DNA from: an uncultured Bacteroidaceae bacterium
GTDB taxonomy: Bacteria; Bacteroidota; Bacteroidia; Bacteroidales; GCA-2748055
Length of the DNA stretch: 64,000 nucleotides
Assembly (NCBI GenBank): GCA_964526475.1
Contig: CAZGKF010000001.1
Span: 12,138 to 76,137, forward strand
Direction: 5' to 3'
Positions 1 to 64,000 of the stretch are shown piece after piece. The notes under the pieces were generated by a model. That model was given only the letters and a program-made list of their open reading frames with translations. It did no database searches and had not been told where the DNA came from. Numbering within the stretch: position 1 is the first letter of the stretch; each line of letters opens with the position of its first letter. The position numbers were made by a program, and so were the translations under genes.

Positions 1-1
1 G

Positions 2-742
2 ATTACAGTTATGAGGGTGCCTGCTTATTCCCCTTATGCTGTCGCCGAACATGCGGTTGCTCTTATTTTAAGTCTTAACAGAAAGATACACAAGGCATTC
101 AACAGAGTAAGAGACAACAACTTCTCACTGGAAAGACTTGAAGGTTTTGATCTCTATGGTAAAACTGTCGGAGTTATAGGAACCGGAAATATCGGAAGTG
201 TTTTTGCAACGATTATGAGTGGGTTTGGATGTAAAATTCTTGCATATGATATCTATAAGAATCCTCAGTTAATAGATAAAGGCATAGAATATACCGATTT
301 GCCAAATCTTTTTATGAATTCCGATATTATTTCTCTTCATTGTCCTCTGAATCCCTCAACCACTCATCTGATAAACAAAAATAGTCTTGGAATGATGAAA
401 AAGGGCGCAATGCTCATAAACACCAGCCGGGGTAAACTAATCAATACCCAGGATGTGATAGAAGCACTAAAAAACAGGCATCTGGGCTATCTTGGAATTG
501 ATGTATATGCCGAAGAAGAAAAAATCTTTTTCAAAAATCTTTCAGAAAGGATTATTGATGACGAACTTATTTCAAGACTAATGACATTCCCGAATGTATT
601 GATAACTGCCCATCAGGGTTTTATGACACACGAAGCTCTTATACAAATTGCCAGGACAAGCCTGAAAAATATTCAGGATTTTTTTAAGGGAGTGAAATCT
701 GATAACGTAGTCAATTATAACAAAGTAGTATCAAAATATTAA
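2..742 (+). CDS. ldhA: D-lactate / D-isomer-specific 2-hydroxyacid dehydrogenase, 5'-partial (runs off the window start)
   Basis: The frame is open from base 2. It has an NAD-binding GVIGTGNIGSVFA motif, LINTSRGKLI, DVYAEE, and ITAHQGF with the catalytic His. Confidence 0.85.
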   Translation: MTVMRVPAYSPYAVAEHAVALILSLNRKIHKAFNRVRDNNFSLERLEGFDLYGKTVGVIGTGNIGSVFATIMSGFGCKILAYDIYKNPQLIDKGIEYTDLPNLFMNSDIISLHCPLNPSTTHLINKNSLGMMKKGAMLINTSRGKLINTQDVIEALKNRHLGYLGIDVYAEEEKIFFKNLSERIIDDELISRLMTFPNVLITAHQGFMTHEALIQIARTSLKNIQDFFKGVKSDNVVNYNKVVSKY

Positions 743-798
743 TGTCTTTATTATCTGGCAGCTTTTCCAGGACGCTTATTCTTCATGTATTATAAATC

Positions 799-1197
799 TT
801 ACTCAAAAAGACCTTCATCCCTGATAAGTAATAAAATAGCAGATTGTGGAATAATAAGTAATTTTTCTTTATTAAATTCAATTTCCCATCCGCTTTTCTG
901 AAGATAAACTGCAATGTCTCCCTCTTTTGGTTGCAAAGGAACATATTTGACATTATCATTGGAGGTTTTCCATAATTCATCAGTTTCATTTATTGCAGGA
1001 ATGGGATAACCCGGCCCCACTTTGAGAACATAACCGCTATGAATCTTTTCATTTTCTGTGACACCCGGCGGAAGATACAAACCTGATTTGGTCTGCTGCT
1101 GATTTTTGGGTTTAATCAAAATACGGTCCCCAACTACAATAAACTTCTTTAAATCCTTTTCATTGATCTCTAAACTCATACTCTCCATTTTTTGCAA
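799..1197 (-). CDS. GroES (Cpn10)-family co-chaperonin-like protein, stand-alone with no adjacent groEL
   Basis: GDRILIKP...KSGLYLP...G.VLKVGPG...GDIAVY resembles the GroES beta-barrel pattern. At 132 aa it is longer than canonical GroES. Confidence 0.55.
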   Translation of the reverse strand: MQKMESMSLEINEKDLKKFIVVGDRILIKPKNQQQTKSGLYLPPGVTENEKIHSGYVLKVGPGYPIPAINETDELWKTSNDNVKYVPLQPKEGDIAVYLQKSGWEIEFNKEKLLIIPQSAILLLIRDEGLFE

Positions 1198-1462
1198 ATT
1201 TACACTTTATATGCTAAGAGACTACCTTAAAATGTAGAATTTATTATTTGTTTTTCCGTTTTAAGGCTACTTATTATTCATATCTCTAAAAAAATACAGA
1301 ATAATCAAACCGTACATGCGGTTAAGATTAATAATTTTTAACTTTGTTAGTGAATGAGCTGTAACAAAGGAATCATTGCTTCTTCCCTGGGTGGGAAAAC
1401 TTATAATTTACAAAGAATAACAGGTGTTTAAAAAATATTTCATTTCAGGAATAATCCGGAGC

Positions 1463-3640
1463 ATGCAAAGGCTGATTTTCTTCAGCTTTTTAGTGTGCTT
1501 TATAACACAAAACTCCTTTTGTCAGTCTGATAATACCGAAAGACCAAAAATTGGTGTAGTCCTTAGTGGTGGAGGAGCAAAAGGGCTTGCCCACATTGGT
1601 TTCCTGAAGGTTATGGAAGAAGCCGGCATACGACCTGATTACATCGGGGGGACAAGTATGGGAAGTATTATAGGAGGGCTTTATGCAATTGGATATTCTG
1701 CCGATTCTCTCGAAAAAATTGCTAAAGGGATGCGATGGAACTATTACCTTACCGATGATATTCCACGCAGATATATTACCCTTGAAGAAAAAGCTGATAA
1801 TGACAGGTTTCTTCTTTCTTTTCCCATAGAAGAAAGAAGAATAGTCATTCCTTCCGGAATAGTTAACGGGCAGAATATTGAAAATATCTTAAATGTATTA
1901 TGCGCGCCTGTCCATGATGTCAGGAACTTTAATGATCTGCAAATCCCCTACCTCTGTGTTGCAACAAATATTGAAACAGGAGAGGAGGTAGTATTCAGAG
2001 AAGGTTCCCTTCCGGAAGCAATGCGCGCCAGCATGGGCATCCCAAGTGTCTTTTACCCAATAGAAATATCAGGTAAATTACTTGTTGACGGCGGAGTTGT
2101 AAATAATTTTCCTGTTAATCATGTAAAGGATATGGGAGCTGATATTATTATCGGTGTGGATGTTGGTTTTCAGTTCCATACAAAAGAAGATCTCAATTCA
2201 ATTATCAGGATTATTGAGCAAACAACTTTGTTTCTTGGTCATAGTTTAAACGAAATTAACAAAAGTCATTGCAACATTCTTATTACCCCTGAGATCAAAG
2301 ATTATTCAGCATCCAGTTTTAATGCTACAGACACCCTTATTGCACTTGGTGAAATAGCGGCCCGACAAAAATTCACGGAGATGAAAGAACTGGCTGAGAC
2401 GCTTCGTAAATATGATAACACCTATTCCCCTTCACAGAACCTCCCTATACTGGATTCAATTCTTATAAAAGAAATTAAGATAAAAGGTCTGAATAAAGTA
2501 TCGTCTAAATTAGTGTCAGGAAAATTACAACTTGAACCTATGCAAAAATATTCACCTGAAGAAATTGGAACAGCAGTGGAAAGGACATATTCCAGTCTAT
2601 ATTTTGAAAAAATATCCTGGCAGCTGGAAGTACCCGAAAGTGGCGGTACCCGGATAATTATAAATGCAACAGAGGCAAAAGGGGGTCTCTTCCGGGCCGG
2701 GTTACATTATGATACAAATTACAAAGCTGCTCTCCTGTTAAACACAACCTTCAGGAATGTTTTATTGGATGGATCTAAATTCTCAACAAACCTTTCCCTC
2801 GGCGAAAATCCATTCCTGAATATAAATTATTTCAAGAATAATGGGTGGAAACCGGGATTTGGACTTAATGCAGAAGTAAACAATTTCGATGTTTTTGCTT
2901 ACAATAATGAAGGAAGGAAAATTTCAAACCTGAGTTATACTGAAGGCAGTATTCAGCTTTACACCCAATCCATAATCAGAAATAGCCATGCCATTGGTTT
3001 TGGAACCGAGATGGAACGAACAATTCTGAAACCAAGAATTGATCCGGGATTTAATTTCGATCAGTCAAGGCAAACATTTCTCAGTTATTACGGTTTCGTG
3101 GAGCTTGATTCATATGATAATGCTTACTTTCCAAAACGAGGCGTTAAAATGAACACCGAGTTCAGGATTATAACACATAAAAATCAGCACCCTGTTCTTT
3201 TCTTTTCTGGCAGAACAAGCAAGGTCATGCGCCTTTCGCCTCGCGGATCCCTACTTCTTCATGCCTATGGAGGATTTGCTCATGGCGACTCTATCCCGTA
3301 CCAGTATTATTTTTACACCGGAGGATTAAATCCGGTTAGAAGAAATGGGATGATACCGTTTGTAGGTTTGGATTTCATGGAACGTGCCGAAAAAAATGCA
3401 CTGGTACTTAGAGCTGACCTCCAGATTGAACTGTTCAAAAACTTATATATTACTGCAAAAGCAAATGTTGGTAATCTGAAATCTGATTTCACAGAACTTT
3501 TTACCTATAATAAAATGATTGGAGGCTTCGGTCTTACTTTCAGCTACGACAGCTGGATAGGACCAATAGAATACACATTGATGAAATCAATCAACAAAAC
3601 GAGGGTTCTGAGCTTTATCAATATTGGTTACTGGTTCTGA
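1463..3640 (+). CDS. Patatin-like phospholipase fused to an Omp85/BamA-type C-terminal beta-barrel (PlpD-like, type Vd architecture)
   Basis: GGGAKGLAHIGFLKV and GTSMGS (patatin oxyanion hole and nucleophile) plus DGG. A signal peptide (MQRLIFFSFLVCFITQNSFCQ) starts at ATG 1463. The C-terminal half has alternating beta-strand character and ends in the aromatic GYWF. The ORF track starts 39 nt earlier at a GTG. Confidence 0.85.
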   Translation: MQRLIFFSFLVCFITQNSFCQSDNTERPKIGVVLSGGGAKGLAHIGFLKVMEEAGIRPDYIGGTSMGSIIGGLYAIGYSADSLEKIAKGMRWNYYLTDDIPRRYITLEEKADNDRFLLSFPIEERRIVIPSGIVNGQNIENILNVLCAPVHDVRNFNDLQIPYLCVATNIETGEEVVFREGSLPEAMRASMGIPSVFYPIEISGKLLVDGGVVNNFPVNHVKDMGADIIIGVDVGFQFHTKEDLNSIIRIIEQTTLFLGHSLNEINKSHCNILITPEIKDYSASSFNATDTLIALGEIAARQKFTEMKELAETLRKYDNTYSPSQNLPILDSILIKEIKIKGLNKVSSKLVSGKLQLEPMQKYSPEEIGTAVERTYSSLYFEKISWQLEVPESGGTRIIINATEAKGGLFRAGLHYDTNYKAALLLNTTFRNVLLDGSKFSTNLSLGENPFLNINYFKNNGWKPGFGLNAEVNNFDVFAYNNEGRKISNLSYTEGSIQLYTQSIIRNSHAIGFGTEMERTILKPRIDPGFNFDQSRQTFLSYYGFVELDSYDNAYFPKRGVKMNTEFRIITHKNQHPVLFFSGRTSKVMRLSPRGSLLLHAYGGFAHGDSIPYQYYFYTGGLNPVRRNGMIPFVGLDFMERAEKNALVLRADLQIELFKNLYITAKANVGNLKSDFTELFTYNKMIGGFGLTFSYDSWIGPIEYTLMKSINKTRVLSFINIGYWF

Positions 3641-3669
3641 GGTTATAAAGTTTTATCAATTACAAAACA

Positions 3670-3873
3670 TTGCTTTTCCCCACCGATCCTGTGGCAATAG
3701 ATAGAATTGGATATGATATAATACTTAAAAAGCGTATGGAAGAAGGTATACAGGAAGAAGAAGTTACGACAGCAAGGAGATTTATGGAGCTTGCAGAAAA
3801 TTTAAAACTGGGAATTGCTGAATTCTGTAAAATTATGGTAAAAAAATCGAATTGTAATAAATTATGTTTTTAA
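3670..3873 (+). pseudogene. C-terminal remnant of a DUF362-like protein
   Basis: The 67-aa ORF has a TTG start. TDPVAIDRIGYDII...LAENLKLGIAE resembles the extreme C-terminus of roughly 400-aa DUF362 proteins. No N-terminal part is present. Confidence 0.4.
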
Positions 3874-3905
3874 CCTGTTGTAATAAATTCTTTAATTAAG
3901 AAAAC

Positions 3906-4715
3906 ATGACAAACATTGGTAAATTCTCTCTTGTCTTATTTATCATTTTTAGTGCAGAATGTCTCCATGCACAAACAGAAATTGCATTTCCGGATTTCAG
4001 CCATTCTGATATCAAAAAAGTAAAGGAAAAAGTGTTCACGGGAGAAACACTCTTCGGGCATATTAATGGTGGTGCAGAATTATATTTTGAATATGGTTTT
4101 AATAATCTCACATACAGAGAATACCATTCCACAGTTGCGAGATATGTTATTGAAGTATATAATATGCAGGATGCTGCTGCTGCTTTTGGGATTTTCTCTC
4201 TTAAGAAATACAGATGCATTGAAATGCAAGGGCCTACACCACACTATTGTGAAACAGGGCATCAGATATTGCTTGGCAAAGGGAATTATTTCATTTCGAT
4301 AGCTATGGCTAAAAGTTCGGAAAAAGAGAAAGCCCAGGCAAGGGAAATAGCAAATCTCTTAATTTCAAACATACCTGAAAACCTTGATTTCAATCCTTCA
4401 AATGTATATGGATATAATTCACAGGAAAAGGACTTCCGGTTATTCAGGGGAAAGCTTGGTTTTCAGAATGGATTGCTTGAATGGGAGCAATTACTGGAAG
4501 GTTATAATAATTATACCTGTCTGCATTTTAGGGAGAAAAATCCTTCTCCCTCTGAAAATTTTTATGTTGAATTCTCTACAGAGAGCGAGGTAATTGACTT
4601 TATGAAAAAAGCGATTTTGGAAAACAGAATTAAAAGTACCGGGGATAAAAAACAAAAATGGGATATTGATGTAAGGGGAAATAAAGCATGGTTTAAGATA
4701 CTTCCCTCTGAATAA
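3906..4715 (+). CDS. Hypothetical secreted protein
   Basis: Clean 269-aa ORF with an N-terminal signal peptide (FSLVLFIIFSAECLHAQ). I recognise no family. Confidence 0.6.
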   Translation: MTNIGKFSLVLFIIFSAECLHAQTEIAFPDFSHSDIKKVKEKVFTGETLFGHINGGAELYFEYGFNNLTYREYHSTVARYVIEVYNMQDAAAAFGIFSLKKYRCIEMQGPTPHYCETGHQILLGKGNYFISIAMAKSSEKEKAQAREIANLLISNIPENLDFNPSNVYGYNSQEKDFRLFRGKLGFQNGLLEWEQLLEGYNNYTCLHFREKNPSPSENFYVEFSTESEVIDFMKKAILENRIKSTGDKKQKWDIDVRGNKAWFKILPSE

Positions 4716-4905
4716 TAAAATTTAATTAATCTGCTCGTATCAGATATCAGCTTATTCTGCATTGGCTATATCAAAATGTAAATCTGAAGTTAATTGACTA
4801 TAAATTGGCCACTTATAGGAAATAATGCCCGTTTATATAGTTTTTTTACAGTTTATAGTATATTTCAGAGATTTTCGGAATAAACATATACACCATTCTA
4901 AGATG

Positions 4906-5880
4906 TCAGGTTTTTTTCTTATCCATATTAAATGAATCTTTTGCCCAGTTTAATGGGTTATTTATAATGTATTGCTGAATTCTGTAAAATTCCTTTTCAT
5001 TCCTGATGATATGGTCATGAAATCGTAATTGCCAGCGTGATATGCCTGGGGTATTGTCCATTTCGTTCATTCGCCTGGATGAGAATGTTTTTAACGCACG
5101 GACAAATTCAAATATTCCGTGACGTGATTGCGATTGTTTTGAATCCAATGGTGTGGGCGTGGGTGGGGGTGGGGGTGGGTGTAGGGATTGGAACGGGAAC
5201 GTTTGGGGGGACGGATTTGGATTCGGATTTGGATTCGGATTTGGATTCGGATTTGGATTCGTAGAGACGGGTTTGAAACCCGTCTCTACAAACCCATCAC
5301 GCCGATCAAACCCATCCCGCCGATCAAACCCATCCCGCCGATCAAACCCATCACGCCGATCAAACCCATCACGCCGATCAAACCCATCACGCCGATCCAT
5401 ATCATCCCAACGATCCATTCCATCACGCCGATCCATATCATCCCAACGATCCATTCCATCCCGCCGATCAAACCCATCACGCCGGTCCATTTCCCGCCGG
5501 TCCATTTCCCGCCGATCCATTTCCCGCGGGTTTATTTCCCGCCAATCCATCCCATCCCGCCGATCCATTTCGTCCCATTCATTAACAATGGTATTGATTT
5601 TTTGGTGCGAATTATCAATAATCATTATTCCATGAATATGGTTTGGCATTATTATAAATGTATCCAATTGCAGATTGCGGTAATGATTTATCAGATCGAA
5701 CCAACAGTGTTCTACAATATGTCCATATTCATTCAAAATCATTTTCCCTTTTTCAATTTCCCCCAGAAACGGTACACGGTTCCTGGTGCAAATGGTAATA
5801 AAATATCGTCCGTCAGATGTGTAATCCCAATGCTGCAACCGGGTGGTCTCAATTCGATATTTATTTTTAAACAAGGTCAT
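4906..5880 (-). CDS. IS200/IS605-superfamily HUH/Y1 transposase-like protein (RAYT-like, COG1943 type) with a large low-complexity insertion
   Basis: The N-terminus reads YFITICTRNR...IMPNHIHGIMII, which contains the HUH motif. The C-terminus reads WQLRFHDHIIRNEKEFYRIQQYIINNP. The middle 140 aa or so is DRRDGF/DRREM, NP and P/T repeats. Confidence 0.75.
   Translation of the reverse strand: MTLFKNKYRIETTRLQHWDYTSDGRYFITICTRNRVPFLGEIEKGKMILNEYGHIVEHCWFDLINHYRNLQLDTFIIMPNHIHGIMIIDNSHQKINTIVNEWDEMDRRDGMDWREINPREMDRREMDRREMDRRDGFDRRDGMDRWDDMDRRDGMDRWDDMDRRDGFDRRDGFDRRDGFDRRDGFDRRDGFDRRDGFVETGFKPVSTNPNPNPNPNPNPNPNPSPQTFPFQSLHPPPPPPTPTPLDSKQSQSRHGIFEFVRALKTFSSRRMNEMDNTPGISRWQLRFHDHIIRNEKEFYRIQQYIINNPLNWAKDSFNMDKKKT
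5151..5580. repeat. In-frame microsatellite block inside the RAYT-like gene
   Basis: G-rich run at 5151-5186 (poly-Pro/Thr on the minus strand). Eight GGATTT/GGATTC hexamers at 5213-5260 (the Asn-Pro dipeptide repeat). About 17 units of 18 or 15 nt at 5290-5580 (AAACCCATCACGCCGATC and variants, encoding DRRDGF/DRREM). Confidence 0.9.
5261..5289. repeat. Perfect 29-nt palindrome (14-bp arms) between the two microsatellite arrays
   Basis: GTAGAGACGGGTTT-G-AAACCCGTCTCTAC. It encodes VETGFKPVST on the minus strand. Confidence 0.95.
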
Positions 5881-6040
5881 ATCTCTCCACTAAATGCTTT
5901 TTCCAAAATGATAGTTTTTTTTTGAATTTTGCAAATTTAAATGATTTTTTCAGAGAAATTAACAGGGGAGCTCAGTGATCCCTCTGGATCAGGATTACTT
6001 CGCTGCGCTCAGTGATCCCTGGGGGGGAGAAGCTGATCAC

Positions 6041-6154
6041 CCGGCAAAAAACCCTTCGGGCTCCTTTTGTTTTATGCCAGCCCAGCGCTTATGCTGCGCA
6101 TTGCGCTGGGCTGGCATAAAACAAAAGACCCGCTTACGCGGGTTTTTTTGCCGG
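6041..6154. repeat. GC-rich nested palindrome cluster abutting the tRNA-Ser 3' end
   Basis: The outer arms are CCGGCAAAAAACCC (6041-6054) and GGGTTTTTTTGCCGG (6140-6154). The inner hairpin has a perfect 25-bp stem, 6064-6088 pairing with 6103-6127. A small hairpin, CCCGC-TTAC-GCGGG, lies at 6129-6142. Confidence 0.85.
6117..6142 (-). terminator. Likely intrinsic terminator of tRNA-Ser
   Basis: On the minus strand CCCGCGTAAGCGGG is followed by TCTTTTGTTTT, starting 14 nt after the tRNA CCA end. Confidence 0.6.
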
Positions 6155-6155
6155 G

Positions 6156-6243
6156 TGGCGGAGGAAGAGGGATTCGAACCCCCGGTACCTGACGGTACAA
6201 CGGTTTTCAAGACCGCCGCATTCGACCACTCTGCCATTCCTCC
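6156..6243 (-). tRNA. tRNA-Ser (anticodon UGA), CCA encoded
   Basis: The reverse complement reads GGAGGAATGGCAGAGTGGTCGAATGCGGCGGTCTTGAAAACCGTTGTACCGTCAGGTACCGGGGGTTCGAATCCCTCTTCCTCCGCCA. The 7-bp acceptor stem is GGAGGAA/TTCCTCC, the anticodon loop is CT-TGA-AA, there is a long variable arm, and the T-loop is GGTTCGAATCC. Confidence 0.95.
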
Positions 6244-6424
6244 GGGCGCAAAAATAATACTTTTTTTGGTTCCTTTATTGTTATCAACGAATATATCATC
6301 GTAAAAAAAGTATAAATTTCAAATAAAAAATTCACTGAAAAACCACATTTATAGCCTATTTCACAGGTATTAACACTAAAAAATCTATATTTTATCAACA
6401 AAATCGCATTTTTTTTGCTGTAAA

Positions 6425-6455
6425 TTTGCTACACATAAGAAATACTCTATATTTG
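6425..6455 (+). promoter_or_regulatory. Candidate Bacteroidota-type promoter for the HU gene
   Basis: TTTG at 6425-6428 and TATATTTG at 6448-6455, which fits TAnnTTTG. The two boxes are separated by 19 nt, and the second lies 47 nt upstream of the ATG. Confidence 0.35.
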
Positions 6456-6501
6456 TAGATAGTTTGACACTTTAGAATTATTAACCCAAAATTTTTTTAT
6501 T

Positions 6502-6774
6502 ATGAACAAAGCTCAAATTATTGATGCAATCGCTGCTGAAGCTAAACTCACGAAAGCTGATGCTAAAAGAGCCCTCGACGCTTTTGTTAAAACAACCACT
6601 GGTGCCCTTAAAAAGGGTGATCGCGTCGCTTTGGTAGGTTTTGGATCATTTTCAGTTTCAAAAAGAAATTCCAGAACTGGAAGAAACCCGCAAACTGGTA
6701 AACCTATTACAATTAGTGCTAAAAAAGTTGTAAAATTTAAAGCTGGTAGTGAATTAGCTGGTGCAGTTAATTAA
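6502..6774 (+). CDS. hup: HU-family DNA-binding protein
   Basis: At 90 aa it is full length. It has [11 protein letters not shown]..., GFGSFSV..R..R.GRNPQTG and KFKAG, the typical HU fold signature. Confidence 0.95.
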
Positions 6775-6790
6775 AGATATGGTATCTTTT

Positions 6791-6824
6791 AAAAAAAGCT
6801 GTCCTTCCCAGGGCAGCTTTTTTT
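6791..6824 (+). terminator. Rho-independent (bidirectional-looking) terminator after the HU gene
   Basis: AAAAAAAGCTGTCC-TTCCCA-GGGCAGCTTTTTTT. The 8-bp stem includes one G-U pair and is flanked by an A-run and a T-run. Confidence 0.8.
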
Positions 6825-7109
6825 ATTTGCTTTCAACCCTAAACACCTGTAAAACTATCACTGGTTCTATTATATTCACTAACTCAGAAACCTCATAACT
6901 ACATCTGATCCTGGTAAAAAACTGATCAGGAAGAAACAGATGAAATACTTTTAATTCGTGTGAGAAAATCACTAAAGAGAATTAATAAAAAATCCGGATT
7001 ATAAAAATTTATATTAGTTATTAAATTTTATAGATATTTTCTTATCTTTGATAAAATAATAAAAATAGGTGATAAGATATATTTTTTCTATGATTAACCC
7101 TAATTTAGA

Positions 7110-7817
7110 ATGAATTGTATTATTATTGATGACGATAAACTCTCCAGAAGAATCCTCGAAGAATTCATCAGAAAAAGTGATGGCTTAGCTTTGAAGGAAT
7201 CATTTTCTGATGCTGTGGAAGCTATCAATTATCTCCAGCATGATAATAATATTCATCTTATTTTTCTAGATATTGAAATGCCTGAAATGAGTGGAATCGA
7301 CTTCCTTCACTCGCTTAGTAATCCTCCTCAGATAATAATTGTTTCATCAAAAGAAAAGTATGCTCTTGATGCTTTTGATTGCGATGTTACAGATTATCTT
7401 CTGAAACCTATTTCTTACAGCAGGTTTTTTAAAGCCATTGACCGGGCAATAAATAGATTTGAGAAGAATAAATCAAATATGATTGGGAAGGATGAAATTT
7501 TTATTAAGAAAAATTCCTGCCTTGTGCGATTAAAATATGATGAGATTTTATGGGTTGAAGCACTCGAAAATTATGTGATCTTTAATACTTTTAAGGAAAA
7601 ATATACTATCCATTTTACAATGAAAGCAATAGAACAAAAACTTCCTGCCAACAAATTCACCCGTGTTCACAGATCGTTCATTGTAAATACAGGATGTATT
7701 AATATCATTGAAGATAATTCTGTTATTATTAATACGGATGAAGGCACAAAAAATATTCCTATCGGGAAATCATACAAAGAAAAATTAATGAAGGATATTA
7801 ATCTGATCATTAAATAA
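7110..7817 (+). CDS. LytTR-family response regulator (orphan; no adjacent histidine kinase)
   Basis: The receiver domain reads IIIDDD...LIFLDIEMPEMSG...LLKP. The C-terminal LytTR domain reads F.RVHRSFIVN. Confidence 0.9.
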   Translation: MNCIIIDDDKLSRRILEEFIRKSDGLALKESFSDAVEAINYLQHDNNIHLIFLDIEMPEMSGIDFLHSLSNPPQIIIVSSKEKYALDAFDCDVTDYLLKPISYSRFFKAIDRAINRFEKNKSNMIGKDEIFIKKNSCLVRLKYDEILWVEALENYVIFNTFKEKYTIHFTMKAIEQKLPANKFTRVHRSFIVNTGCINIIEDNSVIINTDEGTKNIPIGKSYKEKLMKDINLIIK

Positions 7818-7841
7818 ATTATTCTTCCTTTTTTTACCCCA

Positions 7842-9044
7842 ATGTTATCTAACCGGCAGCTTTTCCTTACCTGTCTTTCTCAAACCTCTCCGGATCCTGT
7901 TCTTCTGGAGGTTAGTCATGCAAAAGGAATATATATTTATAGTCCCTCCGGGGAAAAATATATAGATCTTATAGCAGGAGTTTCTGTTTCAGCTCTCGGA
8001 CACTCCCACCCTGAAGTGATAGAAAATATAAAAATTCAACTCAACCGCCACACACATGTAATGGTCTATGGTGAAATGATCCAGTCACCACAGGTAACTT
8101 ATGCTCAAACACTCACAAATTCCCTTGGCTCAGGATTAGATAATGTTTATTTTGTCAATAGCGGATCAGAAGCCATTGAAGGGGCCATAAAACTGGCAAG
8201 GAAATATACAGGAAGAAGTGAGATCATTTCATTTAATAATGCATATCATGGAAGTACAATGGGCGCTATGAGCATTATGGGAAATGATAATCTGAAAAAA
8301 GGATTTCATCCTCTTATTCCTTGCATCCGGAAACTTAATTTTAATTCTCAGGAAGAATTAGGTTTTATCTCATCTGATACTGCCTGCGTTGTAATTGAAC
8401 CTGTACAGGCAGAAGCAGGAGTTGTCATGCCTTCAGCCAATTACCTCGAAAGTATCAGAAAAAAATGTACGGAAACAGGAACACTGCTTGTATTTGATGA
8501 AATACAAACAGGCTTCGGAAGAACAGGAGAACTATTTGCCTTTCAAAAATTCAACCTTATACCCGATATTATAGTTCTCGCCAAAAGTCTTGGAGGAGGA
8601 TTGCCTCTGGGAGCATTTATCTGCCGTAAAGAACTAATGCAAAGTTTAAACTCAAATCCTGCATTAGCTCATATAACAACTTTTGGCGGCCATCCACTTT
8701 CATGTACTGCCGGTTTGACTGCTCTAAACATAATTCAAAGAGAATCGCTTCAAAAAACTGTAAAGGAAAAAGAAATGCGGTTCCGTCAGAAACTAATTCA
8801 TCCTGCAATTAAGGAAATAAGAGGTACCGGCCTTCTTCTTGCAATCGAATTTAAATCCTCTGAACTGATGCATAGGGTTGTGAAAAAAGCTTTAAAAAAC
8901 GGAGTTATCACCGATTGGTTCCTTTTCTGTGATACAGCAATCAGAATATCTCCCCCACTAACAATCTGTGATGCTGAGATTGATGAGGCATGTAATTTGA
9001 TTCTCAAATCAATAGATGAAAGTGTTACAGACAAAAGCAAATAA
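7842..9044 (+). CDS. Class-III (acetylornithine/GABA-type) pyridoxal-phosphate aminotransferase
   Basis: NSGSEAIEGAIKLARK, FDEIQTGFGRTG and the LAKSLGGG Lys motif. Confidence 0.85.
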   Translation: MLSNRQLFLTCLSQTSPDPVLLEVSHAKGIYIYSPSGEKYIDLIAGVSVSALGHSHPEVIENIKIQLNRHTHVMVYGEMIQSPQVTYAQTLTNSLGSGLDNVYFVNSGSEAIEGAIKLARKYTGRSEIISFNNAYHGSTMGAMSIMGNDNLKKGFHPLIPCIRKLNFNSQEELGFISSDTACVVIEPVQAEAGVVMPSANYLESIRKKCTETGTLLVFDEIQTGFGRTGELFAFQKFNLIPDIIVLAKSLGGGLPLGAFICRKELMQSLNSNPALAHITTFGGHPLSCTAGLTALNIIQRESLQKTVKEKEMRFRQKLIHPAIKEIRGTGLLLAIEFKSSELMHRVVKKALKNGVITDWFLFCDTAIRISPPLTICDAEIDEACNLILKSIDESVTDKSK

Positions 9045-9130
9045 ATTCGTTATTCATTCCGTTAAAGAGAAACTTTATGTTTGCTTCAAAAAGTATAGCA
9101 TTATATGGATCACAAAAATAATTATAACTG

Positions 9131-9191
9131 GATGAAACCCCCATGCACTAGCGCACACAACAAGGACATGAACAAACATGGGGGTTCCATC
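9131..9191 (+). repeat. 61-nt hairpin element, copy A
   Basis: GATGAAACCCCCATG-(31-nt loop)-CATGGGGGTTCCATC. The second copy lies in the opposite genomic orientation at 58261-58323. Confidence 0.85.
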
Positions 9192-9234
9192 AGAACTCAT
9201 TAATTAACAATAAAATAACTAATTCCTTCTCCGG

Positions 9235-10071
9235 ATGAATTATTTTTTTAACATTATTGCACTGTTTTTATTCCCATCAATTCTTACTGGTCAAAGCCTG
9301 AATCTTTCAAGCGTTTTCAATGCTGAGACAAATCTAAAGGAGAAATTTAATCTTTTGTATTCCATTACCAGCGACACAAAAAAAGACTCACTGAATAAGG
9401 AACTGGTAAAATATTTCTCAGAGATATTGTCTTCTCAGGAAAGTTTTTTCTACACCTGGCCGCTTCTTGACATGATAGGCAAAGCCAGATCATCAGATGA
9501 TAAGCTGAATGTATATTCATGGCATATACAGGATGAAAAATCAAACTATATATATTACTCCATAGTTCAGCAAAGAATTCCTTCCAGAAGAAAAGGAGAT
9601 GCAATATTAATACATTCTCTTTCAGATAAATCAGATAAAATAAAAAGTCCTGAAAATCAATTATTAGACAAGGATAACTGGTACGGAGCTTTATATTATT
9701 CCATTACCCCGTTTTCATTCCGGAGAGATATATGGTATATATTACTGGGCTTCGATTTTAATACCAATTTCTCAAATAAAAAGATTATTGAGATACTTAA
9801 ATCAGATAATAATACGCTCTTGCTTGGCGGAGAGATCAGAAACGAAAAGGACACTTTAAAACGACTGATCTTTGAGTATTCTTCCCATATAGCAATGACA
9901 CTCAGATATGACGATAAACTGGGGAAAATTGTATTTGACCATCTTAGACCGCTTGAAACTGTTTTACAGGGAAATTATCGTTTTTATGTTCCTGACGGCT
10001 CATACGATGCACTCAGATTCTATAAAGGAGCTTTTATTCTTGAGAGAGATGTGGATGCAAGAAATTATTAA
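9235..10071 (+). CDS. Hypothetical secreted protein
   Basis: 278-aa ORF with a signal peptide (FFNIIALFLFPSILTGQ). No family recognised. Confidence 0.6.
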   Translation: MNYFFNIIALFLFPSILTGQSLNLSSVFNAETNLKEKFNLLYSITSDTKKDSLNKELVKYFSEILSSQESFFYTWPLLDMIGKARSSDDKLNVYSWHIQDEKSNYIYYSIVQQRIPSRRKGDAILIHSLSDKSDKIKSPENQLLDKDNWYGALYYSITPFSFRRDIWYILLGFDFNTNFSNKKIIEILKSDNNTLLLGGEIRNEKDTLKRLIFEYSSHIAMTLRYDDKLGKIVFDHLRPLETVLQGNYRFYVPDGSYDALRFYKGAFILERDVDARNY

Positions 10072-10186
10072 TACCCTTCTTTTGTGCCAAAAAACGCATC
10101 TGTCCTATGACTATTTGTCAGTGCCCAAACCGTGGCACAAGCTTTGAAACCCAAATATCACTTGTTGAATTTAAAAAATTAATACT

Positions 10187-12235
10187 ATGCAGACTGGTAA
10201 AATTGGTGTTTCAACCGAAAACATTTTCCCGATAATAAAAAAGTTCCTGTACTCCGATCATGAGATCTTTCTTCGTGAACTTATTTCAAATGCAGTTGAT
10301 GCCACACAAAAATTAAAATCACTATCCTCAGCAGGCGAATTTAAAGGAGAATTTGGGGATCTGACAATTCATGTAGAACTCGATAAAAAGAAAAAAACAC
10401 TTAAGGTATCCGATAAAGGCATCGGAATGACAGGCGATGAAATAAAAAAATATATTAACCAGATCGCATTCTCCAGTGCAGAAGAATTTCTTGAAAAATA
10501 CAAAAACCAGGACAGTTCATTAATAGGACATTTTGGCCTCGGGTTTTATTCTGCCTTTATGGTCTCAGAAAAGGTGGAAATCATTACCAAATCATACCAG
10601 GATGAAGCGAAACCGGTCAATTGGATATGCGACGGGTCTCCTGAATACTCTCTTGATAATACAGAAAAAGAGGAAAGAGGTACGGATATAATTCTTCATA
10701 TTGATAAAGACTCCGAAGAATTTCTGGAAGAAAACCGGATATACGAAATCCTTCGTAAGTACTGTAAATTCCTGCCAGTTGAAATCGCATTTGGAAAAGA
10801 AAAAGAATGGAAAGACGGAAAAGAAACAGATACAGGAAAAAACAGAATTATTAATAATCCTAATCCTCTTTGGACAAAAAAACCTGCCGATCTCAAAGAA
10901 GATGATTATCTTGAGTTTTATCAGGATCTCTATCCCGTTCTTGAAAAACCTCTTTTCAATATTCATCTGAATGTGGATTATCCCTTCAATCTTACCGGAA
11001 TTTTATTCTTCCCTAAAATAAAAAGTAATTTTGAAATTCAGAAAAACAAGATACAGTTGTATTCCAACCAGGTATTTGTTACAGACTCTGTAGAAGGGAT
11101 TGTCCCGGAGTTTCTCACATTACTTCACGGCGTCCTGGATTCGCCTGATATTCCTCTCAATGTATCAAGAAGCTATTTACAAAGCGACAGTAATGTAAAA
11201 AAGATTTCTGCTCATATATCTAAAAAAGTTGCTGACAGACTTGAAGAAATTTTTAAGAATGACCGTGAGCAGTTTGAAAAGAAATGGGACGATCTGAAAC
11301 TCTTCATAACCTATGGTATGATAACTGAAGAAAAATTCTATGAGAGAGCAACAAAATTTTCACTTTTAAAAAATACTGATGGTAAATATTTCACTCTGGA
11401 GGAATATGAAAAACTTGTAAAAGAAAACCAGACTGATAAAAACAAATCACTGGTTTACCTCTATGCAACTGATAAGGAAACTCAACATTCCTTTATTGAG
11501 AATGCAAAGAAGAAAGGTTACGATGTTCTCATGATGGATGGACAGCTTGATCCGCACTTCATTAATCATCTTGAACAGAAATTAAAGGAAACAAGGTTCT
11601 CAAGAGTAGATGCCGATATAATCGATAAACTAATATTAAAAGAGGATATTGACAAAAATAATCTGACCGAAGAAGAGAAAAATGATCTCAGAGATGTTTT
11701 CGAAAGTCAGGTTTCCGGTAAAAACAATTATTATATTGAATTTGAAGCCCTGGGTGAAGAAGCAGAACCTGTAACCATAACTCAGTCGGAGTTTATGAGA
11801 AGAATGAAAGATATGTCAGCCTTAAGTGGCGGAGAAGGAATATACGGGAATCTTCCCGACAGTTTTAATCTTGTTGTAAACACCAAGCATCCTCTTGTAT
11901 TGAAAATACTTGAAGATAAAAATAAAAAGCTGGGGCAGAAACTGGCCAAAATAAACGAAAAAGCACTGCCGCTAAAAGAAGAAAATGAAAAGCTGACAGA
12001 AGCAAAAAAAGAGAAGAAAGAGGATGAAATACCTCAGGCAGAAAAAGATAAATTTGATGAATTAACAAAGAAAATAGCTGATATTGAAAATGAAAAGAAA
12101 GAATGTCTCAGAGAGTTCGGCACAAAAAATAAAATTCTCAGGCAGATTGTGGATCTCGCTTTGCTGGCAAACAATATGTTAAAGGGTGAGGAATTAACAA
12201 AGTTCGTAAAAAGAAGCGTGGAATTGATCAAATAA
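10187..12235 (+). CDS. htpG: Molecular chaperone HtpG (Hsp90)
   Basis: LYSDHEIFLRELISNAVDA, the GHKL ATPase N-box, and GHFGLGFYSAFMV. The length of 682 aa fits. Confidence 0.95.
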   Translation: MQTGKIGVSTENIFPIIKKFLYSDHEIFLRELISNAVDATQKLKSLSSAGEFKGEFGDLTIHVELDKKKKTLKVSDKGIGMTGDEIKKYINQIAFSSAEEFLEKYKNQDSSLIGHFGLGFYSAFMVSEKVEIITKSYQDEAKPVNWICDGSPEYSLDNTEKEERGTDIILHIDKDSEEFLEENRIYEILRKYCKFLPVEIAFGKEKEWKDGKETDTGKNRIINNPNPLWTKKPADLKEDDYLEFYQDLYPVLEKPLFNIHLNVDYPFNLTGILFFPKIKSNFEIQKNKIQLYSNQVFVTDSVEGIVPEFLTLLHGVLDSPDIPLNVSRSYLQSDSNVKKISAHISKKVADRLEEIFKNDREQFEKKWDDLKLFITYGMITEEKFYERATKFSLLKNTDGKYFTLEEYEKLVKENQTDKNKSLVYLYATDKETQHSFIENAKKKGYDVLMMDGQLDPHFINHLEQKLKETRFSRVDADIIDKLILKEDIDKNNLTEEEKNDLRDVFESQVSGKNNYYIEFEALGEEAEPVTITQSEFMRRMKDMSALSGGEGIYGNLPDSFNLVVNTKHPLVLKILEDKNKKLGQKLAKINEKALPLKEENEKLTEAKKEKKEDEIPQAEKDKFDELTKKIADIENEKKECLREFGTKNKILRQIVDLALLANNMLKGEELTKFVKRSVELIK

Positions 12236-12241
12236 TATGTA

Positions 12242-12763
12242 TTAAAACAATTCCCGCACTTCCTTCTTCAGATACTCAACGGCTGCTTCAGTTGGTGAAG
12301 ATTTGAGCTCCATAAGCTTTTCAAGAATCTTTTTATACAAAGTATTTCCTGCGGCTTCCGGTTTTAATTCCGAAGCGGAATCGTTTATGAGTTTTATTAC
12401 ACTGTTTCTTGCACTTTTAACAGCATCCCAGGCCATTGAACTTATATACATCTGCTGTGCCAGATTATGTTCAAATTCAGTTCTGACAGCAGTAACAAGT
12501 TCATTCTGAACTCTTCCGCAATTTACATCTGATCGGTTAACACGCATTAACAGTGAGTCCGGCGATATTCGTTCCAGAAAAAGTATCAAACGCTCATAGG
12601 CCTGCAACCTCAGAGGTAGTGTGGTGTCTTTTATTTCCATCATAAACCCGGATTTTCGCTTTTTCTCCTCATTTCTGAATAGTATCTTAAGGGTAAAAAC
12701 ACTCGCCAGCAGAACAAGAAGTCCGGGAATCGTAATTTTTAGTATTTCAATATATTCACTCAT
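12242..12763 (-). CDS. Hypothetical membrane-anchored protein
   Basis: 173-aa ORF with a single N-terminal TM helix (ITIPGLLVLLASVFTLKILF). No family recognised. Confidence 0.55.
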   Translation of the reverse strand: MSEYIEILKITIPGLLVLLASVFTLKILFRNEEKKRKSGFMMEIKDTTLPLRLQAYERLILFLERISPDSLLMRVNRSDVNCGRVQNELVTAVRTEFEHNLAQQMYISSMAWDAVKSARNSVIKLINDSASELKPEAAGNTLYKKILEKLMELKSSPTEAAVEYLKKEVRELF

Positions 12764-12884
12764 GTTAATAAATTTTACATACTAAACTTAATAAAAAAAC
12801 CTGAATATTAATCTTATTAAATTATTTTTGAGGAAATAAAAAAATCTTTAACCTTCTCTATTTCCAACAAAATTTTTTAATTTC

Positions 12885-14078
12885 ATGGAACACCTTTCAA
12901 AAAGAATAATTTCTCTTTCATCTTCCCAGACCATAGCCATGAACACCAGGAGCCGGGAGATGCAGGCCGCTGGTATTGATGTGATTAACCTAAGTGTCGG
13001 GGAACCCGATTTCCCTACCCCCGACCATATTAAAACTGCCGCAAAAAAAGCCATAGATGAAAATTTTTCATTTTATCCTCCTGTTCCCGGATACCTTGAC
13101 CTAAGACAAGCTATTTGCCGGAAGTTCAAAACCATGAACAACCTGGATTTTACTCCCCATCAGATTGTTGTATCAACAGGGGCAAAGCATTCCATCGTGA
13201 ACGTACTCATGTGTATCATAAACGCCGGGGACGAGGTAATTGTGCCCGCTCCTTACTGGGTCAGTTATCTCGAAATGGTTAAGATTGCGGAAGGCACCAA
13301 TGTCGTAATTAACACCCCGGTCGAAGCAAACTATAAAATAAGCCCTGAACAACTTCAGAAAGCCATAAGCCCAAAAACCAGGGCTTTGCTCCTCTGTTCA
13401 CCCAATAATCCTACAGGAAGTGTATATTCCGAAGAAGAGCTGAAAGGACTGGTTTCCGTGCTGGCTAAATATCCTGAGATGTATGTTATTTCGGATGAAA
13501 TTTATGAGTTGATCAATTTCACCGGGAAATATACGAGCATAGGCGGGTTCCCGGAGATTAAAGACAGGGTTGTAACGGTAAACGGCGTTTCCAAAGCATA
13601 CGCCATGACAGGTTACAGGATCGGTTACCTTGGTGCTCCCTTATGGATTGCAAAAGCAGTGACCAAACTTCAGGGACAAATGACCTCTGGCTCAACTACC
13701 ATAGCCATGAAGGCAGCCCTTGAGGCGCTGAATGGAAACCAGCAATGTACAACCGACATGAATGCAGCATTCCTCCGTCGTCGTAACCTGGTGCTTGACC
13801 AACTAAAAAATATTCCGGGACTGAAGTTCAGTATTCCTGAAGGAGCATTCTACGTTTTCCCCGATGTTAGTGCATACTTTGGCAAATCGAATAATGAGAA
13901 ACTTATAAGCAATTCAGAAGACCTGTGTGCATATCTCCTCGAAACAGCTCATGTAGCAACTGTTCCCGGTAACGCATTCGGAGCTCCCATGAATATTAGA
14001 ATCTCTTATGCAAATTCCGATAAGAACCTGCTTAAAGCAATGGACAGACTTAAGAATGCTTTAAATAAACTGGAGTGA
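12885..14078 (+). CDS. aspC: Class-I pyridoxal-phosphate aminotransferase (aspartate aminotransferase type)
   Basis: LSVGEPDFPTP, NPTGSVY and the SKAYAMTGYRIGY Lys motif. Confidence 0.9.
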   Translation: MEHLSKRIISLSSSQTIAMNTRSREMQAAGIDVINLSVGEPDFPTPDHIKTAAKKAIDENFSFYPPVPGYLDLRQAICRKFKTMNNLDFTPHQIVVSTGAKHSIVNVLMCIINAGDEVIVPAPYWVSYLEMVKIAEGTNVVINTPVEANYKISPEQLQKAISPKTRALLLCSPNNPTGSVYSEEELKGLVSVLAKYPEMYVISDEIYELINFTGKYTSIGGFPEIKDRVVTVNGVSKAYAMTGYRIGYLGAPLWIAKAVTKLQGQMTSGSTTIAMKAALEALNGNQQCTTDMNAAFLRRRNLVLDQLKNIPGLKFSIPEGAFYVFPDVSAYFGKSNNEKLISNSEDLCAYLLETAHVATVPGNAFGAPMNIRISYANSDKNLLKAMDRLKNALNKLE

Positions 14079-14194
14079 TTATCTCAATCTGCAAGAAACC
14101 TGTTGAAAACCTGATTTACTGGATATTATGTCACCTTATACCTGTTTCTCCGAAAAATTATTAAAATGATATTATTATCTTTTTTTTTATTCAT

Positions 14195-15262
14195 ATGGTT
14201 AGAAGAAATATTTCAAGAAAAAAACCACCTTTCCTGCGGGTTATCCTTTGGTTAATAATTACGGGAATAATTGTTTCGTTTGTCATATTACTCCGGGTAT
14301 ATACTGCTATCTTCTCTCCTGCGGTGTCCTTAACAGATGAAAATAGTACACTTTTCTATATTCACAGCAACGCTGATTATGAAACAGTTATCCATGACCT
14401 TCGCGAAAATGGGTATATACAGCACCCGGACAAATTCGATTGGCTGGCAAAAAAGAAAAAGTATCCCAATAATATCAAACCGGGCCGTTACCGGCTGGTT
14501 AATAATATAAATAATAACGAGCTCATTAATCTGCTCAGATCGGGAAAACAGGAACCATTAAGATTAGTCTTTAATAGCATACGGTCCTTAAATGATCTTG
14601 CCGGAATAATTTCTAAACAACTTGAACCTGATTCAATAAGTTTTATCAGAACCTTCTCGGATACGACAATTATTAAAAAATATGGCTTCAACAGCGAAAC
14701 ATTCCCCGCTATGTTTATACCAAATACATATGAATTTTACTGGAACACATCTCCTGAGCGGTTTGTGCATCGAATGAATAATGAGTATAATGTTTTTTGG
14801 TTAAACAGCCGGATAAAAAAATCAGAGCAGATAAAACTAAAACCACTTGAAGTTTCAATACTTGCCTCTATCGTAGAACAGGAATCTCTTCATAGTGAAG
14901 AAAATCAAACCATTGCAGGAGTATTTATAAACAGAATAAACCGGGGTATTCCTCTTCAGTCGGATCCAACAGTGATTTATGCATGGCGGGATTTTTCTAT
15001 CAGAAGAGTGCTTAACAAACACAAAGCAATTAATTCATTATACAATACATATAAATACCAGGGTTTACCTCCCGGACCTATTTGTATTCCTTCCATAACA
15101 TCAATTGATGCCGTTCTGAATTACGAAAAACATAACTATCTTTACTTTTGCGCAAAAGAAGACTTCTCAGGTTATCACAATTTTGCCGGGACGCTTTCGG
15201 AGCATTACAGGAATGCAAGATTATACCAGCAGGCTCTTAACAGGAGGAGGATTTGGAATTAA
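14195..15262 (+). CDS. mltG: Endolytic murein transglycosylase MltG (YceG-like)
   Basis: N-terminal TM helix, LASIVEQES catalytic-Glu region, LQSDPTVIY and YNTYKYQGLPPGPICIP. Confidence 0.9.
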   Translation: MVRRNISRKKPPFLRVILWLIITGIIVSFVILLRVYTAIFSPAVSLTDENSTLFYIHSNADYETVIHDLRENGYIQHPDKFDWLAKKKKYPNNIKPGRYRLVNNINNNELINLLRSGKQEPLRLVFNSIRSLNDLAGIISKQLEPDSISFIRTFSDTTIIKKYGFNSETFPAMFIPNTYEFYWNTSPERFVHRMNNEYNVFWLNSRIKKSEQIKLKPLEVSILASIVEQESLHSEENQTIAGVFINRINRGIPLQSDPTVIYAWRDFSIRRVLNKHKAINSLYNTYKYQGLPPGPICIPSITSIDAVLNYEKHNYLYFCAKEDFSGYHNFAGTLSEHYRNARLYQQALNRRRIWN

Positions 15263-16281
15263 TTTCCTGAAACATATACCTCCCTTTCGAGCTTAATACG
15301 GAATTTTCTGTAAACCGATTTCCTTATTTTTTCTGAAAAATTAAAAATCTCCTTACCCCCGGCACAACCATAATTAACAATTACCAGAGGCTGTGAGTTC
15401 CATATGCCGGCATCTCCCTCACGAACACCCTTCCAACCGGATTTCTCAATAAGCCATGCTGCAGAAATTTTCATTGAATCACCTGCAGAGGGATGACCAG
15501 GGAAATCCGGCCATTGATTCTTCATGCGCTCATACTTGTCGCAGGAAATAACCGGATTTTTAAAGAAACTCCCGGCATTACCAAATTCTTTTGGATCAGG
15601 GAGTTTACTCTTTCGTATCTCCATGATTGTTTCCCTGAGAGTAACAAGATTCTGTTTATCCTTCTTATGGAATAGTTCATTCACCATGTCATACCTCAAC
15701 TCAAAAACCGGATGCTTATCCAGACTGAAAACAACGGCAGTGATTAAAAACCGGTTTTTCAACTCATTCCTGAATATACTGTCGCGATATGAAAACCGGC
15801 ATTCCTCGTTTTTTAAAACAGTGTATTCAAGATGCGGCAATAAATATCCTTCCACATGGATGATCCTGTCTTTTACCTCCACTCCATACGCACCAATATT
15901 CTGAACCGGGGATGAACCTGCTGAACCGGGGATGAGGGAGAGGTTTTCAATACCCCCATAATTCATTTTAACACAATATGCTACAAAGTCATCCCAGTTC
16001 TCTCCGGATGCAACCTTAATAACCACCTTATTATTATCCTCATACTCACATTTTAGTCCCTTAAGAACATTATGAACTACCATCCCTTCAAAATCATTTA
16101 TGAAAAGAATATTACTCCCCTCCCCTAATATCATGAAATTATAAGCATTGTGCACTATTTCTTTAAAAATATCTTTAATCTGAGCCGGGTCAGAAAGCTT
16201 AGCATAATGCCTAGTTTTCACATCGCAACCAAAGGTATTCAGGCGTTTGAGGGAATAATTCTCTTTGTATATTTTCTGCAT
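15259..16281 (-). CDS. murB: UDP-N-acetylenolpyruvoylglucosamine reductase MurB
   Basis: LKRLNTFG, GEGSNILF, GIENLSLIPGSAGSSPVQNIGAYG and GSFFKNP. I prefer the start at MQKIYKENYSL (16281). The ORF track extends to 16371. Confidence 0.9.
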   Translation of the reverse strand: MQKIYKENYSLKRLNTFGCDVKTRHYAKLSDPAQIKDIFKEIVHNAYNFMILGEGSNILFINDFEGMVVHNVLKGLKCEYEDNNKVVIKVASGENWDDFVAYCVKMNYGGIENLSLIPGSAGSSPVQNIGAYGVEVKDRIIHVEGYLLPHLEYTVLKNEECRFSYRDSIFRNELKNRFLITAVVFSLDKHPVFELRYDMVNELFHKKDKQNLVTLRETIMEIRKSKLPDPKEFGNAGSFFKNPVISCDKYERMKNQWPDFPGHPSAGDSMKISAAWLIEKSGWKGVREGDAGIWNSQPLVIVNYGCAGGKEIFNFSEKIRKSVYRKFRIKLEREVYVSGN

Positions 16282-16373
16282 ATACCTCATTATTTCACAA
16301 ATATAGTCAGAAGTACACTTTTTAATACCGGAAAAATTATTTACTGAATGTTTTTTGCCTGATATTTGCATTT

Positions 16374-17498
16374 GTGAAACATATTTATATTTCCGTAATC
16401 AACGATCTGTTAACAGATGCAAGAGCTCACCGCACCTGTTATACCCTTAGGAAATCAGGAGGAAGGATTATCCTCATTGGGAGAAAATTCAATAATAGCC
16501 CGAAGCTGGGGTTAAGAGATTATTATATCAGACGATTCCGCCTATTGGTGAATAAGGGTTTTTTGTTCTATTTATTATTTAATATCAGGCTATTTCTCTA
16601 TCTCATAAGCCGAAAAAAAATCGATATACTTATTTCCTGTGATCTGGATACTCTGCCTGCTAATTTTCTCGTGGCAAGATTAAGGAATTGTGTTCTGGTA
16701 TATGACAGCCACGAATATTTTACTGAAATCCCTGAACTTCAGGACAGACCGGTGATACGAAAAATATGGATGCTGATTGAAGCCTTTATAATACCTCATT
16801 TAAAATATGCATATACAGTAAGTGAAGCAATTGCCGGGGAATATTCCAATAAATACGGAGTCAAATTTGACATTATCAGGAACCTTCCCATGATAAAAAA
16901 AGCAGGTAATATTTATCCCTTACCGGAAAGTATTAAAACGAGAAAGAAAATTTTATACCAGGGAGCTTTGAATATGGGAAGGGGAATTGAAGAAATAATG
17001 GATGCAATAAAGTTAATGGATGAGGTGGTCTTATTAATCGCAGGTGATGGATATCTTCTCAAAGCACTAAAAAGGAAAACTATTGAAGAAGGCCTGAATG
17101 AAAAGGTGATTTTTACTGGCAGGCTTCCGCATGAGAAACTGCATGAACTTACCATCCAGGGAGATATCGGAATTTCGCTGGAACAAAATCTTGGTAAAAA
17201 TTACTTCTATGCACTCCCAAATAAAATATTTGATTACTTTCATGCCGGCATTCCCGTGTTAGTTTCAAATATGCCCGGTATGAAGGCGATTGTTGAAAAG
17301 TACGAGACCGGTATGGTAGCCGACTCTATGAACCCTGAAAATTTAAAGGAAAAGCTTGAGTTTATGCTTTACAATGAAGAAGCCAGGAGGAAATGGAAAA
17401 TAAATCTTGCTCTTGCAGCGGAAGAACTTAGCTGGGAAAAAGAAGAAATAAAACTTAAGGGAATATTTGAAAAAACCGGATTAACATTTTATGAGTAA
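16374..17498 (+). CDS. Glycosyltransferase family 4 (GT-B) protein
   Basis: The C-terminal half has the GT4 pattern (LIAGDG..., E.NLGKNYFYALPNKIFDYFHAGIPVLVS). GTG start. Confidence 0.8.
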   Translation: MKHIYISVINDLLTDARAHRTCYTLRKSGGRIILIGRKFNNSPKLGLRDYYIRRFRLLVNKGFLFYLLFNIRLFLYLISRKKIDILISCDLDTLPANFLVARLRNCVLVYDSHEYFTEIPELQDRPVIRKIWMLIEAFIIPHLKYAYTVSEAIAGEYSNKYGVKFDIIRNLPMIKKAGNIYPLPESIKTRKKILYQGALNMGRGIEEIMDAIKLMDEVVLLIAGDGYLLKALKRKTIEEGLNEKVIFTGRLPHEKLHELTIQGDIGISLEQNLGKNYFYALPNKIFDYFHAGIPVLVSNMPGMKAIVEKYETGMVADSMNPENLKEKLEFMLYNEEARRKWKINLALAAEELSWEKEEIKLKGIFEKTGLTFYE

Positions 17499-17636
17499 AT
17501 TTGTTATGTATTATCTAATTAATTTAACTAAAAGAATTAAAATGACATTTTGAAAGAACTATATGAAAGGCTATTTAATGAACTTACACTTAAATTTATA
17601 TTCTGTCAAAAAATTATCCCGGAGGGATAAAATCTT

Positions 17637-17710
17637 TATAGAAAAAGGTTGTAATATGTGGATATGCGACCCCATCCGGGGTCGAACATCTCTATTTAAT
17701 ATTTTCTATA
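17637..17710. repeat. Nested imperfect palindromic intergenic element
   Basis: Outer arms TATAGAAAA (17637-17645) and TTTTCTATA (17702-17710). Inner hairpin CGACCCC-ATCC-GGGGTCG (17667-17684). A further hairpin, TTATCCC-GGA-GGGATAA, lies at 17614-17630. Confidence 0.5.
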
Positions 17711-17850
17711 AGCATTTGACCTCTCTGAGGTAAGGTGTTAACATCTCATAGAATGCATATCTAATGCTGAAGATAAAAAGTTGAATAATGATTAATAATA
17801 TTTTTAATGGAATTCCTTTGAACCTTATGCTTAACTTTTAATTATTAAAC

Positions 17851-19068
17851 ATGAAAATTACATACTTTATCATAATAGGGGTTTTGTTTATGCTGGTTCC
17901 GGCAAACATCAAAGCCCAAAAAATTGAGTTCACCGAAATAAAAAATGAGGATGACTGGACAGATCTTTTAAACAAGGCTGAAGCCCTTAACAAACCTGTT
18001 TTTCTTGATATATATGCCACATGGTGTGGACCTTGCAAGCAAATGGATAATCTTGTTTTCACGAATTCTGAGGTAGCATCTTTTTATAACGAAAACTTTA
18101 TTAATTCCAGGATAGACGGGGAATCAGAATTTGGTATTGTACTTGCCGGGGAATTTGGCTTAAGGGGGTACCCAACTATGTATTACCTTGCTTCAGACAG
18201 CTTCATCTTTTCCAATCTTGTTGGATTTCGAACGGCCGATTTTTTCCTGGAATATGGAAAAAAAGTTGATCAGAACAAAACCCGTCTGAGGGAATTTGCC
18301 ATAGCTTTCGATACCGGAAATCTTCGCGGTGAGAAGGTAAAGGAGTATCTTGAATTACTGACGGACCTGGATGTAAAAGAAAAACTCACCCAGCTGGCAG
18401 AACTCTATATTAACACTCTGAATGAAGAAGATCTCAGTGATCCGGAAAATAAAGGTCTCATACTTAACTCTAATCTGACATTTGAAAGTGAGATTTTCAG
18501 TATAATTATAGAAAAGCCCGATACATATTCCGAAATTTGGGGGGAAGAAGAATTTCAGAATTTCCTGGAAAAGGTTTTCCAGGAAGCCCTCTTCAGAGCA
18601 GCTTCAAATGAGGATACCTTATTAAGAGAACGCCTGGGTGATGAATTAATGGCTGTGTATTTCAGGAAAGATCCTGAAACTATTGTTTATGGAAAATTTC
18701 TAACCAGGAAGCTTTATCATGCCGTATCCTCCAATTGGGACGCATACGCCGGGGAAGTGGAAAGTTATTATTCCAATGAAAGATCAGGCGATATTGAATT
18801 CCTCATCCAGGAAGTTTACCAGGTTCTTCGCAACCAGTATTCAAGCGAGGAACTGCTTTCCTCTGCCTCCGGCTGGATTGATATAGTACTTAAAAAACAG
18901 GAGAGTTTTGAGCCATACTATCTGGGAGCTATTGTCAAAATTTATTTGGAGAAGTATGAAGAAGCGGAAAAAATGATTTCTGAAGCAGAAAAACTCGCGA
19001 GCGATGATGAGGCTAATAAACTTTTTGAGTTAAAGAATTACCTTTCAGAAATAAGAAAAGACGAATAA
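17851..19068 (+). CDS. Secreted thioredoxin-fold protein with a helical C-terminal extension
   Basis: Signal peptide, then the FLDIYATWCGPCKQM CxxC motif. Confidence 0.8.
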   Translation: MKITYFIIIGVLFMLVPANIKAQKIEFTEIKNEDDWTDLLNKAEALNKPVFLDIYATWCGPCKQMDNLVFTNSEVASFYNENFINSRIDGESEFGIVLAGEFGLRGYPTMYYLASDSFIFSNLVGFRTADFFLEYGKKVDQNKTRLREFAIAFDTGNLRGEKVKEYLELLTDLDVKEKLTQLAELYINTLNEEDLSDPENKGLILNSNLTFESEIFSIIIEKPDTYSEIWGEEEFQNFLEKVFQEALFRAASNEDTLLRERLGDELMAVYFRKDPETIVYGKFLTRKLYHAVSSNWDAYAGEVESYYSNERSGDIEFLIQEVYQVLRNQYSSEELLSSASGWIDIVLKKQESFEPYYLGAIVKIYLEKYEEAEKMISEAEKLASDDEANKLFELKNYLSEIRKDE

Positions 19069-19086
19069 AATCCCGGACAGGAATAC

Positions 19087-19767
19087 TTACAGTTTTCTCC
19101 TGACAAGTTCCTCCAATTTATCAGATTCATAAACAACAGGTGCATTCACCATGTTTGCAAGGTGTATCATTGCTTTGGCAACTGTTTCAGCTTTTATAGG
19201 TTTATATCTGCTTAGTCGCCCTTTAAAGACAAAATTTATGCATGATGTAAGAAACTTTGCAATTTCCTCCCCTTTTCGTATTTCGCCCCTTTTACCCAGA
19301 AGAAGGGATGGACGAAGAATAGAAACTTGTCCGAACTGAAGAGCTGATACCATTTCTTCCATTTTACCCTTTGTTCTGAGATAAAAATTAGTGGACTTCG
19401 GGCTGGCTCCAATGGAAGATATTACAATGAACTTATTTACTCCTTTCTTACTTGCAATGCGGGCTATTTCAACCGGCAGATGCAGATCAATCCTTTCAAA
19501 TTCCTTCCTTGATCCGGCTTTTTTCATTGTTGTTCCCAGGCAGCAGAAAAGATCATCGCCTGCAATTTCATCAGCAAACTCTTCAGGTAAAAGAAGATTA
19601 TTTACAATCACTTTTAATTTAGGGTGTTCTTTCTCAGGTATCCGACGGGTGAACACTTTCACCTCATTGTAACGTTCGTCAACTAAAAGCAGATTTGTAA
19701 GAATGCTTCCAATGAGGCCTGTATTGCCGAATACAATTGCTGTTTTACCCCTGGTTTTGAGTGTCAT
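19087..19767 (-). CDS. NAD(P)H-binding oxidoreductase (atypical SDR)
   Basis: AIVFGNTGLIGS Rossmann motif in a 226-aa protein. Confidence 0.75.
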   Translation of the reverse strand: MTLKTRGKTAIVFGNTGLIGSILTNLLLVDERYNEVKVFTRRIPEKEHPKLKVIVNNLLLPEEFADEIAGDDLFCCLGTTMKKAGSRKEFERIDLHLPVEIARIASKKGVNKFIVISSIGASPKSTNFYLRTKGKMEEMVSALQFGQVSILRPSLLLGKRGEIRKGEEIAKFLTSCINFVFKGRLSRYKPIKAETVAKAMIHLANMVNAPVVYESDKLEELVRRKL

Positions 19768-20059
19768 ATTTTTTTGTTTTTCTTAGATCAAGGCCTGCCA
19801 GTCCGGCAGCTCCCGATTCACAGGTTTTAATTGAATGATCGTTCCCGGGAGGATTGTTTAGCAGTTTAATTGCTTTTTTAGCCCGGATATCCGGAATTGA
19901 GAAAAATACATTTACTGTATGACTGAGAACTTCCCATGCAAGTAAGGATGGACTTCCACAATTCAAACCGGCCATGATAGTTTTACGGGATTTCATGGTT
20001 TTCGTCAACCGGTTTTTCATGGCCGATTCAAGCAAACAATATGATTCGAAAGGTTCCAC
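19745..20059 (-). pseudogene. Internal/C-terminal remnant of a PLP-dependent beta-family lyase (diaminopropionate ammonia-lyase-like)
   Basis: TIMAGLNCGSPS..LAWEVL...CESGAAGLAGL resembles the distal third of those roughly 400-aa enzymes. It is wedged between the sucB stop codon and the next gene, which it overlaps. The N-terminal two thirds are absent. Confidence 0.45.
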
Positions 20060-20061
20060 AA

Positions 20062-21363
20062 CTATAATTGCAAGGGATTTTCCAGCAATTCTTTCATCTT
20101 CACAAGAAAACCTACGGAATCTTTTCCGTCAATTACCCTGTGATCATATGAAAGTGCCAGATACATCATGGGTTTGACTACTACCACCCCTTCCCTGGCT
20201 ACCGGCCGTTCAATAATATTATGCATTCCAAGAATAGCGGCCTGAGGAGGGTTGAGAACAGGGGTTGATAACATAGAGCCGAAAACTCCCCCGTTGGAAA
20301 TGGTGAAAGTGCCACCTTTCATTTCTTCTATACTGATCCTGTTATTCCTGGCTTTCTCAGCAAGAGAAGCTATTTCTCTTTCAATATCTGCAATGCTCAT
20401 GATACCGGCATTTCTGATTACCGGTACCATTAATCCTTTTTCGGCCTGTACAGCTATACCTATATCACAATATTCCGGAGTGATGATCTCCTCCCCTTCT
20501 ATCCTGCTGTTAACAGCAGGAAATAGTCTCAGGGCTATAGCAGATGCTTTTGTAAAAAACGACATGAAACCCAGTTTTATACCATGAGTTTTCATAAACT
20601 GATCCTGGTATTTTTTTCTGAGAGATATGACGTTGCTCATATCAGCCTCATTAAAAGTTGTAAGCATAGCTGTTTCATTCTTAACAGCTACAAGGCGTTC
20701 GCTGAGCTTTCGCCGGAGAGCACTCATACGTGAACGGGTTTCGTTCCTGTTTATCTCTGTAGAAATATCTATCCGAAGAATATCAGGCAAGCCGGTATCT
20801 GTAACCCTCCTGATATCTTCACTGGTAATTTTTCTTAATCCTTTAATAACATCTTCAACAGAAAGATTGTGAGCTGTCATCATTTCTTTTGCAACAGGTG
20901 TTATCCTGACCTTTTTGTATTCATTAGTTAAATGAGAACCGGTAATTTCATCTTTTTTCTTTGTAAATGATGAATCCACTTTTTCAATTTCTCTTTTATT
21001 ATTTTCCTTATCTGATTTTGCTTCTTCCACATTCACTGTTTTAACAGGCTCAGCAGTTGCCGGAGCAAAACCTGAAGAACTGATTTTTCCGGTTTCAGAA
21101 GTTGAATCTTTTTTTACTTCACCTGCTTTTGTGGTGTCAATGGTACAAATAACCTCCCCAACGGGGACAGATTCTCCAACCTGCCACAGAATACTTATCT
21201 GCCCTGATTCGTCTGCAACAAGCGACAAAGTAGCTTTTTCCGACTCGATCTCTGCAATTTCCTGGTCCCGCGCAACTATGTCGCCATCTTTAACAAACCA
21301 TACAGCAATCTCAACTTCAGAAATAGATTCTCCGGGACTGGGAGCTTTGATTTCCTTTATCAT
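20062..21363 (-). CDS. sucB: Dihydrolipoyllysine-residue succinyltransferase (2-oxoglutarate dehydrogenase E2)
   Basis: N-terminal lipoyl domain (EIESEKA), an E3-binding segment, and a C-terminal catalytic DHRVIDG. Confidence 0.95.
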
Positions 21364-24182
21364 AATTTTTTCTTTTTATTATCAAAATAAAAATGCTGTT
21401 TTAAAACTTCTTTTCTTGAACTCCCTACTACACAATGAAGTCCGCAATATTTATTCTTTAATTCACAGTCACATCTTCTGAATACCTTTTCAATGATTTC
21501 TTTTTGCTGCAGATTATGAATCTTAAGTAATCCAACTGCAGGGCTTCCGCTTGGTTGACGGGTAACCGGGATGATATGATATTTTCTCATAAAATTCTGA
21601 ATATAATACCATGCTCCCATATTTTCAGGTTCCTCCTGAACCCATAAGACAAGAAGATTGTTTTTGTATTTCTTCAGAATTTTATCAACATTTTGTTCCG
21701 GGAAAGGATGTAACTGTTCAATCCTCACGAGAGCTATATCTCTTGCATTAAAAAAGTTTTTTGATTCCAGAAGGTCATAATAAACTTTTCCTGAACAGAA
21801 AACCACTCTTCTTACTTCCCCTACATCCACATCTTCATCATCAATAAGATCCTTGTAAGTCCCCATTTCCAGATCATCAAGGGAAGATATGCAAGCTGGA
21901 TGGCGGAGGAGTGATTTAGGTGTAAATATTATTAAGGGGACCCTGAAATTTCTTTTCATGAGATGCCTCAGAAGGTGAAAAAAATTTGCAGGAGTCGAGG
22001 GATTAACAACCTGCATATTTTCATTTGCTGAAAGATTAAGAAAACGTTCGATACGTGCTGACGAATGCTCTGGCCCCTGACCTTCAAAACCATGAGGCAG
22101 AAATAAAACCAGGCCGTTCATTAATCCCCATTTTTCTTCTGCAGAACTTATATATTGATCAATAACAACCTGGGCTACATTAACAAAATCGCCAAATTGC
22201 GCTTCCCAGATTGTTAAAGAATTTGGAGCAGCAAGAGCATAACCATATTCAAACCCCAGAACTCCATATTCAGATAACGGAGAATTATATATATCAAAGG
22301 ATGCCTGATCATCTGAAATATGTTTAAGAGGAATATACTGCTGGTCAGTATCTTCAATAACAATACCTGCATGCCGGTGCGAAAAGGTTCCTCTAATACT
22401 GTCCTGCCCGCTTATCCTTATCGGAAACCCTTCTGTTAGGAGGGTTGCATACGCAAGAAGTTCCGCAATTGCCCAGTCAACCTTATTTTCCTCAACCATC
22501 TTATTTCTTTCATCCATTAAACGGATTATCTTTTTGAAGAATTTTTTCTCTTCAGGCAAACTGTTAATTTTTCTCACCAGTTTCTTCAAGTGCTTTTTCT
22601 CCACTGCAGTTTGAACAGGTTTAAAGAAATCTGTTGTTTCGGAATACTTAAACCCCTTCCATTCATTTTTCAGGAATTGACTTATGTTTACCTTTTTTAT
22701 CTGATTTGCTTTTTCCAACTTCTGCTCAAGGAATTCATTATACATTTTTTCCGATTCATTAAGTTCACCTCTGCTTAAAATCCCTTCCTTTTCAAGCTTA
22801 TTTCCATAAATAAACCCGGGGTCAGGATGGTTTGCAATAGCTTTATAGAGAAGAGGCTGGGTAAACCGGGGTTCATCACCTTCATTATGACCATATTTCC
22901 TGTAAGAAAGAATGTCGATAAAAACATCGGAATGAAAAGTCTGACGATACTTGACAGCTAAAATTATTGTTTGCACCAGAGCTTCAACATCATCTCCATT
23001 TACATGAAAAATTGGTGATTTTGTAACTTTAGCAATATCAGTACAATAAGTACTGGAACGGGCATCAAGATAATTGGTTGTAAATCCGATCTGATTATTT
23101 ATAACAAGATGAATAGTCCCACCCGTCAGATATCCGGGTAGTTCCGACATCTGGATAACTTCATATACTACTCCCTGACTGGCTATTGCAGCATCACCAT
23201 GAATCAGAACAGGTACCAGTTTTTTAATATCTCCATTGTAGACATTATTTATGCGTGCTCTGACGATTCCCTGAATAACAGGACTCACAGCTTCGAGATG
23301 TGAAGGATTTGGTGCAAGGTTTAGTTTTACTGCTTTACCTGAGCTTGTTTTTATTGTACTTCCATAACCAAGATGGTATTTAACATCTCCAAGTGATATC
23401 CCTTCATCATACGCATCGCCGTCAAACTCTTTAAAAATCTTTTCATGTGGTTTTTGAAGTACATTTGCAAGCACATTCAGTCTCCCTCTGTGAGCCATTC
23501 CAATAGTAAACTCTTCTGCGCCAAAATCCGAGCCGGTCTCAATTAAAGAGTTTAATGCAGGTATGAGAGTTTCAGCGCCTTCAAGTGAAAACCTCTTCTG
23601 TCCGGCAAACTTTCTGTGAATAAATTTTTCAAAAACAACAGCATTACGGATGTATAGATATAACTCCTTTTTTTCTTCCTGTGTGAAAATTTTTATGTTC
23701 CGGCTATTTTCTAAATGGTCTTTGAGCCAGGCTATTTTTCGCAAATTTCTTATAAACATGAATTCCGACCCGATGGATTCGCAATAAGTCTTTTTCAGGA
23801 ATTCAACAATTCTTCCAAGGTTTGTTTTGCCAAGGCCGATATCAGTTCCTGCGTGAAATTCAGTCGCAAGATCCTTATCAGAAAGCCCATAATTATCAAT
23901 ATCAAGAGTTGGGGAATATTTTCTCCTCGTTCTAACAGGATTGGTTTCGGTAAATAAATGGCCCCGTTTTCGATATGCATCAATAAGATTTAATACTTTA
24001 AACTCTTTATCAAAAACCTCAGAGGGGATCTCATTTGAACTATAATTTTCCAAAGCAAAGTCAAATCCCTCAAAGAATTTTCTCCATGTTAAATCTAAAG
24101 AATCAGGATTCTCTTTGTATTCACGATATAAATCTTCAATAACCTTTATCTCACTATTTCCCAGGTATGATAGCTTGCTCAT
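21360..24182 (-). CDS. sucA: 2-oxoglutarate dehydrogenase E1 component
   Basis: 940 aa with [16 protein letters not shown] and [21 protein letters not shown]. It overlaps sucB by 4 nt. Confidence 0.95.
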
Positions 24183-24514
24183 ATGGAATATATTACCTTC
24201 AATTCAGATGTAAAAATATAAATGTATTTAAATAAATTTCAGAATAATCATTCAGATAAAAAAAGTTCAGAAATATGCGTTTAAAATTACATAAACATTT
24301 TGATAAACTTTAATTAAACAAGGTTTAAGCCGCTTTTGTTTAATCTTCGTTAAAAACCGATTAGACCTTATGAATGGTGAATAAAGAAAAAATACAGTTG
24401 AAGGGCTTGTTCGATAAAAAATGATTTGTTTAAACCGCACAAGCGGTTTTTTTAACTTAATTTTACAGAATTATTCATTACTGAAATAATGAACATGAAA
24501 AAATTAATAATTAC

Positions 24515-24963
24515 ATGGGAAAAAAATAATATTACTATTTGGGTTTTCAGGTATATTGAATATTTCATTCTCACAGGAATTTGCTGAAATTATATTATTT
24601 AATGGTGATACCATAAAAGAACAATTAATTAGCAGAAAAATCAAATACTCGAAAGACAGTATATTCCTACATTTCAACCCATTCAAAAGGTATGCCTGCC
24701 CGGATGAGATTACCAGGCTTAAAACTACAGATCTTCATCTCATATCAGCAAAAATTATCTCACGAAATAATGATATTGTTGCAGAGTTCATTGAACCTCT
24801 GATAGCTGGTTTCATCAGTCTTTATCAGAGTTATGACAGTAATGGTAAAAAATTGTTCTATTTACAAAAAGAAGATTCCTTCATTTATCATATACCGGAT
24901 AAATTCTTTAAAGGATATATTCTTTTATTTTTTTTTTCTATTTTTGCACTTTCAAAATTTTAA
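24515..24963 (+). pseudogene. Small secreted protein gene whose ATG and signal peptide are out of frame because of an A7 tract
   Basis: ATG 24515 (ATG GGA AAA AAA TAA) stops after 4 codons. With one extra A in the run 24520-24526 it would read MGKKIILLFGFSGILNISFSQEFAEI..., continuous with the 24556-24963 ORF. Confidence 0.4.
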
Positions 24964-24976
24964 AAATCACTCTTTT

Positions 24977-26107
24977 ATGAAAATCGGTATCCTGAAAGAA
25001 TCACGGGAAGAAAACAGAGTTGCACTTTTGCCTGACTCTGTTACTTCTCTTATTAAAGCAAAAGTAAAGATATTGGTTGAAACCGGTGCGGGCATGTCAT
25101 CCTTTGCTTCTGATAATGAGTATAAGGAGGTTGGAGCTGAAATTTTATCTAGGGAGAAAGTTATTGAAAATTCTGATTTACTTGTTAATATCCATCCACC
25201 TGATAGTACTTCTCTGGGCAAAATGAAGTCTGGAAAGGTTCTGCTGGCTGTCATTAACCCTTTTATGAATACAGAAATCGTAAAAGAACTGGCATCAAAG
25301 GGCATCACCTCGTTCAGTCTTGATATAATTCCAAGAACCACCAGGGCGCAGTCGATGGATATTCTATCTTCACAAGCAACTGTTTCAGGATATAAAGCTG
25401 TAATTGATGCTGCTGCAAGGTTTAGCGGGTTTTTCCCCATGCTTATGACAGCTGCGGGAACTATAAAACCTGCCAAAGTTCTTATTTTGGGTGCCGGGGT
25501 AGCAGGTCTGCAGGCAATTGCCACTTCCCGGAAACTGGGAGCCGTAGTGGAAGCCTTCGATGTCAGAACAGCTGCAAAAGAGGAGGTTTTAAGCCTCGGG
25601 GCAAAATTCATTGAAGTGGAAGGAGCTGTTGATGATAAATCAGCCGGAGGTTATGCAGTTGAACAAACAAATGAATTTAAAAAGAAGCAGCAGAATGTTA
25701 TCCAGGAGCATGCCGGTAAGGCTGATATAATTATCTGTACAGCGCAGATACCTGGGAGAAAGGCTCCCCTTCTCATCCTCAAAAAGACCGTTGAAGCCAT
25801 GCAAAGCGGATCAGTAATTATTGATCTGGCAGCTTCTACAGGCGGAAATTGCGAACTTACAAAAGATAATGAAGTAGTAATACACAATCAGGTTACTATT
25901 GTGGGTAATTCTAACTATCCTTCAGAAATGCCAACAGATGCCAGCCAGATGTTTGGTAGAAATGTCCTGAATTTCCTTAAACTTATTATTGACGATGAAG
26001 GAAATCTGAACCTTAACTTCGAAGATGACATTGTTCAGGGTACCTGCCTTACTCATAATAAAGAAATAGTTCATCAAAAAGTCAAAGAAACTATTAATCC
26101 ATCATAA
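24977..26107 (+). CDS. pntA: NAD(P) transhydrogenase subunit alpha part 1
   Basis: MKIGILKESREENRVALLPD and the LGAGVAGLQAIATSRKLGA Rossmann motif. The ORF-track start at 24833 is an upstream extension. Confidence 0.9.
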   Translation: MKIGILKESREENRVALLPDSVTSLIKAKVKILVETGAGMSSFASDNEYKEVGAEILSREKVIENSDLLVNIHPPDSTSLGKMKSGKVLLAVINPFMNTEIVKELASKGITSFSLDIIPRTTRAQSMDILSSQATVSGYKAVIDAAARFSGFFPMLMTAAGTIKPAKVLILGAGVAGLQAIATSRKLGAVVEAFDVRTAAKEEVLSLGAKFIEVEGAVDDKSAGGYAVEQTNEFKKKQQNVIQEHAGKADIIICTAQIPGRKAPLLILKKTVEAMQSGSVIIDLAASTGGNCELTKDNEVVIHNQVTIVGNSNYPSEMPTDASQMFGRNVLNFLKLIIDDEGNLNLNFEDDIVQGTCLTHNKEIVHQKVKETINPS

Positions 26108-26117
26108 ACATGAAAAA

Positions 26118-26426
26118 ATGGAACAAATATTAAGCTTTTTCTGGGAAAACAAAGATGCGATATTCATTATCGTTCTCTCTGTTTTTCTTGGCGTGGAAGT
26201 AATCTCCAACGTCCCCTCAGTTCTTCATACACCTCTTATGTCAGGGGCAAATGCAATCAGTGGGGTAATCATTATCGGTGGCATAATACTGGTAGGACAT
26301 GCCGATTCATTACACGAATGGGTACTGGGTATTTTCTCAGTTCTGCTTGGCACTCTCAATGTGGCAGGTGGATTTGTTGTGACAGACAGGATGCTGGAAA
26401 TGTTTAAAAAAAAGAAAAAAAAGTAA
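26118..26426 (+). CDS. pntA: NAD(P) transhydrogenase subunit alpha part 2 (membrane)
   Basis: 102-aa protein with three TM helices, TPLMSGANAISG. Confidence 0.9.
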   Translation: MEQILSFFWENKDAIFIIVLSVFLGVEVISNVPSVLHTPLMSGANAISGVIIIGGIILVGHADSLHEWVLGIFSVLLGTLNVAGGFVVTDRMLEMFKKKKKK

Positions 26427-26429
26427 GAG

Positions 26430-27851
26430 ATGAATACATTGATAAACCTTTATATACCTTCAACAGGCGAAATTATCCTTGAGTTGAGTTACCTGGTTTC
26501 CGCCATATTTTTTGTGGCAGGGCTGAAACTTCAAAGTCATCCTGATTCAGCCCGCAAAGGAAATCTTTGGGCTGCCTCCGGTATGCTTCTGGCAATGATC
26601 ACTACTCTCATCCTTCATAAAAATGGAGACGGGGAGAATATTTCCCTTTTTAATGCTGTCATTATCGTTATTTCTATTTCATTTGCCGGAATTGTTGGAG
26701 CCGTTATTGCCCGCAAGGTTAAAATGACAGCTATGCCTCAACTGGTTTCATTTTTCAATGCAACAGGCGGAGGTGCATCTGCCCTCGTGGCACTTATTGA
26801 GTTCTCAAATCCGGATAATGAATCCTCCCTAGTCACCTTGCTGGGTTTGATCATTGGAAGTATTGCTTTTAGCGGTAGTTTGATTGCTTACGGAAAACTT
26901 GATGGAAAAATAGGAGATATTTTTGCAGGCTTTATGAAATACCTCAATCTTTTTATGCTTGCTTCTGTGCTTTTCCTTCTGATATTCATGCTTGCCGGTA
27001 ATTTATCTCCTGAAATATTGCAATACCTGGTTTATATTTTACTGGCAGCAAGTCTTATTTACGGAATAACTTTCGTTATGCCTATTGGAGGGGCAGATAT
27101 GCCGGTAGTGATTTCCCTTCTTAATTCTTTTACAGGTATTGCTGCAGCAATGGCCGGATTCATATATAATAACCAGGCAATGATACTTGGGGGAATACTC
27201 GTAGGAGCGGCCGGATCTATTCTTACCCTCCTGATGTGCCGTGCAATGAACCGTTCCCTTATCAATGTGATAATTGGAGCTTTCGGAGGCGGTGGAGCCG
27301 GTATTGACAGGGAAGCAGGAACAATAAAAGAGATATCAGTTAGTGATGCCGCTATACTCCTGAGTTATACACAGAAGGTTGTAATAGTTCCGGGATATGG
27401 TCTCGCAGTAGCCCAGGCTCAACACCTTTGTAATGAACTCGAAAAACTCCTTGAAGAAAAAGGAGTTGAAGTGAAATATGCCATCCATCCCGTTGCAGGA
27501 AGAATGCCCGGGCATATGAATGTATTATTGGCAGAGGCTGATGTTCCTTACGAAAAACTGAAGGAGATGGATGAAATAAATCCCGATATGCCAAATACAG
27601 ATGTAGTTATAGTAATCGGGGCAAATGATGTTGTAAACCCCGCAGCCCTCGATGATACATCCAGTCCTATATACGGTATGCCTATTATCAAAACCCACGA
27701 AGCCAGAAATGTGATCGTCATGAAGCGTGGAATGGGTAAAGGATATGCTGCGATTGAAAACTATCTGTTTTATATGGATCGCACAAGGATGTTATTTGGA
27801 AATGCCAAAGATTCTCTCCAGAAACTGGTTACTGAAATAAAAAGTCTCTAA
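26430..27851 (+). CDS. pntB: NAD(P) transhydrogenase subunit beta
   Basis: Multi-TM N-terminus with a C-terminal dIII domain (VPGYGLAVAQAQH, HPVAGRMPGHMNVLLAEA, GANDVVNP). Confidence 0.95.
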   Translation: MNTLINLYIPSTGEIILELSYLVSAIFFVAGLKLQSHPDSARKGNLWAASGMLLAMITTLILHKNGDGENISLFNAVIIVISISFAGIVGAVIARKVKMTAMPQLVSFFNATGGGASALVALIEFSNPDNESSLVTLLGLIIGSIAFSGSLIAYGKLDGKIGDIFAGFMKYLNLFMLASVLFLLIFMLAGNLSPEILQYLVYILLAASLIYGITFVMPIGGADMPVVISLLNSFTGIAAAMAGFIYNNQAMILGGILVGAAGSILTLLMCRAMNRSLINVIIGAFGGGGAGIDREAGTIKEISVSDAAILLSYTQKVVIVPGYGLAVAQAQHLCNELEKLLEEKGVEVKYAIHPVAGRMPGHMNVLLAEADVPYEKLKEMDEINPDMPNTDVVIVIGANDVVNPAALDDTSSPIYGMPIIKTHEARNVIVMKRGMGKGYAAIENYLFYMDRTRMLFGNAKDSLQKLVTEIKSL

Positions 27852-27857
27852 AAAATC

Positions 27858-27889
27858 AGCCGTTACAAAAAAATGTAACGGCTTTTTTT
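27858..27889 (+). terminator. Rho-independent terminator after pntB
   Basis: AGCCGTTACA-AAAAAA-TGTAACGGCT followed by a T-run. Confidence 0.85.
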
Positions 27890-28083
27890 ATTAACAATCG
27901 TTAAACTCATAATTTACTGAAAAACTGTGATTTGGAATATTATTTTAGTAGCTTGCATGCAACCTTTTAGAATAAATATGCGTATTAATATGTAACTTTC
28001 AGAAACTAAATATCAGTTTGTTCAGTATTTTGCTCTGAACTATTTGATAGTTAAAGAGAACCGGAGATTAATCGGACACAGGA

Positions 28084-37000: not shown

Positions 37001-39837
37001 CTTTATACAATATTGATCTGCACGAAGCTGGCATTGATCATGTTGCGGACTCTGAATACTGGACGTTACAGAGATCTTCCGGCACATCTGCAGTGGATGT
37101 AACTATTTCCTGGGATGGCAATGGTTGTTGTATTTCAGACCTGGCGACACTGAAAGTAGCCATATGGGATGGGGCAGAATGGAAGAACTATGGAAATGGA
37201 GGCACAAACGGCACATTAGGTTCCGGAGATATAACAACAGCTAATGTTGTAGATCTCAATTCCTGTGCAATAACTTTTGCAGACCACTTACCCATTGCTG
37301 ATTTTACTGACCCGGGCGGACCATATTGCGAATCTGCAGCTCCGTTTATTTTAACTGGAAATCCTGCAGATGCAAATGGAGTGTTTACCGGAAACGGAAT
37401 AACAGATAATGGTGATGGTACCGCACAATTTAATCCCGGTACAGCCGGAAACGGCAGCCATCAAATTACCTACAGTTACACATCAGTATCCGGTTGCAGT
37501 AATTCTGTCAGCAAATATGTAACCGTAAATCCAGGTCCCACCGCAACTATCATCGGAACAGATACCGTTTGTATAGGAACTTCCAATGAATTTTCCATCT
37601 TTTTCACCGGAACTCCACCCTGGGATGTGACTTATACTGACGGGACAAATTCATTTAATGTGGTAACAACTGCAAATCCGTATAAATTTATCACGAATGT
37701 AGCGGCAACATATTCCGTAACGGCTTTAAGTGATGCCAATGGATGTATTGGAACTGTTTTTGGGAGTTCTGCTGAACTGGTAAACTGGCCTGAACCTGCA
37801 AGACCACTCGTCAGCATTGTTTCAGGATCAACTACATTCTGCGAAGGAAACAGCCTGGTATTGGAGACACCTCCGGCATCAATATATTACTGGAATAATG
37901 GAATATCCACACAACAGAACACCATTACTGATCCCGGGAATTATTGGGTAAGTATTGTGAATGAGCATGGTTGTTTTAGCGATAATTCAGATACTACAAC
38001 AGTCATTGTACATAAAACAGCACGCAAACCATCGGCCATTTCAGGGAATGTTGCGTTATGCCAGAACAATGCAAATACAACATATATTACCAGTGCCTGG
38101 TATGCCGATGCGTATATCTGGGACATTCAGCCAACGGTTGCCGGAAACATTATTGGAACAGGTTCGAATATTCAAATTGACTGGGAGGAAACTTTTGCCG
38201 GTGTGGCTAAATTAAGTGTTAAGGGTTCAAACATCAATTGCGGGGAAGGCCCTGTGTCTGACACATTATATATTTCATTAGGTGCTCTGCCTGATAATCC
38301 GGGCCCCATAAGCGGGGATCAGATTGTATGTCAGGGTCAGTCAGCTGTGGGATATAGCATCGACGCGGTTACAAATGCAAGCAGTTATAGCTGGACATTA
38401 CCGGCAAATGCTGTTTTCTCCGGTGCATCAAATAGCAATTCAATTACTGTTGACTACCTTGATGATGCCGTTTCAGGCGACATTACTGTTCAGCCATTAA
38501 ATGCCTGCGGATCCGGTTTAACCACATCATCCCTTGCTATTGATATTCAGTTGATCTCCCTGACTCCCACCGGAATAAGTAAAAGCAATGACAATATATG
38601 CCCCGGTGATCCGGTAACTCTGACTGTTCAGGGCGGAAGCCTGGGTGAAGGAGCTGACTGGAAATGGTATCTTGATGATGCGTTCACTCTGCCTGCAGGC
38701 ACCGACGGCTCACCCATAATTGTTAATCCTCTTGCAAGTACAACTTATTGGGTAAGGGCTGAAGGTGACTGTAACAACACATCTGCGGTCAATACAACAA
38801 TTACTATTAAGGAGCTTCCTGCAGAACCTGACACTGCCACTGTTGACAGGCCTTCTGTCTGTCCTTCCGATGGAAACATTGTACTCTCCTATTCAGGTGG
38901 TTCTGCAGGCACAGGGGGTGCAGCAAAATGGTATTCCGATGCAGGATTTACCAATCTTGTAGGAACCGGGAATGATATTAACCTTCCAGCCCCTGCAACA
39001 AACCAAACCTATTATATAAGATTTGAAGCAGATTGCGGCAATTCGCCGGAAAAATCCGTAACTGTAACAGTCAACCCCTTGCCGGTTGTAACATTCGCTG
39101 CCGTTGATCCTGTCTATGTTGATGATCCCGACTTTACACTGGACAAGGGAAGTCCCACTGGTGGAACTTATTCGGGAACAGGTATAAGCGGCGATATCTT
39201 CAGTCCCTCAACTGCTGGTGTAGGAGTACACACTATTAGCTATACCTATTCCGATGCTAATGGATGTACTGACTCAGCTAACACAGATATTACAGTGAAT
39301 ATAAATATTGTAGTTAGTTTCGATACTGTGGTTCCGGTTTGTATAAACTCTCCCGCTTTTGACCTTACGCAGGGTTCCCCTGCCGGAGGCACATACAGCG
39401 GAACAGGGATCACGACAAGCCCGCAGTTTGACCCTGCCATCGCAGGTGCAGGAACACATACTATAACCTATACCTATACAGACATTTACGGAAATCCACA
39501 TACAGCCGCAAGAGATATTACCGTAAATGCAGTTCCTGTTCCATCCATAAATGGTCCGGCAGAAGTTTGCCAACCCGGAACAGCTGTTTTCTTTACAACT
39601 CTTAACGCAGACCATAGTTATACCTGGACAGTTACCGGAGGAACTATTATTGCCGGTGACGGGACAAACCAGATAAGCGTAGATTTTACCACATCAGGAA
39701 CTGCTGAAATTCAGGTTACCGAAACCAATAATAACACAGGGTGCTCAGGTATATCAGCAACATATGATGTGAATGTGCTTGAAACACCGGTAATTAATGA
39801 AATTGATTCCAATAATAAATTAACATTACGAAATTAA
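28084..39837 (+). CDS. Giant (3,917 aa) multi-domain secreted surface protein/adhesin with no recognisable T9SS C-terminal domain
   Basis: N-terminal signal/anchor (LIALTCVFFLFSQNTLNAQ). It contains many Ig-like CHU_C-associated-type domains (C.GD....L.Y.GG..G....W), HYR-like domains (GG.YSGTG....F.P..AG.G.H.ITYTYTD.NGC), two lectin-like modules, eight 135-aa repeats, a beta-helix-like region and PKD-like domains. It ends ...ETPVINEIDSNNKLTLRN. Confidence 0.9.
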   Translation: MLGKKHISSTKYSFLSECPSFFTHLIALTCVFFLFSQNTLNAQKITKDNYSGYFTDNNSWQNPPAPNLAIHEVVIYGNIQHIGDISFQRNLTIHDTLRIFGNVELGNNCDLTVSPGGIFIVYGNYLSKNMVDVLAEGYLIVTGTFKQEGADGFGSFDINGGNVFIFDPNPDVKEGLNYEDLQCNPDCLYGNEEDLQNDPIWQFFESGSYSISASGPTEFCDGDSVTLSVTDDGSWYQWYRDDTEIPGADSFSYVAYESGAYHIRMLVGSDTLSLTPVTVNVKTNSISPVSASVDRDNVCPGDGNIVLSYTGGSLGTGAIAQWYSDAGFSINVGSGNDLVLATPLTTTTYYVRFEGDCDTTTTASVILTVLPASPVPTISLNPISPIPASANSTNLGYSAVTGSPSLYSITWSGAAITAGFINVTDAAFPASPILINIPPGIEAGQTYTGNLIVMNDCNTSVEYPFNISVLNKILGIDPHATAAYSLRKLSSTYSGPAVRVRRSSDNATQDIGFNAEGNLDEVALLAFTGAVNAYITIWYDQSGNSQNALQGNTNYQPLLVENGIVLKINGRAMLRFDGSNDLLNYSNPPANNFSIFTLARTSLTHQIDPESNSGTEGTAGQLYLLGAPHGGTNAGQGISFGTNGISNYEHGAGYMPATAVYSGNVTGLSQINVLYTNRRARIYLDGLLVRTGVLSGRPAVTASTQIGSGSYGAFNGEIPELIIFPSSLSDSDRQTIEFDQGCHYLIAGLTPGVIPGIADDATTASLPYTEGTNQIWTYSITWDANAIAAGFNNIANETLPVSPVTITVPSGLSESDVFSGTFSAINACGSSIPDHPITIRVLNRILGNDIYATTAFSVRRIAPAYSGPAMRLTRTSDGEFRDVYFDSGETVSLNSPVSVAGGGTSTALTLSGWIGGSSATVRIWYDQSGNAKHANQSNIAAQPLIANNGELVLINTRPMIQFDGVNDIVSYSNPPENNFSLFTIARTTNTHEIDPQSSSGTGGTNNQRYLMGAANRGDNAGQGISLGTNGISNYEHGNSYMPATAVYTGSVTGLNLVDILYNSRRPYIYLNGNLVRTGIVSPKATVYASYQIGGMNYGYFNGSIPEIIVFPYAVSSTERQQIECNQIEYYSILGPSTASIDTNNICPGDGNITLSYSGGNLRAGATAEWYSDSALTVNVGSGNNLTIPAPINNSEYFVRFEGICNTSLPVSTNITVKELPVEPDTAIVDRSSICPSDGNILLSFSGGSSGTGGIAKWYTDAAFTNLVGTDNDISLPAPAATQTYYIRYEADCGNSPSDSVTVIVNPLPVVTLDSLSPVCLNTASFALNGGNPIGGNYSGTGVSGGNFVPATAGAGTHSITYTYTDANGCTNSATRDIMVNTVPTVTFDAVSPVCVDAPAFDLAQGAPAGGTYSGTGITASPQFDPATAGAGTHTITYTYTDANGCDNSADRDITVHSLPVVSFSGLDPFFPITDPSTTLSGDPAGGTFSGPGISGDTFDPSLAGLGIHEIVYEYTDGNGCTNSDTLYTEVLDYDFMLGAITLTDLNNWYSGDAVYTTTGATADGQVGSCWNYGNDHTRWFKFQATTNQIAATFLTGSSFGTVRRINAAIWESDGTTQVNCNRYISDYDSVVVESPDLVPGNWYYISVTSGTGGYRGTFSLRVNDQVDYDYYEGAIELTDITNWESPDAVYTTRGATADKNAAPCWNTSPNYNRWFKFQATTNTISILVRRGGAYGTIRRINAAIWEADGTSMVSCNRYIGNNDSVYVESVNLTPGNWYYISVDNNYSGYRGTFSLRVDTRVTYDYIEGAYELQDLNNWCSTDAIFSTYGATPDLNPGSCWNTSPNYNRWFKFVATTHRVNVDIKRGGTLGTIRRINVVIWESDGTTQISCNRYVSDNDNVSVGTDQLIPGNTYYISVDNNYSGYRGSFTLCIDNQMDYDYLEGAKDITTLINSCSNNAEYTTIGATPDRTAPPCWNTSPNYNRWFKFMATTQSINVQLKRGGVFGTLRRAQIALYDKDTTTVLDCNRYVNDNDDIEVAYEGLTPGEWYFISVDNNYSGYRGTFTLCLDDKPSYDFYEGAIELGIIHDWSSDNEAYTTIGATPDKNTASCWNTGPNYNRWFKFTATTSQIHIKIRRGGVYGTIRRVNAAIWEADGETEVNCKRYVNDNDIIEVESINLIPGNTYYLSVDNNYSGYRGTFSLYINDVVDYDFYEGARDVSHLINSQSSDQEYTTIGATSDKNPGSCWNTSPNYNRWFKFQATTPGINIIVLRGGSYGTIRRVNVALFDADGTTELSCNRYVNDNDIVELDFEGLVPGNWYYFSVDNNYSGYRGTFTLALNDAVSYDYYEGAIELTDIHNWSSPDAAYSTLGATPDKNAASCWNTGPNYNRWFKFTATTPVINVEVRRGGSYGTIRRINAAIWEADGITEVACNRYVNDNDNISVGANILIPGNTYYISVDNNYSGYRGTFSLYIDDAMDYDFYEGAHEITDLNNWESGLAEFTTLGATADKNAASCWNTSPNYNRWFKFQAIYTDVSIQVLRGGAYGSIRRINLALWESNGTTELACNRYASNDDNVSVTFSGLIPGNWYYISVDNNYSGYRGTFTLQVSNVSGNVYYAIADGNWNTAATWSLSEGGPPAVSSPANGDVVYIKGFDVTVSGTETCAELNIETENDQTSLTIDAGTLTVNGELSFVNNGYNVDGFMSILNSGNLSVIDDLVKDRSGGSNTFQLLVQDNSTLFVGNDMNIFSSAGSTINNEFTVSGTATVQIDQDLILQNTGGIKSIITLNNSAELKVKRDIRLTSSAQDKMEIELNNDSRLYPGRTIQRDATPYGILDCNDNSTLVFNSSDYLQIIPENAGAGSDNFSYQNIEVNNTRVSVPQLSLEGPVSVPGTLTLTNGVILTSSENLLTIENTGSISGGSVNSYIQGPIEITGNTAVTFPVGRNGRYQPITVSAPSLISDAFIAEYFDANPNPLYNIDLHEAGIDHVADSEYWTLQRSSGTSAVDVTISWDGNGCCISDLATLKVAIWDGAEWKNYGNGGTNGTLGSGDITTANVVDLNSCAITFADHLPIADFTDPGGPYCESAAPFILTGNPADANGVFTGNGITDNGDGTAQFNPGTAGNGSHQITYSYTSVSGCSNSVSKYVTVNPGPTATIIGTDTVCIGTSNEFSIFFTGTPPWDVTYTDGTNSFNVVTTANPYKFITNVAATYSVTALSDANGCIGTVFGSSAELVNWPEPARPLVSIVSGSTTFCEGNSLVLETPPASIYYWNNGISTQQNTITDPGNYWVSIVNEHGCFSDNSDTTTVIVHKTARKPSAISGNVALCQNNANTTYITSAWYADAYIWDIQPTVAGNIIGTGSNIQIDWEETFAGVAKLSVKGSNINCGEGPVSDTLYISLGALPDNPGPISGDQIVCQGQSAVGYSIDAVTNASSYSWTLPANAVFSGASNSNSITVDYLDDAVSGDITVQPLNACGSGLTTSSLAIDIQLISLTPTGISKSNDNICPGDPVTLTVQGGSLGEGADWKWYLDDAFTLPAGTDGSPIIVNPLASTTYWVRAEGDCNNTSAVNTTITIKELPAEPDTATVDRPSVCPSDGNIVLSYSGGSAGTGGAAKWYSDAGFTNLVGTGNDINLPAPATNQTYYIRFEADCGNSPEKSVTVTVNPLPVVTFAAVDPVYVDDPDFTLDKGSPTGGTYSGTGISGDIFSPSTAGVGVHTISYTYSDANGCTDSANTDITVNINIVVSFDTVVPVCINSPAFDLTQGSPAGGTYSGTGITTSPQFDPAIAGAGTHTITYTYTDIYGNPHTAARDITVNAVPVPSINGPAEVCQPGTAVFFTTLNADHSYTWTVTGGTIIAGDGTNQISVDFTTSGTAEIQVTETNNNTGCSGISATYDVNVLETPVINEIDSNNKLTLRN
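29194..31480 (+). repeat. Two tandem modules of about 370-385 aa inside the giant gene (about 100-aa YSITW domain plus a concanavalin/LamG-like module)
   Basis: Module 1: ...SLYSITWSGAAITAGF...ILGIDPHATAAYSLRKLSSTYSGPAVRVRRSSDNATQDIGF...IWYDQSGN...FDGSNDLL.YSNPP.NNFS. Module 2: ...TYSITWDANAIAAGF...ILGNDIYATTAFSVRRIAPAYSGPAMRLTRTSDGEFRDVYF...IWYDQSGN...FDGVNDIVSYSNPPENNFS. Boundaries are approximate. Confidence 0.7.
31485..32460 (+). repeat. Intragenic duplicated block A (2 Ig-like plus 2 HYR-like domains)
   Basis: Collinear with 38555-39540 at both protein and DNA level. Example: PVEPDTAIVDRSSICPSDGNILLSFSGGSSGTGGIAKWYTDAAFTNLVGT versus PAEPDTATVDRPSVCPSDGNIVLSYSGGSAGTGGAAKWYSDAGFTNLVGT. 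Confidence 0.65.
32677..35916 (+). repeat. Eight tandem repeats of exactly 405 nt (135 aa) encoding an uncharacterised two-Cys domain (PPC/pre-peptidase-C-terminal-like by motif order)
   Basis: Units start at 32677, 33082, 33487, 33892, 34297, 34702, 35107 and 35512. Consensus: DYDFYEGAIELTD...YTT.GAT.DKN..SCWNTSPNYNRWFKF.ATT..I.I...RGG.YGTIRR.N.AIWE.DGT.E..CNRYV.DND...V....L.PGN.YYISVDNNYSGYRGTF.L. Confidence 0.95.
38555..39540 (+). repeat. Intragenic duplicated block B (paralogous to 31485-32460)
   Basis: See block A. Example: ITTSPQFDPAIAGAGTHTITYTYTD versus ITASPQFDPATAGAGTHTITYTYTD. Confidence 0.65.
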
Positions 39838-39899
39838 CAGGCTAATAAATAATAAATGAACCTTAATAATAATAATTAAACATTAATAATAATCACTAA

Positions 39900-40703
39900 A
39901 TGTTAAACACGATGAAAACAAATTCAGTACTCAGAACTCTTGCGATCGCAGTATTCGCAGTAATCTTCTCAAACTCTCTCGTTGCCCAGTTTGTAGGCAG
40001 CACTACTAATGATCAGCTTCCTATCGTTGAAGAACGAAAAGGAGGTACCACAACCTACTCAGTACCCGGCCCCGCTGGTGACGAATATACATGGGCCGTT
40101 ACAGGTAATGTTGTAAGTATTACTCCTGCTCCTGCTGCGGGTGGTGATGGATCTGCAGGAAATCCTTATATAATTGAATGGGGAGTTGGAATAACATCAA
40201 TAGATGTGGAATGGGCAGCTGATGATAATACTATCACCTCAGTAGCCGGAAATGTGTCGGTTCAGCAAAGACTTACCAGTGGCACAATTACTTGCCCCAG
40301 TGCCATTCAATCCTGGGACATAAGTCTGTGGAGTGAAGCTAACGCTGTCATTGAGGATGCTGATTATGAAATTTGCTCCGGCGATGCCACATCAGGAGAT
40401 ATAACCGTAAGGTTTACCGGTGCACCAAACTTCGATTTCACCTATACGGTTACAGGTCTTGACGGAATAACCGGTGCTCCACAGGTTGTGACGGGTATTA
40501 CAGGGGCAACAACCACTATTCCTGTCCCTGCAAACCTCGTGAATACAAGTTCAACAGTGGATCAGACTTATGTGGTTACCCTCACACAAATGAATGATGG
40601 ATTTACAGGGAACGGAACAGCAAGTTCTGTATTTACAATTACTGTACATCCAACTGTAGTAACCGGACCAATCTCCAGCGACAGGTCACTGACCAGAAGA
40701 TAG
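39900..40703 (+). CDS. Secreted 267-aa protein built from two domain types also present in the giant protein, with a similar C-terminal tail
   Basis: Signal peptide (LRTLAIAVFAVIFSNSLVAQ), a PKD-like YTWAVTGN... domain, and an ICSGD..ITVRFTGAPNFDFTYTV domain. It ends ...PTVVTGPISSDRSLTRR. Confidence 0.75.
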   Translation: MLNTMKTNSVLRTLAIAVFAVIFSNSLVAQFVGSTTNDQLPIVEERKGGTTTYSVPGPAGDEYTWAVTGNVVSITPAPAAGGDGSAGNPYIIEWGVGITSIDVEWAADDNTITSVAGNVSVQQRLTSGTITCPSAIQSWDISLWSEANAVIEDADYEICSGDATSGDITVRFTGAPNFDFTYTVTGLDGITGAPQVVTGITGATTTIPVPANLVNTSSTVDQTYVVTLTQMNDGFTGNGTASSVFTITVHPTVVTGPISSDRSLTRR

Positions 40704-40908
40704 AACTACATTTATCTGATCATAAGATGAATGAATAAATTATAGTTGAATTACTTGAGATATTAGTAGTTATGACTTAGAGTACTGAAATATATGAATG
40801 CTTTTTTATCCCGAAAAAGACGTGATCCTGCTTGCGGGCAGGATTACAGTCAGGGATGGAAAAATGAAAGAATCTTTTATTAAAGGATTGGAAACTTATG
40901 AGTATGTA

Positions 40909-41910
40909 ATGAAATATTACAAATATATATGGCTCATAGTGATCATGACCGGAATGTCGGTTAATTCCGGGGCACAATATTTAAATATTGTCTGCCCCGG
41001 TGATACCGGACATATTTACAGGGTCAGTGGTTCTGAAGGATCATCGTTCGTATGGACGGTGAACGGTGGAACTATTGTCCAAAATTATAACGATTCCGTC
41101 AAAGTTAACTGGGGTAATACCGCCGGGGAATTCGAAGTTCGTGTTCAGGAATTTTCAAAATTCGGATGCCCATCGCTCCCTGTTTCAGGCATGGTACTGG
41201 TATCGGCTCCGTCCCTTGACCTGGGTGATGATATTGAATTATGCCAGGGAGAAACTTCTGTGATTGTTCCTACTGGAAATTATGTATCTTACCTCTGGCA
41301 TGACGGGAGCACAGCCCCAACATATCTTGCAAGTAATCAAGGTCTTATCTCCCTTGAAGTTTCTGATGAATACGGATGCAAACGATCTGACGACCTTTTT
41401 GTAACTGTTCATCCCTTACCCAGGGTTAACCTTGGCCGGGATACCACTTTATGTGGTATAGAATCACTTATTCTTGACGGAGGAAGCGACGGAGCTTCCT
41501 TCAACTGGTCGACAGGTGATGTAACAAGGGAGATTACGGTTTTCAGCGGACAGCAAACAATTTGGCTCAGGATCAAAGATGTATTCAATTGTGAAAATGC
41601 AGATACTATTATAATCCGGGCTTGTTCAAGTACCGATTATTTTAAGGATATCCCGACTGCATTTACGCCTAACGCTGATGGCCGAAATGATGAATGGAGA
41701 ATCCCTCAGCTTGAAGCTTTCCCTTACGCTGTTATGGAAATATTTGATCGCTGGGGTAATCTTGTATTCCGCTCGGATCCGGGATATTCATCACCCTGGG
41801 ATGGAACATCAAAAGGAAGAGAAATGCCAATGGATTCTTACTATTTCGTTATTAAACTGAATTCAGGGGATATGGAGCCCGTTGTAGGCACGGTAACAAT
41901 TATCAGATAG
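40909..41910 (+). CDS. T9SS type-B C-terminal-domain (gliding-motility-associated CTD / CHU_C) protein
   Basis: Signal peptide from ATG 40909 (MKYYKYIWLIVIMTGMSVNSGAQ), then Ig-like and PKD-like domains. The C-terminus reads IPTAFTPNADGRNDEWRIP...MEIFDRWGNLVF...WDGTSKGREMPMDSYYFVIK...GTVTIIR. Confidence 0.9.
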   Translation: MKYYKYIWLIVIMTGMSVNSGAQYLNIVCPGDTGHIYRVSGSEGSSFVWTVNGGTIVQNYNDSVKVNWGNTAGEFEVRVQEFSKFGCPSLPVSGMVLVSAPSLDLGDDIELCQGETSVIVPTGNYVSYLWHDGSTAPTYLASNQGLISLEVSDEYGCKRSDDLFVTVHPLPRVNLGRDTTLCGIESLILDGGSDGASFNWSTGDVTREITVFSGQQTIWLRIKDVFNCENADTIIIRACSSTDYFKDIPTAFTPNADGRNDEWRIPQLEAFPYAVMEIFDRWGNLVFRSDPGYSSPWDGTSKGREMPMDSYYFVIKLNSGDMEPVVGTVTIIR

Positions 41911-42050
41911 GCAGGTCTTTGGATTGATTTGTCAGCAACTTTTTCCAACTGTATTTATATCTGTATTATCTTTCGGATGAAAAAAAGATTAAAGTATTTA
42001 TTTAAATTTGTATTTTTTATTAAATTCTAACAACGGGTAGGTTTTTCCAG

Positions 42051-43016
42051 ATGCGGTTATTATTGTGTATAATACTATTAAGTCCCATTCTCTGCATTAA
42101 GGCACAACAAGTTCCCCTTTACAGTCAGTATATGATGAATGGTTTCCTCCTGAATCCGGCAGTTGCAGGGAGTGAAGGTTATACGGCCATTAACATTACA
42201 GCCAGGGAACAATGGCTGGGACTTAAAAATGCTCCGAAAACACATGCTATCAGCGGGCAAACCAGAATTCTTAAAAACTCTTATATTTCAAAATCCTCAT
42301 CAGTAAGAAGAAGACAAAAGTTAAGTTCCAGAAGTGGAAAAGTAGGTCTTGGTGGCTATATTTTTAATGACAAAAATGGCCCAATAAACAGAACCGGACT
42401 TCAACTATCATATGCATACCATATAAGGATGCAGCAAAGTCAACTTTCATTCGGAATATCAGGCTTGTTTTACCAGTTCTCTGTCGACCAGTCAAAAATT
42501 CGTTTTGAAGAACAGGATGACTTTTATGAGTTTGCAAATAAGACTATTATGATCCCTGACGCTAATGCAGGGGTGTATTATTCCGACCCTAAACTTTTCA
42601 TTGGGTTTTCAGCCTCACAACTATTTCAGTCAGCTCTCCGGCTCGGGGAAAAAGGTTATGCAGAATATAAGATGAAAAGATATTACTACCTCACAGGAGG
42701 TTACGATATTGAAATAAATCCGACACTTACCATAGAACCTTCCTTCCTGCTAAAGAGCAATGAAAATATGGTGTGGCAGCTTGATTTTAACACTAAATTC
42801 ATTTTCAACGAAGAGTACTGGGGAGGATTATCTTATCGCACCGGAGGTGCACTGATCTTTATGGGTGGAGTTCAGGTTGATAAATTTTTATTTGGTTATG
42901 CTTTCGATTACACTTTCAGCAGTATTATGAAACACAGTTACGGATCTCATGAGTTTATGATTGCAATAAGGTTTGGTGATAACGCCAGAAGGTACAGATG
43001 GCTTAACAGATATTAA
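42051..43016 (+). CDS. PorP/SprF-family type IX secretion system outer-membrane protein
   Basis: Signal peptide, then QQVPLYSQYMMNGFLLNPAVAGSEGY...REQWLG. The remainder is beta-barrel-like and ends RWLNRY. A candidate TAAATTTG box lies at 42003-42010. Confidence 0.9.
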   Translation: MRLLLCIILLSPILCIKAQQVPLYSQYMMNGFLLNPAVAGSEGYTAINITAREQWLGLKNAPKTHAISGQTRILKNSYISKSSSVRRRQKLSSRSGKVGLGGYIFNDKNGPINRTGLQLSYAYHIRMQQSQLSFGISGLFYQFSVDQSKIRFEEQDDFYEFANKTIMIPDANAGVYYSDPKLFIGFSASQLFQSALRLGEKGYAEYKMKRYYYLTGGYDIEINPTLTIEPSFLLKSNENMVWQLDFNTKFIFNEEYWGGLSYRTGGALIFMGGVQVDKFLFGYAFDYTFSSIMKHSYGSHEFMIAIRFGDNARRYRWLNRY

Positions 43017-43091
43017 ATAAATAAAGGGGAACCCGATTATCTTATGAGGATTTATTTGTTTTATAAGAACCCCTGCAAAAAGTATTAAATA

Positions 43092-44051
43092 CTATATTTT
43101 CACTATTCTGTAATTTTTAAATTCCCCGAGACGCCTATTAAAAAGCAGATTCTTTTCCAGCCAGGAAATCATCCTGTATTTTAACTTCTCATGTTTATTC
43201 CTCAGAAGATTAAAACTTCTGGCAGGACCTGAATACCTGAGATGTTCTTTCCAGTCGAACTGTTCAATCCAGTTTTTCATTACTGCAGGATGTGTTTCTT
43301 TAAATACTGGAAGCCTCGATAAATTGGCATAATCGAATTTTATATTATAGAATTGTAATTTCTCCAACCTTGCTACATTTTCTTTACCCCTGTGATTAAT
43401 GCTGAATGTTTTTATCTTTTTTTGCATCAAATCAGGTGGTCTTACCCAACCGTAATGATAAATATAAGCATCAACAGTTGCCACATTAAGCTTATAGGTA
43501 TTTTCCTGCTGCCGGTAATTAATTCCGTCAAAATCCGGTATTCTCCTGAAAGATTGCGCCGATTCCCATGAGTGGATATCAGGATCGTTCCTGATAATCC
43601 TGATCTCTCTTTCATACCAGCAATGATTATCCTGATAATGATCATAATCTCCCCAGAAATGTCTGTAATTGAAAAGCAGTCCATCCACATTACGATAATT
43701 CAATAATTCCTCGCATCTTTTTTTTATCACCGTAAGATATTTCTCATGCACCACCTCATCTGATTGCAGGTAAAAAAGCCAGTCACCTTCACAGTGGCTT
43801 TTTGCTATATCAGTCTGATGTGCATGTTCCATTCCTCTTGGATATTTCTCTATATCCCAAACTGTGTCAATGATGCGTATTTTATCGGAACCTATAGTCA
43901 ATATTTCATCCCTGGTTCTATCATCTTCGTCACTATCTCCCAGGACTACTATAAATTCGTTAACGATGGGAAGTATAGACATGACAGATTGCTTCATGGG
44001 ATAGTATAGTTTCATAGCATTCTTTCCCATAGTGAACCCGCTTATCTTCAT
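43092..44051 (-). CDS. Putative glycosyltransferase (GT2-like)
   Basis: The N-terminal region (IVVLGDSDEDDRTRDEIL...WLFYLQSDEVVHE) resembles a GT-A fold with an acidic DxD-like motif. This is a weak, motif-level call only. Confidence 0.45.
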   Translation of the reverse strand: MKISGFTMGKNAMKLYYPMKQSVMSILPIVNEFIVVLGDSDEDDRTRDEILTIGSDKIRIIDTVWDIEKYPRGMEHAHQTDIAKSHCEGDWLFYLQSDEVVHEKYLTVIKKRCEELLNYRNVDGLLFNYRHFWGDYDHYQDNHCWYEREIRIIRNDPDIHSWESAQSFRRIPDFDGINYRQQENTYKLNVATVDAYIYHYGWVRPPDLMQKKIKTFSINHRGKENVARLEKLQFYNIKFDYANLSRLPVFKETHPAVMKNWIEQFDWKEHLRYSGPARSFNLLRNKHEKLKYRMISWLEKNLLFNRRLGEFKNYRIVKI

Positions 44052-44068
44052 AAAAACTGTTTATTAGA

Positions 44069-45889
44069 TTAAAACATCTGTAGTTTATGTAACTTTCTGT
44101 AGGCCCCTCCTTTTATCTCAAGCAGCTCATCATGTCTGCCTGATTCTTCAACTCTCCCGTCTTCAATTACAACTATCATATCAGCATGTTTAACGGTTGA
44201 CAACCTGTGGGCAATAACAACAGACGTCCTGTTTTTCATAAGATTAATAATAGCTTCCTGCACCAGTCTTTCCGATTCAGTGTCAAGAGAGGAGGTTGCC
44301 TCATCCAGTATCAATATTGGGGGATTTTTAAGCACGGCACGGGCTATACTAATTCTTTGCCGCTGCCCGCCTGACAACTTGCTGCCTCCTTCCCCGATAT
44401 TAGAATAATAACCATTTGGAGCTTCCATAATAAAATCATGTGCATTGGCTACCTTTGCCGCAGCAATAACTTCCTCCATCCCTGCATGCTCAACACCAAA
44501 AGCTATGTTATTGAAGAAGGTATCATTGAATAGTATAGAGTGTTGGCTTACAATCCCCATAAGCCTGCGCAGATCTTTAATTTTAAAATCTTTAACAGAG
44601 ACACCGTCAATAAAAATGTCGCCTTGAATTGTATCGATGAACCTGGGTAAAAGATCAACCATTGTGGATTTCCCAGCTCCTGATTTCCCAACCAGGGCAA
44701 TTGTTTTTCCCTTTTCAATCCTCAGGTTTATTTCTCTCAGCACCCACTCCTGCTCATACCTGAAAAAAACATTCTCAAACACAATTTCATTTTTAAATTC
44801 CCCGACAGATATTGCATCCTCCTTCTCAATGATCTTAATATCCGCATTAAGCACTTGCTCTATCCTGTCGGAAGAAGCCAGTCCTTTCAAAATATTATAA
44901 TAAGCTGTTGTAACAGATTTTGATGGATTAATAATCTGGGAAAAAATAACCAGATATGTTATAAGCACAGAAGAGGAGAGCGTTCCCTGATGCCCTAGTA
45001 CCATTGTGCCACCATACCATAGAACTATTACAAGTACAAAAACACCCAGAAATTCACTCAATGGGCTTGCCAGTTGCTGCCGGCGAAAAATCCTTTCTGT
45101 TAACCTGGTAAAAAGTTTATTTGCACTTTCAAATCTTGCCTGCATTTTATCTTCCGCATTAAATGCCTTAATGATGCGAAGACCTCCCAGGGTTTCTTCA
45201 AATACCGACATAATTACTCCAAGCTTTCGCTGTCCCTGTAAGGATGTACTTCTAAGGGTTTTTCCAATTCTCCCAATGATGATACCACTCAGGGGCAATA
45301 ATATGATAACAAAAAGTGTAAGCTGAAAGCTCATATAAAATAATGAAGCCAGATATATGATAATAAGAATAGGATCCCTGAATATCATTTCGAGAGACCG
45401 TACAACTGAAACTTCAATTTCCTGAACATCCTGAGCCATCCTTGACATTAAATCTCCCTTCTTTTCATCAGTAAAATATCCCAGAGGCAGTGAAAGTACC
45501 TTGCCGAAGACCTGATTCCTGATATCCTTTACAACCCCTGTACGTATAGGGATCATATAGAACTTTGACAGATAAAGAAACATATTCTTAAGCATAGAAG
45601 TAATTACAACCATCATCCCTACAAAAAATAAAGCATTTACCTTCCCTTTGTAAATTATCAGTTGACTGAGGTGGTAATTAAAGTTATGTATAATAGCTCC
45701 TGTGTTTAAAGAAAATGGTACCGGGTCAGTAACCAGATCTGAAGGTCCAAACAAGACATTAAGAAATGGAGCTACCATTGCAAGGCTGAAAAGTGAAAAC
45801 AAAGAAGACAATATAACAAAGCCTATACTAATAAATGCGTGCCATTTATAGGGTATAATATATCTGATTATCTTATATATATTCTTCAT
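44069..45889 (-). CDS. msbA: ABC transporter permease/ATPase, MsbA-like lipid exporter
   Basis: Six-TM N-terminal domain, Walker A GKSGAGKST, signature LSGGQRQR, and Walker B ILILDEATS. Confidence 0.9.
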   Translation of the reverse strand: MKNIYKIIRYIIPYKWHAFISIGFVILSSLFSLFSLAMVAPFLNVLFGPSDLVTDPVPFSLNTGAIIHNFNYHLSQLIIYKGKVNALFFVGMMVVITSMLKNMFLYLSKFYMIPIRTGVVKDIRNQVFGKVLSLPLGYFTDEKKGDLMSRMAQDVQEIEVSVVRSLEMIFRDPILIIIYLASLFYMSFQLTLFVIILLPLSGIIIGRIGKTLRSTSLQGQRKLGVIMSVFEETLGGLRIIKAFNAEDKMQARFESANKLFTRLTERIFRRQQLASPLSEFLGVFVLVIVLWYGGTMVLGHQGTLSSSVLITYLVIFSQIINPSKSVTTAYYNILKGLASSDRIEQVLNADIKIIEKEDAISVGEFKNEIVFENVFFRYEQEWVLREINLRIEKGKTIALVGKSGAGKSTMVDLLPRFIDTIQGDIFIDGVSVKDFKIKDLRRLMGIVSQHSILFNDTFFNNIAFGVEHAGMEEVIAAAKVANAHDFIMEAPNGYYSNIGEGGSKLSGGQRQRISIARAVLKNPPILILDEATSSLDTESERLVQEAIINLMKNRTSVVIAHRLSTVKHADMIVVIEDGRVEESGRHDELLEIKGGAYRKLHKLQMF

Positions 45890-45955
45890 CTGCTACCTGC
45901 AGGCAATTCAATTTTGTGAATAAGATGTAAACTAAACGAAAATACTTTTAAATAC

Positions 45956-47299
45956 TTATACACCAGTATAATTTTTTGGCGAAATGCTCTTAAGCTCCAT
46001 TTTTATTTTCTGAGAAAGATGAAGGGAATCAATAAAATCGTGTATCACTTCTTTTGTTATAGATTTATTAATTCTTGTCAATTCCTTAAGAGCCTCATAA
46101 GGCTCGGGATATTTTTCCCTTCTGAGAATGGTCTGTATAGCCTCTGCTATGACTGCCCAGTTATTTTCAAGATCATTCTCCATTTTATCCTTATTTAATA
46201 TCAACTTATTTAATCCATTCAACAATGATTTAAATGATAACACTGTATGAGCCATGGGGACACCTGCATTTCTTAAAACAGTTGAATCGGTGAGGTCCCT
46301 CTGCAGTCTTGATACAGGTAGTTTCTCTGATAAAAATCCAAACAGGGCATTTGCAACACCAAGGTTCCCTTCCGCATTCTCAAAATCAATAGGATTAACC
46401 TTATGAGGCATAGTGGAAGACCCTGTTTCTCCCGCCTTTATTTTTTGACGGAAATATTCCATGGAGATATATGACCATATATCTCTGGAAAAATCTATTA
46501 GAATAGTATTTATCCTTGATAAATTCTGAAATAATGCTGCGAGATTATCATAGTGTTCAATCTGTGTGGTTATCCTGGAACGCTGTAACAAGAGTTTTTT
46601 GTTCACAAACTTATCGGCGAACTCCACCCAGTCAATTCCTGGAAAAGCAGCAAAATGAGCATTAAAATTTCCCGTTGCCCCACCGAACTTTGCTGACCAG
46701 GGGATGTTCTGTAATTGATTAATTTGCATTTCAATTCTCTCCACAAATACCTTCATTTCTTTTCCCAAACGAGTCGGGGAAGCAGGCTGCCCATGAGTCC
46801 TGGCAAGCATGGGAATCTTTTCCCATTCATTCGCCAGAGTGTCAATAGCTGTTTTGAGCTTTTCCAATAAACTCATGTATTCCTTTTCCATAAAGTCTCT
46901 TATCAGTGCAGGAGTTGCAGTATTGTTAATATCCTGGGAGGTTAAACCAATATGAATAAATTCCTGGAATTCAGAGAGCCCTACTTTCCTTAGATACTCC
47001 TTAATAAAATATTCAACCGCCTTTACATCGTGGTTTGTGGTTTTTTCTATACTCTTAATCTTTTCAGCATCAGATAAAGTGAAATTCAGATATAGCTCAC
47101 GCAGCGATTCCACCTTTTTAGTGTCAGCATTCTTTAATTGAGGTAAGCCAAGTTCGCATAGTGCGATAAAATATTCCACTTCAACCCAGATTCTGTATTT
47201 TATTAATCCAAACTCAGAAAAATAAGGGGCCAGTAATTTTACTTTTTCCCGGTATCTTCCATCAACCGGAGAAATTGCCGTTAGTGGATTTAATTCCAT
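45956..47299 (-). CDS. purB: Adenylosuccinate lyase
   Basis: SPVDGRY, TSQDINNT and the GSSTMPHKVNP signature. Confidence 0.95.
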   Translation of the reverse strand: MELNPLTAISPVDGRYREKVKLLAPYFSEFGLIKYRIWVEVEYFIALCELGLPQLKNADTKKVESLRELYLNFTLSDAEKIKSIEKTTNHDVKAVEYFIKEYLRKVGLSEFQEFIHIGLTSQDINNTATPALIRDFMEKEYMSLLEKLKTAIDTLANEWEKIPMLARTHGQPASPTRLGKEMKVFVERIEMQINQLQNIPWSAKFGGATGNFNAHFAAFPGIDWVEFADKFVNKKLLLQRSRITTQIEHYDNLAALFQNLSRINTILIDFSRDIWSYISMEYFRQKIKAGETGSSTMPHKVNPIDFENAEGNLGVANALFGFLSEKLPVSRLQRDLTDSTVLRNAGVPMAHTVLSFKSLLNGLNKLILNKDKMENDLENNWAVIAEAIQTILRREKYPEPYEALKELTRINKSITKEVIHDFIDSLHLSQKIKMELKSISPKNYTGV

Positions 47300-47481
47300 A
47301 AGTTATGTTTAAACTGTAAAGTTATAAGTTTTTTTGTGATCGTATTAAAATTATCCTGACACATGTTCAAGATTTAAACCTCAAATCAATCAGGTACATG
47401 AAAAAGAAAAGAGTAGCGGGCATTTTTTTATGAATTAAGATAGATTTTATTCTTAAATTTATTCCGTAAAATCAATTTTAT

Positions 47482-48900
47482 ATGCTAAGATCAATGAATT
47501 CTATAAAAGGTATAACAGTGCTGCTGTTTCTTTTCGCTTTTTCCTTTGGCCAGGAATTAAGTACTCCGGAAGTTCTCAGGACGTTGGTATACAAATTTGA
47601 CATTAAGGAGCAGATTGCTCCACCCATATGGAGGATTACCCAAAAAGCATTTCAGGAAGCAGAGGATATGGGGGCTCAATATATCATTATCCATATGAAT
47701 ACCTATGGTGGACTTGTAGATGCAGCAGATTCTATCAGGACAAAGATCCTAAACAGTAAAATTCCTGTTTTTGTTTTTATTGATGATAATGCTGCTTCTG
47801 CCGGAGCGCTAATAGCCATTGCCTGTAATAGTATTTACATGCGTCCAGGCAGTAAAATTGGTGCCGCAACCGTTGTAAATCAGACAGGTGAGGTGGTCCC
47901 CGATAAGTTCCAGTCATATATGCGTGCTACTATGCGCAGTACTGCAGAAGCTCACGGAAAAGACACTCTGGTGGTTGAAAATGATACTATCATTAAATGG
48001 AAACGGGACCCAAAAATAGCTGAAGCCATGGTGGACCCTTCCATCTTTATACCCGGGGTAGTTGATACCGGGAAAGTTTTGACTTTTACTGCTGAAGAAG
48101 CTGTTGTTAACGGGTATTGTGAAGGTCTTATAAATAATATATCTGAACTTCTGGAAAAAGAAGGAATAGAAATGTATGAACTTGCTGAATTTAAAACCAC
48201 CCCGATTGATAAAATCATTAGTTTCCTGCTTAACCCTATAATACACGGACTCCTCATTATGATAATTATAGGAGGGTTATATTTTGAACTGCAAACTCCA
48301 GGAATAGGGTTCCCCCTTGCTGCTGCCGCAACTGCTGCAATTCTCTATTTTGCACCTTTATATCTTGAAGGTATAGCTCAAAACTGGGAGATGATAATTT
48401 TTGTTCTTGGCATTGCTCTTCTTCTTGTCGAAATATTTGCTATTCCGGGGTTCGGTATTGCCGGAGCAAGCGGAATAATTTTGATTATCACCGGATTAAC
48501 GCTTGCCATGGTAGACAATATAGTCTTCGACACCGGAGATATTTCCCTCATACTTAATACAGTATTTAAGGCATTTTTTATAGTTATAATCTCTATGTTT
48601 CTTTCATTAGTGCTATCTATATATTTAGGCAAGCAATTGATCACTTCCGGCTTATTCCCTCATCTTGCTTTGTGGGATACTCAGCAGAAAGACAATGGAT
48701 ATGTAGGTGTTGATATTTCTTTCTCCCGTCTTGCAGGGAAAACCGGAGAAGCATATACCGTGTTAAGACCATCAGGGAAAGTTATCATTGACGGGGAAAT
48801 ATATGATGCCAAGGCCGAATATGGTTTGATAGACAAGGGGGAAAAAATAATAGTTATACGACATGAAACAGGACAATTGTATGTTGAGAAAAGTACTTAG
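47482..48900 (+). CDS. nfeD: NfeD-family membrane-bound ClpP-class serine protease (long form)
   Basis: ClpP-like N-terminal domain (IHMNTYGGLVDAADSI...AASAGALIA), a central multi-TM region, and a C-terminal OB-fold tail (GEAYTVLRPSGKVIIDGEIYDA). Confidence 0.85.
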   Translation: MLRSMNSIKGITVLLFLFAFSFGQELSTPEVLRTLVYKFDIKEQIAPPIWRITQKAFQEAEDMGAQYIIIHMNTYGGLVDAADSIRTKILNSKIPVFVFIDDNAASAGALIAIACNSIYMRPGSKIGAATVVNQTGEVVPDKFQSYMRATMRSTAEAHGKDTLVVENDTIIKWKRDPKIAEAMVDPSIFIPGVVDTGKVLTFTAEEAVVNGYCEGLINNISELLEKEGIEMYELAEFKTTPIDKIISFLLNPIIHGLLIMIIIGGLYFELQTPGIGFPLAAAATAAILYFAPLYLEGIAQNWEMIIFVLGIALLLVEIFAIPGFGIAGASGIILIITGLTLAMVDNIVFDTGDISLILNTVFKAFFIVIISMFLSLVLSIYLGKQLITSGLFPHLALWDTQQKDNGYVGVDISFSRLAGKTGEAYTVLRPSGKVIIDGEIYDAKAEYGLIDKGEKIIVIRHETGQLYVEKST

Positions 48901-49151
48901 TAAAAATATCATGAATCTCAAAATACCTGAAAAAGTGATTATATTTTTAACCCCTATCAACATCCCAATCCCATAATATGTGTATAGAGATTAGACAGGA
49001 AGGAAGGGCTTGAATATTAAAAAGACAGGTGTGATATTTTCATAGAAAGACAATATCACGAACAAGGCATGAAAGGGATTGAACAATAATAGCCGTTAAA
49101 AAATAAATGCAGAAAAATATTCCCCTTCTGAAACCGCACAAACAGTTCATG

Positions 49152-49934
49152 TTAATGAAATATTTCATCCAATATTTTTCCGATTTTCTCTTCCAGGCTA
49201 CCCTTCATGCCCAGAGCCTTAATAAATGCGCTCCCTATAATAGCACCATTGGCATACTTACTGGCTGTATCATATGTCTTCTTGTTGGAAATTCCAAAAC
49301 CGGCTATTACAGGATTTTTTAAATCCATTGAATGAATTCTGTGAAAATATTCTATCTGTTTCTCATCAAAATTTTTTCTGACTCCGGTTGTGGAAGATGT
49401 AGAAACCATATATATAAAGCCTTCCGAAATCCCATCAATATATCGTATCCTCTCCTGAGAGGTTTGGGGGGTGATAAGGCATATTAAATATATATTATAT
49501 TTTCTGAAAGTCTCCTGGTATTGTTCAAGATATACCTCTAAGGGGAGATCAGGGATGATCAATCCATCAATACCTGTTTCATAACACTTCCGGAGAAATT
49601 TTCCCATTCCCATGCGGTAAACAGGGTTTAAATAACCCATTAAAATAAGTGGTATGCTGATTTTATCGCGGATACCATTTAATTGCTTAAACAGTAAATC
49701 CAGATGCATGCCATTTTTTAATGCTACATTATTGCTGTATTGAATAATTGGACCATCAGCTACCGGATCAGAGAATGGAATACCAATTTCCACCAGATCA
49801 ATCCTGTTTTTTTCAAGAATATTAATAATCCTTGAAGTATCATTCAATGAAGGATATCCTGCAGTAAAATAAACAGAAAAAATGTTTTCTGTTTTTTCTG
49901 AAAAAAGCTTGCTTATCCTGTTCATCAGATTCAC
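49152..49934 (-). CDS. trpA: Tryptophan synthase alpha chain
   Basis: VEIGIPFSDPVADGPIIQ, and GFGIS near the C-terminus. Confidence 0.95.
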   Translation of the reverse strand: MNLMNRISKLFSEKTENIFSVYFTAGYPSLNDTSRIINILEKNRIDLVEIGIPFSDPVADGPIIQYSNNVALKNGMHLDLLFKQLNGIRDKISIPLILMGYLNPVYRMGMGKFLRKCYETGIDGLIIPDLPLEVYLEQYQETFRKYNIYLICLITPQTSQERIRYIDGISEGFIYMVSTSSTTGVRKNFDEKQIEYFHRIHSMDLKNPVIAGFGISNKKTYDTASKYANGAIIGSAFIKALGMKGSLEEKIGKILDEIFH

Positions 49935-49947
49935 TTATAAATATGAT

Positions 49948-51153
49948 TTATATATTACTGTTATCCATTACATTAAGATATGCAGACATATCTTTCTCCC
50001 CTCTTCCCGACAAACATACAACAACCAGATCATCCTTACCCGCATTTAATTTCTCAAGAAAAGCAAGGGCATGAGAGGTTTCCAGTGCAGGGATAATACC
50101 TTCGAGTCTTGCAAGCTTAAATGCTGCATCAAGAGCTTCCTGATCAGTTACGCTTACATACTTTGCTCTGCCGGTTTTTGCCAGCCAGGCATGGAAAGGT
50201 CCTACTCCGGGATAATCAAGCCCGGCTGAGATAGAATAAGGTTCGGTTATCTGACCATCATCATCCTGTAATAACAAAGTTTTGCTTCCATGAATAATCC
50301 CGGGGGATCCGGAACATATGGTGGCTGCAGTATTTCCGGTATCAATGCCCATGCCGGCTGCCTCAACACCAATCAGCTTAACATCTTCCCTGTCTAAATA
50401 ATGAAAAAAAATTCCGGCAGCATTACTTCCCCCTCCAACGCAGGCAAGAATATAATCAGGATCTTCTCTTCCCTCTTTTTCCCGGAGCTGAAATATTAAT
50501 TCAGCACTAATTACCGACTGGAATTTTGCCACAAGATCGGGGTAAGGATGAGGCCCTACAACAGAACCAATGATATAATAAGTGTCTTCAGGATTGCAAA
50601 TCCAATCCCGCATTGCTTCATTTGTAGCATCCTTAAGTGTTTTGTTTCCCGAACATGCTGCAATAACTTTAGCACCCAGCATTTCCATCCGTCGCACATT
50701 TGGTTCCTGTCGTTTCATATCCAGTTCACCCATATAAACGACACATTCTAATCCCATAAGTGCCGATACAGTAGCTGTGGCAACTCCATGCTGACCTGCT
50801 CCTGTTTCAGCAATAATACGGGTTTTCCCCATCCGTTTGGCTAAAAGTATCTGACCTATGGTGTTGTTTATTTTATGTGAACCAGTATGATTCAGGTCTT
50901 CCCTCTTAAGATAGACTCGCGTATTGAATATCTTGCTAAGTCTTTCTGCATAATACAGTGGTGAAGGTCTGCCCGCATAATCCCGAAGTAAGTTATGAAA
51001 TTCAGACTGAAAGCTTTCAGATTCGATAATGTAATAATAATTCTTCCTTAACTCTTCAACATTACTCCTTAACATCTCAGGTATATAGGCTCCCCCAAAA
51101 TCGCCATAATAACCTTTGCTATCCGACAGATAGCTTTTTTCAATAATACGCAT
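49948..51153 (-). CDS. trpB: Tryptophan synthase beta chain
   Basis: [17 protein letters not shown] (PLP Lys) and GGGSNAAG. Confidence 0.95.
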
Positions 51154-51214
51154 TCCTTTAATAATTTTAAATTAAAACTGCCGAATCAAATATTTAATAA
51201 GATAGTATTTGTTT

Positions 51215-51838
51215 TTACTTCCTGACAGATTTCATAAAAAGTTTAACTATTTCAGTATCTTTCAATCCTGCTGAAATTTCAAACCGGCTGTTAATATCTA
51301 CACCAGATAGGGACACTACAGATAATCCATTTATACTGGCTGAGTCTTCCGGACCAATTCCTCCACTAAGAAAAAACGGGTGTCCGAGATCATATTTTCT
51401 CAGCAAATTCCATTCAAATTTTCTTCCGGACCCACCATACTTTTCAGTTGGTGCATCGAAAAGGAAATAATCACAATAAGGAATATAAACAGACAGATCA
51501 TTAAAGTTGAATTCATCGTCAATTCTGAAAGCTTTGATAATCTTTACCCCGGAAGATTTCAATTCTCTGCATAGATCCGGACTCTCACTCCCGTGTAATT
51601 GCAGATAATCGAGTCCATATTTCCATTGTATCCCTGCAATCTCATACTCATCCTGATTTACAAAAACACCAGTCTTCTTTATTCTCTTAGGTATAACAGC
51701 CAGATCAGCTGGAGAAAGATAATTTCCAATATACCTTGGGGATACAGGATAAAAGTTAAAGCCTAAAAAGTCAGGTTTCAGTTTTACTAATTCCTGAAGG
51801 TTTTCTCTATATTTAATCCCACATATCTTAATCTTCAT
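51215..51838 (-). CDS. trpF: Phosphoribosylanthranilate isomerase
   Basis: MKIKICGI...D.LGFNFYP.SPRYI...LQLHG, in trp operon context. Confidence 0.9.
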   Translation of the reverse strand: MKIKICGIKYRENLQELVKLKPDFLGFNFYPVSPRYIGNYLSPADLAVIPKRIKKTGVFVNQDEYEIAGIQWKYGLDYLQLHGSESPDLCRELKSSGVKIIKAFRIDDEFNFNDLSVYIPYCDYFLFDAPTEKYGGSGRKFEWNLLRKYDLGHPFFLSGGIGPEDSASINGLSVVSLSGVDINSRFEISAGLKDTEIVKLFMKSVRK

Positions 51839-51960
51839 TTGTATATAAATATTTGGATTCAGGTATTATTCGATTAAAATTTCAACTAACTGATTTATTT
51901 ATTGACTGTTCATTAACAAATTAAATATTAATCACACAAGGCTTTTGTATCTACAAAAAA

Positions 51961-52764
51961 CTAATAAAGCTTCAATCTGATATTTTCACGCAAGTTGCAT
52001 ATAAAATCTTCGGCAGCTATCCATGGATTAATTGATTTCATAAAGTTTTCACCTATAAGGAAGGCCTGATAACCTGATTTATATAATTCCGTTGCAACAT
52101 TAATATCAGATATCCCGCTTTCTGCAACTTTGATACATTCTGAAGGTATTTTATCAACAAGTTGCAAGGATTTTCCGGTATTAATCTTAAAATTTCCCAG
52201 GTCTCTATTGTTTACACCGATTATTTGAATTCCGGGACACCATTTATCAAGATCGGATTCGTTATGAATTTCAAACAATAAATCTAAGTCAAATTCATTT
52301 GCAATAGCAGTAAAAGCTTTTATCTCACCGTGAGTAAGGATGGAAGCTATTAATAAAATACATGAAGCTCCAAATGCTTTTGATTCCAATATCTGGTATT
52401 CGTCAATAATGAAATCTTTTCTTAATAAAGGGAGTGAAGAATAACATGAAGCATCCTGAAGGTCGCAAAGACTACCTCCGAAAAAATCGCAATCAGTTAA
52501 CACTGAAATAGCATTTACCCCAGCATTTGTATAACCGGTAATGGTTTCATAAAGTCCGGAAGAATTATTTATTACTCCTTTTGAAGGAGACTTTCTTTTA
52601 AACTCAGCAATCACAGTTGGATAAGAGTTCACCAAAGAATCACTAAAAGATGCCCTTTTCATTCTGAAAGCCAGGGAGGACAGGTAAGATGCAGAAGGTA
52701 TCATGTTTTTACGTGAAGCAACTTCCTTCCTCTTTTTTCCAATAATCTCATCAAGAATTCTCAT
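51961..52764 (-). CDS. trpC: Indole-3-glycerol-phosphate synthase
   Basis: ILDEII..KR.EV, VIAEFKRKSPSKG, LRKDFIIDEYQI and IGVNNRDL. I prefer the start at MRILDEI. The ORF track extends to 52791. Confidence 0.9.
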   Translation of the reverse strand: MRILDEIIGKKRKEVASRKNMIPSASYLSSLAFRMKRASFSDSLVNSYPTVIAEFKRKSPSKGVINNSSGLYETITGYTNAGVNAISVLTDCDFFGGSLCDLQDASCYSSLPLLRKDFIIDEYQILESKAFGASCILLIASILTHGEIKAFTAIANEFDLDLLFEIHNESDLDKWCPGIQIIGVNNRDLGNFKINTGKSLQLVDKIPSECIKVAESGISDINVATELYKSGYQAFLIGENFMKSINPWIAAEDFICNLRENIRLKLY

Positions 52765-52837
52765 ACTATGTAATATTAATGGTTCTACCATGAATTAAAC
52801 AGAGCTGATTGGTATTCAGAACAGCTCTGTTATGGTC

Positions 52838-52875
52838 TTCTGTATTCTGTATCCTGCATTCTGTATTCTGTATTC
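52838..52875. repeat. Heptanucleotide tandem repeat (TTCTGTA x5, one variant unit) in the trpD-trpC spacer
   Basis: TTCTGTA TTCTGTA TCCTGCA TTCTGTA TTCTGTA TTC. A perfect 10-bp-stem hairpin follows at 52798-52831. Confidence 0.9.
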
Positions 52876-52897
52876 TTTTAATATTCTTCCATTAAAT

Positions 52898-53893
52898 TTA
52901 TGGTACAACCATATTAATTAATTTTTTAAACGTATAATATGCTTTCCCACTCAAAAGTGAATCTTCGGCCTGAAGAACACTCTCTTCTATGGAATTTCCC
53001 CGAATACACCTTAAGGCCATTGCAGCATTAATAATAACCACAGAATTCCATGCCCGGGTTCCTTTTCCTTTCAGTATTTTTAAAAAAACTTCTGCCGATT
53101 CTTCCACGCTACTACCTCCGGATATATTTTGTTGAGTAAGTTGTGAAAATCCAATCTTTTCAGGTGAAAACAATTGCTCTTCGTGATTGGAGATAACTTT
53201 AAATTCTGAAGTTAAGGAAATTTCGTCATATCCATCGAGGGAATATACTATGGAATAATTTTTATCTGTTCCCTGAAAAATATAATTAAAAAGCCTTGCT
53301 GTTTCAAGGTTGAATACACCAGTGAACTGATTCTTCGGAAATGATGGATTTACAAGAGGCCCCAGCATATTGAAGAATGTTTTAACTCCCAGTTCCTTTC
53401 TAACAGATGCTACAGATTTCATAGCAGGATGGAATAGTGGAGCATGCAGAAAACATATACCTGATTTCTCTATTTGCCTTAAAAGAACATCACGTTTATT
53501 GGTAAATTTATATCCGTAATATTCCATAATGTTACTTGAACCGCATAATGAGGATACCCCATAATTACCATGCTTGGCAACTTTCTCACCCGCACCTGCT
53601 ACAATAAAGGAAGCAAGGGTTGAAATATTAAAAGTATGTTTTCCGTCTCCACCGGTACCACAAAGATCAATTGTATTAAAATCAGAAAGATCTGTTCTCA
53701 GGCATAGATCAAGCAAAGCCTCCCTGAAACCTGAAAGTTCTTCCACGGTTATGGGTCTCATCATAAAAACTGTGAGAAAAGCAGCAACCTCTGCATAAGT
53801 GTATTCAGAACGTGCTATACGTGTAAGAATATCCCTTGCTGAAACCTTTGTCAGAAATTCATGCGCAGTAAGCTTTTGTAAGACTTCTTTCAT
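52898..53893 (-). CDS. trpD: Anthranilate phosphoribosyltransferase
   Basis: DLCGTGGDGKHTFNIST and KHGN motifs. Confidence 0.95.
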   Translation of the reverse strand: MKEVLQKLTAHEFLTKVSARDILTRIARSEYTYAEVAAFLTVFMMRPITVEELSGFREALLDLCLRTDLSDFNTIDLCGTGGDGKHTFNISTLASFIVAGAGEKVAKHGNYGVSSLCGSSNIMEYYGYKFTNKRDVLLRQIEKSGICFLHAPLFHPAMKSVASVRKELGVKTFFNMLGPLVNPSFPKNQFTGVFNLETARLFNYIFQGTDKNYSIVYSLDGYDEISLTSEFKVISNHEEQLFSPEKIGFSQLTQQNISGGSSVEESAEVFLKILKGKGTRAWNSVVIINAAMALRCIRGNSIEESVLQAEDSLLSGKAYYTFKKLINMVVP

Positions 53894-53931
53894 AATAATT
53901 ACAATGTTTATACGAATAATACCATTTGTAC

Positions 53932-54501
53932 TTATATATTTAACCAGTTAGCAATCATTTGTTTTCCATAACGTGTAAGAACAGACTCCGGATGAAACTG
54001 TACACCTTTAAGATCATACTCCAGATGACTGACTGCCATGATCACGTCATTTTCATCCCGGGCAGTTATTTTAATAACCTCAGGAAGAGTATCTTCCCTG
54101 ATAACCCAGGAATGATATCTCCCGGCAGTAAAATGTTCAGGAATTCCTCTGAAAGTTCTTTCATTCAAATCACAAACTTTCATATAAGTTGTAACTCCAT
54201 GATAAACTGAGCTTAAGTTGAGAAGGCTGCCTCCATAAACCTCTGCAATAGCCTGACAACCGAGGCAAACACCTAAGATACTCTTAAAGGGTGCGAACTC
54301 CCTTATAAGAGTTTTAGTTATACCCGCATCTGAGGGAACTCCGGGACCCGGAGAAATTAGAATTTTATCATATTCTGATATTTCTTCCAGCTTTATTTCA
54401 TCATTTCTGTAAACATCCACCGGCAGAAGAGTAAGCTCCTTGAGGTAATGTACCAGATTATAAGTGAAAGAATCGTAATTATCCAATACCATTATCTTCA
54501 T
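53932..54501 (-). CDS. trpG: Anthranilate synthase component II (glutamine amidotransferase)
   Basis: MKIMVLDNYDSFTYNLV, GVCLGCQ (catalytic Cys) and GVQFHPES. The start at 54501 avoids overlapping the end of trpE. Confidence 0.95.
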   Translation of the reverse strand: MKIMVLDNYDSFTYNLVHYLKELTLLPVDVYRNDEIKLEEISEYDKILISPGPGVPSDAGITKTLIREFAPFKSILGVCLGCQAIAEVYGGSLLNLSSVYHGVTTYMKVCDLNERTFRGIPEHFTAGRYHSWVIREDTLPEVIKITARDENDVIMAVSHLEYDLKGVQFHPESVLTRYGKQMIANWLNI

Positions 54502-54514
54502 ACATTTGCATTTT

Positions 54515-55936
54515 TTATATGTCTGAAGCATTCTCAATAGCCTGCTTCAGAGCACCCAGTTTATTATTAACTTCATTAAGTTCGTTATCTTCAGCAGAGG
54601 CAGCTACTATACCCGCTCCTGCCTGATAATAAAGAGTGTTATCCTTACTCAGAAATGATCGTATCATTATTGCATGATTAATGCTTCCATCGAATCCGAA
54701 ACATCCAATTGCTCCTCCATAATAACCGCGATTCCTGTTCTCATATTGATCAATCAGTTGCATTGCTTTAAACTTTGGGGCACCGGAAAGAGTTCCTGCA
54801 GGAAAAGAGTCTCCAAATACCTTCACCGGATTAAAACCCTTCCTTAATTCACCGGTTACCTCAGAAACGAGATGAATAACATGGGAGTAATATTGTACTT
54901 CCCTGAAGGTTTTTACATGTACCTTATCAGAATTCTTGCTGAGATCATTTCTCGCAAGATCAACAAGCATAACATGTTCCGCATTTTCTTTCTGATCGTT
55001 AGTAAGCTCAAAAGCAAGCTGTTTGTCGTTCTCATCATTACCTGTTCTGCGAAATGTGCCGGCAATCGGGTTAATAATAGCCAGTCCATCTTCAATTCTA
55101 AGCTGTGCCTCCGGTGAGGATCCGAAAAGCTTATAACCACCGTAATCAAAATAAAACAGGTAAGGGGAGGGATTGATACCCCGAAGCGCTCTGTATACAT
55201 TAAATTCATCTCCTTTGAAGGCTTGCCTGTATTGTCTGGAAAGCACTATCTGAAAAACATCACCCAGGGAACAGTGCTTCTTTCCAAGCCTGACAAGCTC
55301 TTTATATTCTTCATCAGTAATATTCGAACTCTCCTCATGAAATGGCTGGAAAGTAAAAGAACCAATTTTTCGATTGGTAAGAAGTACCTGAACCTCATTC
55401 ATCCTGCTACTTTCTCCTTCAGGAATATTTTCAAGGAGGTACATTTTGTTACTGAAATGGTTTATCCCCAGGATAAAACGGTAAAGCGCATAATGGATAT
55501 CGGGTATCCTGCATTCGGGACTAACTGGTTTATGAAGTTCAATATCCTCAAAATAACGTACTGCATCATAAGAGGTATATCCAAATAATCCATTGGTTTT
55601 CATTTCATTTGCAACTTCCTTATTATCGATCAGAAACGATCTTAAAAAATTAGCAAGAACATCAGAAAAAGTGTTTTTGTTTTTTATTATATATTCTTCC
55701 TTCTTTCCGCCTGGGAAAGTTATGTGTATATTCCCCATTTCAGCTCTTATAGTAGAGATCACCTCGAAACAAATATAGGTCATACTATTCCGGTTCCCAT
55801 GATAATCAGAGCTTTCCAGCAGTATTGCATTGGGATACTGGTCTCTTATTTTAAGATAAATACTTACAGGAGTTATAAGGTCGGCAACCCCCGGAGGAAA
55901 TGAATTTATTTTTATATGCAAATTTGTTTTCTTCAT
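54515..55936 (-). CDS. trpE: Anthranilate synthase component I
   Basis: LLESSDYHG, NPSPYLFYFD, GAGIVA.S, and GTLSGAPK.AM. Confidence 0.95.
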   Translation of the reverse strand: MKKTNLHIKINSFPPGVADLITPVSIYLKIRDQYPNAILLESSDYHGNRNSMTYICFEVISTIRAEMGNIHITFPGGKKEEYIIKNKNTFSDVLANFLRSFLIDNKEVANEMKTNGLFGYTSYDAVRYFEDIELHKPVSPECRIPDIHYALYRFILGINHFSNKMYLLENIPEGESSRMNEVQVLLTNRKIGSFTFQPFHEESSNITDEEYKELVRLGKKHCSLGDVFQIVLSRQYRQAFKGDEFNVYRALRGINPSPYLFYFDYGGYKLFGSSPEAQLRIEDGLAIINPIAGTFRRTGNDENDKQLAFELTNDQKENAEHVMLVDLARNDLSKNSDKVHVKTFREVQYYSHVIHLVSEVTGELRKGFNPVKVFGDSFPAGTLSGAPKFKAMQLIDQYENRNRGYYGGAIGCFGFDGSINHAIMIRSFLSKDNTLYYQAGAGIVAASAEDNELNEVNNKLGALKQAIENASDI

Positions 55937-55951
55937 AGCATTAGTTTAAAT

Positions 55952-55983
55952 AAAAAAAAAAGCCTGCCGGGAATCCGACAGGC
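55952..55983 (-). terminator. Intrinsic terminator of the trp attenuator, 15 nt upstream of the trpE ATG
   Basis: The minus strand reads GCCUGUCGG-AUUC-CCGGCAGGC followed by U10. The stem is 9 bp including one G-U pair. Confidence 0.8.
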
Positions 55984-56025
55984 CGCTGAAATATCTATGG
56001 TTAATTTTAAGTCATGGCAATACTG

Positions 56026-56082
56026 TCACCCGGAAATAAGGTAATTCAACTGCCACCACCAAATATTAATAAAACCTTTCAT
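56026..56082 (-). CDS. trpL: trp operon leader peptide (18 aa, MKGFINIWWWQLNYLISG)
   Basis: ATG at 56082 and TGA at 56028-56026. Three consecutive TGG codons occupy 56061-56053. The terminator lies 42 nt downstream of the stop codon. Confidence 0.75.
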   Translation of the reverse strand: MKGFINIWWWQLNYLISG

Positions 56083-56235
56083 TGAGTAATTGATCTGATG
56101 CAAAAATAATACTTTTTTTAATACAGTGATTATATACCATATTTTTTTTTCCTGTCAGAAGAAATAATTTATTAAAGCTTCGCATATACTCAACTTGTCA
56201 AATAATGAGAAAGAAACTTTAAAGTAACACTTTTG

Positions 56236-57312
56236 TCATTCCATCAATGAAATAATGATCTTTTCCATCAGGCTGTGGTTCTCATAAATTCGGTTCATGA
56301 GAGTAAGCTGTGCCCTGGTTCTGTATAAATTATGATCAGGGTAAGAGATATGGTAATATTTATCATTCTCAAGATAATCAGTCAGAAACCTCACTGCTTG
56401 CTGACATGTAATAAAAAACGGCGCAAGATAAAGAGTTTCAACTTCTAATTTACTTATAAATAATGAAACAGCTTTCATATACCCTTTGGTATAACTTTCA
56501 AAAGCCGGGAAGTTAAATTGAATAAGACTTGTATCCTTTTCATCTTCCTTAGCAGTATTTGCAAATGTGCGCATTGAATCCCCAAAATCTGAATGAAGAA
56601 TACCTGTCATGACCGTATCAAGATCAATAACAGAAATAGCCTTCCCCTCCTGATTTAATAAAATATTACTCATTTTAGCATCATGATGAGCTATTCTTTT
56701 GGGAAGGATTTCCTTACGTATCAGTTTTTGTAATTCCTCTGTTTTCATAATACCATTTGAAGCTGCATCAACTTCTGCAGACGCTGATTTAAGCCGGTCA
56801 GGATTTCCTTCTTTAATGGATTTAAGAAAATTATCATGTCGAAAATCCATATCATGAAAATGTGGGATAGTTTCATTCAGAGGTTTCCCGGTCAGATCAG
56901 ACAACATATGTACAAACTTTCCATATGCACTGCCAGCTTCAAATACTTTCGGGAGAGAAGGAGGATTTTCTCTCAGTGGTTCGTGGGGAATATAATTAAA
57001 CATTCTCCAATATTTCTCCTTATACAAAAAACAACTCTGATTGTCACTAGTCATAATCAACCTCATGGGTATCCATTCAGGCAGATCCTGTTTAATTTTC
57101 TTTTCCAAATGATCGCATAACCTTACAATATTTTCCATCAAACCTTTTACATCCCTGAAAACATGATGGTTTATTTGCTGGAGAATAAATGTATTATCGG
57201 TACATTCAACAATATAAGTGGAATGAATATGACCTGATTCAATTTGCTTCACCGAATTTACCTGGGAAGATAACCGGAAATTCCTTAGGATTCTATAAAT
57301 ATCATTTTCCAT
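56236..57312 (-). CDS. Aminoglycoside-phosphotransferase-fold kinase (probable sugar anomeric kinase)
   Basis: Protein-kinase-like/APH pattern: HIHSTYIV, then IAHHDAKMSNILL...VIDLDT (Brenner and DxD-type motifs). Confidence 0.7.
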   Translation of the reverse strand: MENDIYRILRNFRLSSQVNSVKQIESGHIHSTYIVECTDNTFILQQINHHVFRDVKGLMENIVRLCDHLEKKIKQDLPEWIPMRLIMTSDNQSCFLYKEKYWRMFNYIPHEPLRENPPSLPKVFEAGSAYGKFVHMLSDLTGKPLNETIPHFHDMDFRHDNFLKSIKEGNPDRLKSASAEVDAASNGIMKTEELQKLIRKEILPKRIAHHDAKMSNILLNQEGKAISVIDLDTVMTGILHSDFGDSMRTFANTAKEDEKDTSLIQFNFPAFESYTKGYMKAVSLFISKLEVETLYLAPFFITCQQAVRFLTDYLENDKYYHISYPDHNLYRTRAQLTLMNRIYENHSLMEKIIISLME

Positions 57313-58219
57313 AACTACCCCATAAGTCTTCCGGATATAAGCCTTTATTAATCAAAGTTTTTAACATTGACATCACATGTGGCCGGTCTTCCTTATAAGT
57401 TACTCCAAACCATTGCTCGTCAGTTTCAAGAACTTTCATTCTTGCCAAACCATCTTTAATCATCATATCAACAGTAAGTGGTATAAAGAACTCGGCCTTT
57501 GGATTCATTGCATTTATACTGAGAAAATCATTAAAATACTTTTCTATCCAATTAAAAACAGATGGGGTTAAGCCAAACAGATTCATTGAAACAAGTGTGT
57601 TTTCCTCAAGCGGGGTTTCAGTCTCATCTTCTATATAAACAATTCTTTCGGATTTCTCTGTAATTTTAACTCTCTCAACTATTTCTGCCAGGAAACCATT
57701 ATTATCAACTTTACAAACACCCCTTGAAACAGTTCCATACCTGGATAAGGTATTTCTGATCCTGTATCCGGTCATACAATATTCAAATATTCCTTTTTCA
57801 TTAATCCTCCCCAGGTAATTTGAAATTAAGCGGTAGGAGTCTCTTCCGTAAAAATCATCGGCATTGATCACTGCAAAAGGCTGATTTATTTTAGGGGCAG
57901 CCATTAAAACAGCATGTGCAGTACCCCAGGGTTTTTTACGCTCAGGTGAAATTCTGAAGCCTTCAGGTATGGTGTCAATACTTTGTAATACGTAATCAAT
58001 CTCAACAGATGCCGGAAATTTATTTATATAAAATGTATTGAATTCTTCTTCCATTGCAGGAGAAATAACAAAAACAACCTTCCCGAATCCGGATTTCATA
58101 GCATCGTAAATAGAATAATCTGTAATTGTTTCGCCTGAAGGGCCAAATTGCTCGGTTTGCTTCATGCTGCCATAACGACTACCTATTCCTGCAGCCAGAA
58201 TTAAAAGTGTGGGTTTCAT
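57302..58219 (-). CDS. Sugar-1-phosphate nucleotidyltransferase
   Basis: The N-terminal LILAAGIGSRYGSMKQ is a nucleotide-binding G-rich loop. The gene overlaps the kinase gene by 11 nt. Confidence 0.7.
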   Translation of the reverse strand: MKPTLLILAAGIGSRYGSMKQTEQFGPSGETITDYSIYDAMKSGFGKVVFVISPAMEEEFNTFYINKFPASVEIDYVLQSIDTIPEGFRISPERKKPWGTAHAVLMAAPKINQPFAVINADDFYGRDSYRLISNYLGRINEKGIFEYCMTGYRIRNTLSRYGTVSRGVCKVDNNGFLAEIVERVKITEKSERIVYIEDETETPLEENTLVSMNLFGLTPSVFNWIEKYFNDFLSINAMNPKAEFFIPLTVDMMIKDGLARMKVLETDEQWFGVTYKEDRPHVMSMLKTLINKGLYPEDLWGSYGK

Positions 58220-58260
58220 GCGAAAAAAACTGTGTTATGTTATTGTTAATTAATTTGTTC

Positions 58261-58323
58261 GCATGGAACCCTCATGTATGTTCATGTCCTTGTTGTGTAC
58301 GTTAGTGCATGAGGGTTTCATGC
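58261..58323 (-). repeat. 61-nt hairpin element, copy B (reverse orientation relative to copy A)
   Basis: The reverse complement matches 9132-9190 at 54 of 59 positions. Its stem is CATGAAACCCTCATG / CATGAGGGTTCCATG. Confidence 0.85.
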
Positions 58324-58338
58324 GATTATCCCTTTCAA

Positions 58339-60123
58339 TTAGTTCTTCAATTTCTTCCAGGTTCTGATCAACAAGCCGATAAGAAGTATATCAAATGTAA
58401 AAAAAATGGATGATGTAATTAACTTACCATATAGTAAATATCCTGTTGCGAAGAGAGAAAGAATTACAATAAAGCTCCCTAACAACATACAGAGAATTCC
58501 AACCGGGACATCCCATCCGGCTTTTTCCGGACTAACCAGAATTATTCCTTCACTTTCAGCCTCTTCAACAACTCTCTTCCACCCTGGTCCTCCTGGGTGT
58601 ACAAGTTGATAAAACCCCCGGAGAACTTCTTTCTTTTCAGGTTTTGTGAGTAAAGTTACAAGAAGCCATGATAAAGTTGTTATACCAACCCCTGATACAA
58701 GCCTTACGGCCACGGGGATATAGGGCAAGCCAAGTTTTACATGTATTATCTCGAAATAGATAGCTATCAGAAATGAAACAACCATTCCGGTTACCTCTGT
58801 GTACACATTTATCCTGTACCAGAACCACCGGAGTATATAGATGAGTCCTGTTCCTGCTCCAATCTGAAGTAGTATATGAAACGCCTGCAAAGCATTACTT
58901 AACAGAAGAGCCAGAAGTATACCTAGTGTCATGAGGGTCAGAGTGGAAATCCTGCCTGCCATGACCTGATTTTTTTGAGTAGCATTGGGATTGACAAAAC
59001 GACTGTAAAAATCATTAACTATATATGAAGATCCCCAGTTTACCTGTGATGCAGTTGTAGACATAAAGGCTGCTATCAATGAGGCAATAACGAGCCCGAG
59101 AAACCCTGCAGGCAGATGCGAAAGCATTGCCGGGTAGGCAATATCGTTCTGAATGAATTGCTCTTCAACGTTTGGGAATGCTTCACGTAATGATGCAATA
59201 TCAGGATAAACAATTAGTGAGGCTAGTGCTACTATTATCCATGGCCATGGGCGCAAAGCGTAATGAAGTATATTAAAAAGCAGAGTTGCTTTTCTTGCTC
59301 CGGTCTCTGTTTTTGCAGAAAGCATACGCTGAGCAATATATCCTCCTCCACCCGGTTCTGCTCCCGGATACCAAACACTCCACCATTGCAGTGCTATTGG
59401 GAGGATAAACAAAGTAACAAGCATATCACGGTTTGAAAAATCCGGAAGCATATTTAACTTCCCTTCCATTGCCGGATGAGCAATAAGATTTTTAAGTCCA
59501 CCAACCTCCGGCATCTTAACAATCATTATTGCAGCACCAATAACACCAACCATGGCAACACCAAATTGAAAGAAATCTGTAACCAGGATACTTTTTAATC
59601 CTCCTAAAGTTGTATAGGCAATCATTACCAGGGATGCAACAAGAAGGGTTTTCCATGCCGGCCAGTCAAACATTACCCCGCTGATCTTAATAAGAGCAAG
59701 ACATACAGTAGCAATAACAACAACGTTGAAGAAGCCTCCCAGGTATATGGCCCTGAAACCACGCAGGAAGGCAGCCATCTTGCCCCCATAACGGATTTCA
59801 TAAAATTCCAGATCTGTAAGGACTTTCGACCGCCTCCACAGTTTGGCATAAACAAAAACCGTTAGCATACCGGTAAGGACAAAAGCCCACCATAGCCAGT
59901 TACCTGAAACACCGTTCTGTCTTACAATATCAGTTACAAGATTTGGAGTATCACAACTGAAGGTAGTTGCAACCATGGATACCCCAAGGAGCCACCATGG
60001 CATGTTCCTGCCCGAAAGAAAGAAATCGGTTGTGCTTCTGCCTGCACCTCTTGAAAAAATGAATCCAAGAGATAAAAGAATTACGAAAAAACTCCCTAGA
60101 ATAATCCAATCAAAGTTTTGCAT
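58339..60123 (-). CDS. Sodium:solute symporter (SSS) family transporter
   Basis: 594 aa with about 14 predicted TM helices and SSS-like motifs (GR.MPWW..G.S..AT.FS, GGYIAQRMLSAK). Confidence 0.85.
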   Translation of the reverse strand: MQNFDWIILGSFFVILLSLGFIFSRGAGRSTTDFFLSGRNMPWWLLGVSMVATTFSCDTPNLVTDIVRQNGVSGNWLWWAFVLTGMLTVFVYAKLWRRSKVLTDLEFYEIRYGGKMAAFLRGFRAIYLGGFFNVVVIATVCLALIKISGVMFDWPAWKTLLVASLVMIAYTTLGGLKSILVTDFFQFGVAMVGVIGAAIMIVKMPEVGGLKNLIAHPAMEGKLNMLPDFSNRDMLVTLFILPIALQWWSVWYPGAEPGGGGYIAQRMLSAKTETGARKATLLFNILHYALRPWPWIIVALASLIVYPDIASLREAFPNVEEQFIQNDIAYPAMLSHLPAGFLGLVIASLIAAFMSTTASQVNWGSSYIVNDFYSRFVNPNATQKNQVMAGRISTLTLMTLGILLALLLSNALQAFHILLQIGAGTGLIYILRWFWYRINVYTEVTGMVVSFLIAIYFEIIHVKLGLPYIPVAVRLVSGVGITTLSWLLVTLLTKPEKKEVLRGFYQLVHPGGPGWKRVVEEAESEGIILVSPEKAGWDVPVGILCMLLGSFIVILSLFATGYLLYGKLITSSIFFTFDILLIGLLIRTWKKLKN

Positions 60124-60334
60124 GGAAAAAAATTTTTGCGTGAAACTAACAGTTTTTTTTAATAAAATAAAAAAAATGTAACTATTTAGTAAGATTCAGA
60201 TATATTACCCGCAAAAGAAACAAAGATAAACCATCGTAAAATTAAATTTCTTGATTAGATTTATGTTTTATAATTTCAGTAAATGAAAGAACAATCCAAA
60301 GATTCCGTTTCGTTTTAATGTCATTTTTTTTTAT

Positions 60335-61126
60335 ATGCCACGATACTTTATTCAAATATCTTTTCAGGGCACAAAATACCATGGATGGCAGATTCAGCCA
60401 TATTCAGCAACTGTTCAGTCAAGGCTTAATAATGCCCTGAGTGTCACTTTGCAAGAGGAAATATCTGCAACAGGAGCAGGGCGAACTGACACCGGAGTTC
60501 ACGCATCATATTTTATTGCCCATTTTGACACCAAAGTTTATCAATCAGATGAATGTGCCGATTTAGTCTTTCGTCTGAACAGGTTTCTTCCAGCCGATAT
60601 CCGCGTAAGTAGCATCCGAAAGGTAAATGAGAACTGGCATGCACGATTTCATGCTGTACAAAGAACCTATCAGTATGTAATTACAACAGAGAAATCCATC
60701 TTTTGTAATCATCTTTCGTTACACAGATATGGAAACCTCGATATAGAAAAGATGAATATGGCAGCAGCTATCCTGAAAGATATTAAAGATTTTACAAGTT
60801 TTTCCAGATTGCATGGAAGTTCAGATAATAACATATGTAATGTCATTGAATCTTTTTGGTTTACTCATGGAGCCTATCTGATTTACAGGATAAGCGCTGA
60901 CAGATTCCTTAGAAATATGGTAAGAGCAATTACAGGCACCCTAATAGATATAGGTACCGGGAAGATTGATCTGCAAAAATTTCAACAAATAATTGAAATG
61001 AGAAACAGAGGAGAGGCGGGAACGTCTGCTGAAGCAAAAGGACTATTTCTAACTTCTGTATTATACCCTGATGAATATCAGATTGACCGGCCAAATGATG
61101 AATTTCCCGGATTCTTATTATTATGA
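60335..61126 (+). CDS. truA: tRNA pseudouridine(38-40) synthase TruA
   Basis: YHGWQIQP, GAGRTDTGVHA (catalytic Asp) and FLRNMVR. Confidence 0.95.
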   Translation: MPRYFIQISFQGTKYHGWQIQPYSATVQSRLNNALSVTLQEEISATGAGRTDTGVHASYFIAHFDTKVYQSDECADLVFRLNRFLPADIRVSSIRKVNENWHARFHAVQRTYQYVITTEKSIFCNHLSLHRYGNLDIEKMNMAAAILKDIKDFTSFSRLHGSSDNNICNVIESFWFTHGAYLIYRISADRFLRNMVRAITGTLIDIGTGKIDLQKFQQIIEMRNRGEAGTSAEAKGLFLTSVLYPDEYQIDRPNDEFPGFLLL

Positions 61127-61159
61127 ACACAAAATATCTTTCTCATTAGCTGCCTGTTG

Positions 61160-61945
61160 TTACCTGCTTGTTTTTCTCAAGTCTGCAGTTTCAAATACGT
61201 CAGGATTATTCCATATGAGCCATGCTTGTTCTGCCTGCTCATATAACATATCAAGTCCGTTTGTTATAGTTGCTCCCCTTTTCTTTCCTTCACGTAAAAA
61301 AACAGTTTCAGGAGGATTATATACAAGATCGAACAGTATATGCGAAGGTGTAATGCACTCATATGGTATATCCGGAAATGTATTTATCTCAGGAAATGTA
61401 CCCAGAGGAGTTGTATTAATTATCAACAGGGAGGATTCTATTATTTTTTTATTCAAATCATTATAAACAATTGAATTCTCTGATTTTTTCCGCGAAACAA
61501 ATAAAAAACTGATCTTAAGTTCCTCCAATACATATGAAACAGCTTTAGAAGCCCCACCAGTACCAAGTATCAGGGCATTACTAATATCAGGTCTTATAAT
61601 GCGTAGCAGCGAATCCCGGAAACCATCAACATCTGTATTATAACCAATCAGGGAAATCCTGTTTTCACTTCGCTCTATCCTTACGGTGTTCACGGCGCCG
61701 ACCCCCAAAGCATCTTTGCTGATTGCGCAGAGGCAGGCTATTATCTTTTCTTTAAATGGGATAGTAACATTGAATCCTCTCAGTTCATTATGGCTCCTGA
61801 CCACATTCTCTAATTCATCAATATTTTTTATCTGAAAATTCAGATAAGCATGATCTTTCATCCCTTCTTTCTGAAATTTTTCCGTAAAATATCCCTTTGA
61901 GAAAGAATGATGTAATGGATAACCTATCAAACCATAGAGTTTCAT
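61160..61945 (-). CDS. aroE: Shikimate 5-dehydrogenase
   Basis: LYGLIGYPL.HSFS, NVTIPFK, GYNTD and the LGTGGASKAV Rossmann motif. Confidence 0.9.
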   Translation of the reverse strand: MKLYGLIGYPLHHSFSKGYFTEKFQKEGMKDHAYLNFQIKNIDELENVVRSHNELRGFNVTIPFKEKIIACLCAISKDALGVGAVNTVRIERSENRISLIGYNTDVDGFRDSLLRIIRPDISNALILGTGGASKAVSYVLEELKISFLFVSRKKSENSIVYNDLNKKIIESSLLIINTTPLGTFPEINTFPDIPYECITPSHILFDLVYNPPETVFLREGKKRGATITNGLDMLYEQAEQAWLIWNNPDVFETADLRKTSR

Positions 61946-62862
61946 CTAACTGATTTTTTGCGGAATAATTCTATTAAAAGAATTACGGAAACTCCGATCA
62001 GAATATAAAGCATAGAAAAAATAAAACTTCGCTCTGAATCATTAACAACCGGTAAAACATTTTTTACTTCCAGAGGAGAAACATTCCCATGGCTGTCGAT
62101 ATATGTATCAACAACCTCCTTCCATGGCCATATTTTATTCAAAGACCCTATCATGAAACCAGCGAGAAAGACAACAGTTATATCATGAAATCTCTTCAGA
62201 AGCCAGGAAAGTAAATTTGAGAAACTGATAAGTCCAACTATTGCGCCACCCATGAAGATCAGCAGCACATCCGGTTTAAAATCTACAACAGCATCCAGAA
62301 TAAATTCATATTTTCCAAGTAAAAGAAGAATAAAACTACCCGAAATGCCGGGCAGTATCATTGCACAGATAGCAATTGCTCCACATAAGAAGATAAACCA
62401 GGAAGCTCTGGTTGTTTCTGCAGGTGATACCGAAGTGATAAAAAATGCAATTATTATTGCAGAAAATAAAAATAACATAAGCTTGTAATTCCATACTTTT
62501 ATATTCCTGAGGATAATAAGTGAGGAGGCAATAATAAGTCCGAAAAAAAAGGACCAGACTAATACAGGGTTATCAAGAAGAAGATACTGTATAAGTTTTG
62601 AAAAAAATATAACACTTAGCAGAATACCTGTAAAAACGGACAAAAGAAACCTTCCGTTAATATGCTTCCATAAATCGTTGATACGAAAACTGAAAAACAT
62701 CCTCAATGCGTCTATATTAACGGATTTAATGGAATGTATAAGTTCTTCGTAGATTCCTGTTATAAAAGCAATAGTACCGCCGGAAACACCTGGGATAATA
62801 TCAGCAACTCCCATTCCCATCCCTTTAAAAATCAGAATGGTGTAATCAATAAACTGCCTCAT
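61942..62862 (-). CDS. DUF368-family membrane protein (polyprenyl-phosphate transporter family)
   Basis: The ADIIPGVSGGTIAF and ILPGISGSF motifs are duplicated within a multi-TM protein. It overlaps both neighbouring genes by 4 nt. Confidence 0.8.
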   Translation of the reverse strand: MRQFIDYTILIFKGMGMGVADIIPGVSGGTIAFITGIYEELIHSIKSVNIDALRMFFSFRINDLWKHINGRFLLSVFTGILLSVIFFSKLIQYLLLDNPVLVWSFFFGLIIASSLIILRNIKVWNYKLMLFLFSAIIIAFFITSVSPAETTRASWFIFLCGAIAICAMILPGISGSFILLLLGKYEFILDAVVDFKPDVLLIFMGGAIVGLISFSNLLSWLLKRFHDITVVFLAGFMIGSLNKIWPWKEVVDTYIDSHGNVSPLEVKNVLPVVNDSERSFIFSMLYILIGVSVILLIELFRKKSVR

Positions 62863-63641
62863 AATTTCCAGTCCTGAAATTGATCAGGTAATGCATTAAA
62901 AAATGTATCACCTCTTAAACCCTGCCTGAGAGCTTCTAAGGCAACAACCTCATTAGAAGCAATATTACCAAGATTTACATTTGCACCAAGCTGCGTGATA
63001 AAATATACCTGCTGATTTTTGTTGGGAGCTTCCCATATTACTTTATCAGGTAAAACATTTTCTGTAATCCCGGTAACCAGTTCTGTGTTTGCTGAGCCAT
63101 CGGCATTATAAATACCAATAGTCCCACTCTCCCTTGCCTCAGCAATTACTTTCCATGAACCATGTTCCAGTTCCGACTGCATATTCCTCACCCAGGCGTC
63201 GGTACTAAGGTCAATACCTTTTACCTTATATCCTACTTCAGATATAACAATAAAATCCTTACTGAGTTTTGAGATGTACTCAAGTTTTAAATTATGATCA
63301 AGGCGAATTGAGCCATCCGAAATTTCAATATATTCGAGTCCGGCATCAGAAACAAATTTTCTGTAAGCATCAAATAAACCTCTTACAATAAAAAGTTCAA
63401 ACAAGGTGCCACCGAAATAGGGTATAACTCCACCACTTTTATATAATTTGATCTTCTCCTTTAGATTCTCAGCAATTAAAGCTGTACCGAAACCAAATTT
63501 CACAAGATCGGTAAATTTCCCTGAGGATTCTAAAAAAGACCGGATTTCAACTAAGCCCAATCCTTTATCCATCATCATTGTAAGACCATTTATCCGGGGT
63601 TTGGCAGGTCTTTCGGGCATGTAACTTAAGTTGTAACTCAT
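62859..63641 (-). CDS. Phosphosulfolactate synthase (ComA)-family protein
   Basis: RP.KPR..GLTMMMDKGLG......L.....D.VKFGFGT...........Y......YFGGTLFE fits the ComA TIM-barrel pattern. Confidence 0.7.
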   Translation of the reverse strand: MSYNLSYMPERPAKPRINGLTMMMDKGLGLVEIRSFLESSGKFTDLVKFGFGTALIAENLKEKIKLYKSGGVIPYFGGTLFELFIVRGLFDAYRKFVSDAGLEYIEISDGSIRLDHNLKLEYISKLSKDFIVISEVGYKVKGIDLSTDAWVRNMQSELEHGSWKVIAEARESGTIGIYNADGSANTELVTGITENVLPDKVIWEAPNKNQQVYFITQLGANVNLGNIASNEVVALEALRQGLRGDTFFNALPDQFQDWKL

Positions 63642-63652
63642 GAAATCAGGAT

Positions 63653-64000: not shown

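Follow-up and report, generated by a model that had tools for sequence, protein, structure and literature searches.

A reverse-strand open reading frame in a 64,000-nt stretch of DNA from an uncultured Bacteroidaceae bacterium (the window) raises the question of how a gene resembling a transposase can hold, within its coding sequence, a perfect palindrome surrounded by about 430 nt of in-frame repeats, and whether such a gene is still intact. The original prediction regarded it as a RAYT-type Y1/HUH gene containing a hairpin of the type bound by such enzymes, with arrays on either side that make its length hypervariable, and took the arrangement to be possibly special.

Gene, reading frame and fold

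The frame is real, as judged from the ORF list and the repeat finder TRF, and both the N-terminal segment MPNHIHGIM, with the HUH region, and the C-terminal segment WQLRFHDHIIRNEKEFYRIQQYIINNP are present in its product (Table 1). In alignment A1, P79, H81 and H83 are invariant, as are W283, Q284, F287 and H290 of the C-terminal half, and Y304 is nearly so. The core of the AF2 model has a pLDDT above 90 (94-98 at residues 21-90 and 89-96 at residues 251-310), and Foldseek searches with this model matched the TnpA proteins of ISDra2/IS608 and the E. coli TnpA_REP (PDB: 4ER8) with E-values of about 4e-4 to 1e-3. The protein thus combines a HUH motif and a catalytic tyrosine on the C-terminal helix with a TnpA-like fold, the two halves of which are separated by the β3/αC surface loop, at residues ~92-250 between a strand (81-88) and a helix (256-275) of the model.

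Because this loop splits the domain, the full protein scores only 19.2 bits with the Pfam profile Y1_Tnp (PF01797; gathering cut-off 23), as against 24.0 bits when the loop is left out. NCBIfam NF047646 (REP_Tyr_transpos) matches the full protein in two stretches with 60.8 bits, and the protein without its loop in one stretch with 69.8 bits, covering profile positions 7-132 of 146; the equivalog cut-off of 80 bits is not reached even then, yet this is by far the best-scoring family. The corresponding score for the IS200 family (NF033573) is 16.6 bits, where 55 are required. The gene should be annotated as intact in spite of its weak profile scores.

The suspicion that the expected tyrosine reads F-H in this protein proved wrong, and a loss of the catalytic residue can be rejected: phmmer pairs Y304 (QQ-Y-IINNP) with Y115 of 4ER8 (VD-Y-IYINP), and the F-H dipeptide sits in a separate conserved motif, WQLRFHDH, which lies opposite W94-Q95-P-R-F-W99-E100-H101 of the E. 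coli protein. The RAYT motif WQxRFx[DE]HxxR is preserved here, with W283, Q284, H290 and R293 identical to the GTAG-contacting W94, Q95, H101 and R104 of 4ER8 (residue list: Fig. S11, PMC6006769), D289 replacing E100 and H288 replacing W99. Judged by these alignments, the HUH, the GTAG-binding WQxRFxDHxxR motif and the catalytic tyrosine are all in place. Comparisons with four homologous loci (L042, L043, L047 and L049) gave dN/dS values of 0.11-0.25 for the catalytic halves at dS of at least 1, which indicates that purifying selection acts on them.

These features agree with a published group. Quentin, Siguier, Chandler and Fichant (2018; BMC Genomics 19:475, PMC6006769) defined a RAYT subclass 2.4 by NH[IFV]H / WQ / YIxNNP (their Table 1), by a long "double-foot" REP (5' GT[AG]G ... 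C[TC]AC 3') placed in frame between HuH and Y, and by a β3/αC loop whose length and sequence vary greatly and which contains short repeats; its hosts are Bacteroidetes, Cyanobacteria and Chlorobi, and its equivalent in Bertels et al. 2017 (PMC5581495) is RAYT group 4. A further published mark of the subclass is an 8-aa insertion where helix αB ends. The present gene has NHIH, WQ and YIINNP, a variable, repeat-bearing insertion between β3 and αC according to AF2 and TRF, and an in-frame double-foot REP, so that motifs, fold and catalytic residues together support the RAYT-type identification of the original prediction.

Table 1. Positions of the gene, its parts and one neighbour in the window
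Feature	Position	Strand	Basis
RAYT / TnpA_REP gene of subclass 2.4, 324 aa	4906..5880	-	intact frame; ORF list
N-terminal half of Y1 fold, aa 1-92	5605..5880	-	PNHIHG motif; alignment; pLDDT
HUH (H81-I82-H83)	5632-5640	-	PNHIHG motif
Left array, 15 in-frame units of 18, 15 and 30 nt (DRRDGF/DRRDGM/DRWDDM/DRREM)	5290..5565	-	TRF; unit listing
Perfect 29-nt double-foot REP palindrome GTAGAGACGGGTTT(S)AAACCCGTCTCTAC, translated VETGFKPVST	5261..5289	.	sequence; ssDNA fold
Right array (AATCCAAATCCG) x 4, perfect, = (NP)8, adjoining the palindrome	5212..5260	-	TRF, 100% matches
Degenerate Pro/Thr-rich tract (SPQTFPFQSLHPPPPPPTPTP), decayed, older-looking repeats	5150..5211	-	TRF
C-terminal half of Y1 fold, aa 251-324	4909..5130	-	4ER8 alignment; alignment A1; pLDDT
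Helix αC HGIFEFVRALKTFSSRRMNE	within 4909..5130	-	
WQLRFHDH	5011-5034	-	4ER8 alignment
Catalytic Y304 in YIINNP, codon TAC	4969-4971	-	4ER8 alignment
tRNA-Ser(TGA), immediately upstream of the RAYT gene (context only)	6156..6243	-	ARAGORN; Rfam tRNA, 60.3 bits

The palindrome and its conservation

The palindrome GTAGAGACGGGTTT-G-AAACCCGTCTCTAC is perfect, as originally described, and has the in-frame double-foot form GTAG-AGACGGGTTT-S-AAACCCGTCT-CTAC, in which both strands show the GTAG foot of REPs. Its predicted folding energy as single-stranded DNA is -14 to -16 kcal/mol (z between -6 and -7), a value equalled by none of 200 shuffled sequences. The surface loop of this gene hence carries, in frame, a copy of the type of hairpin on which such enzymes act, and by analogy with relatives the hairpin is probably the cognate substrate-type sequence of the enzyme. 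An Rfam search of the palindrome gave nothing at the gathering score, only sub-threshold matches to miRNA-like hairpins (5252-5298), on which ground a known structured RNA can be discarded; annotation of the palindrome as a terminator or small RNA should be avoided.

A genome-wide search, which the original prediction had proposed, did recover further copies: there are three in all, each inside a RAYT-like gene or pseudogene, the other two belonging to pseudogene paralogues in which the palindrome is still perfect. No copy with up to 3 mismatches was found in this genome outside these three genes, so that copies of this REP neither flank the gene nor are dispersed in the genome. Around the paralogue on contig C9 there are two flanking copies, both degenerate, of the palindrome that it carries inside. 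The possibility that a GC-rich hairpin cluster (5965-6155) is a flanking REP of the gene was rejected, the cluster being single-copy and devoid of a GTAG foot; its sole other match is a 28-nt segment on contig C60. Extragenic copies of the palindrome do occur in four other Bacteroidales genomes (G234, G270, G107 and G035); it flanks a RAYT gene in G234 and G107, and copies are dispersed away from RAYT genes in G234 and G270.

A search for homologues of the protein gave 3647 hits. To survey homologues, 80 loci were collected by a metagenome scan with the patterns K[TS]FS[SA]R[RK][IM]N and MPNH[IFV]H[GC]I, both of which lie outside the loop and are independent of the palindrome; palindromes were counted in the 65 intact ORFs, with 210 nt of N-domain DNA serving as control. 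Loop palindromes of at least 11 bp are present in 55 of the 65, as compared with one of 65 for the control region; strict GT[AG]G...C[CT]AC feet were found in 43 ORFs and perfect palindromes in 31, and about 10 of the 65 are without a loop REP. This bears out the statement in the original prediction that family members often have GTAGAGAC...GTCTCTAC in the linker, which has also been published (PMC6006769, section 13, Table S1). Among 42 distinct palindromes, 97.3% of the cells are Watson-Crick pairs, stem positions 8-14 showing 3-4 types of pair. Relative to L042, L043, L047 and L049 the palindrome is identical but for its central base, although dS is at least 1. The perfection of hairpins whose cores differ between lineages, at saturation of synonymous sites elsewhere, indicates that the hairpin is kept at the level of DNA. 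The retention of perfect hairpins (~50 of 65) exceeds what would be expected of a purely neutral passenger. Further copies within 1.5 kb of the gene were detected at 13 of the 55 loci.

Given this conservation, one might take the in-frame REP for a working cis-element, which the enzyme would recognise in its own gene as an ssDNA or mRNA hairpin and thereby limit its own expression, or else for a protected "master copy" able to accompany the gene and, after transfer, to re-seed a REP family. Near-universal perfect palindromes at one loop position in homologues only 30-60% identical, the unchanged sequence at saturated dS, an internal copy that is more constant than the flanking ones, the confinement of the REP to genes in this genome and the persistence of perfect palindromes in both pseudogenes are all consistent with such a role. 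Nevertheless, we consider it unlikely, since the REP is dispensable, being lost in one allele (P0015) with a core 100% identical to that of another (P0009) as well as missing from the ~10 intact homologues; since recurrent re-insertion, conversion from other copies or repair within the hairpin can keep palindromes perfect without selection; and since the loop was judged peripheral to the catalytic and DNA-binding sites by the authors who described it (PMC6006769). A related, and likewise doubtful, proposal is that the internal REP is a stable "home copy", kept perfect so that enzyme and substrate are inherited or transferred together, possibly with self-sensing, and that the arrays are a running record of foot processing, with half-REP units arriving beside the foot and subsequently decaying outward. 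If this were true, loop length would report the recent activity of the enzyme in a lineage. A subfamily with its own substrate hairpin in the reading frame is in any event a natural place to test self-recognition.

Repeat arrays and the growth of the loop

TRF resolves the tract into an 18-nt unit repeated 10.9 times (5289-5484), a 15-nt unit repeated 5.9 times (5480-5571), a 12/6-nt unit (5212-5261; 4.2 copies of 12 nt with 100% match) and five copies of GGTGGG (5150-5179), which encode the Pro/Thr run. On the DRRDGF side a hand count gives 15 units, of which twelve have 18 nt, two have 15 nt and one has 30 nt, close to the "about 17" of the original prediction. As stated there, every block is a multiple of 3 and the frame is preserved; unit changes therefore alter length but never frame, and an on/off switch by phase variation is rejected for this intact gene. 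The tract is also open in other frames, which accounts for the overlapping ORFs at 5153..5635(+), 5188..5925(+), 5037..5264(+) and 5286..5480(-); the overlapping calls in 5037-5925 arise from the repeats and should be so treated in annotation.

Several observations connect the arrays with the hairpin. The six units of the left array nearest to the palindrome are near-identical and the distal ones more diverged. Of the 31 loops with arrays in the homologue survey, 26 have them touching or overlapping the palindrome, and several units include a palindrome arm. This adjacency is partly forced, the loop being short and the sole permissive place. In the present gene the 18-mer and 12-mer units match the palindrome arms, by eye, at 9/11 and 8/11 positions; a derivation of such units from the arms is suggestive only, and we make no claim of it for this gene. 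The 18-mer was found in this gene alone in a search of the genome, the three close paralogues of which carry different arrays. The hypervariable length proposed at the outset applies between paralogues and, in a sister lineage, between near-identical orthologues, the loops of which range from 27 to 66 aa at core identities of 96-100%. At ~199 aa, the loop of the present gene is about three times the family median of 69.

Tandem duplication of short units has lengthened the loop on both sides of the hairpin. Its cause is probably the hairpin itself, as the adjacency and the gradients suggest: the hairpin would promote local slippage or unequal exchange, with new units arising beside it when replication stalls or the GTAG foot is nicked and older units decaying outward, and selection would spare in-frame products only. 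The loop would be a tolerated passenger region and no working part of the enzyme. Taken together, we hold it to be probable that the gene is a RAYT of subclass 2.4 / group 4, that its arrays stem from slippage or exchange promoted by the hairpin and that the loop is a tolerated passenger.

It is quite improbable that the length of the tract, as distinct from its existence, is an assembly artefact in which three paralogous arrays in one short-read MAG were collapsed, expanded or chimerically joined. The fragmentation of the genome into 100 contigs, the six near-identical 18-mers of the array and a homologous array that runs to the end of contig C26 would all be in keeping with such an error, but the gene lies 17 kb within a 140-kb contig and has unique sequence to either side, ~430 nt of repeats leave the frame intact, a rare outcome of a random mis-join, and similar or longer loops (139-209 aa) are present in independent assemblies. 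An exact 24-mer from the boundary of the loop and the N-domain matched no other metagenome contig.

Scarcely credible, finally, is selection of the loop as protein, in which VETGFKPVST and the charged or proline-rich repeats would form a functional tether or a module for interactions and the palindrome in the DNA would be incidental, for although nearly all of the 120 closest homologues keep VETG[FL]KPV[SC]T, the frame in which the foot is read is strongly biased (39 vs 4) and AF2 places two moderate-confidence helices at the start of the loop (residues 91-134), the peptide changes completely across the family (VETQNFASLQ, VETRLIASLP, VGAGFKPAPT, CRDAMHCVS and others) with the DNA symmetry always kept, the third codon positions of the palindrome are invariant where dS is at least 1 elsewhere in the gene, the same sequence is extragenic in other genomes, residues 136-231 have a pLDDT below 50 and the loop is predicted to be disordered, and the arrays are entirely different between close paralogues; the covariation data have already refuted this reading for the most part.

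Relationship to known systems

The IS200/IS605 TnpA proteins (IS608, ISDra2) resemble the present protein in fold, being its top Foldseek matches, and act on subterminal DNA hairpins. They differ in that the IS hairpins are at the ends of the element, outside the gene, and in their Y motif, Y[IV]ENQ as opposed to YIINNP. Homology among the three paralogous copies is confined to -29 to +6 around the ORF, and no terminal hairpins were found around these copies; as IS200 motifs are also absent, IS200-like mobility is not favoured.

Short GC-rich palindromes translated at permissive surface sites are known from in-frame REPs and Rickettsia palindromic elements (RPEs) in unrelated genes (Di Nocera et al. 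2013, PMC3733652). Their occurrence in host genes is sporadic, however, whereas in the present case it is the gene of the transposase that is the recipient, at a site that does not vary within the family.

The E. coli TnpA_REP / RayT (YafM; PDB: 4ER8; Messing et al. 2012, PMC3479197) shares the Y1/HUH fold (Foldseek TM 0.60 on target), a catalytic tyrosine that lines up with Y304 and a substrate-type hairpin that begins with GTAG, and is set apart by the tryptophan (W99) that is His in the present protein. The E. coli enzyme belongs to subclass 2.2; it is a protein of 165 aa with a short β3/αC loop and no REP within its gene, and the E. coli REPs have a single foot, a bulged stem and hundreds of copies.

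With subclass 2.4 the correspondence extends to the REP, in that GTAGAGACGCAATGCATTGCGTCTCTAC, given for Chlorobium chlorochromatii in Table S1 of PMC6006769, is the consensus of the palindromes in the paralogues on contigs C9 and C11 of this genome. The core of the REP in the present gene (GGGTTT-S-AAACCC), on the other hand, is absent from that table; the protein has 324 aa as against a published median of 194; this copy is without the flanking REPs; and the genome has seven family members, two of them pseudogenes, where the published mean is 1.5 copies per genome. The arrangement is thus not special in the sense initially entertained: it has been known since 2018 as the defining peculiarity of the subclass, of which this gene is a large but ordinary example. 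The present analysis adds to that description the growth of arrays at the feet of the hairpin, a more than two-fold difference in loop length among near-identical alleles and the possibility that the REP may be confined to genes within a genome, and these three additions leave the classification as it stands.

Architecture and family affinities of the focal gene

The focal RAYT (TnpA_REP) gene is a single open frame of 324 codons on the reverse strand (window 4906-5880), in which the first 92 and the last 74 residues form the halves of a Y1/HUH transposase and about 158 residues of simple sequence lie between them. The HUH motif reads PNHIHG and the C-terminal part HGIFEFVRALKTFSSRRMNE...WQLRFHDHIIRNEKEFYRIQQYIINNP, and the intervening arrays and palindrome (see Table) are all in frame. 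Other frames are open across the repeat tract too, and this accounts for the overlapping mechanical ORFs. Recovery of the ORF, the TRF arrays and the palindrome shows that the original prediction of an HUH gene with in-frame repeats around a 29-nt palindrome was accurate as a description; its interpretation, a hairpin of the kind on which RAYT enzymes act, was right in substance. As single-stranded DNA the palindrome folds with -14 to -16 kcal/mol, and 0 of 200 shuffles fold equally well.

Table. Features of the focal gene, its flank and its pseudogene paralogues
Feature	Location	Remarks
GGTGGG run	window 5150-5179	TRF
12-nt x 4 array	window 5212-5261	perfect; TRF
29-nt palindrome	window 5261-5289	perfect; GTAGAGACGGGTTT-S-AAACCCGTCTCTAC
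18-nt array	window 5289-5484	TRF
15-nt array	window 5480-5571	TRF
tRNA-Ser	window 6156-6243	upstream of the focal gene
Pseudogene paralogue	C26:43678-44098	in-frame stops and frameshifts; palindrome perfect
Pseudogene paralogue	C60:2001-2811	in-frame stops and frameshifts; palindrome perfect

The full protein scores below the cut-offs of both Pfam Y1_Tnp (19.2 bits versus 23) and NCBIfam REP_Tyr_transpos (60.8 versus 80) because the loop splits the domain. With the loop removed, Y1_Tnp rises above its cut-off to 24.0, and a single, uninterrupted match to the RAYT model spans its profile positions 7-132 of 146 at 69.8 bits, still below the cut-off of 80. In an AlphaFold2 model drawing on 47 homologues, residues 21-90 and 251-310 have a pLDDT of 89-98, and residues 136-231 one below 50; Foldseek matches the model to ISDra2 TnpA, IS608 TnpA and E. 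coli TnpA_REP (PDB: 4er8). The suspicion that the catalytic tyrosine had been replaced by F-H is not borne out, as Y304 of the QQYIINNP motif aligns with the catalytic Y115 of 4er8. The WQLRFHDH stretch aligns with W94-Q95-P-R-F-W99-E100-H101 of the same structure, the part in contact with the REP's GTAG foot (residue list in Fig. S11, PMC6006769), with four of the six GTAG-contacting residues identical and one conservative. Judged by these alignments, the focal enzyme looks catalytically complete.

Between the RAYT start and the tRNA-Ser gene, at window 5965-6155, lies a GC-rich cluster of hairpins that includes a perfect stem of 25 bp. The cluster is single-copy in the genome except for a 28-nt match on contig C60; it has no GTAG foot and is thereby ruled out as the REP of the focal gene. 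All three copies of the focal lineage (on C1, the contig of the window, C60 and C26) adjoin tRNA genes. On C60 and C26 the stop is followed after about 170 nt by a tRNA on the other strand, and homology between the C1 and C60 copies is limited to -29 to +6 around the ORF.

Constraint on the loop palindrome

Two peptide patterns, both outside the loop, retrieved 80 metagenome loci, 65 of which have an intact ORF in which both motifs are present. In 55 of these 65 the loop holds a palindrome with 11 or more paired bases; a control stretch of N-domain coding DNA (210 nt) from those genes holds one in only 1 of 65. Strict GT[AG]G...C[CT]AC feet are seen in 43 loop palindromes, and pairing is perfect in 31. 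Across 42 distinct palindromes (37 from metagenome loci and five from own-genome paralogues) Watson-Crick cells amount to 97.3%, with the outer seven pairs near constant and positions 8-14 showing three or four pair types each. The encoded peptides differ completely (VETGFKPVST, VETQNFASLQ, VETRLIASLP, VGAGFKPAPT, CRDAMHCVS...), with the DNA symmetry kept. Between the focal gene and four loci (L042, L043, L047 and L049) the catalytic halves show a dN/dS of 0.11-0.25 at a dS of at least 1, and the 29-mer is identical bar its centre base. This retention of symmetry despite peptide change, taken together with the constancy of the 29-mer at such dS, places the constraint on the nucleic acid rather than the peptide. 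The foot reads GTA/GAG in 39 cases and nGT/AGA in four; the remaining frame would yield a TAG stop.

Some homologues (P0055, P0056, P0058, P0063, P0072 and P0100) have, besides the copy between HUH and Tyr, an extra in-frame copy of this palindrome peptide (VETGFKPVS...) in an N-terminal-domain loop (FGKIA-VETGFKPVST-...MILNEYG). The RAYT loop of locus L078 (metagenome contig Ga0302253_1003944) holds an in-frame perfect palindrome of 72 nt with a 36-bp stem, in which GTAGAGACAGGGCATGC... is present as two copies, one nested in the other, with the REP duplicated symmetrically on both arms.

Dispersal of the REP and turnover of the loop

The genome that holds the window (3.24 Mb in 100 contigs, 37.6% GC) has the 14-mer GTAGAGACGGGTTT at three sites, every one within a RAYT-like gene, namely the focal gene and the pseudogene paralogues on C60 and C26; the focal palindrome survives here only intragenically. 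Four more diverged, intact paralogues of 215-343 aa (on C62, C11, C9 and C15) each carry a loop palindrome of their own, joined on C11, C9 and C15 by tandem arrays of their own. Two degenerate copies of its own internal palindrome flank the C9 gene, and CCCTGCTATTGTA comes after each of them. Four of 300 further genomes from this order have the focal palindrome. One of the four, G234, has nine copies within 9 kb around a RAYT gene (C1:2099474-2108548 of that genome, L032): two in the loop, one just before the start, one just after the end and five nearby. Two copies follow the RAYT gene in G107, and in G270 five are spread over as many contigs, none of them within 1.5 kb of a RAYT. These flanking and dispersed copies indicate that the palindrome behaves as a REP elsewhere. 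The extragenic copies in G234 have a single foot (only ...CTAC), and its better-preserved loop copy combines a GTAG foot with a compensatory change in the core (GAGACAGGTTTCAAACCTGTCTC).

On the left of the focal palindrome the six adjoining 18-mers are near-identical and distant units diverge to DRRDGM, DRWDDM and DRREM; on the right, four perfect 12-mers are followed by a decayed Pro/Thr tract. The left units of the three close paralogues are homologous but vary in number and length (C1, 18 nt; C26, 19 nt), and the focal unit count should be read with caution since contig C26 terminates inside the homologous array. The arrays on the right show no relation to one another (AATCCAAATCCG, AAAACG and AAAAAC). 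On C60, (AAAACG) x 9 stands where the focal gene has its (NP)8 array, and the 19-nt unit of C26 forms a 57-nt, 19-aa super-period. TRF arrays are found in 31 of 51 palindrome-bearing loops, abutting or overlapping the palindrome in 26 of the 31, and in several loops a palindrome arm is included in the repeated unit, leaving peptide traces such as PVSTEPVSTE and VETRNFTDVETRNFTD. The hairpin probably nucleates slippage or unequal exchange, with selection retaining only the in-frame products. In a large-scale analogue, locus L090 (1041-4132; metagenome contig Ga0209487_1003750) has the N-terminal half of a RAYT gene in five tandem copies (448-496 nt, 94-97% matches), with one complete gene after the five. 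Every copy begins at a REP that shortly precedes the ATG and extends to the loop REP. This looks like unequal exchange between flanking and intragenic REPs.

In a sister lineage, eight orthologues with 96-100% identity over 155 core residues have loops of 27-66 aa with different unit numbers, implying that the loop turns over much faster than the gene; one of the eight alleles has lost the palindrome. Such a clean loss weighs against a cis-element, whereas the very high rate at which perfect loop hairpins are retained favours one; the internal hairpin may be either a cis-element or the tolerated passenger suggested in 2018 (PMC6006769). The alleles P0009 and P0015 are 100% identical over the 155 core residues and differ by the presence versus absence of the REP and right-hand array, providing a clean natural "deletion" control for functional tests.

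Relationship to TnpA_REP subclass 2.4

Quentin, Siguier, Chandler and Fichant (2018; PMC6006769) divided the TnpA_Y1 proteins into subclasses. Subclass 2.4, equivalent to group 4 of Bertels et al. 2017, is marked by the motifs NH[IFV]H, WQ and YIxNNP, has a median length of 194 aa, and includes among its REPs "double foot" forms with a 5' GT[AG]G and a 3' C[TC]AC. The focal gene fits this subclass in its NHIH, WQ and YIINNP motifs, its in-frame double-foot palindrome in the loop and its short repeats. Table S1 of that study gives GTAGAGAC-type REPs 25 times and lists for Chlorobium chlorochromatii GTAGAGACGCAATGCATTGCGTCTCTAC, the consensus of the palindromes in two paralogues of the window's genome; the focal core GGGTTT-S-AAACCC is absent from it. 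A REP set in frame between HuH and Y, in a loop of variable length, is the published hallmark of subclass 2.4 (PMC6006769), and the focal gene is a member with an unusually long loop and an unlisted REP core, this REP being confined to genes in its own genome.

Follow-up and report, generated by a model that had tools for sequence, protein, structure and literature searches.

The region preceding the trpEGDCFBA operon in the window (i.e., the whole analysed stretch of 64,000 nucleotides of an uncultured Bacteroidales genome) very probably acts as a functional, tryptophan-sensing, ribosome-mediated leader-peptide attenuator, as judged from its sequence and from comparison with relatives. These analyses support the presence of all parts of a four-segment attenuator, each of which appears either conserved or co-varying in related loci, and from this we infer leader translation, ribosome stalling and the Trp-dependence of termination. 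The components of the region are given below in the order of transcription, with the source of each assignment in brackets.

56101 to 56108, minus strand: candidate -7 promoter box TATTTTTG, of the form TAnnTTTG (inferred from sequence)
56026 to 56082, minus strand: leader peptide ORF of 18 codons, encoding the peptide MKGFINIWWWQLNYLISG and ending in a TGA stop (sequence)
56039 to 56069, minus strand: segment 1, the 5' strand of an interrupted 1:2 hairpin (anti-antiterminator), which holds the UGG codons (minimum free energy, MFE, fold)
56053 to 56061, minus strand: UGG UGG UGG, the proposed ribosome-stall or sensing site (sequence and alignment)
56016 to 56033, minus strand: segment 2, CCGGGUGACAG-UAUU-GCC, with the leader stop codon (56028-56026) inside (RNAduplex)
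55961 to 55984, minus strand: segments 3 and 4, intrinsic terminator stem-loop GGCCUGUCGG-AUUC-CCGGCAGGCU (terminator scan)
55952 to 55961, minus strand: T10 (U10) tract of the terminator (sequence and scan)
54515 to 55936, minus strand: trpE, encoding the 473-aa component I of anthranilate synthase and first among the regulated genes (Pfam Chorismate_bind at 1.1e-75, plus Anth_synt_I_N)
49152 to 54537, minus strand: trpG, trpD, trpC, trpF, trpB and trpA (Pfam GATase, Glycos_transf_3, IGPS, PRAI, PALP and Trp_syntA)

Re-reading of the sequence confirmed every coordinate that the first-pass annotation had assigned to the minus strand. The leader ORF opens with the ATG at 56082 and closes with the TGA at 56028-56026, and its codons read atg aaa ggt ttt att aat att TGG TGG TGG cag ttg aat tac ctt att tcc ggg TGA. 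The three TGG codons within an 18-codon ORF, the 42 nt separating its stop from a 9-bp hairpin followed by U10, and the 15 nt between the T10 run and the trpE ATG (55936) are all as that annotation had described them. The core hairpin GCCUGUCGG/CCGGCAGGC (9 bp, 55983-55962) is extended by a closing G.U pair to 10 bp (55984-55961), with 7 G-C pairs and the loop AUUC according to the scanner, and the gap from the leader stop is 41 nt when measured to this longer form. The earlier assignment of the operon also held, all seven genes from 55936 to 49152 being identified by Pfam, and trpB was additionally recognized by NCBIfam TIGR00263 (585.8 bits).

TAnnTTTG is the Bacteroidota-type -7 motif. The TATTTTTG box was present where the first-pass annotation had placed it, with the G of its TTTG 18 nt before the leader ATG, and related loci displayed a comparable spacing (18 nt in L001 and L003, 19 nt in L006, and a mode of 18-21 nt over 66 loci). 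As previously stated, no TTTG occurs in the -33 zone of the window leader. Judging from the -7 box, transcription probably starts near 56095. Further upstream of this box, the arrangement CTGACA-18-TATAAT (56158-56129, minus strand) matches 11 of 12 sigma-70-like positions; since promoters of the sigma-70 consensus type are unusual in Bacteroidota, it is probably a chance or composition effect in A+T-rich DNA.

Conservation of the leader was assessed in 80 trpE loci from Bacteroidota, including Bacteroidales, Marinilabiliales-like, Flavobacteriales, Cytophagales, Chitinophagales and Sphingobacteriales, whose TrpE proteins share at most 73% identity with that of the window and align with it from residue 1, the closest being those of Bacteroidales MAGs. 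The count was limited to the 77 loci whose trpE is preceded by 400 nt or more of sequence and to ORFs started by ATG and containing WWW or WWWW; such a mini-ORF was found within this stretch in 67 of these 77, so that the comparison of upstream regions proposed by the first-pass annotation came out in favour of a maintained leader. The corresponding controls were all zero (opposite strand, 0; shuffled sequences, 0/1540; the -900 to -500 region, 0). In alignment A1 (n = 32 sequences) the three Trp-codon columns were invariant, and in most loci a G+C-rich hairpin with a T-run was located 19-49 nt past the leader stop. Furthermore, both strands of the 3.24-Mb assembly were scanned for short ORFs (8-40 codons, ATG start) with WWW in the peptide and a terminator behind them. 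Exactly two were recovered, and both precede Trp-synthesis genes, namely trpE and a TrpB-like gene. Considering that TGGTGGTGG alone occurs 31 times in this genome, its joint occurrence with a mini-ORF and a terminator marks Trp-synthesis genes with high specificity.

These observations bear on the proposal that the hairpin and its T10 tract simply end transcription of the upstream APH-family gene (56236-57312) in a constitutive manner or act as an insulator, and that the WWW ORF is fortuitous or non-regulatory. A scan found no further terminator between 56236 and the trp leader, as would be expected if that gene relied on this one. However, a conserved promoter-like box and the leader ORF both precede the terminator, a WWW ORF with a terminator precedes trpE in many families while the controls are zero, and the same layout is found before the TrpB-like gene on another contig. 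Conservation thus appears to have largely refuted a constitutive terminator already, and we regard it as very improbable.

Beyond the Trp codons, other features of the leaders were observed. In most Bacteroidales-like leaders, the Trp run is succeeded by a CAN codon, for Gln or His (A1 columns 31-42, corresponding to 56061-56050 of the window), and UGGUGGUGGCA, which derives from the Trp run and the CAN codon, is nearly invariant in A1. The GGCA of this stretch pairs with the UGCC/GCC of segment 2; the apparent conservation of the peptide here probably reflects a constraint on RNA structure rather than selection on the peptide. In addition, tandem Trp leaders, i.e., two successive WWW mini-ORFs before one trpE, were found in some Cytophagales (Fulvivirga), Prolixibacteraceae and Bacteroidales (L074:328-516; L077:1184-1421; L024:1172-1369; L094, G028:C37, 121-340). 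According to the terminator scanner, a terminator follows both ORFs in L077 and L094, and the first ORF alone in L074 and L024.

Regarding RNA structure, folding of 56095-55940, which the first-pass annotation had suggested together with a search for alternative structures, gave -44.2 kcal/mol (z = -4.0), with none of 200 shuffled sequences as stable. In the naked RNA, the MFE structure includes a hairpin spanning 56069-56001, where GUGGCAGU pairs with AUUGCCAU and UUACCU with GGGUGA, plus flanking pairs; this is the interrupted 1:2 helix. The duplex between segments 1 and 2 reached -17.8 kcal/mol (z = -2.3) and was better than 98% of those with non-cognate partners. When column-wise covariation of the 1:2 helix was analysed in the register of the window on the MAFFT alignment A1, it was not above shuffled or slid controls; the 3' arm is full of indels, due to which A1 is not register-true in this region, and alignment-free duplex tests were used for this reason. 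These tests gave a mean z of -1.63 across loci and a cognate advantage of 2.3 kcal/mol (p = 5e-4), a moderate support that fits the wording "a loosely conserved hairpin" originally used for this class of leaders. RNAalifold on A1 recovered the terminator alone, with compensatory changes in 7 of 12 pairs (n = 32 relatives).

The competing 2:3 antiterminator was also defined in the window. The first-pass annotation had pointed out that CCGGGUGACAG (56033-56023), which straddles the leader stop, is complementary to CUGUC...CCCGG; this pairing proved correct and longer than described, with UGACAG/CUGUCG and GCC/GGC alongside CCGGG/CCCGG, for a total of 14 bp. It takes up the entire 5' arm of the terminator, the last base of the loop and four bases at the start of the 3' arm; terminator positions 55984-55967 thus double as the antiterminator 3' strand. 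Its stability as estimated with RNAduplex was -19.2 kcal/mol (z = -3.86), with none of 200 shuffles as stable. AUUGCCAU was also considered alone as the antiterminator strand and was rejected, as it pairs with the terminator 5' arm by GCC/GGC (3 bp) only; the true strand begins upstream of it, at CCGGG.

The antiterminator was further evaluated in 64 distinct loci, where the region from 10 nt past the last Trp codon up to the terminator was confronted with a target comprising the terminator 5' arm, the loop and the first 4 nt of the 3' arm. Pairing was better than in shuffled sequences, with a mean z of -2.2 and values below -1.64 in 43 of the 64, and in approximately 60 of them a ribosome positioned on the leader stop would cover at least part of the antiterminator 5' strand. 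Cognate leader-terminator pairs were 3.5 kcal/mol more stable than non-cognate ones, for which dissimilar terminators from other lineages served as partners (Wilcoxon p = 1.5e-9, with loci that are not phylogenetically independent). For instance, the window leader gave -19.2 kcal/mol with its own terminator versus a mean of -11.9 with non-cognate terminators, and none of 52 was as good. The partners co-vary between lineages, being CCGGG/CCCGG in the window, GUCGUGAG/CUCACGAC in L081, AUCGUGAA/UUCACGAU in L082, GCCGGAG/CUUCGGC in L112 and CCGUGAACAGC/GCUGUUCACG in L031. On A1, the exact antiterminator pairs of the window were paired in 64%, versus 29-44% in slid registers.

Masked folding indicated under which ribosome positions each structure is predicted. 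With the third UGG in the A site, the antiterminator was the MFE structure of the nascent RNA up to 55966, with -10.4 kcal/mol once the 5' arm was out and -17.8 kcal/mol once CCCGG was out; when the full 3' arm was present, the terminator reached -23.2 kcal/mol versus about -17.8 for the antiterminator. With the ribosome on the UGA, segment 2 was covered and the terminator remained intact. Since the terminator is favoured at full length, read-through must be kinetic, which is assumed to occur as in E. coli trpL.

That same energetic preference would also fit a scenario where the leader ORF and the terminator regulate the operon by means other than a 2:3 antiterminator hairpin, whether because a stalled or absent ribosome sets Rho access or mRNA stability, or because translation of the leader mainly affects the initiation of trpE translation. 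The end of the T-run only 15 nt from the trpE start, as well as the 21 of 64 loci with z above -1.64 (i.e., without significant antiterminator complementarity), are in line with such a scenario. Nevertheless, the complementarity between antiterminator and terminator co-varies between lineages, in about 60 of the 64 loci the antiterminator strand is found at the leader stop and, with respect to the Rho variant, a strong intrinsic terminator with U10 requires no Rho. We therefore consider this scenario, all of its variants taken jointly, improbable, and favour attenuation through the 2:3 pairing.

The proposed attenuation would operate as follows. Transcription starting near 56095, from the candidate TAnnTTTG-type promoter, would yield an RNA whose first AUG (56082) opens the 18-codon ORF. 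Under a shortage of charged tRNA-Trp, the ribosome would stall at 56061-56053 and cover segment 1, leaving segment 2 (56033-56016) free to pair with the emerging 5' arm of the terminator; this pairing would extend to the loop and the first bases of the 3' arm, up to 14 bp in total, so that the terminator hairpin could not nucleate and RNA polymerase would enter trpE. When tryptophan is plentiful, the ribosome would reach the UGA within segment 2 and mask this segment, the 10-bp hairpin with U10 would form, and transcription would end at about 55952. If the leader is not translated, segments 1 and 2 would pair together, which would again lead to termination.

Tryptophan could instead be sensed by a trans-acting factor on the leader RNA, in the manner of TRAP, of a T-box recognizing tRNA or of a Trp riboswitch, the UGG repeat being in that case a binding motif; the strong conservation of the UGG run and the flanking GGCA at the RNA level would agree with this. 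On the other hand, an Rfam search with E values up to 10 returned no T-box or other riboswitch match in the region, TRAP (PF02081) is absent from the genome, and the UGG run is always in frame within a short ATG-started ORF that ends near segment 2, which is a signature of translation-based sensing. A trans-acting sensor is consequently the least probable of the explanations considered here, and a very remote one, and sensing by the translating ribosome remains the preferred reading.

Comparison with known RNA families placed the element, as a divergent member, in an already described class. The best Rfam match of the window was RF01692 (Bacteroid-trp, "Bacteroidete tryptophan peptide leader RNA"), at 55977-56106; this match extends over the full 131 positions of the model and places the leader UGG codons on the UGGuGGUGg consensus of the family. 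Its score of 30.5 bits (E = 0.23-0.26) is lower than the gathering cut-off of 49 bits, which is an operational threshold and not a biological one. The same interval was the top RF01692 match of the 3.24-Mb genome (G000:C1:68114-68243, minus strand), where a single other match was obtained (22.1 bits, E = 9). In terms of its match to the model, the window element is a divergent homologue of RF01692 and not a certified member of the Rfam family. The first-pass annotation, in recognizing the classical trp attenuation logic, was right about the four-segment anatomy, with which the relatives agree, and overlooked that the family was already known.

The RF01692 search was carried out in the genome of the window and 40 relatives from its genus, family and order (G000-G040), and none of the 41 genomes reached the cut-off, the best score being 48.5 bits; the Bacteroides thetaiotaomicron control did reach it. 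Direct scanning of 16 trpE loci gave 43.4, 40.8 and 40.5 bits as the best scores. From 33 RF01692 regions that were fetched, 26 contained a mini-ORF with at least two consecutive Trp codons, and a terminator was detected in 24 of these. As no genome was above the cut-off although most carry the leader ORF and the terminator, the current RF01692 model under-detects this element; with the relatives all below the cut-off, standard Rfam annotation would miss it, and the seed of the family appears too narrow to represent the order. Other Rfam matches of the window, such as MicC, L10_leader, PyrR and similar ones (15-19 bits), correspond to the terminator hairpin only and were discarded as noise, and the E. 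coli-type Trp_leader (RF00513) gave no match in the region with E up to 10.

Bacteroid-trp was described by Weinberg et al. (2010); the entry in the supplement (PMC2864571) locates the motif in the 5' region of trpE or trpB and defines it by a short ORF with at least two UGG codons and "a loosely conserved hairpin". The window element shares with RF01692 the Bacteroidota phylum, the location upstream of trpE, with a second genomic copy upstream of a trpB-like gene, the short ORF with two or more UGG codons, the hairpin whose 5' arm carries these codons, and the subsequent start of the terminator (GGCYUGUC). In contrast to our model, that of RF01692 ends at the terminator 5' arm, and an antiterminator or 2:3 pairing is described neither in the RF01692 model nor in the supplementary note of PMC2864571, as far as its entry on this motif goes.

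Other leaders were observed in the same genome. A second Trp leader, MKNISSIQSRWWWWLLKI, located at G000:C13:41127-41300 (plus strand), has the terminator AGGCAGGTTG-TTTA-CGACCTGCTT with a T-run 48 nt further on; it lies approximately 60 nt upstream of a 455-aa TrpB-like PLP enzyme (NF009057, 734 bits), and RF01692 reports nothing at this leader with E up to 10. Leaders of this same kind, with ..TYTRWWWH.. and the terminator GGCAGGTTG/CGACCTGCC, recur in the relatives G004, G020 and G010 (L099, L085 and L098, respectively), the Trp run of L098 being interrupted as C-W-L-W. Further, a candidate His leader, MKVITARFYIRPHHHMMSD, was detected on the minus strand of contig C32 (reverse-strand position 16967), followed after 39 nt by the terminator AAGGTTTGCA-AAATAC-TGCAAACCTT with a T-run; hisG (TIGR00070, 184.8 bits) is directly downstream, beginning at 17107, and the ORFs next to it look like hisD, hisC and hisB when judged by eye. 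With a His leader before hisG beside the Trp leaders, this genome appears to employ leader-peptide attenuation in at least two amino-acid pathways. We consider it likely that the three leaders (that of trpE, the WWWW leader before the TrpB-like gene and the His leader before hisG) constitute, in the Bacteroidales lineage to which this genome belongs, a coherent, ribosome-sensed set that is missed entirely by current Rfam models, with an antiterminator around the leader stop that pairs with the terminator loop and the upper 3' arm.

The system resembles E. coli trpL (RF00513, Yanofsky) in its four-segment logic, with the Trp codons placed in segment 1 and the leader stop at or within segment 2, a 2:3 pairing weaker than the 3:4 pairing with kinetic competition between them, and an intrinsic terminator with a U-run just before trpE. 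It differs from trpL in that no sequence homology is detectable, in having three Trp codons instead of two, and in being known from computation only. Outside Proteobacteria, control of trpE through termination and a leader peptide rich in consecutive Trp codons is likewise found in Actinobacteria; these leaders belong to another phylum, are unrelated in sequence and, unlike the window system, have some experimental support, in Corynebacterium glutamicum and Streptomyces venezuelae (cited in PMC4833913). With Bacillus subtilis, the window system shares the choice between terminator and antiterminator in a trp leader, whereas the sensor of B. subtilis is the TRAP protein or uncharged tRNA and not the translating ribosome. 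For Bacteroidota, our literature search found no experimental test of trp attenuation, and the mentions of Bacteroid-trp it returned were in silico only; a 2019 paper refers to the motif as "identified in silico", and a B. thetaiotaomicron transcriptome paper refers to sORFs "reminiscent of leader peptides" with no mention of trp. The opinion of the first-pass annotation that evidence outside Proteobacteria is mostly computational thus stands for Bacteroidota and does not stand overall, given the actinobacterial cases.

Knowledge of the regulation of the trp operon itself is left unchanged by these findings; the class is known and still computational only. The trp operon of an uncultured Bacteroidales genome can now be given a regulatory annotation with confidence, a testable 1:2, 2:3 and 3:4 model becomes available for a class so far characterized by a loosely conserved hairpin and its Trp codons, and the seed alignment of RF01692 could usefully be extended. 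If the element is shown to respond to tryptophan, it would represent, as far as we have found, the first experimental case of classical leader-peptide attenuation in Bacteroidota. Translation in this phylum is initiated largely without Shine-Dalgarno sequences; if the proposed mechanism is true, a tight coupling between transcription and translation would be implied in a phylum where Shine-Dalgarno initiation is mostly missing.
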